Positions 1 through 32,000 of a DNA stretch of 32,000 bases are shown one piece after another (the first letter of the stretch is position 1; every line of letters begins with the position of its first letter). The stretch lies in the NCBI GenBank assembly GCA_048886185.1, contig JBHLKY010000013.1, positions 82,687-114,686 on the forward strand, in the 5' to 3' direction. The position numbers and the translations under genes are program-made. Source of the DNA: Candidatus Hermodarchaeota archaeon (GTDB lineage Archaea; Asgardarchaeota; Heimdallarchaeia; Hodarchaeales; Hodarchaeaceae). The notes beneath the pieces were generated by a model. The model ran no database searches and had not been told where the DNA came from. It was given only the letters and a program-made list of their open reading frames with translations.

Positions 1-67
1 TATAAGCTTTTATGTCAACAAAGGTAGTTCTCATTATGCCTCTGTATTTTCTAAAATGAAACATCAT
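1..67 (-). CDS. ABC-2 family exporter permease (second permease), 5' part only; runs off the window edge
   Basis: ATG at 67 (or 64) is preceded by GGAG about 7 nt upstream, just past the stop of the 80..844 permease. It is open to the edge and reads MMFHFRKYRGIMRTTFVDIKAY, resembling the basic 'KY...F...AY' N-terminus of the second permease usually found with this ATPase family. Confidence 0.6.
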   Translation of the reverse strand, partial: MMFHFRKYRGIMRTTFVDIKAY

Positions 68-79
68 ATATTAACTCCA

Positions 80-844
80 TTAATTTGATGCACTCTCGTA
101 ACGGTGTCTTCCAAATCTCCAAACCATTAAAAAAGCAATTAACCAAAAAATGGTAAGTGGAATCTGGAATATCAATATACCAAGCGCTGATATGATATCT
201 ATGTGTTCTAATAATACCACTGCGGGGAAAGCACTGATGAAAGCTACAGGGTATCCAAAAATCAAGATATTTCTAATCCCCCCTGGAAGTGTTGTCGCAG
301 GGATTCGTGAAAAATTATCCTCCAATGAGTCAAAAGCTTGTTGGATAAACTCTGCACGTCCAATGAGGAACCCTGCGAGAGAAGAAATTGTACCATATAA
401 TAAGTAAAGGCATGTCATTCCAAAAAGTAGAATTGTGAAAGCAATCAGAATGTTAAATAACGAATATTGAATTCTATATAGAAGACTAACAACAATTAAT
501 AAAATTGTAGATGTACCAAGAAACGCCCCTCCACCAACCCAAACTTCCTCAAATAAAATTCCTAAGAGAGGATGGCGTAAGGGTCGACAAAGCCAGCGTT
601 CAATTTCTCCCTCAATTATCTTCTGTGGCATAGCCCAGACTCCCGTAAAGAAAAATGAAGCAATCCCCCAGCAGAAGTATCCTATGGCAGAAAATATGAG
701 AATATCTGGGAGTAACCAACCTTCAAAAGACTGGTCAACAAGTACAACTTGCCAAAAAATGAAAAATGACAGAATTGTCACCGTCGCCTCAAGGAATCCT
801 CCAACAAGAATTGAAGGGAATTGGTAAATTAGTTTATAAGACAT
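80..844 (-). CDS. ABC-2 family exporter permease (DUF990/COG3694-like); true start possibly at 880-883 (non-canonical)
   Basis: About six hydrophobic TM segments and a 'GEIERWLCRP' motif (family G.LD..L.RP). It lies directly downstream of the ABC ATPase. Confidence 0.85.
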   Translation of the reverse strand: MSYKLIYQFPSILVGGFLEATVTILSFFIFWQVVLVDQSFEGWLLPDILIFSAIGYFCWGIASFFFTGVWAMPQKIIEGEIERWLCRPLRHPLLGILFEEVWVGGGAFLGTSTILLIVVSLLYRIQYSLFNILIAFTILLFGMTCLYLLYGTISSLAGFLIGRAEFIQQAFDSLEDNFSRIPATTLPGGIRNILIFGYPVAFISAFPAVVLLEHIDIISALGILIFQIPLTIFWLIAFLMVWRFGRHRYESASN

Positions 845-876
845 GATTATGAACCGAGTCTGAATTCGGAAGATTT

Positions 877-1959
877 TCAGGATGGTAGCTCACCTCCTTT
901 TGCTCCATTTGTATAGAGCTCTTCAATAACATCCTCAAGATCAGCATCAGAGATCTGAATGTCAAGAACTCGATCCACAAGCTGCAATAGATTCTGAATG
1001 AGGAAATCAAGATCAATTGCGTCAGTGTTGTATTCAATTCTTATCGAATTATCATCACCATTGAGAATATCGATTGATCCTCCATCTTGGTTAGTAATTT
1101 TGATATTATCTTTGGTTGATAATTTCTGAAGAAAATGGACTAAGGTCGAAACTGGCTTTTCATGAGTTCGGAATGTGAATACTAACTGTTTTTCTTTTCT
1201 TAATACAGTTGCCAATTCTTTTGTTGGTCCGTCAAAGTAGATTTTGCCTTTTAATAGAAGAATAGCTCGAGTACATATTTGTTCGATATCTTTTACATTA
1301 TGGGAACATAAAATGACTGTTGTGCCATCAAGTTCATTACGTTCGTTTATGAATTCCCGAATGCGTCGTGCAGCAACAATATCCAACCCAATAGTTGGTT
1401 CATCAAGAAAAACAATTGAAGGATTATGGATTAATGAAGCAGCTAGCTCACATCGCATACGTTCCCCTAATGATAATCGCCTGGGTTGACGATGAAGGAA
1501 AGGCTTAATTTCTAAGACACTTATGAATTCCGTTAATCGTTTTTCAAAGATTTCCTTATTCAAATCATAAACGTCGCGATATAACCGCAATGATTCCAAG
1601 ACAGGGATATGTCGCCATAACAGAGATCTATGTCCAAAAACAACTCCAAACTGATAAGCAGCGTCATAACGTTCCTTTTGAGGATTAAAGCCATTAATAG
1701 TTGCTTTTCCTTTATCTGATTGTATGATTCCTGTTAAAATCTTAATAATGGTACTTTTTCCAGCCCCATTAGGCCCGAGAATTGTTACTTTCTCGCCTGG
1801 TTCAACCCTGAATGACACGTCATCGAGAGCCTTAACTTTTTGATAGTCACGTTTGATGAATGCCCGTAATCGCGAAGTAAATGATGTTTGCTCCGCTGAT
1901 AATCGTTTGTAGACCTTTTCTAGTTGAATAGCCTCGACTGACAATAAAATCCCCAACAA
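877..1959 (-). CDS. ABC transporter ATP-binding protein (COG4586-like, ABC-2 exporter)
   Basis: Walker A GPNGAGKST, signature LSLGERM, Walker B IVFLDEPT and H-loop SHN are present. TTG start at 1959 or 1956 with GAGGT upstream. Confidence 0.95.
   Translation of the reverse strand: MLGILLSVEAIQLEKVYKRLSAEQTSFTSRLRAFIKRDYQKVKALDDVSFRVEPGEKVTILGPNGAGKSTIIKILTGIIQSDKGKATINGFNPQKERYDAAYQFGVVFGHRSLLWRHIPVLESLRLYRDVYDLNKEIFEKRLTEFISVLEIKPFLHRQPRRLSLGERMRCELAASLIHNPSIVFLDEPTIGLDIVAARRIREFINERNELDGTTVILCSHNVKDIEQICTRAILLLKGKIYFDGPTKELATVLRKEKQLVFTFRTHEKPVSTLVHFLQKLSTKDNIKITNQDGGSIDILNGDDNSIRIEYNTDAIDLDFLIQNLLQLVDRVLDIQISDADLEDVIEELYTNGAKGGELPS
890..897 (-). promoter_or_regulatory. Perfect archaeal Shine-Dalgarno GGAGGTGA inside the 3' end of the ATPase gene
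   Basis: The + strand tcacctcc at 890-897 reads GGAGGTGA on the - strand. It lies 6 nt before an in-frame ATC and 9 nt before an in-frame CTG of the permease frame. Confidence 0.55.
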
Positions 1960-2064
1960 TATACCTCAAGGTTGATCAATTTCGAATAGAAATCATTTGT
2001 TTATTAATACTCATTGAATTTGGCAATGGATTTAAAATAGGCTTGAAAGAGAAAACAAGGATCG

Positions 2065-2766
2065 ATGCCTCGAGAAAAAATTGTAAGACATACTGGTCGT
2101 GAGTTTCATCGTTATACTGAAGATGAATGGAGTCTTCTTAAAAAATTTCGGAAACATGCGATTCATATTTTGGATATTTTGGAACAAACCAAGATCAAAG
2201 GGTTTGTACACGGATCTGTAGCGAGAGGTGATATTAATGATACATCAGATATTGATATTCATATTCCTATTCAAATCCCATCCTTTAAATTAGATCTCAT
2301 CGATGACCTTCAATTCATTGATCGCCGGATTATAATGGGTACACCGAACTCTACTATTCGAGGAATATTATCAACACATGATGAAATCACTATTAGTTTC
2401 CCTCTAACCATTCCTAATGAGAGAGAAGATGAATTTTTCCGTTTCTCTGGTTTACTCTATTCTGATGATCTTAAAATGGATCGAAGAGTAGCTGGTGTTA
2501 CGAAACAATTGTTACTCATTGAGCCAGAGGAAGAAGGTTATTGGCTTTCTTCGATTATTAAGTATAAAAGTAAAGCAATCCGAATATTATCTATCTCTCA
2601 AAGAATAATCGAAGAAAGAATTCGTGTACTTGACAGAAGAGACCAAATTGGACGAACAGGTATGTTTTTGGATCACACTTTAGCCCCAAATGAGAATTTT
2701 GAGCATGTATTGAAATCATTAGCCGATAAAAACGTAATAGTAAGAAGAATGGTAAAAAGAAAATAA
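2065..2766 (+). CDS. Pol-beta-superfamily nucleotidyltransferase domain protein (archaeal COG2413-like)
   Basis: Motif HGSVARGDINDTSDIDI matches hG[GS]x9-13DhD. The N-terminal 'RYTEDEWSLLKKFR' segment is typical of the archaeal family. Confidence 0.85.
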   Translation: MPREKIVRHTGREFHRYTEDEWSLLKKFRKHAIHILDILEQTKIKGFVHGSVARGDINDTSDIDIHIPIQIPSFKLDLIDDLQFIDRRIIMGTPNSTIRGILSTHDEITISFPLTIPNEREDEFFRFSGLLYSDDLKMDRRVAGVTKQLLLIEPEEEGYWLSSIIKYKSKAIRILSISQRIIEERIRVLDRRDQIGRTGMFLDHTLAPNENFEHVLKSLADKNVIVRRMVKRK

Positions 2767-2786
2767 GATTTTACACCTGATGTACC

Positions 2787-3620
2787 ATGGAAGACTTAAA
2801 ATCAATTGATAGACGCTATCTATTGCGAAAGTACAATAATTCAAGAATACTGCTGATTTCTGATCTCCACTTAGGTTTTGAAGCAGAATGGTTTAGTAAA
2901 GGGTTGAATGTAAGGGAACCTGGTTGGTCGTTTAAGATCATCAATCAATTAAGAGAAGATCTTGAAGTAACTCTTCCCAATCATTTAATAATATTGGGGG
3001 ATCTAGAACACAGCTTCGTTCATTTTAGGAGTATGAGGAAAAAAGATGAACCTTGGGTCTCCAATAAATGGTTGAGAGAAAAAGCACTACATTATTTTAT
3101 GGAGCAGATTGTTGGGATTGACGGGTTGAAAATTACACTTATACGAGGGAATCAAGATACCTCCTTTGTACAACCTTTAATGGAAAAAGTTGAGATATTT
3201 CCACAAAAAGAAGCATTAATACATGGCCAACTAGGGGTCTTTCACGGACATATGAAACCTAATGAAAGTGTTTTATTGTCTTCCGAAATAATGTTGGGAC
3301 ATGTTCACCCTGCAATTGAACTCATTGATGAGCTAAAGATTGGTCATAAGTTTCCTGTTTTTGCTAAATTAACAATTTCGAGGGAGGAAGTGTTTAAGCT
3401 TTTTAATTTAGAATTAGAGAGAATTGGATTAATGGAACAAATTCCAATCACTATCCTCCCAGCCTATAATAAATTTCTAAGTGGTTTCATTCTTAATGAA
3501 TCCAGAAAGAAAACAGCAAGATATAAGTCCTTTTCTGTATTATGGAATTTAATCCACCATCCGAAACTTAGGATTTTCTTAACAAATGGTGTTGATTTAG
3601 GTTATTTAGAAGATCTCTAA
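2787..3620 (+). CDS. Calcineurin-like metallophosphoesterase (COG1407/MPE-like, Lhr-associated)
   Basis: Motifs ISDLHLG, LGDLEH, RGNQD (canonical GNHD), FHGH, GHVHP and ILPAYN are present. The gene is adjacent to Lhr. Confidence 0.85.
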   Translation: MEDLKSIDRRYLLRKYNNSRILLISDLHLGFEAEWFSKGLNVREPGWSFKIINQLREDLEVTLPNHLIILGDLEHSFVHFRSMRKKDEPWVSNKWLREKALHYFMEQIVGIDGLKITLIRGNQDTSFVQPLMEKVEIFPQKEALIHGQLGVFHGHMKPNESVLLSSEIMLGHVHPAIELIDELKIGHKFPVFAKLTISREEVFKLFNLELERIGLMEQIPITILPAYNKFLSGFILNESRKKTARYKSFSVLWNLIHHPKLRIFLTNGVDLGYLEDL

Positions 3621-3643
3621 TTGAACTGTAATCAGTATCCTTC

Positions 3644-6463
3644 TCAATCCCAGTATTCGCGGGTACGTGCAAAATCTGCTTCGTGTTTGTATATTAATGC
3701 CAAAAGATCTTCCGAATCTTTCTGAGGTGCTCTGAGAATTCTGACCGCAGTAGTTGGACCAATACCTCGTCCCGCTAAAACGAAAGCAGCTTTCTTTCCA
3801 AAAGATAATATTAAATCGGCCGACTTCTTTGCAGTATTCAGTGTTTTTTTCTCCTCTCGGGATAATTTTTTATTGTTTGTGATAGATTTCTTTAATAATC
3901 CTTTAATTCCTGTTTTATTTTGATGAGTGACCGCTATAAAGCGAGAGCTACATTTAGGACACTGAATGTCTTCCTTTAAACTTTCTACGCGCTGCACTTT
4001 CTCGAATTTGCAATCAGGTCGCATACATACTAATCTAATCCAAGTATTTCTGATTCTTTTCTCCACCTTCTCAAGAATAATGTGTGAAGGTCTAATTTTT
4101 AGAACATTCAAAGAGATTGGCTGGGTTGCTGCAAATGAAAGCGGTGTTTCAAATCGCTTGACAGGGATTTCTTCAATGGTTATTATTCCCTTGTGGAGTT
4201 GATTGAAGAATTCAACTACGGCGTCAACGTCCATTTTTTCAAAAAGGATTTCATTAATAGTCTCTTCCCCAATGATCGTATCCTGATAACGTGAGACTAT
4301 TAACCTTGTCATCATTGGCGAACTTTCTGCATCTTCAGAAATAGCTCCAAATCGCTTAGCTACCTGACGAATACGCCATGCGAATAAGTCGCTGTTACCA
4401 ATTCTATGTTTCAATAGGGGGGGAATGTGTTCCGCTTCAATTGAATCGAGAATTTGTTTCAAATCTGCGGGCCGTGGTAAAGAAAGAAAAATCGAATAAG
4501 GATCAGATCGAAATTCTACAGAATGTCCTTGTTTTGCGCCAATAATAGAAGAAACTAGTAATGCTAGAGTTTCATTACCTTTTGACCCTAGGAAACTATG
4601 AATCACTAATTGCCTTCCTGCTGTTTCAACCAAAATCTTATTCTTTGTAGGGACAATTCCTAATTTTTTATGGTCTTCGATAATCTTGAGTAATTCCCTT
4701 TTTATCGGAGATGGTTTCATCTCATTAAGGGAATTATATTCAAAAAATCTTTTTGCTGATTCCGTAACCATCTGAGAAACTGGAATTAACTCTCCTTCCC
4801 ATGTAGGTATTGCTGCTTCTGTTAATCCTTTTACCTGTCGAACCTCAATTCGATCTTCTTTTTGAGCTAAAAATTCCCACGGAAGGCCATTTAGAATAAA
4901 AATTGCCCCTTTCTCCCCTCTAGTTGATACAAAAGCTTCGTCTAAGTGTCCGACCCTACTTTGTCTTCCTATATCAATAACCACATAATTTTTTTTAGTT
5001 GGAATGCTACTCAGGTTTGTATAATAATATTGATAGGCTTTTCGTTTAGCTTTTAAAGAGATAATTCCTGTGTCTGGATCCTTATTTATATAAAAGAAGT
5101 TATTCTCTCGACCAAAATTTAATAGCGGTAATAGATCTTGAGAAGAGAACTCATTAAATGCAAATGTATTTCTAATTATTTTCATTATAGTATTTATTTT
5201 TGTTTCGCCAAAGTCTAATAAAATTCCTATAATACTATGAAAGAGAATATCTAACGCATAAGGATGTAAATTAGTTGGTTCAACTATCTCCTTCCAAACA
5301 CATTGTTGGATTGTATATGATTCTAAAAGGTCTCGTGGAGTCTCCGTAATAATTATTCCTCGACTTGTACGATCTAAACCATGTCCTGCTCTTCCTACTC
5401 TTTGAATTAGAGTCTCTATTCTTCTAGGACTCATATATTGAATTACTAAATTAACTGCTCCGATATCAATTCCCAGTTCAAGGGAAGAGGTAGCAATAAT
5501 TAGTTCTAAGTTTCCTTCTCTTACTTCTGTCTCCGCTTTTAATCGATATTGAGCTGAGAGGCTTGAATGATGGACCTCGAAGTTGATTCGATCCTCCTTT
5601 TCAACATTTTCATTATAACGATTGAATCGATATCCAAGAATCTCTGCTTGCTGGCGTGTATTAGTAAAAAGTAACACTGTTCCTGATTCTCTTTTTATAA
5701 TTTCAACAATTCTAAAAAATCGTGCTGCTGCTTCTTCAGTGGTTTGTAGTGTTTTTGTGAATTCATGAAGAGTTGGAGATAACTTTGTTGGGAATTCAAC
5801 TGTAAGTTGTAACTGTTTTAAAGATGGAATTTCAACAATCTTACGATTAGTACTATTTTGTGCAAGAAAATCCAGTACCCTTTCAGGATTCCCCAGAGTT
5901 GCTGAAAGGCCTATTCTCTGGATTCTTCTTTCTGTTCGAATTGAAAGACGTTCCAGGGCAAGGGAAAGTTGAACTCCTCTTTTAGTTTCAACTAATTCAT
6001 GGATTTCATCAATAACTACTGTTTGAACATTTTTAAGATGTTTTCGTCCAAGAATTTTCGCAGGTAATAATGCTTGAAACAATTCAGGAGTCATGATTAA
6101 AATTTGTGGAGGATTTTTGGTTTGTCTTCTTCTTTCTGCGCTTGTAGTGTCTCCATGACGTACAGCTATAGATACTCCCAGTTTTTCTCCCAATGATGGC
6201 AATACTCGACGAAAAATATCTCGATTTAGGGCTTTTAAAGGAGTGATTACGATGGTACCAAGTGGTAATGATTTTTCAGTAAGAATTCGATGGAAACAAG
6301 CGATCATAGTACCGAAGGTTTTTCCCGATCCAGTACTCGCAACAACTAAAACGTCATCCTGAGCGATGATAGCTTCAAGATATTCCATTTGGCCAGGAGT
6401 TGGTGAGAGACCGAGTTCATCTAAAACCTTTTGAAGCCGAGGATTTAAAATATCGAAGGACAC
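3644..6463 (-). CDS. lhr: Lhr-family SF2 ATP-dependent helicase with C-terminal Zn-finger
   Basis: Motifs STGSGKT, TPLKALNRD, RHGDT, TPE, DEIHE, GLSAT, HHSSLS, ATSSLELGIDIG and QRVGRAGH are present, plus the domain-4 IPTWEGE signature Trp and C-terminal CMRPDC...CPKC. GTG start. Confidence 0.95.
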   Translation of the reverse strand: MSFDILNPRLQKVLDELGLSPTPGQMEYLEAIIAQDDVLVVASTGSGKTFGTMIACFHRILTEKSLPLGTIVITPLKALNRDIFRRVLPSLGEKLGVSIAVRHGDTTSAERRRQTKNPPQILIMTPELFQALLPAKILGRKHLKNVQTVVIDEIHELVETKRGVQLSLALERLSIRTERRIQRIGLSATLGNPERVLDFLAQNSTNRKIVEIPSLKQLQLTVEFPTKLSPTLHEFTKTLQTTEEAAARFFRIVEIIKRESGTVLLFTNTRQQAEILGYRFNRYNENVEKEDRINFEVHHSSLSAQYRLKAETEVREGNLELIIATSSLELGIDIGAVNLVIQYMSPRRIETLIQRVGRAGHGLDRTSRGIIITETPRDLLESYTIQQCVWKEIVEPTNLHPYALDILFHSIIGILLDFGETKINTIMKIIRNTFAFNEFSSQDLLPLLNFGRENNFFYINKDPDTGIISLKAKRKAYQYYYTNLSSIPTKKNYVVIDIGRQSRVGHLDEAFVSTRGEKGAIFILNGLPWEFLAQKEDRIEVRQVKGLTEAAIPTWEGELIPVSQMVTESAKRFFEYNSLNEMKPSPIKRELLKIIEDHKKLGIVPTKNKILVETAGRQLVIHSFLGSKGNETLALLVSSIIGAKQGHSVEFRSDPYSIFLSLPRPADLKQILDSIEAEHIPPLLKHRIGNSDLFAWRIRQVAKRFGAISEDAESSPMMTRLIVSRYQDTIIGEETINEILFEKMDVDAVVEFFNQLHKGIITIEEIPVKRFETPLSFAATQPISLNVLKIRPSHIILEKVEKRIRNTWIRLVCMRPDCKFEKVQRVESLKEDIQCPKCSSRFIAVTHQNKTGIKGLLKKSITNNKKLSREEKKTLNTAKKSADLILSFGKKAAFVLAGRGIGPTTAVRILRAPQKDSEDLLALIYKHEADFARTREYWD

Positions 6464-6506
6464 GAAACATAATCATCCTTTTATCTGAAAAACAAAAAAA
6501 AAGACG

Positions 6507-6514
6507 CTTATAAA
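6507..6514 (-). promoter_or_regulatory. Candidate TATA box for lhr
   Basis: Reads TTTATAAG on the - strand, about 45 nt upstream of the GTG start. Confidence 0.35.
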
Positions 6515-6949
6515 TGGTCAAACACTATCAATTATACGATATCGAATTATATATTCAATTCTTTCTGATGAGTAATTTATGTATGAAAACAGTCTAAATC
6601 TAAGAAAAAGCAAAATTTTCTTTCGTACAACTTTTGATATATCATTTACTCATTAATCACACTATTTAAGGGGTGATAGCTAACAATTTCTACTTATCTG
6701 GAATTTAAAACACAGAAATAATGAGTATTCAAGTATATTGAAATTCGAATACTTAATAAAATATCTTTAACCATTAACCATATTCTTAAAAAAAAATGAA
6801 ACTTTTATTTAAATAGTAGTTTTTTTTAAAAAATGTCACTTTTCTTAACTCACATTACGACAAAACTAAGTAGAAATGAACTGTTTTAATTCTAGGAATC
6901 ATTTACAATTATTATTAATATATGAAATCTTATTTTATGGTGTTGCATC

Positions 6950-7876
6950 TTGCAAGAACTTGATATCAGTAAAAATGTAGAGAAGATTTCAAAAAGAATT
7001 ATTCATTTTATTGAAACCTCCAAAGAAGAACGAGGAGTTGAAGGGGTACTAGTTCTGTTTTCTGGATATATGGACTCTACTGTCGTTTCTAAGTTAACAT
7101 TAGAAGCATTAAGTCATGATAATGTAAAATTACTTATTCGTGCTAACAGATATTTTGAACAACAGGACGATATTCTTAAAGCTTCAATTGAATTTTTAGG
7201 AGTCTCGGAAAAAGATATTCTGCGATGTGACATAGAACCAATGCTTAGGAATTTTGGATCAAAAGATCTTATACCTGGCTCTCTTAGAGATATTCCTTCA
7301 CTCTACCAGCCTTTAAGCTATTCGTTGTTGAAGAGTACTGCTAAGAAGGAAATTGAGGGGAAAACTTATGAAATGGTAGGAGAAACAAGCTCTGAGAGAG
7401 AAAGGTGGATTAATAAGACTATAGCTCATAATAAACTTCGATCTCGGTTGCAAATGGCTGTTGCATACTTTTTAGCAGAAACAGAAAATCTCTATCTTGT
7501 TGGTACAATAAATAAAACTGAACTTTCAACAGGCCTATTTACAAAATGGGGACATGGACATTGTGCTGATTTAATGCCTCTTGGAAATCTTTATCGGTCT
7601 CAAATTCTACAACTAGCAGAATATCTTCAAATTCCAGAATCTATCAAAAATCTGTCAAAAGCTGATCTGATGCCTGGCGTGAAAAATAAATACATGTATT
7701 TTTTTGACCTTCCAGCTTTCGATGTTGATAGAATTTTGATTCGTCTTGAACAGGGCATTTCTACAACAGATATAAGTAGTGCTATTGGTGTACCAATTGA
7801 TTTAATAGAAAGAATTAATACGTACTACAATTCTGCTGCTTACACAAGGCAGGCTCCCCTCATACCCAAGTTCTGA
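6950..7876 (+). CDS. nadE: NH3-dependent NAD+ synthetase (NadE)-like protein with strongly diverged catalytic motifs
   Basis: NadE motif order is preserved: SGYMDS (PP-loop SGGxDS), KLRSRLQM, GTINKTE, FTKWGHG, PLGNLYRSQ, ADLMPG. TTG start with GGTG upstream. Confidence 0.8.
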   Translation: MQELDISKNVEKISKRIIHFIETSKEERGVEGVLVLFSGYMDSTVVSKLTLEALSHDNVKLLIRANRYFEQQDDILKASIEFLGVSEKDILRCDIEPMLRNFGSKDLIPGSLRDIPSLYQPLSYSLLKSTAKKEIEGKTYEMVGETSSERERWINKTIAHNKLRSRLQMAVAYFLAETENLYLVGTINKTELSTGLFTKWGHGHCADLMPLGNLYRSQILQLAEYLQIPESIKNLSKADLMPGVKNKYMYFFDLPAFDVDRILIRLEQGISTTDISSAIGVPIDLIERINTYYNSAAYTRQAPLIPKF

Positions 7877-7925
7877 CGTCGTACTTGAGTTATATGTAGA
7901 ATTAAGTTTCATGAAGAAGACTGGT

Positions 7926-8093
7926 TTATAAATAATCTACTAGAGGGGCGTTAATATTAAATTCTGAAATGATTTCTTGGATTATGAATGAAATCGGCTT
8001 TTTCTGAGCAATTCTTCCTTGGGGAGGTCTTGGAATTTTGTTATCCACCAGGATAATCTTAATATAGTCAATCATTTCCATGTTGCGGAACAT
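7926..8093 (-). CDS. Possible 55-aa small protein coupled to the GNAT gene
   Basis: The ATG overlaps the GNAT stop (TAATG). The ORF reads MFRNMEMIDYIKIILVDNKIPRPPQGRIAQKKPISFIIQEIISEFNINAPLVDYL and fills an otherwise empty gap. No family recognised. Confidence 0.3.
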   Translation of the reverse strand: MFRNMEMIDYIKIILVDNKIPRPPQGRIAQKKPISFIIQEIISEFNINAPLVDYL

Positions 8094-8884
8094 TAATCGT
8101 CATTTCTACAATAAAAAATTGAAACAGGTTTATAGTGAAAGAAACCTATTTTCTTATAGAGATTAATAGCAGGACGGTTATTTTGAGTAACAAATAAGGT
8201 TGCAAAGGATTTTTTCTTTAGGATTTCTCTTGTAATTGTTGAGGCCAAAGTTATCCCCATTGAATTTCGCCGAAACTCAGGCAACACTAAGATATTCCCT
8301 AATTGGGCTGCATCTGAAGTTTCAAAATGCGTTCCTCCACAGGCAATGATTTTATCCTCTAGCTTGTTATAAAAATAGAAATTACTTTCTAATTGGATAG
8401 GATTCCAAGGAAGAGTTTTATTAGATTTATAAAAACTATCTACACAGGAAAAATCTCCTTCTCTTACTTGTTTAAATTTATGACTTGAGAAATGAGGACG
8501 AAATTTGGATTGATTCGAAATCATGCAGTATTCTGAATGCGTTTCCGTAACAGTGAAATAATCGTTCAAATCGCTTTCTTTTAGAATGAAAGAAACTAAC
8601 ATGAACTCCTTTGGAAGAGTTTGATATAGATTGGAGAGAATAATTGCTTCATTGTCTAAAACATTGTTTGGAAGGATAACAGAAGGATTCTCAAAACCTT
8701 GAAAAACAGTGTAAAATGAAATTAAATTATTATTATCAAAAATACCATAGATATCTGTAAGCTTTATGCAGGGAAGAAACAAATCGCCTAAGAGTACGAT
8801 ATTTTCAAAATAATCAGCCTTAGCAATGTCAGTGCACCTATCTATCAAATTTTGATTAGTTTTCGGGATGAGATTGATTTTCAA
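8093..8884 (-). CDS. GNAT family N-acetyltransferase (C-terminal FR47-like domain)
   Basis: C-terminal QLGNILVLPEFRRNSMG (acetyl-CoA-binding motif A) and NNRPAINLYKKIGF (motif B). Confidence 0.85.
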   Translation of the reverse strand: MKINLIPKTNQNLIDRCTDIAKADYFENIVLLGDLFLPCIKLTDIYGIFDNNNLISFYTVFQGFENPSVILPNNVLDNEAIILSNLYQTLPKEFMLVSFILKESDLNDYFTVTETHSEYCMISNQSKFRPHFSSHKFKQVREGDFSCVDSFYKSNKTLPWNPIQLESNFYFYNKLEDKIIACGGTHFETSDAAQLGNILVLPEFRRNSMGITLASTITREILKKKSFATLFVTQNNRPAINLYKKIGFFHYKPVSIFYCRNDD

Positions 8885-8986
8885 CCTAAAACATCCAATA
8901 AATGGTGGTTTGAATGCATTTATGTCCTAATCTCCTAAATTGAAAAACCCTCCTTTTAAAAGAATAATTCAGATAACATCAATATC

Positions 8987-10099
8987 ATGATAAACCTACG
9001 AAATTTAGGCTGGAACTGTGGTAATTATGAACCTGGCCGAGAAAATTCTATAATTGATGTTCCTGGAGTTAGAATTGGTCATAATACTATCATTAAAGGA
9101 GAAGGTGAACTAGTACCAGGAAAAGGGCCAATTAGAACGGGTGTAACCGTGATTCTTCCACATGAAGGAACAATATTCAAAGAGAAAGTATCTGCAGGTG
9201 TTTTCGTTGCAAATGGGTTTGGTAAAGCAACTGGTATTCCCCAAATCCTTGAAACAGGAGTAATAGAAACACCAATTGCCATAACAAACACATTGAATGT
9301 GGGATTGGTTTTTGATGCTCTTGTAAGTCATGCAATCCGTGAAAATCCAGAGATAGGTGTAAAAACAGGATCGGTAGCTCCCATTGTTGCTGAGTGTTTT
9401 GATGGTTACTTGAATGATATACAAGGCCGACATGTAAGAGAACATCATGTAATCAAAGCAATTGACCATGCCAAATCATCAGGAGTTAAACAGGGAAATA
9501 TTGGCGCAGGAACAGGAATGCAAGTATTTGAACTGAAGAGCGGTATCGGTACTGCGTCGAGAGTAGTACCTAACGAAAATTTTGATGATAATGAAGTCTA
9601 TCATATAGGAGCTCTCGTTTTACCGAATTTCGGTCGGTTTAAAGACTTTATCTTTTATGGTAATGAAATGGTCACAATTCTGGAGAGGGAAAAATATTTA
9701 CCAAAGGGAAAGGATGATTGGGTTGCCAAGCTAGGTGGTGGATCCATAATTGTAGTTCTTGCAACAAATTTACCACTTAACAGTCGCCAACTTAATAGAC
9801 TGGCCCACAGGGGAGCCCTTGGTATTGCTAGAACTGGATCCATATTGAGTCATACAAGTGGAGACTTTGTTATCGCATTCTCAACACAGAATAAAATTTT
9901 ATATAAGAATGAAGGCTATTTTCTCAAAGAAATTGTATTGAATGAATCAAATCCAGTTTTATCTGATATCTTTAGAATGACTATTGATCTAGTACAAGAA
10001 GCTATCTATAATGCAATGTTGGCTGCTGAAACCTTAGTAGGGCGTGACAATCACGTACGTGTATCATTAGACCCTGATGATCTTCCTAATCCCCCTTAA
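8987..10099 (+). CDS. dmpA: P1/S58 family peptidase (DmpA-like L-aminopeptidase/D-esterase)
   Basis: Motifs IIDVPGVRIGH, TGVTVILP, NGFGK, TNT, GAGTGM and KSGIGTASR, the autoprocessing G-SIIVV site and GIARTGS..SH.SGD. Confidence 0.93.
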   Translation: MINLRNLGWNCGNYEPGRENSIIDVPGVRIGHNTIIKGEGELVPGKGPIRTGVTVILPHEGTIFKEKVSAGVFVANGFGKATGIPQILETGVIETPIAITNTLNVGLVFDALVSHAIRENPEIGVKTGSVAPIVAECFDGYLNDIQGRHVREHHVIKAIDHAKSSGVKQGNIGAGTGMQVFELKSGIGTASRVVPNENFDDNEVYHIGALVLPNFGRFKDFIFYGNEMVTILEREKYLPKGKDDWVAKLGGGSIIVVLATNLPLNSRQLNRLAHRGALGIARTGSILSHTSGDFVIAFSTQNKILYKNEGYFLKEIVLNESNPVLSDIFRMTIDLVQEAIYNAMLAAETLVGRDNHVRVSLDPDDLPNPP

Positions 10100-10153
10100 C
10101 AAAAAATTCAGTTCAGTATTACCACAAGCTTTAGTATTTTCAATAACGATTTC

Positions 10154-10798
10154 TTAAATTTCATTTGATGATCTTCTAATTTCTTTAAACGATATTTTCT
10201 TCGTGCTAATAGAATTTTTCAGTTTTTTTTCTTGATTAGTGAAGAGAGAGTTGCCTTTTTGTATTGATTTGAAGATTACAGGGATTATTTCTAATATACG
10301 TTTTGGACGATCTCTGAAGACTAAATTAACTAACTCTGAAGTCAAGGCGTAATCCTCAAGACAGACACATGATTCAAGGCTAATTTGTTGTTGAAGTTCA
10401 AACAAATTCTCAAAATGATCAGTTAACTCCTTGAGTTTCTCATATAGGATGGGAGCATCTAGTGTTGTGACTAAAACGGAAAGAACATTACTCCGTTCAT
10501 CTATTAAGACTTTTTTCCTCCCTAAATCTATTAGATTTAATCGTGATGAACTATCTACGATTTCTTGCATCATTCTTGCAAGAGCTGTGAATCCCATTCC
10601 CACTAGCTGGTTTTCAATCTGTGATATAAATCCCAATTGGAAATGATGTGAAAATAAACAAATCCCATCGCTTTTCCGGATAATATAAAGAGAAATTAAT
10701 TGTTTTTCCCAACTCTCAAGGGGAATAGTGCAATTACTTTTCAGAAAAAGCTGTCTAATCCTGACAAACCATCTTGATGAATATTTCATGCTTTTCAA
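10154..10798 (-). CDS. Longin/roadblock-like domain protein (Asgard type)
   Basis: The pattern ISLYIIRKSDGICLFSHHF...NQLVGMGFTAL..MMQEI...IDLGRKKVLI....VLSVLV...L.EL.DHFE matches the beta-beta-alpha-beta-beta-beta-alpha longin-like domains common in Asgard archaea. Confidence 0.65.
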   Translation of the reverse strand: MKSMKYSSRWFVRIRQLFLKSNCTIPLESWEKQLISLYIIRKSDGICLFSHHFQLGFISQIENQLVGMGFTALARMMQEIVDSSSRLNLIDLGRKKVLIDERSNVLSVLVTTLDAPILYEKLKELTDHFENLFELQQQISLESCVCLEDYALTSELVNLVFRDRPKRILEIIPVIFKSIQKGNSLFTNQEKKLKNSISTKKISFKEIRRSSNEI

Positions 10799-10874
10799 TT
10801 AAATTTGTTGTAGTACAATTTAAACTCCGAAGTTTTTCCCAGATCTTCTTTGAACTATTCACTCCTCAGTATGA

Positions 10875-12131
10875 TTAATCACTGAGATCAATATCATATA
10901 CAAATTGAAGAGCGATTTCAACTGCTTTTGCAATATTTGGTCCTGACAACTTTTCGGGGGTGTCATTTAAAGTATGCCAATAGTCTGGAACACCAGTTTT
11001 AGATAATCCAAATAAAGTTGCTGCATGAAGACCCTTACGTGAAAAATTTGCAGCATCCGATCCAGCAAATGGTAATGGTCCAACTTTTATAGGAACTTTA
11101 ACCTTGTGAGCAGCTTTTATTACCTTATCAACCACTAATGAAGAATGTTTAGTTAAAAACATGTATTCTGCTGTTGCTACAAGAAACACTTCCGCACTTA
11201 AACATTCAAGGTTTAAGAGTAGCGCCTTCCGTTCGAGGAGTTCTTTATGGTGTAAAGAAACAAATCTTTTGGATCCTCTCATATGTTCCTCACCAGCAAA
11301 ACTAATCAACCAAATCTCTGTGGTTTCAGGCCTATTCCTAGAGAGATATTCACTACACTCTAATAAAATACCAATTGCAGATAAATTGTCGTTTGCGCCG
11401 AAAACAACTTTATTAGAACGAAGATATCGTGCTAGAATAAGTATTACAACGGTTCCAATCGAAAATATAAACAACTGGAGTACATCTATAGAGTTTGGAA
11501 TTGTGAATTCTTGCTGTGTTCGTAAAAAATTAAAAGGATCTATTTGAGAGATTTCTTGACTTTGAAAATTTAGTACAATTATTTTGGAAAGACTGAGAAA
11601 AATATTCAATATTGCACACATAACAGCTGTTAGTATTAATAAAACCGATTTACGTCCCAATTTACTTAATAAGGGAAATTCATAAGCAGAGTCATGATGT
11701 CCTGATAAAAGAACTAACTTTTTGGGTTCATTCTGAGGTTTAATCTTGCCAAGGATATGAAATTCAGTCTTCTTAGGAAATATGAAGTCTATCACTTCAA
11801 AGAGAAGGTTTGATTGTACAAAATATATGGCAAGCGCAATAAAAATGAGAAAACTAGATAATAATGGATGAATAAAGAAATATGCCACTACTCCAGCCAG
11901 ATAAAAAATGGTGGTTATCCATATAAAATCCAAGAATCCTCTGGGACGACATATGAACTCTTCTTGATATACCTCATCACAAAATTGACGTAGTTCCTCT
12001 TGAATAATATTACCTGCCTTTTTCTCTTCTTCAGAACCAGCTAATCGAGGACCTACTTCATCATATATCCTTTGAATAAAATCGATGATTTTTTGTCCTG
12101 AAGGATCTACTCGCGGTTTGAGTTGTTCCAA
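10875..12131 (-). CDS. M28 family Zn-metallopeptidase with two inserted transmembrane hairpins
   Basis: Zn ligand motifs GHHDS, GANDNLSA, GEE, NLE and YWHTLND, plus the N-terminal GPRLAGSEEE. TTG start 6 nt after GGTGA. Confidence 0.88.
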   Translation of the reverse strand: MEQLKPRVDPSGQKIIDFIQRIYDEVGPRLAGSEEEKKAGNIIQEELRQFCDEVYQEEFICRPRGFLDFIWITTIFYLAGVVAYFFIHPLLSSFLIFIALAIYFVQSNLLFEVIDFIFPKKTEFHILGKIKPQNEPKKLVLLSGHHDSAYEFPLLSKLGRKSVLLILTAVMCAILNIFLSLSKIIVLNFQSQEISQIDPFNFLRTQQEFTIPNSIDVLQLFIFSIGTVVILILARYLRSNKVVFGANDNLSAIGILLECSEYLSRNRPETTEIWLISFAGEEHMRGSKRFVSLHHKELLERKALLLNLECLSAEVFLVATAEYMFLTKHSSLVVDKVIKAAHKVKVPIKVGPLPFAGSDAANFSRKGLHAATLFGLSKTGVPDYWHTLNDTPEKLSGPNIAKAVEIALQFVYDIDLSD

Positions 12132-12216
12132 AGTGTTTCACCAATAATAAGAATGTTAAACCCATGGTAAACCTCTAAAAAGCATAGGGTTTTCAATGTA
12201 TCGAAATACAGTAGAA

Positions 12217-13092
12217 TTATTTTGATAGAAAAGGAGTTGTTGCTTTAAAAAATTCATCTGGAGCTTCAATCATAGGCCAATGGCCACACTTTTTGATTAC
12301 AGAGAGATTTGCATTTGGAATTCGTTCATTGAGAAGGTTTGATCCCATCCTAATATGAGGCATGTCATCGTCTCCAGTAATAATGAGTGTTGGAGCAGGT
12401 ATACGATGAATGCTTCCTCTGAGGTCATATTTAGTAGCTTCATGGTGATTAAAATACTGATGTGGTTGGGCAGAAACGACCATCTTTGTCAACACATCAC
12501 TCACTAATAAAGAAACTTTATCATAATCGTAGAAATGAATAACTGGTAATAGAATTTTAAGTGTGGCCCTCTCCTTCTCATCAGGAGAGATAGAGGAATT
12601 TTTTTGAAGCTTTTTAAGAGCAGAAAAAGCTTCTTTATATCCTTTTCGTCCCCTTAACCAGCTATTATAATTTCCCAGGAAAATATAGGGAGTAGTATCT
12701 ATTAAAAGGAGACGCTCGACCATTTCTGGATAATCCAAAGCATATTTTAACGAGACAAATCCTCCATGACTGTGAGCAACAATGGCAATCTGTGAAATTC
12801 CTAAAAACTTGCGGATGGCTTCAATATCATTGACATATTCGTCCATACTATAAGCAAGAGGATCATTTAGTCGTTGTGAACGTCCAAGCCCTCGTGGTTC
12901 TAGATAAATGACTGTTCTTACTTTCTCAATTGGTTTAAGAGTCTTTATATAGAGACTAACATCTCCCCCCCAACCAGCTCCAGCTGGTTGTAAGAGTAAA
13001 ACAGGGCCATTACCTTGTACATAATACCATAATTTTACTCCACGAATTTTGACATAATGCTCCCCTGGAGAAAGTGCATCTTCCTGATTCAT
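12217..13092 (-). CDS. Alpha/beta hydrolase (proline iminopeptidase-like)
   Basis: Motifs PRGLGRS, nucleophile elbow AHSHGG, ITGDDD and CGHWP. Confidence 0.88.
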   Translation of the reverse strand: MNQEDALSPGEHYVKIRGVKLWYYVQGNGPVLLLQPAGAGWGGDVSLYIKTLKPIEKVRTVIYLEPRGLGRSQRLNDPLAYSMDEYVNDIEAIRKFLGISQIAIVAHSHGGFVSLKYALDYPEMVERLLLIDTTPYIFLGNYNSWLRGRKGYKEAFSALKKLQKNSSISPDEKERATLKILLPVIHFYDYDKVSLLVSDVLTKMVVSAQPHQYFNHHEATKYDLRGSIHRIPAPTLIITGDDDMPHIRMGSNLLNERIPNANLSVIKKCGHWPMIEAPDEFFKATTPFLSK

Positions 13093-13189
13093 CTTTCTAA
13101 CCTTTTTTGAGACTTTTAAGCAATTTTAAATTAGACCTGATCATGACTAATATCGAGAGACATTTAAGAATCCCTCTCTGATATAGTCT

Positions 13190-13963
13190 TTGGATGGATT
13201 TAGAATGGACACACTGCGCCTTGAAGAAATGAACTGGAAGGATATTCAAGAAGCCATTGATCAGGGATATAAAACAGTTGTCATAGGGATTGGATCGATT
13301 GAACAGCATGGACCTCACTTACCAACTTCAACGGATTCACTAATTGGTGATGCTATTGCAAATAAAGTCACAGCAAATTTGAAAAACGCTTTACAAGCCC
13401 CAACAATCAGAATAGGGTGTTCAAGCCATCATCTCTCATTTCCTGGTACAATTTCTTATAAAGAATCAACATTGAAGGCAATAATACAGGATTACGTGAA
13501 AAGTCTCGCCCTTCATGGGTTTACAAACATAGTTTTACTGCCTAGTCATGGAGGGAATTTCAAACCAATATTAGAAGTAATTGATGAAATTAAAAAAGGA
13601 AATTCTGACTTTAAACTAGTTGGCTATACTGATTTATTTGGACTACTTGACGTACTTCATAATTTTTCAAATGAATTTGGAATAACAAAGGAAGAATCTG
13701 GAGTACACGCAGGAGAATCAGAAACATCTTTCATCTTGGCTTTAGCAGAAAATCTAGTCAAAAAGGAACGCTTTGAGCCAGGGTATATGGGAGTAGTTGG
13801 AGAAGAGCAATCACAGCTCATATTTGAAAAGGGAATGACTGCATTAACAAAAAATGGCATTTTAGGGGATCCAACAAACGCAACAAGTGAAAAAGGTGAA
13901 ATTTATCTTCAAAAAATTGTCCAATTTCTTGTTGATGAAATAAAAAAAGAATTAGGAAACTAG
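13190..13963 (+). CDS. Creatininase/creatinine amidohydrolase family protein (MftE-like); start may be ATG 13205
   Basis: Motifs GSIEQHGPHLP..TD, SSHH..FPGT, SHGGN, HAGESETS and GILGDP. Confidence 0.92.
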   Translation: MDGFRMDTLRLEEMNWKDIQEAIDQGYKTVVIGIGSIEQHGPHLPTSTDSLIGDAIANKVTANLKNALQAPTIRIGCSSHHLSFPGTISYKESTLKAIIQDYVKSLALHGFTNIVLLPSHGGNFKPILEVIDEIKKGNSDFKLVGYTDLFGLLDVLHNFSNEFGITKEESGVHAGESETSFILALAENLVKKERFEPGYMGVVGEEQSQLIFEKGMTALTKNGILGDPTNATSEKGEIYLQKIVQFLVDEIKKELGN

Positions 13964-14022
13964 ATTTTTGTATCAATCTTTCCTCTTCGACTTTCTGAAC
14001 AAGAGGTAATTTCTAGTATAAA

Positions 14023-14286
14023 ATGAATTTGATTGTGGACCAAATGGAAACTAAATGGTCATTGTTTTTCATAGTATCCCTCTTGATATCTTTAGTAAGT
14101 ATCATCTTTTTTATTTTCTTTGATTTTCCATTCCTATTACTTTTTCTCTTTCTCCCCTTGGTTTATGGAATTAAAGGTTCCACAAATAGCAGAGGAACAT
14201 ATTCACGCATTTTTTGTAAGAAATGTGGAGCTAAATTACCTCTAGATTCGATCTATTGTCCAAATTGTGGAGGCAGTATTGATTAA
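14023..14286 (+). CDS. Small membrane protein with C-terminal zinc ribbon
   Basis: Hydrophobic N-terminal half followed by CKKCG...YCPNCG. Confidence 0.7.
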   Translation: MNLIVDQMETKWSLFFIVSLLISLVSIIFFIFFDFPFLLLFLFLPLVYGIKGSTNSRGTYSRIFCKKCGAKLPLDSIYCPNCGGSID

Positions 14287-14306
14287 GCTAAAAACTAATA
14301 ATACTT

Positions 14307-15497
14307 ATGAAAAACAATAACTTACCAGATAAAAAGGAATTTGGGAAAGCAATGAACTATAGAAAAATAGGAAACACTGGAATTCAAGTCTCTGCTCTAG
14401 GATTTGGATGTATGAGGCTTCCAACGCTTAAACCTGGAGAACCTGCAATTAATCGTGAAGAAGCAATTCGGTTAATCAGGAAAGGTATTGATTCTGGAAT
14501 AAATTACATTGATACAGCATATCCGTATCACGCGAAAGAAAGTGAGGTTGTCGTTGGTATGGCACTAAAGGATGGTTATCGTGAAAAAGTGACTCTCGTC
14601 ACTAAATGCCCTGTCGGACTACCTGATTTTACAGAGTCAGCTCATTATGATAAATACCTCAATGAACAATTGGAGAAACTTGATGTAGAATACCTTGATT
14701 TTTATCTCTTTCATGGCATTAATGGAAAAACCTTTCAAGATAAAGTATTAGGATTAAATCTTATCGAAAAAGCAAAGGCGGCAAAAAAAGCAGGAAAGAT
14801 TAGACACATTGGATTTTCATTCCATGATAAACCTGAGGTTCTCAAGGAAATCATTGATACTGGGCATTTTGAATTAATGTTGGTTCAGTATAACATCATA
14901 GATCAGGTGAATGAAGAAATGTTAGCTTATGCGGCTCAGAATGGATTAGGAGTGGCGATAATGGGACCTGTAGGGGGTGGTAGATTGGCTGGTTTTCCTC
15001 CTGAATCAATGCAGCAGTGGTTATCTGAAGATAGAAAAAATTTTGTTGATCTTGCACTAAAGTTTGTGTTAAGTAACCCTAATGTTTCTGTTGCTCTTTC
15101 AGGTATGGGATCGGAAGAAATGTTGGATGAGAATTTAGAACTAGTATCAAAGGAGAGTTATAACTTGTTGGCTAGTGACGAGAAAGAGAGAATTGAAAAT
15201 ATTGCAACCAAATTTGAAGAGCTCTCCGATCTTGTATGCACAGGTTGTGGTTATTGTATGCCCTGTCCTAATGAAGTGAATATTAAAGAAATCTTCAATT
15301 TATTAATCCGATATCAAGTATATGGACAAAAAGAAGACGCTAAAAGTATGTATACTCAGATTGGGAAGGTTCGCTGGCTACCTGGAAAAGATGCGTCTGC
15401 TTGTGCTGAGTGTGAAGAATGTTTAGAAAAATGCCCACAAAAAATTCCAATAATAGAGCAATTGAAGGAAGCTCACCAAATTTTAGGGAATGAATAG
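14307..15497 (+). CDS. Aldo/keto reductase with C-terminal 4Fe-4S dicluster domain (COG1453-like)
   Basis: Motifs YRKIG.TG..VSALGFGCMRLP, INYIDTAY.Y, IRHIGFSFH and VQYN, plus C-terminal CTGCGYCMPCP and CAECEECLEKCPQ. Confidence 0.93.
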   Translation: MKNNNLPDKKEFGKAMNYRKIGNTGIQVSALGFGCMRLPTLKPGEPAINREEAIRLIRKGIDSGINYIDTAYPYHAKESEVVVGMALKDGYREKVTLVTKCPVGLPDFTESAHYDKYLNEQLEKLDVEYLDFYLFHGINGKTFQDKVLGLNLIEKAKAAKKAGKIRHIGFSFHDKPEVLKEIIDTGHFELMLVQYNIIDQVNEEMLAYAAQNGLGVAIMGPVGGGRLAGFPPESMQQWLSEDRKNFVDLALKFVLSNPNVSVALSGMGSEEMLDENLELVSKESYNLLASDEKERIENIATKFEELSDLVCTGCGYCMPCPNEVNIKEIFNLLIRYQVYGQKEDAKSMYTQIGKVRWLPGKDASACAECEECLEKCPQKIPIIEQLKEAHQILGNE

Positions 15498-15540
15498 ACA
15501 GAAATATACAATGTAACTTCATTTATAAAAGAGAGGAATC

Positions 15541-16719
15541 TCACGTTACTTGCTGTAATATCTCTATTAATACATCTTTCTTCAATTTAATAGGATTATA
15601 TTTCATACTTGAGGATTTTTGTGCTTTATCGACAAAAGTTCGTATATCAGAATCAGTTATTCCAAAATTTGATAATGTAGGTATGTTTAATTCTTGTACC
15701 AACTTTTTTAAGTAATCTATTAGAGCCTTATGAGCATCGTCAATCGAAGAGAAGGATTTTTCTGACACCAATTCCCCTAATTTAGCATACTTTGTAAGCG
15801 TCGCATTCTTAGGGTCAACTGCTTTCAATTGCATAATATTTGCTTCTATTGTTGGTACTAGGAGAGCTGCACAAATAAGACCGTGAGGAATCTGTAATCC
15901 TCCCATTGGTGAAGCAAACCCATGTACTGCTCCCAAACCTACATTTGCTAAACAAATTCCACTTAGTAAAGAGGCTAAAGCCATATCTTCTCTTGCTGAT
16001 AATGATCTGCCATTTCTATAGCTAATAAGAAGAGAATTTGAAGCCTTTTTAATTCCCAATAGAGCCCAAGCATCAGTTAATGGTTGGGATTTGTTTGACG
16101 TATAAGCCTCAATCAATTGTGTCAAAGCATCCATTCCACACGTTCCAGTAATGGAAGGTGGTACTGTGATCATTAATCTCGGATCAACAATTACTATTTT
16201 AGGAATTAAATGATGACTACGAATACTAGCTTTAAATTTCTCTTCCTTTGCTAATATTACAGCATTTTTTGTAACTTCACTTCCTGTTCCTGCAGTCGTT
16301 GGAACTGCAATGGTTGGTAAAGCAGGTTTAGTAATTGTTGATCCCTTCCCAATTACTTCCATGTAATCTCGTGCTGATCCTCCATTTGTAAATAACCCTG
16401 CAATTGCCTTACTTGCATCAATGGCACTACCACCCCCCAAACCTAAAACTATGTCGGTATTGAACTCTTTAGCTTTCTGCACACCAGAGTCAACAATTTC
16501 AATGGTTGGTTCACCTTTGACTATATACGTATCATATTCTATATTCAGTTGTGCTAGTGTAACACTGAAAGTTTTTCTAGTTTCAGGGGAGTTTAATGCA
16601 CTACCACTTGCAACCACGAATAACCGGGATCCGAGCTCGTTTACAAGACTTCCAAGATTACGGAATTGATTGAGACCAAAAAGAATTCGGGGAGTAGGTA
16701 GAAGCTCTATTTCCATCAA
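15541..16719 (-). CDS. Iron-containing alcohol dehydrogenase
   Basis: Motifs GGGSAID, PTTAGTGSEVT, DALTQ, GAVHG and IPHG. Confidence 0.93.
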   Translation of the reverse strand: MMEIELLPTPRILFGLNQFRNLGSLVNELGSRLFVVASGSALNSPETRKTFSVTLAQLNIEYDTYIVKGEPTIEIVDSGVQKAKEFNTDIVLGLGGGSAIDASKAIAGLFTNGGSARDYMEVIGKGSTITKPALPTIAVPTTAGTGSEVTKNAVILAKEEKFKASIRSHHLIPKIVIVDPRLMITVPPSITGTCGMDALTQLIEAYTSNKSQPLTDAWALLGIKKASNSLLISYRNGRSLSAREDMALASLLSGICLANVGLGAVHGFASPMGGLQIPHGLICAALLVPTIEANIMQLKAVDPKNATLTKYAKLGELVSEKSFSSIDDAHKALIDYLKKLVQELNIPTLSNFGITDSDIRTFVDKAQKSSSMKYNPIKLKKDVLIEILQQVT

Positions 16720-16725
16720 ACTTCA

Positions 16726-17043
16726 CTACTTCGTAAGAAAAGCTTCTTCTGTTTCTGGAAAGAGATTTTTATGTTTGATGCCTTCACGGGGTCTGGCCAT
16801 CATTTTCTCAACAGTCTTTCTCCATTTTTGATAATGACTAGTGGTTTTGTGATAATCCATACCACTTTCGTCACGATAAACCTCATACAAGAAGAACCGA
16901 TCAGGATCGTCTAAACATTGTAAAAAATCAAACCTTAGATTCTTGGATTCCTTTCTCGTATTGTAAGCGTTCTCTAATGTAGCTTCTATAAACGCATCCC
17001 GAGTTTCAGTCTTAACAAAGATACTAACACATGCAATAAACAC
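16726..17043 (-). CDS. ABM/Dabb-fold protein, LsrG/putative quinol monooxygenase-like
   Basis: Sequence NLRFDFLQ...RFFLYEVYRD....HKTT.HY closely parallels LsrG/YgiN-family proteins. The GTG at 17043 lies 6 nt after AGGAGGT (17050-17056), so it is preferred over the track start at 17067. Confidence 0.85.
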   Translation of the reverse strand: MFIACVSIFVKTETRDAFIEATLENAYNTRKESKNLRFDFLQCLDDPDRFFLYEVYRDESGMDYHKTTSHYQKWRKTVEKMMARPREGIKHKNLFPETEEAFLTK

Positions 17044-17117
17044 ATCTAAACCTCCTAAAAGCACCAAAAATAAGTGACTTAATTGTTTTTATGAGGATTT
17101 CTGCCTTAAACTCCTCT

Positions 17118-18254
17118 TCAATCTTTGATTAGAAAATCATCCAGACGACTTCGTGCTTTTTCTCGTTCTTTCCTATGATTTTTAAGGAATAAATTAATTT
17201 TATCGATCAAGATGGATTTTAATTCACCAGTAAGCAAGTCTCCATTTCGATAATCTTCCTCAATCGTTTTGAGTCTTTTATCGTCTGGTTCAAATAGGAT
17301 CTTCAACCATTGGAAGCTGACATCAACATCTGGGTTGCCTCCAATTTTTCGATGTTCCGCGATGGACACTTGACCACCAGAGAAGGCATATTTTTTTATC
17401 TTGTTTTCAACAGTCTCGGGGTCATCTGTTACATATATTGATTGAGAGGGATCTGACGCAGACATCTTTCCTTCAGGCCCTCCAAGAGGAGGAAGGAACG
17501 AACATTGAATACTGGCCGGTTTATAATATCCTAATCTTGGTAGAACATCTCGAGCCAATCTAAAGTGAGGATCTTGGTCGATTGCGTGGGGAATGAGACA
17601 GGGGACATTCTTTCCTTGTCTAACGCTCTCAAGAATTGCAGGAACGGCTTGAATGCTTGTATAAAATACACTTCCAATGTTGATGGAATTATCAAATCCA
17701 AATGAAGCCTTGACAGTTGAATAAGTAATTTTCTTGGCAATGGGGAGTGCGATATTGTAAAATGTTTGAGCATTGTCAGTGTCAATAATGATTTCGGTAT
17801 TTTTCTGATCAAAACCTAAAGCAATCACATCGCACGCATTCTCAATCGCATAAGAGTAAGTGTCTTCCATAGTTAATTTTTCTTCAAATAGGAATTTCTC
17901 ATCATCAGTCAATTGGAAAATGAACTTGACTCCAAACTTATCCTGCAACCATTTAGTAAAAACCCAAGGTACCAAATGGCCTATGTGTATATCCTCGGAG
18001 GGACCCCGACCAGTATAAAGATGGAATTTATCACCCTGTTCCCATTGATCTAAAATGAAATTCATGTCTCGATGAGTGAAAAAGATCCCTCTTCGTAACA
18101 TATAGTGTAATTCACTAGTATGCTTTCTAATCCTTTCAAGTAAAGCCTCATCGATTGGTTCGGTTCCGAATCGTTCCATTAGCCTATTGTAGTCTACTTT
18201 TCCATGAACTTCATATGGTGTGACAATAAAATCATTATTATTTTCTTCAGTCAT
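17118..18254 (-). CDS. trpS: Tryptophan--tRNA ligase, archaeal/eukaryotic type
   Basis: Motifs VTPY.V.G.VDY, YTGRGPS...HIGH, TDDEKFL, PHAIDQDPHFR and KMSAS. Confidence 0.97.
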   Translation of the reverse strand: MTEENNNDFIVTPYEVHGKVDYNRLMERFGTEPIDEALLERIRKHTSELHYMLRRGIFFTHRDMNFILDQWEQGDKFHLYTGRGPSEDIHIGHLVPWVFTKWLQDKFGVKFIFQLTDDEKFLFEEKLTMEDTYSYAIENACDVIALGFDQKNTEIIIDTDNAQTFYNIALPIAKKITYSTVKASFGFDNSINIGSVFYTSIQAVPAILESVRQGKNVPCLIPHAIDQDPHFRLARDVLPRLGYYKPASIQCSFLPPLGGPEGKMSASDPSQSIYVTDDPETVENKIKKYAFSGGQVSIAEHRKIGGNPDVDVSFQWLKILFEPDDKRLKTIEEDYRNGDLLTGELKSILIDKINLFLKNHRKEREKARSRLDDFLIKD

Positions 18255-18643
18255 TGCTTAAGAACTCCTGAGTCATTTTCATGGTTGATTGATAGTGAAT
18301 TTCTTCTGATTTATTGCAAATATGACCTGAACCTGCAATAAAGGTTTTTACAGACAATGGCATAAATTTTGAAACAATTAAACACACAAGCTGCAGACTC
18401 CTGTTTTAATTGAATTTCGTTGAAAACAAAAGGAAAATCTAAAGAGTATACTCAACCTTAATAGTTTTGACATCAGAAAAGTTGCTGGTGGTTGTCCACT
18501 AGCGACGAATTCCATTGGTAGAGCATTCTCATCTCCAGATGGATTGTTTTATTTCTTATATTAAAACCTTCCCAATGTAGATTACTAACCAGTGGCAAAA
18601 CATGATGCTGCAAATTATTAAATAGCTATTTTGAGGGTAAATC

Positions 18644-19141
18644 ATGCCACCAGTCCTGAATATATTAGTGGATCCTGATGTTTCTCATTCTCTATTATTT
18701 CAATTAGACCAGTATTTGTTTGAAGTGTTTTCCTTCAATAAAATTGAGGTAATTACATCTGTTACGCTTCCTAGTTCTTGTTGGAATAAATCTCGATCTC
18801 AATTCGATGCTGCTTGCTTGTTATCTTTTACAACATCCTTTAAGAGTACTGAGATTGTTTTACTAATAATCTCTAAAGATGCATATGTTTCAGACTTGAA
18901 TTTTGCATTTGGAGTAGCATCTAGAGGATTAGGTGCCGTAGTTTCTGTTTACAGACTTGAAAATGACCCAGAGTTTTTACAAAAAGAAATAACTCATGAA
19001 TTAGGACATGTTTTCGGTTTAAAACACTGTTCACTACCATGTGTTATGACCTATTCCAACAGTAGAAGTGAAGCAAGACTGAAAAACAGAGCTTTTTGTC
19101 AAAAGTGTTTGAAGCTAATAAAACGAGAAACCTGTAAATAA
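18644..19141 (+). CDS. amzA: Archaemetzincin (M54 Zn-metalloprotease)
   Basis: Motif HELGHVFGLKHC...CVM..S with terminal FCQKC, plus upstream RSQFDA and LNFAFG. Confidence 0.9.
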   Translation: MPPVLNILVDPDVSHSLLFQLDQYLFEVFSFNKIEVITSVTLPSSCWNKSRSQFDAACLLSFTTSFKSTEIVLLIISKDAYVSDLNFAFGVASRGLGAVVSVYRLENDPEFLQKEITHELGHVFGLKHCSLPCVMTYSNSRSEARLKNRAFCQKCLKLIKRETCK

Positions 19142-19456
19142 AAATCTAAATACTACTCCACAAGACAATATCATGTATTAATATGTTAGTTGATAAATTT
19201 TAGTGCTTTCATTGCCTAAAAAATAAATAAAATTGAAAATCAACTTCTTTCCTCTATCATCACAGCTAAATAAATGCAGGAAGAATAAAACAGCTATTTG
19301 CTACTCTACTCTATAAAAATCAATTCAGATTTTTAATGATAGTTTTGAAAGCAAGTACCAACCAATGGCTATAGAGGATTATAATATTATTGACTTCAAT
19401 AGGATTTGGAGTAATTTTCCCTTTCATATATAATGTAAAGTTATTATCCATAACTG

Positions 19457-20206
19457 TTAGAATTTCTTACTTGCTTCCTTCAACAAATCTTGGGCTTCTG
19501 TAGAAAACCAGTGATTAATAAAGATATCTTCTTTATCCGTCAAATTTCTAAGAATCTGTTCTTCAACTAGTTCTACTTGATTACGTTTGATTCTTTTAAA
19601 CGCTTCCTGTGGTAATGATCCCAAAGCTTTTATTTTCTTTATCGATTCGTTTAATACCTTCTCTATGGGGAGTATTTTGTCAACCATACCCATCTGAAGT
19701 AATTCCTCTGAAGGATAAAAGTCTCCACTAAACGTAATCTCCTGTGCATTTCGTGGGCCAACAATCTGCCTTAAGATACAATCTCCAGGATAAGGAATTG
19801 GAACTCCTAATTTAACCTCGTTAAGCCCCATAAGTTTCCGTCCTTCTGCAATGAATCGAAAGTCACAACAAAGCGCCAGAATACACCCTCCCGCAATCCC
19901 ATGGCCAGTTAATGCTGCAATAGTAGGTTTGGGAAATGTATAGAGATCAACACACAAATGATTATACGATGTATAAAATCCTCTAAAATCCTCTCGAGAA
20001 AGCTGAAGTAGTTCTGGAATGTCAAATCCAATAGCAAAAAACTTGTTATTTGTACTAGAAATCACAATACCATGAATCTTGGGATCCTGTCTCATTTTTT
20101 TGAGACTTGATGAAATTCCTTTTACCAATTCTAGATTTATTGCATTGGTGACCCCACGATCTAACTTCATTATTCCTACATTTTCTGAGACATTTATACT
20201 GATCAT
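19457..20206 (-). CDS. Enoyl-CoA hydratase/isomerase family protein, probably delta3-delta2 enoyl-CoA isomerase type
   Basis: Oxyanion motif FAIGFDI. GIAGGCIL lacks the first catalytic Glu of hydratases while LNEVKLG retains the second, which is the ECI1-like pattern. Confidence 0.88.
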   Translation of the reverse strand: MISINVSENVGIMKLDRGVTNAINLELVKGISSSLKKMRQDPKIHGIVISSTNNKFFAIGFDIPELLQLSREDFRGFYTSYNHLCVDLYTFPKPTIAALTGHGIAGGCILALCCDFRFIAEGRKLMGLNEVKLGVPIPYPGDCILRQIVGPRNAQEITFSGDFYPSEELLQMGMVDKILPIEKVLNESIKKIKALGSLPQEAFKRIKRNQVELVEEQILRNLTDKEDIFINHWFSTEAQDLLKEASKKF

Positions 20207-20446
20207 CTTTAGTACCAGCTCTTAGATTACGACTTTTTAGGGTTAAAACAACACATCTTGATTCATACTCATAAATTTCATTCTAGAGGTAATCATTCTA
20301 TTACATATCATTATTATTTTTCAGGTGGTTCAAAATTACTTAAAGGTTAAGAGTGAAATTTTAAAACCCGTGTTTGAGAAGTAGGAATCCCAGAAAAGCA
20401 AAAAATCAATTGACATAACTTTAATACGAAATTTCCTACTGTAGCA

Positions 20447-21526
20447 TTACAAAGCAAAGCCAAATTTTTCCTCTTTGTACCATGGATTTATATCCAAAAA
20501 GGAACCAAATTTCGCCATTGATTCTGAAAGAGATGTGCCATTTGTTTGAAAACCAAAAGATCTTACTTTCTCACTATTAATCCAAATATCCTGTCCTAAC
20601 TTATCAAACAAGATGGGAATCAGAAATGAGTGTTCCTGAGGTTTCTTTATCTTGCGGATAATACGAGCAGCATAATAAAGTGGTTTAAACAAGAATAAAG
20701 GTACGGAGATAATTGATAAGTCTTTTTTTCGAAGAGCTTGACTTAATTCTTGAACAACTTCACGTAAAGAATGAGTAAAACTCACAAGATTAAACTCTTC
20801 GCCATTTCCCTTACTAAAATCCGAAAAATAGATGATTGCAGAACTTACATCCCTTACATCTACGAGACTAATCTTATCTTTTCCACCACGAGGTAAAGGT
20901 ACAAAATGTCCAATAAACATTCGTGCAAGAACATCGATTGTTGAGCCAGATCCGCCTATGATTCCAGATGGGCGTAAAACTGTGATTAATCTTTCTGGAT
21001 GACATTTTTGATATTTTTGAACCAAAGCTTCTCCTAATGCCTTTGTTAATTCATAATTCTTATTTAACTTAAGATCAATCTCTGTAACTTCAGTAACACC
21101 TTGACATTCATTACCCTTCATGTGGCCATATACAGCAACCGAGGAGAGGTAGATCAGCTTTTTAATTTGGTTTTGATGGAATGCTTGTAAGATTCTTTTC
21201 GTTCCACAGACATTAACATCATAAAGTAGCTCATATGGTTGCCAAAAGTTAAAAATTGCGCCTGAATGAATTAATATGGAATTATGAGGATCTGATACTT
21301 TTGTAAATGCTAAGACATCATCATCACTTCTCAGATCACCTTGGAATATATCAATTCCTTTATTCATACACCATTCCAAAAATCGCTCTCGATGAGGATT
21401 CCCCTCCTTTTTACGCACCAACAATCTAATTTTTTCAGGTATGCTGGCATAAAATGGGTCATTGAGTATTTGATGAACGAGTTCTTGACCGACCAAGCCT
21501 GTACCACCTGTGATTAAGAAAGTCAA
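20447..21526 (-). CDS. Extended SDR, NAD-dependent epimerase/dehydratase family
   Basis: Motifs FLITGGTGLVG, NVCGT, LSSVAVYG, YELTK and LRPSGIIG. TTG start 6 nt after AGGAGGT. Confidence 0.9.
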   Translation of the reverse strand: MTFLITGGTGLVGQELVHQILNDPFYASIPEKIRLLVRKKEGNPHRERFLEWCMNKGIDIFQGDLRSDDDVLAFTKVSDPHNSILIHSGAIFNFWQPYELLYDVNVCGTKRILQAFHQNQIKKLIYLSSVAVYGHMKGNECQGVTEVTEIDLKLNKNYELTKALGEALVQKYQKCHPERLITVLRPSGIIGGSGSTIDVLARMFIGHFVPLPRGGKDKISLVDVRDVSSAIIYFSDFSKGNGEEFNLVSFTHSLREVVQELSQALRKKDLSIISVPLFLFKPLYYAARIIRKIKKPQEHSFLIPILFDKLGQDIWINSEKVRSFGFQTNGTSLSESMAKFGSFLDINPWYKEEKFGFAL

Positions 21527-21633
21527 GAAGAAACCTCCTATTACACTAACATAATTACAGAATTGATACTATTAATAGAATCCCAAAAATAAAGATGAAA
21601 ATGTCTTAAAGACTTCATTATTTTCGGAGGATT

Positions 21634-22662
21634 ATGTTTAATCCTGGAAATATTGGAGCCTTAAAACTCCCAAATCGCTTTGTACGTTCCGCAACAGCTG
21701 AATTTGCAGCAAATGATAACGATGGTACCATAACTAAAGAATATTATACATTGTATTCTAATTTAGCCAAGGGAGGAATAGGGCTTATAATCCAGGGGCA
21801 CCTTTATATTATGGATGAGGGGAAAGCTCATGATAAAATGGCTGGAATTGCCTATGATAGTCATATAGCTGGTCTAAAGCAAATTACTGAAATTGTCCAT
21901 AAAACAAGACCAGGAAGTGTCATTGCTGCCCAGTTAAACCATGGAGGAGCTCATTCGGTGAGTACCAAAACCGCTTCACCCCGAAAAGGTAAAGAAATTA
22001 AAGTGATGAATGAAGAAGACATTGAAAATGTAATCAAGGGATTTCAAAAGGCTGCACTCCGTGCAAAAAAAGCTGGTTATGATGCGGTTCAGATTCACTC
22101 TGCCCATGGATATTTACTTAGCCAATTTCTCTCTAGTAAAACAAATAGGCGAACGGATTCATGGGGTGGCAGTTTAGAGAATAGAGCACAATTTTTGTTA
22201 TCAGTCTATCGTGATATAAGATCAGCTGTTGGAGCTAATTATCCAATACTGGTAAAAATGAACGGATCCGATGACCCTTCAGAAGGCTTTCCTATCGAAG
22301 AAGGTTCCAAAGTAGCTGGTTGGTTAGCTGATGAAGAGCTTGACGCACTTGAAATAAGTGGAATGAAGTCTACACGCCCAGTCAAAAAACAAGATGAGGG
22401 GTACTTTGTAACAACTGGGAGAAGAATCAAGCAGCACATTGCTGACCTACCACTGATTTTAGTAGGTGGACATCGTTCATTAGCTCACATGCAAAAGCTA
22501 AGAGAAGAATTTGTTGATTTTATTTCCCTATGTAGACCCTTTATCAGAGAACCTGATCTTGTACAAAAGTTTCAAGCAGGAAAGGATAGATCTGATTGTA
22601 CATCCTGCAATCGCTGTCTTAAAGAACGGATTGTGACTAAATGTCTAGAGAAAGAAGATTAG
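21634..22662 (+). CDS. NADH:flavin oxidoreductase (Old Yellow Enzyme family)
   Basis: Motifs NRFVRSAT, QLNHGG, AGYDAVQIHSAHGYLLSQFLS..TNRRTD.WGGSLENR and RPFIREPDL, plus C-terminal CTSCNRC. Confidence 0.94.
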   Translation: MFNPGNIGALKLPNRFVRSATAEFAANDNDGTITKEYYTLYSNLAKGGIGLIIQGHLYIMDEGKAHDKMAGIAYDSHIAGLKQITEIVHKTRPGSVIAAQLNHGGAHSVSTKTASPRKGKEIKVMNEEDIENVIKGFQKAALRAKKAGYDAVQIHSAHGYLLSQFLSSKTNRRTDSWGGSLENRAQFLLSVYRDIRSAVGANYPILVKMNGSDDPSEGFPIEEGSKVAGWLADEELDALEISGMKSTRPVKKQDEGYFVTTGRRIKQHIADLPLILVGGHRSLAHMQKLREEFVDFISLCRPFIREPDLVQKFQAGKDRSDCTSCNRCLKERIVTKCLEKED

Positions 22663-23304
22663 GATCCCAATGAACATAAATAATAAACCGCTAACTATGT
22701 TTATTTTGTTCCTTGGTATTTTAGCGGCAACTTTTTCCCCTGCATACACACCAATCCCATTTACCACAGCTAAAGCACTTAGAGCTCCTAATAATACTCC
22801 CCAAGGATCTACTTGAGTAGCTAACCCAACTCCCATTAGCATTGTTTTGTCACCCAATTCTGCTAAAAACATGAACGAAAGTGAGGCAATAAATCCTCCC
22901 TTCTGTACAACCTCGGTGAGGTAAATTTCACAATTTTCCATATCTGGACAATTTTCATGAGGTTTGTCACAAAAGTCTAAATCTATCGGACAAAATTGAA
23001 CAGATTCATTACTATTTTTTCGGAATTGAATCAGTAGGAAAATTATTCCCCCTATAATAAAAAGAATACCAATTAAAGGTTTTAAAAAGGAGAATTCAAT
23101 CACACTTTTCATTAGGGTCCCAATTATTACTGCAATTAATGTGACTCCCGTCAATCCGCAAATCGCTCCTAAAAACACTTTTTTTGGGCTTCGATATTTC
23201 ATACTTAATGCAAATGCAGCCAATTGGGTTTTATCTCCCATTTCCATGATAAATACAGCCATGAAGGAAAAAAAAAGTGCCTGAGAGAGTTCAATTAACG
23301 ACAT
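22645..23304 (-). CDS. GDT1/TMEM165 (UPF0016) family Ca2+/Mn2+ transporter with Cys-rich central loop
   Basis: Two E-x-G-D-K-T repeats (MEMGDKTQ, AELGDKTM), each followed by TM helices. Confidence 0.93.
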   Translation of the reverse strand: MSLIELSQALFFSFMAVFIMEMGDKTQLAAFALSMKYRSPKKVFLGAICGLTGVTLIAVIIGTLMKSVIEFSFLKPLIGILFIIGGIIFLLIQFRKNSNESVQFCPIDLDFCDKPHENCPDMENCEIYLTEVVQKGGFIASLSFMFLAELGDKTMLMGVGLATQVDPWGVLLGALSALAVVNGIGVYAGEKVAAKIPRNKINIVSGLLFMFIGILIFFL

Positions 23305-23396
23305 TTAGACTATTTTCCTGATTACTATACAATAGAAGCCTATAAATATCGATTAAAAAAATGATTATGACAAAATTTATGTATTTGGTGAGATGA

Positions 23397-24236
23397 ATGT
23401 GTCGTTGGTGTGTTGAACATACTGCCCGAAAAATTTGGTATTTAGAACCAGTGAACCATAAATTAGGCACGATTAATCGATTACAGCGATTTTGGGACTG
23501 GTATATTGATATGGGGATTCTTTATGGGACCATTGATGACATTAGTCAAAAGGAAAAACCTTGGGGATTTCCGAAAAAAAATTTCTATAGCTTTTATGCT
23601 AAAAGAATACATGGAGGACAAGTGGTTGCTTCTCTCAAAGAGTCCCTGAAAATCCTCGAAATGAGTCAAGACTTATATCTCACTTATTGTAGTTGTAGAT
23701 ATTCGACGCATTCAGAACACCCAAAACTAAACAAATGTATCTTACTCAACAATGACGCTGAGCAGGCTCGTCGATGGGATGGTAAGGCCAAACTAAAAGG
23801 AAAACCAACAATTGGTACGTTCATTGATATTAACGATGCTAGGGATATTATTGTCAACTCTAGAAAGGAGGAGAAATGTTTTCAAACTGTTCTTTGGAAG
23901 TGGCCTCCTCGGGTCGCGTGTTTATGTAATTGTGATCAGTATTGCGCTTCATGGTGGGCCCCAGAGATTGAATGGGGGCGACTCCCTTCATTCCATCGGT
24001 CTAGAGTAGCTAATCCAGATCGATGCGATAAATGTGGCATGTGTGTAAATTATTGCCATAAAAAGGCATTAATTCTTAATGACGAGAGTGGGCCTCAAAT
24101 TGATCAAGAAAAGTGTTTAGGTTGTGGACTTTGTGTCGAGAATTGTCCTCAAAATGTGTTTACATTGGTACCTCGTAAAGCCATATATGACCGTCAAATA
24201 GGTAAAACTGTTGAATTAATCTCTGAAAGCTCCTAA
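23397..24236 (+). CDS. Multi-cluster iron-sulfur protein (4Fe-4S dicluster at C-terminus)
   Basis: Two ferredoxin motifs CDKCGMCVNYC and CLGCGLCVENCP, plus extra Cys groups MCRWC..H, CSCR and CLCNCDQYC. GGTGA SD upstream. Confidence 0.88.
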   Translation: MCRWCVEHTARKIWYLEPVNHKLGTINRLQRFWDWYIDMGILYGTIDDISQKEKPWGFPKKNFYSFYAKRIHGGQVVASLKESLKILEMSQDLYLTYCSCRYSTHSEHPKLNKCILLNNDAEQARRWDGKAKLKGKPTIGTFIDINDARDIIVNSRKEEKCFQTVLWKWPPRVACLCNCDQYCASWWAPEIEWGRLPSFHRSRVANPDRCDKCGMCVNYCHKKALILNDESGPQIDQEKCLGCGLCVENCPQNVFTLVPRKAIYDRQIGKTVELISESS

Positions 24237-24252
24237 AATTGATGCATAGACG

Positions 24253-26193
24253 ATGGTAAAAGAGATAACAACTGTACAAAAGGTAGAATTTCTTCTCTTA
24301 ATAGCTATTTTTCTCGGTTCTTTTATTCTACTCTTTTTTCAAATAGTACTGTCACCAAAATATGATAAATCCCTTCCAGCAGCTGATTTAGTGGGTCACT
24401 TACCGTTAAGTGCTGCTATTCAGCAACCAACTATCACAAATGATCTTGGAGATCACCCTCTTGAAATTAGGGAAATTTCACAGATTCTTTGGGCTCTCCA
24501 AGGGATAACACACGGTGTCAACAAAAGAACAGTCCCTTCAGCAGGCGCAACATACCCCTTGGAGATTTTTTTAGTACACAAAGGGTCAAGCACATTGAAG
24601 AAAGGGCAATACAAATACTCTCCCCAATATCATAAGTTGAAACTCATTTCTTCCTCATCTAATTGGTCAGAATTACTGCTATCATTCCTTGATGATGATT
24701 ACAAAGCCATATCTAACGTTAGTACCGTCTTTTTAATACTTACTGATTATTCTCGTACAACCAATATATATAGTTCCAATCATTCATTATATGCTTATCG
24801 TGGAATCCAATATGTCCATTTAGAAGTAGGACATGCCATTCAGAATTTTCAACTGCAGCTAGCGTCTCTGAATTTAAAATCACGGATAATTTTCAACTTT
24901 ACCTCCCAAATAATTAAAGATTTTCTCGATTCAACCTTGGATCCCATGGTAGTGTTACCTGTTGGAATTGATAGAGTTTCTTCCCCATCTCCTTTAAGAT
25001 TAAAGCAGAATCTCTCTTGTAACAAAGAAGAAATGACAGTTGAGCAAGCCATTGCGAAACGAAAGTCCGTAAGGGACTACTTAGATGGAAAAATTCCACT
25101 GCTGGTCATCTTGAATATCTTGAATGACAGCATAAATATTCCATATTTAACCAAAGATAATTTGCATCTTGATTTTCGTTTTGTTGCTGGTGAAATTGGA
25201 GGATTGTCAAATGGATCTTATCGATTTCAACTTGAAAATCACACTCTTACTCTAATAGAACTAGGGGATTTCCGAACTGAACTGAGAGAAGCGGGTTTAA
25301 ATCAAATAATGATTGAAAAAGCTCAATGTGACATTGTTATCTCTGTGAATACAACTTGGATTAAAGAACAACTTGATCCACTACTTTATCATCGGATAAT
25401 GATGTACAATATTGGTATGTTGGCTCAAAATATCTATTTAAAATGTGCAGCATATGGTTTAGGAACTGTTGTAGTTGGGGCTTTATATGAAGGCAAGACT
25501 TCTCGAGTGATAGATATTCCTAACACTCATACTCCGATCTATATCATACCAATCGGGTTAACGCCAGAATTTTTTGAAAATAAAAGCATAATTTATATTC
25601 CATTAACTAATTTGGCTAGGAATATCGGACTACTGTCCTATATCCCCTTCTATTTTTGCCTGTATCTTTCTCTTCCAATATTAAGACAAAGAATTAGTAA
25701 AAAAATGCGTTGGATACATTGTCTTAGTGGTATTATCCCTTTATTGGGTGTTTTTTTTCACTTTATGGTTATTCATGGCCATGTTCGGGATCTCTGGGAT
25801 TTTATAAACCTAAATTCCTATTTTAGTGCTTTGATTCGCTTTGTAACTAAAATTCTTTTGTTTCCAATAACTAGATATGATATAGGGATTTACTTGGCAA
25901 ATCTGAATATCCTATTAGGATTTTCAGCTGGTGTAACTGGAATTATTGTTGGATTCAAGATAATCAAGAACAAAAAGCTGGTTAAAAAGATTCATAAATA
26001 CTCCATCTTTGGTATAATCTTCTTTATGATTATTCATGTTTTACTGAATAGAACAATGGTCGTCATCGACCCTATTGTTTTCCTTTTACTGAATGTATTG
26101 ACAATTGATCTTTTTTTCATAATATATTTATATCCTAAATTAGCTACAGACATTTTTAAAAGAAAGAAGACAACATCTTCATTGTTTCCTTAA
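24253..26193 (+). CDS. Membrane-anchored tandem SagB/ThcOx-type nitroreductase fused to a C-terminal cytochrome-b/ferric-reductase-like membrane domain
   Basis: N-terminal TM helix. Domain 1 has RTVPSAGATYPLE and EVGHAIQN. Domain 2 has AIAKRKSVR and GLGTVVVGA. The last ~200 aa form about five TM helices with His pairs H489/H503 and H581/H595. Confidence 0.85.
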   Translation: MVKEITTVQKVEFLLLIAIFLGSFILLFFQIVLSPKYDKSLPAADLVGHLPLSAAIQQPTITNDLGDHPLEIREISQILWALQGITHGVNKRTVPSAGATYPLEIFLVHKGSSTLKKGQYKYSPQYHKLKLISSSSNWSELLLSFLDDDYKAISNVSTVFLILTDYSRTTNIYSSNHSLYAYRGIQYVHLEVGHAIQNFQLQLASLNLKSRIIFNFTSQIIKDFLDSTLDPMVVLPVGIDRVSSPSPLRLKQNLSCNKEEMTVEQAIAKRKSVRDYLDGKIPLLVILNILNDSINIPYLTKDNLHLDFRFVAGEIGGLSNGSYRFQLENHTLTLIELGDFRTELREAGLNQIMIEKAQCDIVISVNTTWIKEQLDPLLYHRIMMYNIGMLAQNIYLKCAAYGLGTVVVGALYEGKTSRVIDIPNTHTPIYIIPIGLTPEFFENKSIIYIPLTNLARNIGLLSYIPFYFCLYLSLPILRQRISKKMRWIHCLSGIIPLLGVFFHFMVIHGHVRDLWDFINLNSYFSALIRFVTKILLFPITRYDIGIYLANLNILLGFSAGVTGIIVGFKIIKNKKLVKKIHKYSIFGIIFFMIIHVLLNRTMVVIDPIVFLLLNVLTIDLFFIIYLYPKLATDIFKRKKTTSSLFP

Positions 26194-26196
26194 ATT

Positions 26197-27129
26197 ATGG
26201 AGTTAGTTATTTTGCCTCATATATCGCGAAAAAGAATTGCGATCTGTTGTCATGGATTCTTGGGAGTTCCTGAAATGATGCATGAGGTCGAAACTACTCT
26301 CAGTAAGGATCCTTTTGATCAGGTTTATGATAGAGTATTCAACATCTCATATTATAGTTCCAAATATGGTATAAACTTTAGTCAACCTTTTGATTTAAAA
26401 ACCCCAATATATGAGAAAACCACAAACCAAACACTTGCACATAATTTCTTGAATCAAATATATTTCTGTCTAAAGGATTATAGGGAGGAAATTAACATTG
26501 ACATCTATGCTCACTCAATGGGTGGATTAGTAACACGCAGTATGGTAAAATATCTATCAGAGGAAAGAGATGATGGTATTTGGATTAAAAATGGAATAAT
26601 CAGGAAAATTTTTCTATTGGGAACTCCAAATCATGGAACCAGATTATCCCAACGCTCTATAGATATCCCCATAGATATCTTGATGACAGGGTTAAATCTC
26701 ATGTTTGAGCTTCCAGATGGTCTCACATCTGATGATCTACAACTCTTCAAATCCCAATTCATGCAAATGGTACCAAACTCCACTTTTTTAAGACAACTAA
26801 ATCAATCCTCAAAAAGTATCGAAGAACTCATTACATGGGTCACAGTAAGAGGATTATCGTGGATAAATCAGCTTGGATGGTTACCTGTAGTGTGGCAGCC
26901 ATTCTTGTTCAGGAAATTCTGGGTTGATGGTCATTTCCCATTTTTCCACGTTGGGATTATTCCTAATGATGGATTGGTTGATGCTAAACGAGTACCTTTA
27001 AAATTTGCCAAAAATCTCACTGTTCCATCGGCAACTCACATGGATCTCTTGTGTTGGAAATCTAAAAAGTCTGGAAGACAAGTCTTGGATATACTTAAAC
27101 CAATTATTATGGTTAATGGGAAAAACTAA
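26197..27129 (+). CDS. Alpha/beta hydrolase, lipase/PGAP1/DUF676-like
   Basis: Motifs CHGFLG, AHSMGG (Ser), LGTPNHGT, NDGLV (Asp) and ATHM (His). Confidence 0.88.
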   Translation: MELVILPHISRKRIAICCHGFLGVPEMMHEVETTLSKDPFDQVYDRVFNISYYSSKYGINFSQPFDLKTPIYEKTTNQTLAHNFLNQIYFCLKDYREEINIDIYAHSMGGLVTRSMVKYLSEERDDGIWIKNGIIRKIFLLGTPNHGTRLSQRSIDIPIDILMTGLNLMFELPDGLTSDDLQLFKSQFMQMVPNSTFLRQLNQSSKSIEELITWVTVRGLSWINQLGWLPVVWQPFLFRKFWVDGHFPFFHVGIIPNDGLVDAKRVPLKFAKNLTVPSATHMDLLCWKSKKSGRQVLDILKPIIMVNGKN

Positions 27130-27133
27130 TCGA

Positions 27134-27140
27134 TTTTTTT
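27134..27140 (+). terminator. Candidate oligo-T archaeal terminator after the Fe-S/nitroreductase/lipase operon
   Basis: A T7 tract starts 5 nt after the TAA at 27127-27129. Confidence 0.3.
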
Positions 27141-27173
27141 GAAATTAGTGCTAACAGGTTAGATCGATAGAAA

Positions 27174-28262
27174 ATGGAAGAATTAAATGTGAAAATTAAG
27201 TTTGAATCAATACCTGAGGTCGAATTAAAACCCAAATTTAAGTCAGAAGCCAATTTAGGATTTGGAAAGCTTTTTACTGATAGAATGTTGGTCATAGAAT
27301 ATAAAAATGGGAACTGGGGAACTCCCACGATAAAGAAATACGCCCCGATAGTAATTGATCCCTCTGCAATCGTTTTACACTATGCTCAAGAAATTTTTGA
27401 AGGACAGAAAGCATTTAGTACTCCAGATGGACACATTAACTTGTTTCGTCCAGAACGTAATGCTATTCGCTTTAATTCTTCTGCTAGAAGAATGATGATG
27501 CCAGAACTAGATCCAGAAGTTTACTTAGCCGGATTGAAAGAATTAATAAAAGTCGAGAAAGATTGGGCTCCAAAATCTCCTGGTACCTCATTATACATAA
27601 GGCCAACAATGATTGGAACAGAACCAGGCTTAGGTGTAAGACCCTCGAAAGATTATCTCTTCTATATCATTCTCTCACCCTCCGGACCATATTTTCCCGA
27701 GGGATTTCAGTGTGTCAGAATTTTCGTCAGCGAATTCTACATACGAGCTGCTCCTGGTGGTACAGGTAGTGCAAAAACAGGAGGAAATTATGCAGCTAGC
27801 TTACTAGTGGGCAGGGAAGCTGAAAAATATGGGTGTAGTCAAGTATTATGGCTCGATGCAAATTATAAGAAGTATGTAGAAGAAGTTGGTGCTAGCAATA
27901 TCTTCTTTGTTTATGAGGATATCATTTACACAGCACCATTGACCTCTGGTACAATATTACCAGGAGTGACAAGGGATAGTACAATTCGATTAGCGAAAGA
28001 TGGGGGGATGACTGTAAAAGAAGAAGCACTTTCAATAGATGACATTATTGAAGGTATTCATACTGGAAAAATATCTGAAGTATTTATGAGTGGAACTGCT
28101 GCCTCAATTGCACCAGTTGGTAGTCTTTATTATCAAAATGAAGAACATATTATAAACAACTTTGAGATTGGCGATATTTCCAGAAAGCTGTATCGGCAAC
28201 TGATAGATATCCAATACGGACGGGTGGAGGATCCATACAACTGGATCGTAAGAGTAATATGA
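27174..28262 (+). CDS. ilvE: Branched-chain amino acid aminotransferase (longer, group II type)
   Basis: Motifs LHYAQEIFEG.KA, LFRPE.N, LYIRP, AKTGGNYAASL (PLP Lys), EEVGASNIF and ILPGVTRDS. Confidence 0.95.
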   Translation: MEELNVKIKFESIPEVELKPKFKSEANLGFGKLFTDRMLVIEYKNGNWGTPTIKKYAPIVIDPSAIVLHYAQEIFEGQKAFSTPDGHINLFRPERNAIRFNSSARRMMMPELDPEVYLAGLKELIKVEKDWAPKSPGTSLYIRPTMIGTEPGLGVRPSKDYLFYIILSPSGPYFPEGFQCVRIFVSEFYIRAAPGGTGSAKTGGNYAASLLVGREAEKYGCSQVLWLDANYKKYVEEVGASNIFFVYEDIIYTAPLTSGTILPGVTRDSTIRLAKDGGMTVKEEALSIDDIIEGIHTGKISEVFMSGTAASIAPVGSLYYQNEEHIINNFEIGDISRKLYRQLIDIQYGRVEDPYNWIVRVI

Positions 28263-28368
28263 TGTCATTTCAGTTACATATCAGTTCTAAAGACGCTTCT
28301 TACAAGAAAAGTTTTCTTAGTCTTAACCTAAAATCCTTTATATTAGTAATATCGTTAACAACTGATCA

Positions 28369-29016
28369 ATGACGAATACATTAATAGAATCTCATCCTGA
28401 AAAAATACAGATAATTCAACGAGGAAATAAGCTACAGAGTGTTTTTTTTATTGTAATGGGTTGTTTCTTTCAGTTATTATTTGTATGGGCTTATTGGAGT
28501 TTTCTGGACGCAACTGGGCCTTGGGCTTTTTTTTGGCTTGGTCTGATAAATAGTGATTATTTTCCTTTCATTTCATTGCTATTCTTATTTGGTGGAGGCT
28601 GTTTTTTAATTGCAATAAAGGAAGGGGCTTGGATTGAGAGTTGGATTATTAAGAAGGAATTATCACCAAAGATACCAGAGGTTCAAAAAAAATGGCAACT
28701 TTTTAAGTGGTCTGGGGTGAAGACTATTCCGAAGGATCAAATTCGGTCTATTAGGGTTCATACAATTCCATTAGATACGTTGAAAATCCTTAATCGTTAT
28801 CAGCTTGAAATAGATTGCCAAGGTACTAGTAATTCATCCGCAGAAACTCATGTTCTTTATTCAGATGATAGTAAATTAGCAGGTGCCACAATTATACAAT
28901 TAGCTCATCAAATTCAGGAGATTCTAAATCTAACCAAAGGGATCGAACAAATAGAGGCCCCATATCCAGCTTTAGTAAGATCTAAGAATTTCAAAGAAAA
29001 AAAGGGGGAAGGATAA
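28369..29016 (+). CDS. Hypothetical membrane protein (two N-terminal TM helices, soluble beta-rich C-terminal domain)
   Basis: 215-aa ORF with two clear hydrophobic segments. No family recognised. Confidence 0.7.
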   Translation: MTNTLIESHPEKIQIIQRGNKLQSVFFIVMGCFFQLLFVWAYWSFLDATGPWAFFWLGLINSDYFPFISLLFLFGGGCFLIAIKEGAWIESWIIKKELSPKIPEVQKKWQLFKWSGVKTIPKDQIRSIRVHTIPLDTLKILNRYQLEIDCQGTSNSSAETHVLYSDDSKLAGATIIQLAHQIQEILNLTKGIEQIEAPYPALVRSKNFKEKKGEG

Positions 29017-29036
29017 GATTAAAATCCTTTTTACTG

Positions 29037-30479
29037 TTAGAAATATTGAGTAGGGTCTCTCATACCTCGTTTTCTTCTATCCATACTAGCTAAAGCCTTG
29101 AATTCAGTACGAAGCTCTGCGGGTAGACGACTTGGTTTTTTGTAACCTTCAATAGTATCTTTTGCATAGGAATAAAGGAAAGAACGGAAAGCTACTTTCA
29201 TAGGCATAGTAACAACATTGTATGGTAAACTTCCTAGAAAGAGGAATATGAAAGCAAAAAGAATACCAAAGCCGATATCTTGGCTAACCGCGAATCCCAA
29301 ACCAAATCCAGCCAAGATCCATATTAGAGAATTAATTATGGCAAATATGAATGTTGTAAGTCCGAATCCTGACTCTCCTACTAATACATCTAATAATGAA
29401 TTCCAGGTTGTTTTTGCTGAATCTTTAATAGAATCTTTTAATCCTCGCTTATTTTGAACAATTGATATTAGAGTAAAATAATTCATAAACATCCAGATTG
29501 CGCCAAGTATTGAAATAAATAAACCCGCAATAGCACCACCAATAATTCCAGCGATAATTGCCCCACCACCATATTGTCTATCAGTGGCTCTTGCTTGACT
29601 TCTTCCAGCTGACGTAACTATTTGCATAATTATCTTAACAGTCGCCATTGCAAAAGCAAATTTGATGATTATAGGAAATACCTTACGTACATCTTTCATT
29701 GCAGAGTTTAAGTCTGGATCTAAGCCTCGATACCAATCACTGGCATAAGAAATCACTCCAGCAGAGAGACTGTAATATACCCCCAAATATACAATTAAGT
29801 AGATGTATTCGAATAAAATGGCAGAAATATAACCAGGAGGAGTAAGTTCAGTTTCACCCATAGCATTCTCTATAGTAAAAAGACTAAGGATTTCGAGGAA
29901 ACCAAATAGCATGAAAAAGCCTGTAATGATAGTGTATATACCTAGAAGGATAGGCATCGCAATTACAGCTTTTTCATCTAGCACAAGTTGAGCAGAAAAT
30001 TCAACAAATTGTCCAGATCTTTTGATTAAAGTAAATTTCCAAATAACAAAAATGAAGAACAAAACTCCAAGGCCTGCGATAATTATTCCTAATAAACCCA
30101 TGTCTGGATCAGAAATAAATATCAAAGCGCCAATTGTTATCATGAGTAAAGGAAATAGAATGCTAACCGCGATTGTGACTTCTTGAGCAAGTTTGCTCAT
30201 AATCCAGACAATAACATATGCCAATATGATTGTAATAAACAAAAAGATTGCAGCAAAAGCGATTAAAAGAGGCAAGAAGGGCATAGTAACTGGGATTACA
30301 GTATAAAAGACCTCTGAAATAGACTCTAGTGTTTCAGTATTTTCAGGGGCAAATATAAAGTGCACAAAAGAGTATGCTCCAAAAGTGTAAAGAATTACTA
30401 CTATAACCAAATATAACCATGCTGGTATACTGGAAAAATCTGTTTTTATGTCAGGTTTTGTATATTTAGATACACTCAC
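29037..30479 (-). CDS. Multi-pass membrane protein, probable CTL/SLC44 (choline transporter-like, Pns1)/DUF6159-related
   Basis: About 10 TM helices with CTL-like landmarks SAGVISYASDWY, MNYFTLISIVQNKRGLKDSIKDS and AFRSFLYSYAKD. GTG start 6 nt after GGTGA. Confidence 0.6.
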   Translation of the reverse strand: MSVSKYTKPDIKTDFSSIPAWLYLVIVVILYTFGAYSFVHFIFAPENTETLESISEVFYTVIPVTMPFLPLLIAFAAIFLFITIILAYVIVWIMSKLAQEVTIAVSILFPLLMITIGALIFISDPDMGLLGIIIAGLGVLFFIFVIWKFTLIKRSGQFVEFSAQLVLDEKAVIAMPILLGIYTIITGFFMLFGFLEILSLFTIENAMGETELTPPGYISAILFEYIYLIVYLGVYYSLSAGVISYASDWYRGLDPDLNSAMKDVRKVFPIIIKFAFAMATVKIIMQIVTSAGRSQARATDRQYGGGAIIAGIIGGAIAGLFISILGAIWMFMNYFTLISIVQNKRGLKDSIKDSAKTTWNSLLDVLVGESGFGLTTFIFAIINSLIWILAGFGLGFAVSQDIGFGILFAFIFLFLGSLPYNVVTMPMKVAFRSFLYSYAKDTIEGYKKPSRLPAELRTEFKALASMDRRKRGMRDPTQYF

Positions 30480-30652
30480 ATGAGTTCACCTTTAAAGGTT
30501 TTTTTATCAGCATTTATAATTTTCAAAATTAGACGGGGACTGTTGACTTTGTGTTATCAAACTAGCTATAAATTATAGTTTATTATAAAAGATTAACCCT
30601 TATGATTATGAAGAAGAATTCCTGATGAGATTCTACTCAAGAAGAAGACCTT

Positions 30653-31543
30653 CTATTTAGCAGCTTCAAACTTTATTATAGATGAAACTGATACATCTAA
30701 GAATTTTCTTTCAAAGGTCGTTGAAAGGGCACACCTTCCTCGTAATCCAGTACAATGGCAAGGAGCCATAATTCTTATTGGGTATTTCTTTAATTCCTTA
30801 ACTGTTCTAGATAAGCGGTCATCTGAGGCGTCATGCAAATGCAAGCCCCCCACGACTCCAACAATGCTATTAGAATCAGTTAATTCTATTACTTTTTCTA
30901 TTGTGTTCACAATCCCTGAATGACAACACCCTCCAAGAATCACAACAGAATCATCAGCCATGTGAAAAACAAGAGATAAGTCGTCTTCGAGGGTATCTGG
31001 AATATTTTTACCGTCCTTAACAGTTGTAACCTTAGTGAGGTCACCTGATAATAATTCATAATTGTTTTTGTGAGGAACTTCACCTGTTGTCATAATAGAT
31101 TCAGTTAATCTGTATGGACTGGTCATTGTTATCAGATCGGTTTGGTTCTTCAGATCTTCTACTGATTCAAAAAAACCTTGAATTCCTACATCTGTAGTCT
31201 TTCCTTTGTCAATAAAAATTTTAGGTGAAAGAGTCTGAGGATGAGCTATAGTTGTTGTTCGTCTTTTCGCTAAACTTATGGCTTCTTTTAACCCTCCAAC
31301 ATGATCCCAGTGGCCATGACTCAGAACAATGGCATTTACATCCGTAAGATCAATTTTAAGTTTTTTTATATTATTGATAAAGGCAATAGGAGATGGACCT
31401 GTATCAAACAGGATCTTTATCTCTGGAGATGAATCTATAGAAGAGGCTTTTACAATTGCTGAAAAACCATTCTCACCAAGGGTTCCAGCTGGTCCTGCAA
31501 TATTTTCAACTAATATTTGGATTTCCAAAGTTTGAATACTCAT
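30653..31543 (-). CDS. MBL-fold metallo-hydrolase (COG1237-like)
   Basis: Motifs ILVEN, ILFDTG, LSHGHWDHVGG, GGCCHSG, GGLHL and PCHCTG. Confidence 0.92.
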   Translation of the reverse strand: MSIQTLEIQILVENIAGPAGTLGENGFSAIVKASSIDSSPEIKILFDTGPSPIAFINNIKKLKIDLTDVNAIVLSHGHWDHVGGLKEAISLAKRRTTTIAHPQTLSPKIFIDKGKTTDVGIQGFFESVEDLKNQTDLITMTSPYRLTESIMTTGEVPHKNNYELLSGDLTKVTTVKDGKNIPDTLEDDLSLVFHMADDSVVILGGCCHSGIVNTIEKVIELTDSNSIVGVVGGLHLHDASDDRLSRTVKELKKYPIRIMAPCHCTGLRGRCALSTTFERKFLDVSVSSIIKFEAAK

Positions 31544-31572
31544 ATGAATCCCTCAATTGTTTCTAGACTTTA

Positions 31573-31584
31573 TTTTATATAAAA
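31573..31584 (-). promoter_or_regulatory. Candidate TATA box for the MBL-fold gene
   Basis: Palindromic TTTTATATAAAA about 30 nt upstream of the ATG at 31543. Confidence 0.4.
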
Positions 31585-31614
31585 ATGGGGTATTGGAGCT
31601 TAACAGGGTTGGAA

Positions 31615-32000
31615 TCATCCTGTTTTACCGAAAATGACCACAATTGGGTAATTCTTGAGAGCCCCGAGACCGTGGATAAAAAAACTAGCAATTAAGTAAT
31701 AAATGACTATTTTTTGCATTATTACTCTAAGTAGTAATGAAATATCAGTATATTCTTCAGGAAATAATGTAGTAATTAACGTTACTAATCCATAAAAAGC
31801 AATGAGACAGCTAAAAACTAGAAAAATAAGATAATAAAATCTAGGGGTAGCCAATCGATTTTTAAACAATGAATACAGTAAACACGATACAATAAAAGAT
31901 AGTACAAATGTAATAAAAACAATTAAATCATGTATTACAGGGAAGAGGTTTGCAGGAGTTAAAGCAATACAACCAAATAGTGCAGCATTCAATATACCTA
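31615..32000 (-). CDS. Membrane protein, DUF998-like, 3' part (5' end outside the window)
   Basis: The frame is open to the window edge (..GILNAALFGCIALTPANLFPVIHDLIVFITF..). The G..P.N..P..H pattern and four TM segments resemble DUF998. Confidence 0.6.
   Translation of the reverse strand, partial: GILNAALFGCIALTPANLFPVIHDLIVFITFVLSFIVSCLLYSLFKNRLATPRFYYLIFLVFSCLIAFYGLVTLITTLFPEEYTDISLLLRVIMQKIVIYYLIASFFIHGLGALKNYPIVVIFGKTG

Follow-up and report, generated by a model that had tools for sequence, protein, structure and literature searches.

NOX, STEAP, and MsrQ/YedZ proteins have a six-helix core with bis-histidine pairs on TM3 and TM5, and a flavin that is linked to two stacked haems. The flavin domain of NOX and STEAP is on the cytoplasmic side, and electrons pass outward to O2 or a metal. 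A DUF4405 protein was shown to bind haem b; in its model, six TM helices and four histidines carry electrons through the membrane to extracytosolic flavoproteins (PMC11334425). Related MsrQ-like and PepSY-like systems have also been described (PMC8238504).

We analysed a stretch of 32,000 nucleotides (the window) from a Candidatus Hermodarchaeota archaeon, a Hodarchaeales-like member of the Asgard archaea, and focused on three adjacent genes that encode an Fe-S protein (gene 1), a membrane fusion protein (gene 2), and a hydrolase (gene 3; Table 1). We lean towards the view that gene 2 functions on its own, as a self-contained two-haem membrane protein that would pass electrons to a flavin on the outside, and that its neighbours are incidental.

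Table 1. Features of the three-gene locus, in window coordinates.
Feature	Position	Strand	Basis or remark
Possible archaeal TATA box, TATAAATA	23341..23348	+	~49 nt upstream of the gene 1 start; sequence reading only
Shine-Dalgarno-like motif GGTGA, ahead of gene 1	23387-23391		Read from the letters alone
Gene 1, soluble Fe-S protein, 279 aa	23397..24236	+	Pfam Fer4, family alignment, AF2
Gene 1, C-terminal 2x[4Fe-4S] ferredoxin domain, aa 204-260	24006-24176	+	Pfam Fer4, 43.7 bits, above cut-off
Gene 2, membrane fusion protein, 646 aa	24253..26193	+	Core of the finding
Gene 2, TM1, predicted signal-anchor helix, aa 4-32, N-terminus inside	24262..24348	+	Hydropathy peak 2.81; AF2 helix aa 4-32
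Gene 2, nitroreductase half 1, SagB-type, aa 72-232	24466..24948	+	TIGR03605 match
Gene 2, nitroreductase half 2, aa 267-435	25051..25557	+	PF00881 match
Gene 2, TM2-TM6, cytochrome b-like domain, aa 451-644	25603..26184	+	Invariant His pairs, AF2 helices
Gene 3, alpha/beta hydrolase, DUF7379/DUF676/lipase class 2 type, 310 aa	26197..27129	+	Pfam
T7 tract	27134-27140	+	Starts 5 nt past the gene 3 TAA stop

Locus layout and the flavin domain of gene 2

The initial annotation described three co-oriented genes with gaps of 16 nt (between genes 1 and 2) and 3 nt (between genes 2 and 3), followed by a T7 tract, and the ORF coordinates and the sequence confirm all of this. The T7 tract is a plausible candidate for an archaeal oligo-T terminator. 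Because the gaps are so short and a T7 tract is found only after gene 3, the source genome probably transcribes all three genes together.

Gene 2 had been recognized as a fusion of a nitroreductase to a cytochrome b, which the domain matches and the cytochrome b-like TM region bear out. The first half of its soluble part matches the SagB family TIGR03605 with 138 bits (cut-off 78.4), and the second half matches Nitroreductase (PF00881) with 86.5 bits, which is also above the cut-off. Half 1 contains the invariant motif R92-x-x-P95-S96-A97-G98...Y101-P102; half 2 contains the invariant motif R270-x-S272-x-R274-x-Y276, in which R270, S272, and R274 form the FMN-phosphate motif RxSxR. When we compared the motifs of the two halves, half 1 had no RxSxR and half 2 had no PSxG. 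The domain scores and the RxSxR motif place gene 2 in the FMN nitroreductase superfamily. We infer that each half supplies what the other lacks, so that the tandem pseudo-dimer has one complete FMN site. The best match among solved structures is to another tandem nitroreductase, 3eo7 (sequence E = 3.6e-15, fold E = 9e-19).

Relatives of gene 2 are named "SagB family peptide dehydrogenase" by NCBI, which would make gene 2 a peptide dehydrogenase of thiazole/oxazole RiPP biosynthesis. This reading is consistent with the TIGR03605 score, the NCBI labels, and the distant likeness of gene 2, in sequence and in fold, to McbC and ThcOx. The azoline dehydrogenases SagB, McbC, and ThcOx also share with gene 2 the SagB-type nitroreductase signature R-x-x-PSAG...YP. 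However, these enzymes are cytoplasmic and act with YcaO cyclodehydratases on precursor peptides, and we found neither partner for gene 2. The lack of YcaO that had been reported for the locus extends to the whole genome: YcaO (PF02624) had no match in the genome, which is 96% complete, including the window. Among the neighbouring genes other than small ORFs at about 30 loci with gene 2 orthologues, there was no cyclodehydratase or precursor. Furthermore, the closest structure, 3eo7, is a non-RiPP tandem nitroreductase, and the flavin domain of gene 2 is fused to a cytochrome-like domain and is predicted to face outward (see below). We therefore consider the RiPP reading to be almost certainly wrong. 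Because the genome lacks YcaO, the label "SagB peptide dehydrogenase" does not fit gene 2, and a widespread public annotation of this family, which has no RiPP context, should be corrected.

Some relatives are shorter (~420-440 aa) and have an anchor and the flavin domain, with neither a cytochrome domain nor an adjacent cytochrome gene. The existence of these forms implies that the flavin domain can work without a fused haem domain.

The membrane domain, its predicted orientation, and its putative cofactors

Hydropathy and the AF2 model (pLDDT 84, pTM 0.82) agree on six TM helices in gene 2 (aa 4-32, 451-478, 483-507, 541-568, 574-599, and 607-644). Two histidines on TM3 (H489 and H503) and two on TM5 (H581 and H595) are invariant in all 63 full-length relatives, down to 26% identity. 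Within each helix, the two histidines are spaced 14 residues apart. This arrangement corresponds to the two-haem pattern of the DUF4405/MsrQ/ferric-reductase-type cytochromes b, which suggests that gene 2 binds haem. The match to DUF4405 itself is sub-threshold, at 18.8 bits (23.3 in the genome scan) against a cut-off of 26.7, and it is under the cut-off in every member of the family tested. Among 41 relatives of gene 2, we found sub-threshold matches to DUF4405 (19/41), Ni_hydr_CYTB (5/41), and Ferric_reduct (5/41). The recurrent weak matches, to DUF4405, cytochrome b561, and Ferric_reduct, are all within the two-haem cytochrome group.

The mean net charge across the family alternates along the chain: it is positive for the N-terminus (+1.5), loop 2-3 (+2.9), loop 4-5 (+6.0), and the C-terminus (+1.0), and negative for the segment after TM1 (-1.3) and for loop 3-4 (-0.7). 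Also, in 61 of the 63 sequences, N-x-S/T sequons occur in the soluble domain at twice the expected frequency; four sequon positions are kept in at least 60%. Because of the positive-inside charge bias and the two-fold excess of sequons, we predict that the flavin domain faces the exterior of the cell. A cluster of archaeal tandem nitroreductases that are structurally similar to this domain bears PKD domains, which are usually extracellular. The four histidines, the charge bias, the sequons, and the weak cytochrome matches support the proposal that gene 2 transfers electrons across the membrane by way of haems in the membrane and an FMN site that faces outward.

The cofactors of such a protein raise two puzzles. 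First, haem proteins would be present in a lineage without ALAD. We did not find ALAD (HemB) in the source genome, which is 96% complete, and only 1 of 21 congeners has it; it is present in sister families, most of which lack gene 2. So, haem would have to be scavenged. Haem is nevertheless plausible in the source organism, which has further genes for cytochrome bd subunit I (E = 1e-144) and for a protein of the cytochrome b561 type; also, measurements on a cultured Hodarchaeales strain showed haem B (10.1101/2025.02.26.640444). Second, an exported flavoprotein with a non-covalent flavin would need to be loaded with FMN and to retain it outside, in an organism with neither ApbE nor a Tat signal. 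ApbE (PF02424) had no match in the source genome, although controls matched in 8 genomes, which argues against covalent flavinylation, and the N-terminus of gene 2 has no twin-arginine motif.

In a rival reading, the TM region is only an anchor or another non-haem module, or the flavin domain is cytoplasmic (or both), so that gene 2 would be an ordinary membrane-tethered nitroreductase that uses NAD(P)H. The rarity of ALAD, the lack of ApbE and of a Tat signal, the sub-threshold DUF4405 scores, and the existence of the anchor-only forms are all compatible with this. On the other hand, all 63 sequences keep the four histidines, which lie on two helices with a spacing typical of haem ligands, and a mere anchor would not conserve them. 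Loops 2-3 and 4-5 are strongly biased towards K/R, which places the soluble domain across the membrane from these loops, the sequons are enriched, and other haem proteins are encoded in the source genome. We consider a tethered nitroreductase to be very unlikely.

If gene 2 acts alone as a two-haem protein, its core would be a six-TM b-type domain of the DUF4405/MsrQ/ferric-reductase kind, with bis-histidine ligation from TM3 and TM5, and a tandem SagB-type nitroreductase pseudo-dimer of about 420 aa would be inserted in its first outer loop. H489 and H581, near the inner face, and H503 and H595, near the outer face, would be the two pairs of haem ligands. Electrons would enter from the inside, from quinol or a cytoplasmic donor, although MqnA was not found, which makes a quinone pool less certain. 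From the inner haem, they would move to the outer haem and then to the outward-facing FMN, which would reduce a substrate outside the cytoplasm or at the membrane surface. Electrons could also take this path in reverse.

Gene neighbourhoods and the two flanking genes

The initial annotation proposed that the three genes form one machine, in which the Fe-S protein feeds the inner face of the cytochrome b, electrons pass on to the FMN outside, and the hydrolase has a part in the same lipid or ester pathway. The co-orientation of the genes, their short gaps, and the single T7 tract after gene 3 are as expected for such a unit. Across relatives, the three genes are adjacent at 2 of 23 loci of gene 2 orthologues from GTDB genomes (G058 and G067), at one more with an inserted gene (G066), and on one metagenome contig (an NCBI MAG). 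So, because three to five close relatives keep the trio, it is not the case that the genes are never linked. However, the linkage is limited to one subclade of the genus, and no locus with a gene 2 orthologue below ~60% identity retains the trio. Both neighbours are missing at 15 of the 23 loci, including all 8 distant ones, where the neighbours of gene 2 are unrelated. We found neither the adjacency across divergent lineages nor the co-occurrence of partners within genomes that would mark a conserved three-gene operon.

Instead, gene 2 lies within a larger conserved block with the order epimerase, OYE, GDT1, a slot, gene 2, another slot, and BCAT. In relatives, the slots that flank gene 2 are occupied by a luciferase-like oxidoreductase, an OYE paralogue, or GH130 plus LysE. 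Metagenome contigs share this backbone and have other genes in both slots. The trio is the form that a conserved synteny block takes in one lineage, and not a conserved three-part machine; this evidence supports an operon only weakly, and the operon-level claim looks like ordinary local synteny.

As had been noted, the Fe-S gene (gene 1) encodes two 4Fe-4S motifs and three more cysteine groups, which we confirmed with the Fer4 match and an alignment of 32 family members. The eight cysteines of the two CxxCxxCxxxC motifs (C210, C213, C216, C220, C240, C243, C246, and C250) are invariant. The first ~200 aa have no Pfam match and form an uncharacterised, cysteine-rich domain (C2, C5, H8, C98, C100, C114, C177, C179, and C183); six of the cysteines in its groups C2/C5, C98/C100/C114, and C177/C179/C183 are invariant as well. 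The AF2 model has a pLDDT of 90, and its matches to solved structures are limited to the ferredoxin part.

Close orthologues of gene 1 are found in just 6-7 genomes of the genus, while gene 2 is found in 16; most of the genomes with gene 2 lack them. At two syntenic gene 2 loci, the Fe-S gene is absent (L020) or has decayed to a 29-codon remnant (L021), and in a third genome (G063) it is not linked to gene 2. The source genome has 6-7 paralogues of gene 1. One paralogue of the family has a gene for an FMN_red flavoprotein 8 nt downstream, which is in line with the single machine, but relatives elsewhere have unrelated neighbours. Other ferredoxin-domain genes adjoin gene 2 orthologues at three loci (L016, L018, and L022). 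Altogether, the Fe-S genes beside gene 2 comprise the gene 1 family and two QueG-like proteins of the Fer4_16 type, in three apparently independent arrangements. By chance, given ~50 Fer4 proteins in the genome, we would expect ~0.5. This recurrence above chance gives a hint that gene 2 may, after all, depend in some way on an Fe-S donor in the cytoplasm. The gene 1 family is a widespread, multi-paralogue group of soluble Fe-S proteins that could be an occasional donor to gene 2.

Gene 3 matches DUF7379 (39.5 bits; cut-off 33), DUF676 (32.4; 20.3), and Lipase_2 (21.1; 20.3). The full Ser-Asp-His triad that had been reported is present: S107 (in AHSMG), D258, and H281 do not vary among 20 orthologues, and neither does the oxyanion motif HG19-20. 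Gene 3 shares the nucleophile elbow A-H-S-M-G, GTPNxG, and the triad with DUF676/lipase class 2/PGAP1-like hydrolases, and it has no conserved link to gene 2. We found no signal peptide and no TM helix in it (maximum 19-residue hydropathy of 1.17), so the membrane probably separates it from the flavin domain. Among 22 genomes of the genus, 20 have a single copy of the hydrolase gene, and four of these 20 have no gene 2 orthologue. It lies 2 Mb from gene 2 in the complete genome G056 and is far from gene 2 in most genomes. Gene 3 is an independent, housekeeping-type enzyme that is probably cytoplasmic.

Given the absent, decayed, or unlinked Fe-S genes, the variable slots, and a hydrolase that occurs independently of gene 2 and probably on the opposite side of the membrane from the flavin domain, the three-gene wire is not supported, and we consider the single machine to be quite unlikely.

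Comparison with known electron-transfer systems

If the architecture of gene 2 works as we read it, then Hodarchaeales-type Asgard archaea, which are among the closest known relatives of eukaryotes, have a one-protein transmembrane electron conduit with its flavin outside, the reverse of the NOX/STEAP type. Such a conduit would be relevant to the disposal or uptake of electrons at the surface of these syntrophic, largely anaerobic cells. A bolder version is an Asgard-specific "inside-out NOX," in which a single polypeptide would, through two scavenged b haems, wire the cytoplasm or membrane to a cell-surface FMN, for extracellular electron disposal or uptake, with interchangeable Fe-S donors. 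We offer this tentatively, as it is on balance unlikely. Its donors would be the gene 1 family or the QueG-like proteins, which would have been repeatedly recruited beside gene 2, and it might reduce quinones, humics, or nitroaromatics outside the cell, or take part in exchange with syntrophic partners.

Among described proteins, Ava_2154 (PDB 3eo7) also has two nitroreductase halves in one chain that form a pseudo-dimer, but unlike gene 2 it is a soluble protein that lacks both membrane helices and a cytochrome domain. The DUF4405, MsrQ-like, and PepSY-like cytochromes resemble gene 2 in having six TM helices and four central histidines that are placed for two b haems, and in their proposed role as transmembrane electron carriers that serve an extracytosolic flavoprotein. 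In those systems, the flavoprotein has an FMN_bind or flavodoxin-type domain, whereas in gene 2 it is a tandem SagB-type nitroreductase that is fused into the outer loop. Gene 2 also differs from these flavinylation-associated cytochromes in that its host is an archaeon, its genome lacks ApbE, and its DUF4405 score is sub-threshold. Gene 2 shares the bis-histidine layout on TM3 and TM5 with the ferric-reductase-domain enzymes, which is reflected in 5 weak Ferric_reduct matches among the 41 relatives. Compared to NOX and STEAP, gene 2 lacks an NAD(P)H-binding domain and its layout is inverted, with the flavin domain predicted to be outside.

The three genes and their surroundings

The locus includes an Fe-S protein (gene 1), a nitroreductase/cytochrome b fusion (gene 2), and an alpha/beta hydrolase (gene 3). 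The layout described in the initial annotation was reproduced: all three ORFs are on the forward strand at the same positions, with just 16 nt between genes 1 and 2 and 3 nt between genes 2 and 3, and a run of seven Ts follows gene 3. Because of this tight spacing, the trio is likely to be co-transcribed in the source genome. The sequencing runs listed for this DNA include no RNA data; the DNA itself is present in sediment metagenomes, of which four DNA runs may be its source, and estuary runs have a small share of it. The names on close homologs assign the contig to the Heimdallarchaeia/Hodarchaeales. Upstream of the trio, the genes for the old-yellow-enzyme (OYE) FMN oxidoreductase and GDT1 are convergent and overlap by 18 nt (22645-22662), and this pair is syntenic in relatives.

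Coordinates of the features discussed. Positions are within the window unless a genome, contig, or locus is named (G000, source genome; C1, contig; L016, L018, and L022, examined loci).
Feature	Position	Strand	Basis or remark
TATAAATA box, upstream of gene 1	23341-23348		sequence reading alone
GGTGA motif, upstream of gene 1	23387-23391		sequence reading alone
OYE FMN oxidoreductase	21634-22662	+	flanking gene
GDT1 cation antiporter	22645-23304	-	flanking gene
Gene 1, 279 aa	23397-24236	+	ORF call
Gene 2, 646 aa	24253-26193	+	ORF call
Gene 3, 310 aa	26197-27129	+	ORF call
T7 run, 3' of gene 3 stop codon	27134-27140		sequence
Class IV aminotransferase	27174-28262	+	flanking gene
215-aa membrane protein, no Pfam or NCBIfam family	28369-29016		member of conserved synteny block in relatives
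480-aa polytopic membrane protein, no Pfam or NCBIfam family	29037-30479		member of conserved synteny block in relatives
Cytochrome bd subunit I / cytochrome b561-type genes	G000:C1:50928-52241, C1:25968-26585		outside the window
QueG-like Fe-S genes adjoining gene 2 orthologs	L016:3480-4385, L018:3543-4334, L022:1-603		

Architecture and probable cofactors of the fusion protein

Hydropathy and an AF2 model (pLDDT 84, pTM 0.82) indicate that gene 2 has six helices, one at the N-terminus (amino acids 4-32) and five at the C-terminus (451-644). Across 63 full-length relatives, with identities down to 26%, exactly four histidines in the transmembrane region are invariant. These are H489 and H503 on TM3 and H581 and H595 on TM5, 14 residues apart on each helix. 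With one histidine pair close to each face of the membrane, they have the classic layout for a pair of stacked b haems. The single sequence of gene 2 matches DUF4405 at 18.8 bits, below Pfam's cutoff of 26.7 bits. Among 41 relatives, the only recurrent matches to the transmembrane region were to DUF4405 (19 relatives), Ni_hydr_CYTB (5), Ferric_reduct (5), and DUF4079 (2), which we take to be related cytochrome families. A search with region 450-646 for shorter proteins gave no stand-alone relative of this domain; its one match was an incomplete copy of the fusion. Foldseek with the whole model was dominated by nitroreductase matches, which masked fold neighbors of the transmembrane domain. A purified DUF4405 protein binds haem b, and it was modeled as a six-TM, four-His carrier that supplies electrons to extracytosolic flavoproteins (PMC11334425). 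MsrQ-like and PepSY-like systems are analogous to this carrier (PMC8238504).

The flavin domain is made up of two mutually homologous nitroreductase halves: the SagB-family model TIGR03605 covers residues 72-232 (138 bits; the cutoff is 78.4), and Pfam's Nitroreductase covers residues 267-435. In half 1, the phosphate-binding motif RxSxR near the N-terminus has been lost, but there is an invariant R92-x-x-P-S-A-G...Y-P; half 2 has an invariant R270-x-S272-x-R274-x-Y276 and no PSxG. In nitroreductase homodimers, RxSxR and PSxG elements from different subunits meet at one FMN, so the simplest reading of the chain is a pseudo-dimer with a single, complete predicted FMN site. By both sequence and fold, the closest solved relative is a soluble tandem nitroreductase (3eo7), while McbC and ThcOx are more distant. 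We also considered the conserved S-A-G-A-T100 of half 1 as an ApbE flavinylation site and rejected it, as the genome lacks ApbE and PSAG is a generic SagB motif. Forms of ~420-440 amino acids, with a signal anchor and a tandem nitroreductase, are found in Thorarchaeota-labeled and other Asgard MAGs (L063:5001-6326, L064:5001-6269; protein records P0060, P0073, and P0075). These have neither a cytochrome domain nor an adjoining cytochrome gene.

Which side of the membrane does the flavin face? Family-wide, the mean net charge is +1.5 at the N-terminus, -1.3 after TM1, -0.3 before TM2, +2.9 in loop 2-3, -0.7 in loop 3-4, +6.0 in loop 4-5, and +1.0 at the C-terminus. By the positive-inside rule, this pattern would place both termini inside and the 420-aa flavin domain, between TM1 and TM2, outside. 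The soluble domain also contains 6.9 N-x-S/T sequons, compared to 3.5 expected from shuffling its composition, with an excess in 61 of 63 sequences; four sequon positions recur in 60% or more of the family members. The sequons of gene 2 include those at N137, N155, N329, and N366. Finally, PKD domains are found in a structurally similar cluster of archaeal tandem nitroreductases. Given these three lines of evidence, the best reading is that the FMN site faces outward, as the initial annotation proposed. We did not find ApbE in the source genome, and gene 2 has no twin-arginine motif, which makes the loading and retention of FMN on the outside of the cell a puzzle.

We did not find ALAD (HemB) in the source genome, which is 96% complete, or in 20 of 21 congeners. 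Two sister families, in which gene 2 is mostly missing, do have ALAD (3/3 and 9/12 genomes). For the haem b synthase AhbD (TIGR04545), there were just sub-threshold matches to radical-SAM proteins. Genes for cytochrome bd subunit I (E = 1e-144) and for a protein of the cytochrome b561 type are present in the source genome, and measurements on a cultured strain of Hodarchaeales found haem B (10.1101/2025.02.26.640444), so haem proteins in this lineage are credible. The haem is probably scavenged: a genus that lacks ALAD yet has cytochrome genes suggests haem auxotrophy with scavenging. As MqnA (PF02621) was not found, we keep both candidate electron sources for gene 2, which could be a quinol or a cytoplasmic donor.

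Conservation of the neighborhood

We searched for gene 2 in 83 genomes of the class and examined 23 orthologous loci. G058 and G067 have the complete trio between the same flanking genes, and G066 has it with the insertion of a luciferase-like gene. In G056, the Fe-S gene is retained and GH130 replaces the hydrolase; the Fe-S gene is absent from G065, and only its first 29 codons remain in G059. At 15 of the 23 loci, including all eight distant orthologs (26-32% identity), gene 2 has neither neighbor. On metagenome contigs, the conserved backbone is epimerase-OYE-GDT1-(slot)-gene 2-(slot)-BCAT-214 aa-481 aa. The slot upstream of gene 2 is occupied by the Fe-S gene, by a luciferase-like oxidoreductase, or by a second OYE; the one downstream is occupied by the hydrolase or by GH130 and LysE. 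On more distant contigs, the neighbors are unrelated.

A single copy of the hydrolase is present in 20 of the 22 genomes of the genus, and four of these 20 lack a gene 2 ortholog. It adjoins gene 2 in only about six genomes of the genus, and in the complete genome G056 the two are 2 Mb apart. Only six or seven genomes of the genus have a close ortholog of the Fe-S gene (73% identity or more), and in G063 it is unlinked; the other genomes have only a paralog at 41-47% identity. Together with the locus survey, these distributions indicate that the trio is not a conserved unit but the form that a syntenic region takes in a particular lineage. The proposal of a three-gene operon as a unit is thus weak: the trio is kept in a few close relatives and is lost around the distant orthologs. 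When the Fe-S protein (alignment A1) and full-length gene 2 (alignment A2) were modeled as a complex, the score was 0.00, against a mark of 0.32, in a run without controls, so this score carries no weight either way on binding.

A distant ortholog (26% identity) at locus L070 has a different set of envelope-redox neighbors (442-1925 and 6023-6742): an AhpC/redoxin gene, a DsbD_TM thiol-electron transporter, a gamma-glutamyltranspeptidase, and an FNR-type NAD_binding_1 protein.

Other Fe-S genes also adjoin gene 2. In three genomes that have no gene 1 ortholog at that position, gene 2 is next to QueG-like Fer4_16 ferredoxin-domain proteins of two other kinds (L016, L018, and L022), which bear motifs such as AGIGWRGKN. 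Archaea are not known to have queuosine. With ~50 Fer4 proteins per ~4,800 genes in the source genome, ~0.5 would be expected among 46 slots; we saw three apparently independent arrangements, in a post-hoc count across related genomes. This excess favors the initial annotation, as a hint only.

Gene 1 belongs to a widespread family of ~270-aa proteins with the N-terminus MCxxCxxH...W-Y-L and invariant cysteines at C98, C100, C114, C177, C179, and C183; a 2x[4Fe-4S] ferredoxin domain comes after these. Neither Pfam nor solved structures (Foldseek PDB and VIA-align wide) gave a match for the N-domain. The fold searches, the ESM Atlas included, hit nothing beyond the ferredoxin part and clusters of unannotated "4Fe-4S binding protein" entries; the Atlas neighbors are from anaerobic bacteria and Asgard archaea (Chloroflexota, Nitrospirota, Thermodesulfobacteriota, and Promethearchaeota). 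The genome encodes six or seven paralogs, with varied neighbors (GNAT, NUDIX, DUF72, an iron-dependent repressor, and one FMN_red flavoprotein), and the neighbors of relatives in other genomes are varied as well. The FMN_red gene, for an NADPH-dependent FMN reductase (L011:1994-2587), is 8 nt downstream of a 220-aa paralog (L011:1324-1986). This second Fe-S/flavoprotein pair on the same contig is ~2 kb past the end of the window (G000:C13:116580-117843).

Gene 3 matches DUF7379, DUF676, and lipase class 2, all above the cutoffs, and HG19-20, S107, D258, and H281 are invariant in 20 orthologs. Because it has no transmembrane helix and no signal peptide, it is presumably cytoplasmic. Even so, N-x-S/T sequons are about twice as numerous as expected across the 20 orthologs (4.75 vs. 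2.14), with N49-I-S conserved in all of them and N273-L-T in 19.

The fusion protein and known systems

YcaO was not found in the genome and does not adjoin any of the gene 2 orthologs that we examined. The initial annotation had argued against a standard RiPP locus because YcaO and a precursor peptide were missing, and the absence of YcaO holds at this broader scale. We therefore rejected a role for gene 2 as a RiPP enzyme, and we consider the public name of its relatives, "SagB family peptide dehydrogenase," to be a domain-level label, not a function. Overall, the observation of the initial annotation is confirmed; its interpretation appears right for gene 2, at the level of sequence, and is weak for the operon. 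Gene 2 is predicted to be a two-haem membrane cytochrome that would feed a flavoprotein outside the cell, which is a known kind of system. Unlike the known systems, gene 2 fuses both parts in one chain, its flavin module is a SagB-type tandem nitroreductase, and its host is an archaeon that lacks ApbE.

Follow-up and report, generated by a model that had tools for sequence, protein, structure and literature searches.

The window analysed here is a stretch of 32,000 nucleotides from the genome assembly of a Candidatus Hermodarchaeota archaeon (GCA_048886185.1, contig JBHLKY010000013.1). It contains an open reading frame that begins with ATG, 16 nt after the end of the upstream gene, and that encodes a protein of 646 residues; the gene is present in a single copy, with no second copy elsewhere in its own genome (Table 1). 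A preliminary description of the locus had read the product as an N-terminal transmembrane helix followed by two nitroreductase domains and about five further transmembrane helices, and this order is borne out by Pfam, NCBIfam and an AlphaFold2 model of the whole protein (pLDDT 88.7, pTM 0.84). In the model, the N-terminal helix spans residues 7–32, and an amphipathic stretch that starts at residue 451 is followed by helices at 483–507, 541–567, 574–598 and 607–643. The model has six helices overall, one N-terminal and five C-terminal, with the histidines discussed below on the third and fifth.

Table 1. Features of the locus (positions refer to the window).
Feature	Position	Strand	Basis or remark
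Upstream gene: soluble protein of 279 residues ending in a 2x[4Fe-4S] ferredoxin domain	23397..24236	+	Pfam Fer4 families
Whole gene, 646 aa + stop	24253..26193	+	TM1, tandem nitroreductase ectodomain (predicted external), five-helix di-His membrane module
TM helix 1 (residues 7–32), N-terminus predicted inside	24271..24348	+	Hydropathy; model pLDDT ~95
Nitroreductase/SagB-type domain 1 (residues ~40–243)	24370..24981	+	TIGR03605, invariant columns, VIA matches
Linker between nitroreductase lobes, low confidence (residues 244–258)	24982..25026	+	pLDDT <50
Nitroreductase domain 2 (residues ~259–441)	25027..25575	+	Pfam PF00881 at 267–435; invariant columns
Five-helix membrane module (residues 451–643)	25603..26181	+	Domain model pLDDT 91.3; structural and sub-threshold matches; hhalign
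H489 (predicted inner) to H503 (predicted outer), first His helix	25717..25761	+	Both invariant; codons 25717–25719 and 25759–25761
H508, fifth conserved His	25774..25776	+	At least 90% of members
H581 (predicted inner) to H595 (predicted outer), then N599; second His helix	25993..26049	+	Both His invariant; codons 25993–25995 and 26035–26037
Downstream gene: 310-aa alpha/beta hydrolase (DUF676/DUF7379)	26197..27129	+	Synteny in close relatives only

Pfam detects two nitroreductase stretches in the one chain (PF00881, E 3e-24), and the first also matches the SagB model of NCBIfam at residues 72–232 (TIGR03605, 138.1 bits against a cut-off of 78.4). The linker between the two lobes varies in length across the family alignment. 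Domain 1 is marked by invariant R92, PSAG(A)TYP at 95–102 and E191-x-G-H194-xxx-N198, and in a structure comparison (VIA) it is matched by 8cqs, 3hj9, ThcOx, McbC and BmdC, at Z 18–24; the whole tandem superimposes on the solved tandem nitroreductase 3eo7_A with Z 35.2 and an rmsd of 2.6 Å over 360 residues. The invariant columns of domain 2 include R270-K-S272-x-R274-D-Y276 (nt 25060–25080), which is the classical FMN-phosphate motif. The corresponding RxSxR is lost in domain 1 (residues ~54–64, aligned to LRKSTRE of 3hj9), and therefore at most one FMN site, that containing RKSxRDY in domain 2, looks intact. SagB-type dehydrogenases have a catalytic Lys-Tyr pair beside the flavin (McbC/BcerB). 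Y173 and the residue before it presumably occupy the matching position; Y173 is invariant, and its predecessor is Ile here and mostly Arg across the family.

Homologues are named only ‘SagB peptide dehydrogenase’ by NCBI and JGI. Taken with a TIGR03605 score that clears its cut-off, these names would place the protein, as an azoline dehydrogenase, in a RiPP pathway for thiazole/oxazole peptides. We find this hardly credible, because a YcaO cyclodehydratase is missing both from the 96%-complete genome and from nine homologue loci, no RiPP genes adjoin the family in those nine loci, and the domain is predicted to be external and shares its chain with a cytochrome-like module.

As the preliminary description had stated, the translated reading frame contains two pairs of histidines 14 residues apart, with the basic stretches RQRISKKMRWIH and KNKKLVKKIH ahead of them and KRKK in the C-terminal tail. 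Both pairs, H489-x13-H503 and H581-x13-H595, are invariant in 64–67 homologues, down to 16% identity in the membrane domain, and so withstand the conservation check that had been proposed for them. In an alignment of 67 C-terminal domains, with a mean column identity of 39%, the four histidines are the only invariant columns; were four such columns to fall at random, the chance of hitting His each time would be ∼2 in 10 million, given 6 His among the 202 residues of the C-terminal part and treating positions as independent. Two further residues recur in 90% or more of the members: N599, and H508, which lies five residues past the outer H503, where the helix ends on its outer side. A spacing of 14 residues corresponds to ∼21 Å along a helix, and the His pairs of NOX2, H101/H115 and H209/H222, are spaced alike (PMC3591440). 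Judged as a sequence pattern, a pair of H-x13-H motifs carried by alternate helices, their inner and outer members in register, is the signature of bis-His di-haem ligation.

Is the module then related to known haem proteins? The preliminary description had assigned it to the ferric-reductase, MsrQ or cytochrome b561-like domains. Matches to the DUF4405, Ferric_reduct and cytochrome b561 models occur only below threshold, and none of the haem family models reaches its curated cut-off for the module. DUF4405 (PF14358) scores 18.8 bits with the whole protein, 20.1 with the domain alone and 23.3 in the genome scan, against a cut-off of 26.7. Ferric_reduct (PF01794, cut-off 28 bits) does not match this protein, and its best E-value among 64 members is 0.002. 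Nevertheless, the sub-threshold matches recur and belong to the haem-b clan: at E ≤ 0.1, DUF4405 is found in 31 of the 64 members (best E 1.7e-4), Ni_hydr_CYTB in 11 and Ferric_reduct in eight. The H-x13-H-x3-N pattern of the second His helix, IH(581)...IIH(595)VLLN(599), also occurs in those Asgard proteins whose DUF4405 scores exceed the cut-off, and hhalign against a small alignment of nine such proteins pairs up H581, H595 and N599 (E 1.2e-4, probability 54.7%, 55 columns). True DUF4405 proteins are rare in Asgard genomes (9/301), and are mostly two-helix short forms. A purified DUF4405 protein bound haem b and was modelled with six transmembrane helices and four central histidines (bioRxiv 10.1101/2024.03.13.584918).

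Structural comparison leads in the same direction. In an exhaustive VIA comparison, ten of the top 14 matches to the module are bundles of four or six helices that bind haem: Dcytb (Z 12.3 over 157 aligned residues), b561 (12.0), STEAP1 (10.6), NOX5 (10.5), STEAP4 (10.3), a designed di-haem bundle (10.1), NOX2 (9.5), DUOX1 (9.4), cytochrome b6 (9.1) and CybB (9.1). Values of this order (Z 9–12) can, however, arise by chance among helical bundles. Foldseek against the PDB gave no match at E ≤ 0.001, the best TM-scores being 0.46 for SpNOX (8qt6) and 0.43 for FdnI (1kqf_C); a PDB sequence search with the module profile gave none at E ≤ 10, and the ESM Atlas, searched by shape and by features, gave none that was usable. 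The sequence and fold comparisons together support the view that the module is a distant relative of the di-haem b families, and to this extent the earlier assignment stands.

We also considered whether the membrane part might be only an anchor, or a sensor or transport domain, with the four histidines binding metal or serving structure and the flavin enzyme acting independently. The failure of the curated haem models to reach their cut-offs would fit such a role, as would a short form of ∼430 residues in other Asgard lineages, which consists only of the N-terminal anchor and the nitroreductase tandem and beside which, in locus L009, there is no module gene; the flavin part can therefore exist without the module. 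We give this little credence, however, since the invariant histidines fall into the two pairs expected for di-haem ligation, haem proteins head the list of structural matches, and H-x13-H-x3-N is shared with the haem-binding DUF4405 family.

A phmmer search of 1.8 billion representatives with the module returned 13 matches, none of them clearly stand-alone; most are full-length family proteins or fragments, and one (P0103, ten stretches) looks like a repeat artefact. A profile search of proteins of 100–403 residues found a single member of the family, in truncated form, and nothing else. Other Asgard families contain more distant copies of the module, which carry different extracytoplasmic domains; one of these copies starts with CxxCH, and two adjoin a gene for cytochrome c assembly of the CcsA type (PF01578, E 2e-16). 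Such a pattern is consistent with an electron-transfer cassette that can be reused.

The alignments of the module to Dcytb, b561 and NOX2 begin at residue 32–37 of those chains, which we take to be past their first helix, and so leave room for the N-terminal helix of our protein as the first of a bundle. In a predicted complex of TM1, the module and two haems, the signal for packing of TM1 against the module is weak and is taken as a hint (ipSAE 0.58 against 0.00 for the best control; the runs agree in at least 77% of contacts, with a partner pLDDT of at least 71). We regard the N-terminal helix as the probable TM1 of a bundle of six helices of the ferric-reductase type, so that the flavin tandem would be an insert in the outer TM1–TM2 loop rather than the fusion of the preliminary description.

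That description had also placed the basic loops in the cytoplasm and the flavin domains outside, and this orientation is supported across the family. Mean net charges are +1.6 at the N-terminus and −1.2 after TM1, then +5.5 (476–489), −0.75 (510–547), +4.2 (570–582) and +1.3 at the C-terminus. The ectodomain contains 10 N-x-S/T sequons compared with 3.1 ± 1.6 in shuffled sequences, a threefold excess that lies at the 97th percentile of the long open reading frames of the genome, and four of the sites recur in 59% or more of the members. Expressed per 100 residues, the frequency is 2.39, against 0.41 and 0 in the two cytoplasmic nitroreductase paralogues of the same genome. The loop charges, the sequon excess and its near absence from the cytoplasmic paralogues lead us to predict that the flavin domain lies outside the cell.

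Export of a flavoprotein raises a difficulty. ApbE was not found in the genome (96% complete) and the 646-residue protein has no twin-arginine signal, so that an external FMN would need to be loaded non-covalently after export; this would be unusual, and counts against a conduit with an outward-facing flavin. With the topology inverted, a cytoplasmic nitroreductase tandem would instead take electrons from NAD(P)H and pass them outward through the haems, much as in NOX. Nitroreductases are normally cytoplasmic FMN proteins, and the lack of an ApbE or Tat explanation for an external flavoprotein would then cease to matter. Yet such an arrangement would put the +5.5 and +4.2 loops outside in 64/64 members and would leave both the excess and the conservation of sequons unexplained, including the one that begins at N599 in 37/64 members and that would share its side of the membrane with the flavin domain. 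We therefore consider inversion quite improbable.

The family is found only in Asgard archaea, in 40/400 genomes that are mainly labelled Heimdallarchaeia/Hodarchaeales. The ferredoxin-like Fe-S protein encoded upstream is a possible cytoplasmic electron donor. Its gene is present in one related locus (L005) and absent from the same place in a syntenic one (L015, 53% identity), and it is absent from all distant loci examined. We rejected an operon with the Fe-S protein and the hydrolase: because the Fe-S gene is missing from L015 and neither gene is adjacent in distant members, they are not counted as parts of the system. No conserved partner gene among the homologue loci hints at a donor or a substrate, and since neighbours are not conserved, the protein looks self-contained. 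With respect to haem supply, the genome encodes haem proteins, namely COX1 (E 1e-134) and one of the cytochrome b561 type; searches of it for HemB, HemC and ferrochelatase gave no match, which counts against the haem reading. Haem B has been measured in a cultured Hodarchaeales strain (10.1101/2025.02.26.640444). The public runs listed as containing the stretch are sediment and estuary DNA only, with no RNA run among them.

We believe that these observations are best accounted for, with fair though not strong confidence, by a self-contained transmembrane flavocytochrome b in which a di-haem bundle is joined to an external nitroreductase tandem with a single FMN site. Six transmembrane helices would form a bundle of the ferric-reductase/DUF4405 type, with two haems b stacked across the membrane, one held by H489 and H581 near the cytoplasm and the other by H503 and H595 near the outside. 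The outward TM1–TM2 loop would be expanded into the tandem nitroreductase pseudo-dimer with its one intact FMN site. Electrons would then be exchanged between a cytoplasmic or membrane donor, for which a ferredoxin-like protein, a flavin reductase or a quinol are candidates, the two haems and the external FMN, and from there would reach an extracellular substrate.

The direction of flow is taken to be outward, by analogy with characterised relatives (NOX, FRE, STEAP, MsrQ, Dcytb and DUF4405 systems); the protein would then be an ecto-reductase in which the haems take the place of NAD(P)H as the reductant of the flavin. The same architecture could also work in reverse, an external SagB-like dehydrogenase oxidizing some extracellular compound, such as one derived from a peptide, and the haems passing electrons inward to quinones of the pool or to an acceptor in the cytoplasm, thereby replacing O2 as flavin re-oxidant in anoxic sediment. 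We think this unlikely, though not remote: the closest named relatives of domain 1 (SagB/TIGR03605, ThcOx, McbC, BmdC, AlbA) oxidize their substrates, NAD(P)H is absent outside the cell, and the organism comes from sediment metagenomes, its cultured relatives being anaerobic peptide degraders. Against it, the characterised ferric-reductase, DUF4405, MsrQ and b561-type modules all transfer electrons outward (PMC3591440; 10.1101/2024.03.13.584918) and genes that might supply a substrate are not linked in the homologue loci; moreover, haem potentials are not fixed by sequence.

Outward flow invites a bolder proposal, which we put forward as a rather unlikely possibility: that the protein is an inside-out analogue of NADPH oxidase, of Asgard origin, in which a single polypeptide carries cytoplasmic reducing power to an external flavin. 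If this is true, Hodarchaeales-type cells could reduce extracellular acceptors or feed syntrophic partners without multihaem c cytochromes, and the di-His cassette, reused with other ectodomains, would constitute an unrecognised Asgard system of extracellular electron transfer. These cells are close archaeal relatives of eukaryotes, and the redox and syntrophic physiology of Heimdallarchaeia/Hodarchaeales, although central to models of eukaryote origin, is poorly understood; cultured strains contain haem proteins with an uncertain supply of electrons. Confirmation of haem and FMN binding would provide such archaea with a simple model, in one gene, of electron transfer in either direction across the membrane and a case of non-covalent external flavin use without ApbE, and would correct the widespread misannotation of the family as peptide dehydrogenases.

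Transmembrane flavocytochromes b (NOX, FRE, STEAP, MsrQ and DUF4405 systems) are the standard route for electrons across membranes. To our knowledge, the flavin is cytoplasmic in all characterised fused members; here the flavin enzyme appears to be external, and in the same chain as the cytochrome. No account of the architecture turned up in searches of the literature on nitroreductases with Hodarchaeales, DUF4405 or ferric reductase domains, in line with the earlier remark that no characterised counterpart was known. We read the protein, on balance, as a new form of flavocytochrome b, of the ferric-reductase/DUF4405 type, for which we found no characterised protein of the same kind.

Each of the known systems shares part of this design. 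Eukaryotic cytochrome b561 and Dcytb, six-helix di-haem carriers, are the best structural matches of the module, with no sequence similarity detected. Their ligands are spread singly over four consecutive helices, one His per helix, whereas the protein described here has two on each of two, the pattern of ferric reductases and DUF4405. The SagB/ThcOx-type tandem nitroreductases (3eo7, Ava_2154; ThcOx, 5lq4) have the same two-lobe pseudo-dimer with RxSxR in one lobe, but are soluble and cytoplasmic; here the tandem is membrane-tethered at both ends, predicted to be external and without a YcaO partner.

With the ferric reductase superfamily (PF01794), the protein has in common six predicted transmembrane helices with both termini predicted inside, two His pairs on helices three and five forming putative inner and outer haem sites, a flavin as the proposed next redox centre, and STEAP1/4, NOX5, NOX2 and DUOX1 as structural matches (Z 9.4–10.6). 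In the ferric reductase domain itself, the two histidines on TM3 are ∼13 residues apart and those on TM5 12–13 apart (PMC3591440). The long forms NOX and FRE have, C-terminal to TM6, a cytosolic FAD/NADPH dehydrogenase domain; such a domain is absent here, the protein stopping only ∼15 residues past its last helix, and the flavin would instead reside in a nitroreductase-fold FMN pseudo-dimer in the outer TM1–TM2 loop. Likeness to the DUF4405 cytochromes (PF14358) and the ferrosome protein FezC lies in H-x13-H-x3-N and in the proposed six-helix, four-His design. DUF4405 is a haem-b protein proposed to supply an extracytosolic flavoprotein in bacterial flavinylation-associated electron transfer, and its genes are associated with apbE and with that of the flavinylated partner (10.1101/2024.03.13.584918). 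Whereas the bacterial flavoprotein is a separate protein flavinylated by ApbE, its counterpart here, in a genome without ApbE, has the nitroreductase fold and forms a single polypeptide with the putative cytochrome.

The C-terminal membrane module of the 646-residue protein carries four histidines, H489, H503, H581 and H595, which are the only invariant columns in its last 200 residues in alignments of 28, 64 and 67 sequences with identities to the query down to 16%. The preliminary description had placed two haem-ligating pairs at these positions, each preceded by a basic stretch, and a KRKK tail at the C-terminus; the codons confirm the histidines, the alignments their conservation, and the basic elements are present in the protein. 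The His pattern equals that of the ferric-reductase superfamily, which is defined by four histidines, on TM3 (NOX2 residues 101 and 115) and TM5 (209 and 222), that ligate an inner and an outer haem (PMC3591440). H508, G509 and N599 are kept in at least 90% of members. H508, located in IHGH, five positions after the predicted outer ligand H503, resembles the extra outer His119 that separates NOX from FRE, with the spacing off by one (PMC3591440).

Matches to haem-family HMMs had also been anticipated. Those obtained with Pfam on 64 members (DUF4405 in 31, best E 1.7e-4; Ni_hydr_CYTB in 11; Ferric_reduct in eight) all fall within one clan, the di-haem membrane cytochromes, but none is above threshold. 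The second His helix shares an H-x13-H-x3-N motif with Asgard proteins that pass the DUF4405 cut-off, and hhalign against the Asgard DUF4405 profile aligns the motif residues (E 1.2e-4, probability 55%). A purified DUF4405 protein contains haem b by pyridine haemochromagen, and its model, with six TM helices and four central histidines, resembles MsrQ and PepSY-like cytochromes (2024 preprint, 10.1101/2024.03.13.584918).

Hydropathy and an AlphaFold2 model of the protein (64-sequence alignment, pLDDT 88.7, pTM 0.84) concur on a single N-terminal helix (residues 7–32); a soluble region (about 40–441) follows, and the module begins at residue 451 with a short amphipathic stretch and continues with long helices at 483–507, 541–567, 574–598 and 607–643. 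A Foldseek search with the module domain model (pLDDT 91.3) returned nothing significant. Because any helical bundle can reach Z values of the size obtained in an exhaustive VIA comparison, the result was judged by enrichment for haem proteins: Dcytb (Z 12.3, 157 residues), cytochrome b561 (12.0), STEAP1 (10.6), NOX5 (10.5) and STEAP4 (10.3), with a designed di-haem bundle (10.1), NOX2 (9.5), DUOX1 (9.4), cytochrome b6 (9.1) and CybB (9.1) also among the top fourteen. The alignments to Dcytb, b561 and NOX2 begin at chain residue 32–37, which lies past the first helix of these proteins; the five helices of the module would then be TM2–TM6, and the N-terminal helix TM1. A predicted complex of residues 1–45 with the module and two haems lends this assignment weak support (ipSAE 0.58 vs. 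0.00 for the best control; partner pLDDT at least 71, contact agreement at least 77%). The protein would then be a six-helix cytochrome whose outer TM1–TM2 loop has the flavin tandem inserted in it.

The mean net charge over 64 members is +1.6 at the N-terminus, −1.2 after TM1, +5.5 in loop 476–489, −0.75 in loop 510–547, +4.2 in loop 570–582, +0.3 in loop 597–606 and +1.3 at the C-terminus, and in every member both strongly basic loops carry a net positive charge. Applied to these values, the positive-inside rule predicts cytoplasmic termini and cytoplasmic basic loops; H489/H581 would then sit close to the inner face and H503/H595 close to the outer one, with the flavin tandem outside the cell. 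The ectodomain contains 10 N-x-S/T sequons, compared with 3.1 ± 1.6 in composition-preserving shuffles (10 were reached in 1 of 1000), a count at the 97th percentile among ORFs of at least 250 aa in its own genome; the density is 2.39 per 100 aa, vs. 0.41 and 0 in the two soluble nitroreductase paralogues of that genome. Sequons 137, 155, 329 and 366 are preserved in 59–69% of members, and a further one, N599, lies within a predicted outer loop. N-glycosylation of archaeal surface proteins is established, and this protein may be modified likewise. The sequon excess supports, as an independent line drawn from sequence, an external tandem; together with the charges it favours the outward-facing flavin domains proposed in the preliminary description as the predicted topology. 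Biologically, the strongest arguments against an external flavoprotein are that ApbE was undetected in the 96%-complete genome and that the protein lacks a twin-arginine signal.

Residues 34–438 align structurally with 3eo7, a tandem nitroreductase of solved structure (Z 35.2, rmsd 2.6 Å, 360 residues). Taken separately, both lobes match single nitroreductases as well as ThcOx, McbC and BmdC, which are SagB-type oxidases. Lobe 2 has the classical FMN-phosphate motif as an invariant R270-K-S272-x-R274-D-Y276, which is lost in the corresponding stretch of lobe 1; lobe 1, where TIGR03605 scores above cut-off, alone retains the PSAG(A)TYP motif. We therefore expect, from these motifs, a single composite FMN site. 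Relatives are named 'SagB family peptide dehydrogenase' in databases. The RiPP function that this name implies is unlikely, since YcaO was not found in the genome and none of nine loci has a RiPP-type neighbour.

The gene is single-copy in its genome (4.84 Mb, 75 contigs) and lies in an AT-rich window (G+C about 35%). The public sequencing runs listed for this DNA include none of RNA. A word-indexed search gave 95 relatives (595–679 aa when full length), and the named ones are nearly all from Asgard MAGs labelled Heimdallarchaeota, Hodarchaeota/Hodarchaeales, Kariarchaeaceae, Hermodarchaeota, Thorarchaeota or Promethearchaeota. The module profile matched 40 of 400 Asgard genomes, 15 of the 21 in the window's own genus and the rest in scattered families. 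Strong matches lie in open frames of ~640–675 aa, except one cut by a contig end, and the same fused architecture therefore recurs. A short form of 420–450 aa in other Asgard lineages (P0062, P0068, P0074, P0076 and locus L009) has the N-terminal anchor and flavin tandem and ends exactly where the module would start; no module gene lies near it at L009. The short form may be ancestral or use a separate membrane partner.

Weaker profile matches in other Asgard families are different proteins, whose matches to Ferric_reduct span the entire model with E-values that are weak (0.01–0.05). Those of ~400 aa, in one family, consist of a signal/anchor helix, some 190 ectodomain residues unmatched in Pfam, and the five-helix module. 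Their second His helix lacks the inner His; a Thr aligns there with Gln-Gln just after, and a similar substitution is known for YedZ/STEAP (PMC3591440). A CcsA-type gene overlaps their 3' side and is followed by one for a NuoE-like 2Fe-2S ferredoxin. In a 546-aa protein, the ectodomain starts with a CxxCH haem-c motif and the module has H-x13-H and H-x12-H. The module therefore acts like a cassette that is combined with a variety of extracytoplasmic domains, in settings related to haem.

Coordinates of genes and sites
Feature	Sequence	Position	Strand	Description
Proposed flavocytochrome gene	window	24253-26193	+	646 aa
H508	window	25774-25776	+	
G509	window	25777-25779	+	
Upstream gene	window	23397-24236	+	279 aa, 2x[4Fe-4S] domain
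Downstream gene	window	26197-27129	+	DUF676/DUF7379 alpha/beta hydrolase
Short form	L009	5001-6269		
Redox genes at distant member	L007	1442-2925 and 7023-7742		Fre-like (NAD_binding_1), AhpC/redoxin and DsbD_TM genes
~400-aa protein	L011	1840-3042	+	
~400-aa protein	L012	1776-2990	-	
CcsA-type gene	L011	2978-3514		cytochrome c assembly, PF01578, E 2e-16; downstream of ~400-aa gene
CcsA-type gene	L012	1373-1843		as in L011
546-aa protein	L014	686-2326	+	anchor helix, CxxCH-led ectodomain, module, cytoplasmic double zinc ribbon
COX1, cytochrome b561-type and UbiA-family genes	G000 C1	21449-22207, 25968-26585, 45387-46727		own genome; within 25 kb

The ORF is separated by 16 nt from the ferredoxin-domain gene upstream and by 3 nt from the hydrolase gene downstream. 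Only close relatives with full synteny (L005) share these two neighbours; the ferredoxin gene is absent from a 53%-identical syntenic relative (L015), and distant members have unrelated neighbours. We conclude that the protein is self-contained, its cytoplasmic donor not being fixed by gene order. In the upstream product the [4Fe-4S] domain is preceded by 200 N-terminal residues that match no Pfam family and contain three Cys clusters (an early CxxC, a CxC and a CxCxCxxxC), so that the protein may hold further metal centres. The hydrolase has six N-x-S/T sequons (1.94 per 100 aa); neither a signal peptide nor a TM helix is evident in it. At L007, a distant member (26% identity), a Fre-like gene adjoins, and AhpC/redoxin (peroxiredoxin) and DsbD_TM genes lie a few genes upstream; these redox-rich surroundings may hint at a cytoplasmic donor in that lineage.

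Haem proteins are in use: the genome has genes for COX1 (E 1e-134), for a protein of the cytochrome b561 type and for many enzymes of the UbiA family, and published measurements found haem B in a Hodarchaeales strain grown in culture. Searches of the whole 96%-complete assembly detected no HemB, HemC or ferrochelatase, suggesting that haem is taken up or comes from an unrecognized pathway.

From sequence and models, our reading is that the protein is a transmembrane flavocytochrome b. Electrons would pass from a donor inside to the inner haem (H489/H581), then to the outer haem (H503/H595) and on to external FMN in the nitroreductase pseudo-dimer, which would act on some extracellular substrate. 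We assume the outward direction by analogy to every characterized relative; the main rival is inward flow from an external dehydrogenase. No literature description of this architecture was found, consistent with the earlier remark that it was not known from any characterized protein. The design is not a new principle: bacterial DUF4405-plus-flavinylated-protein systems are close to it in logic, and it would be the mirror image of NOX.
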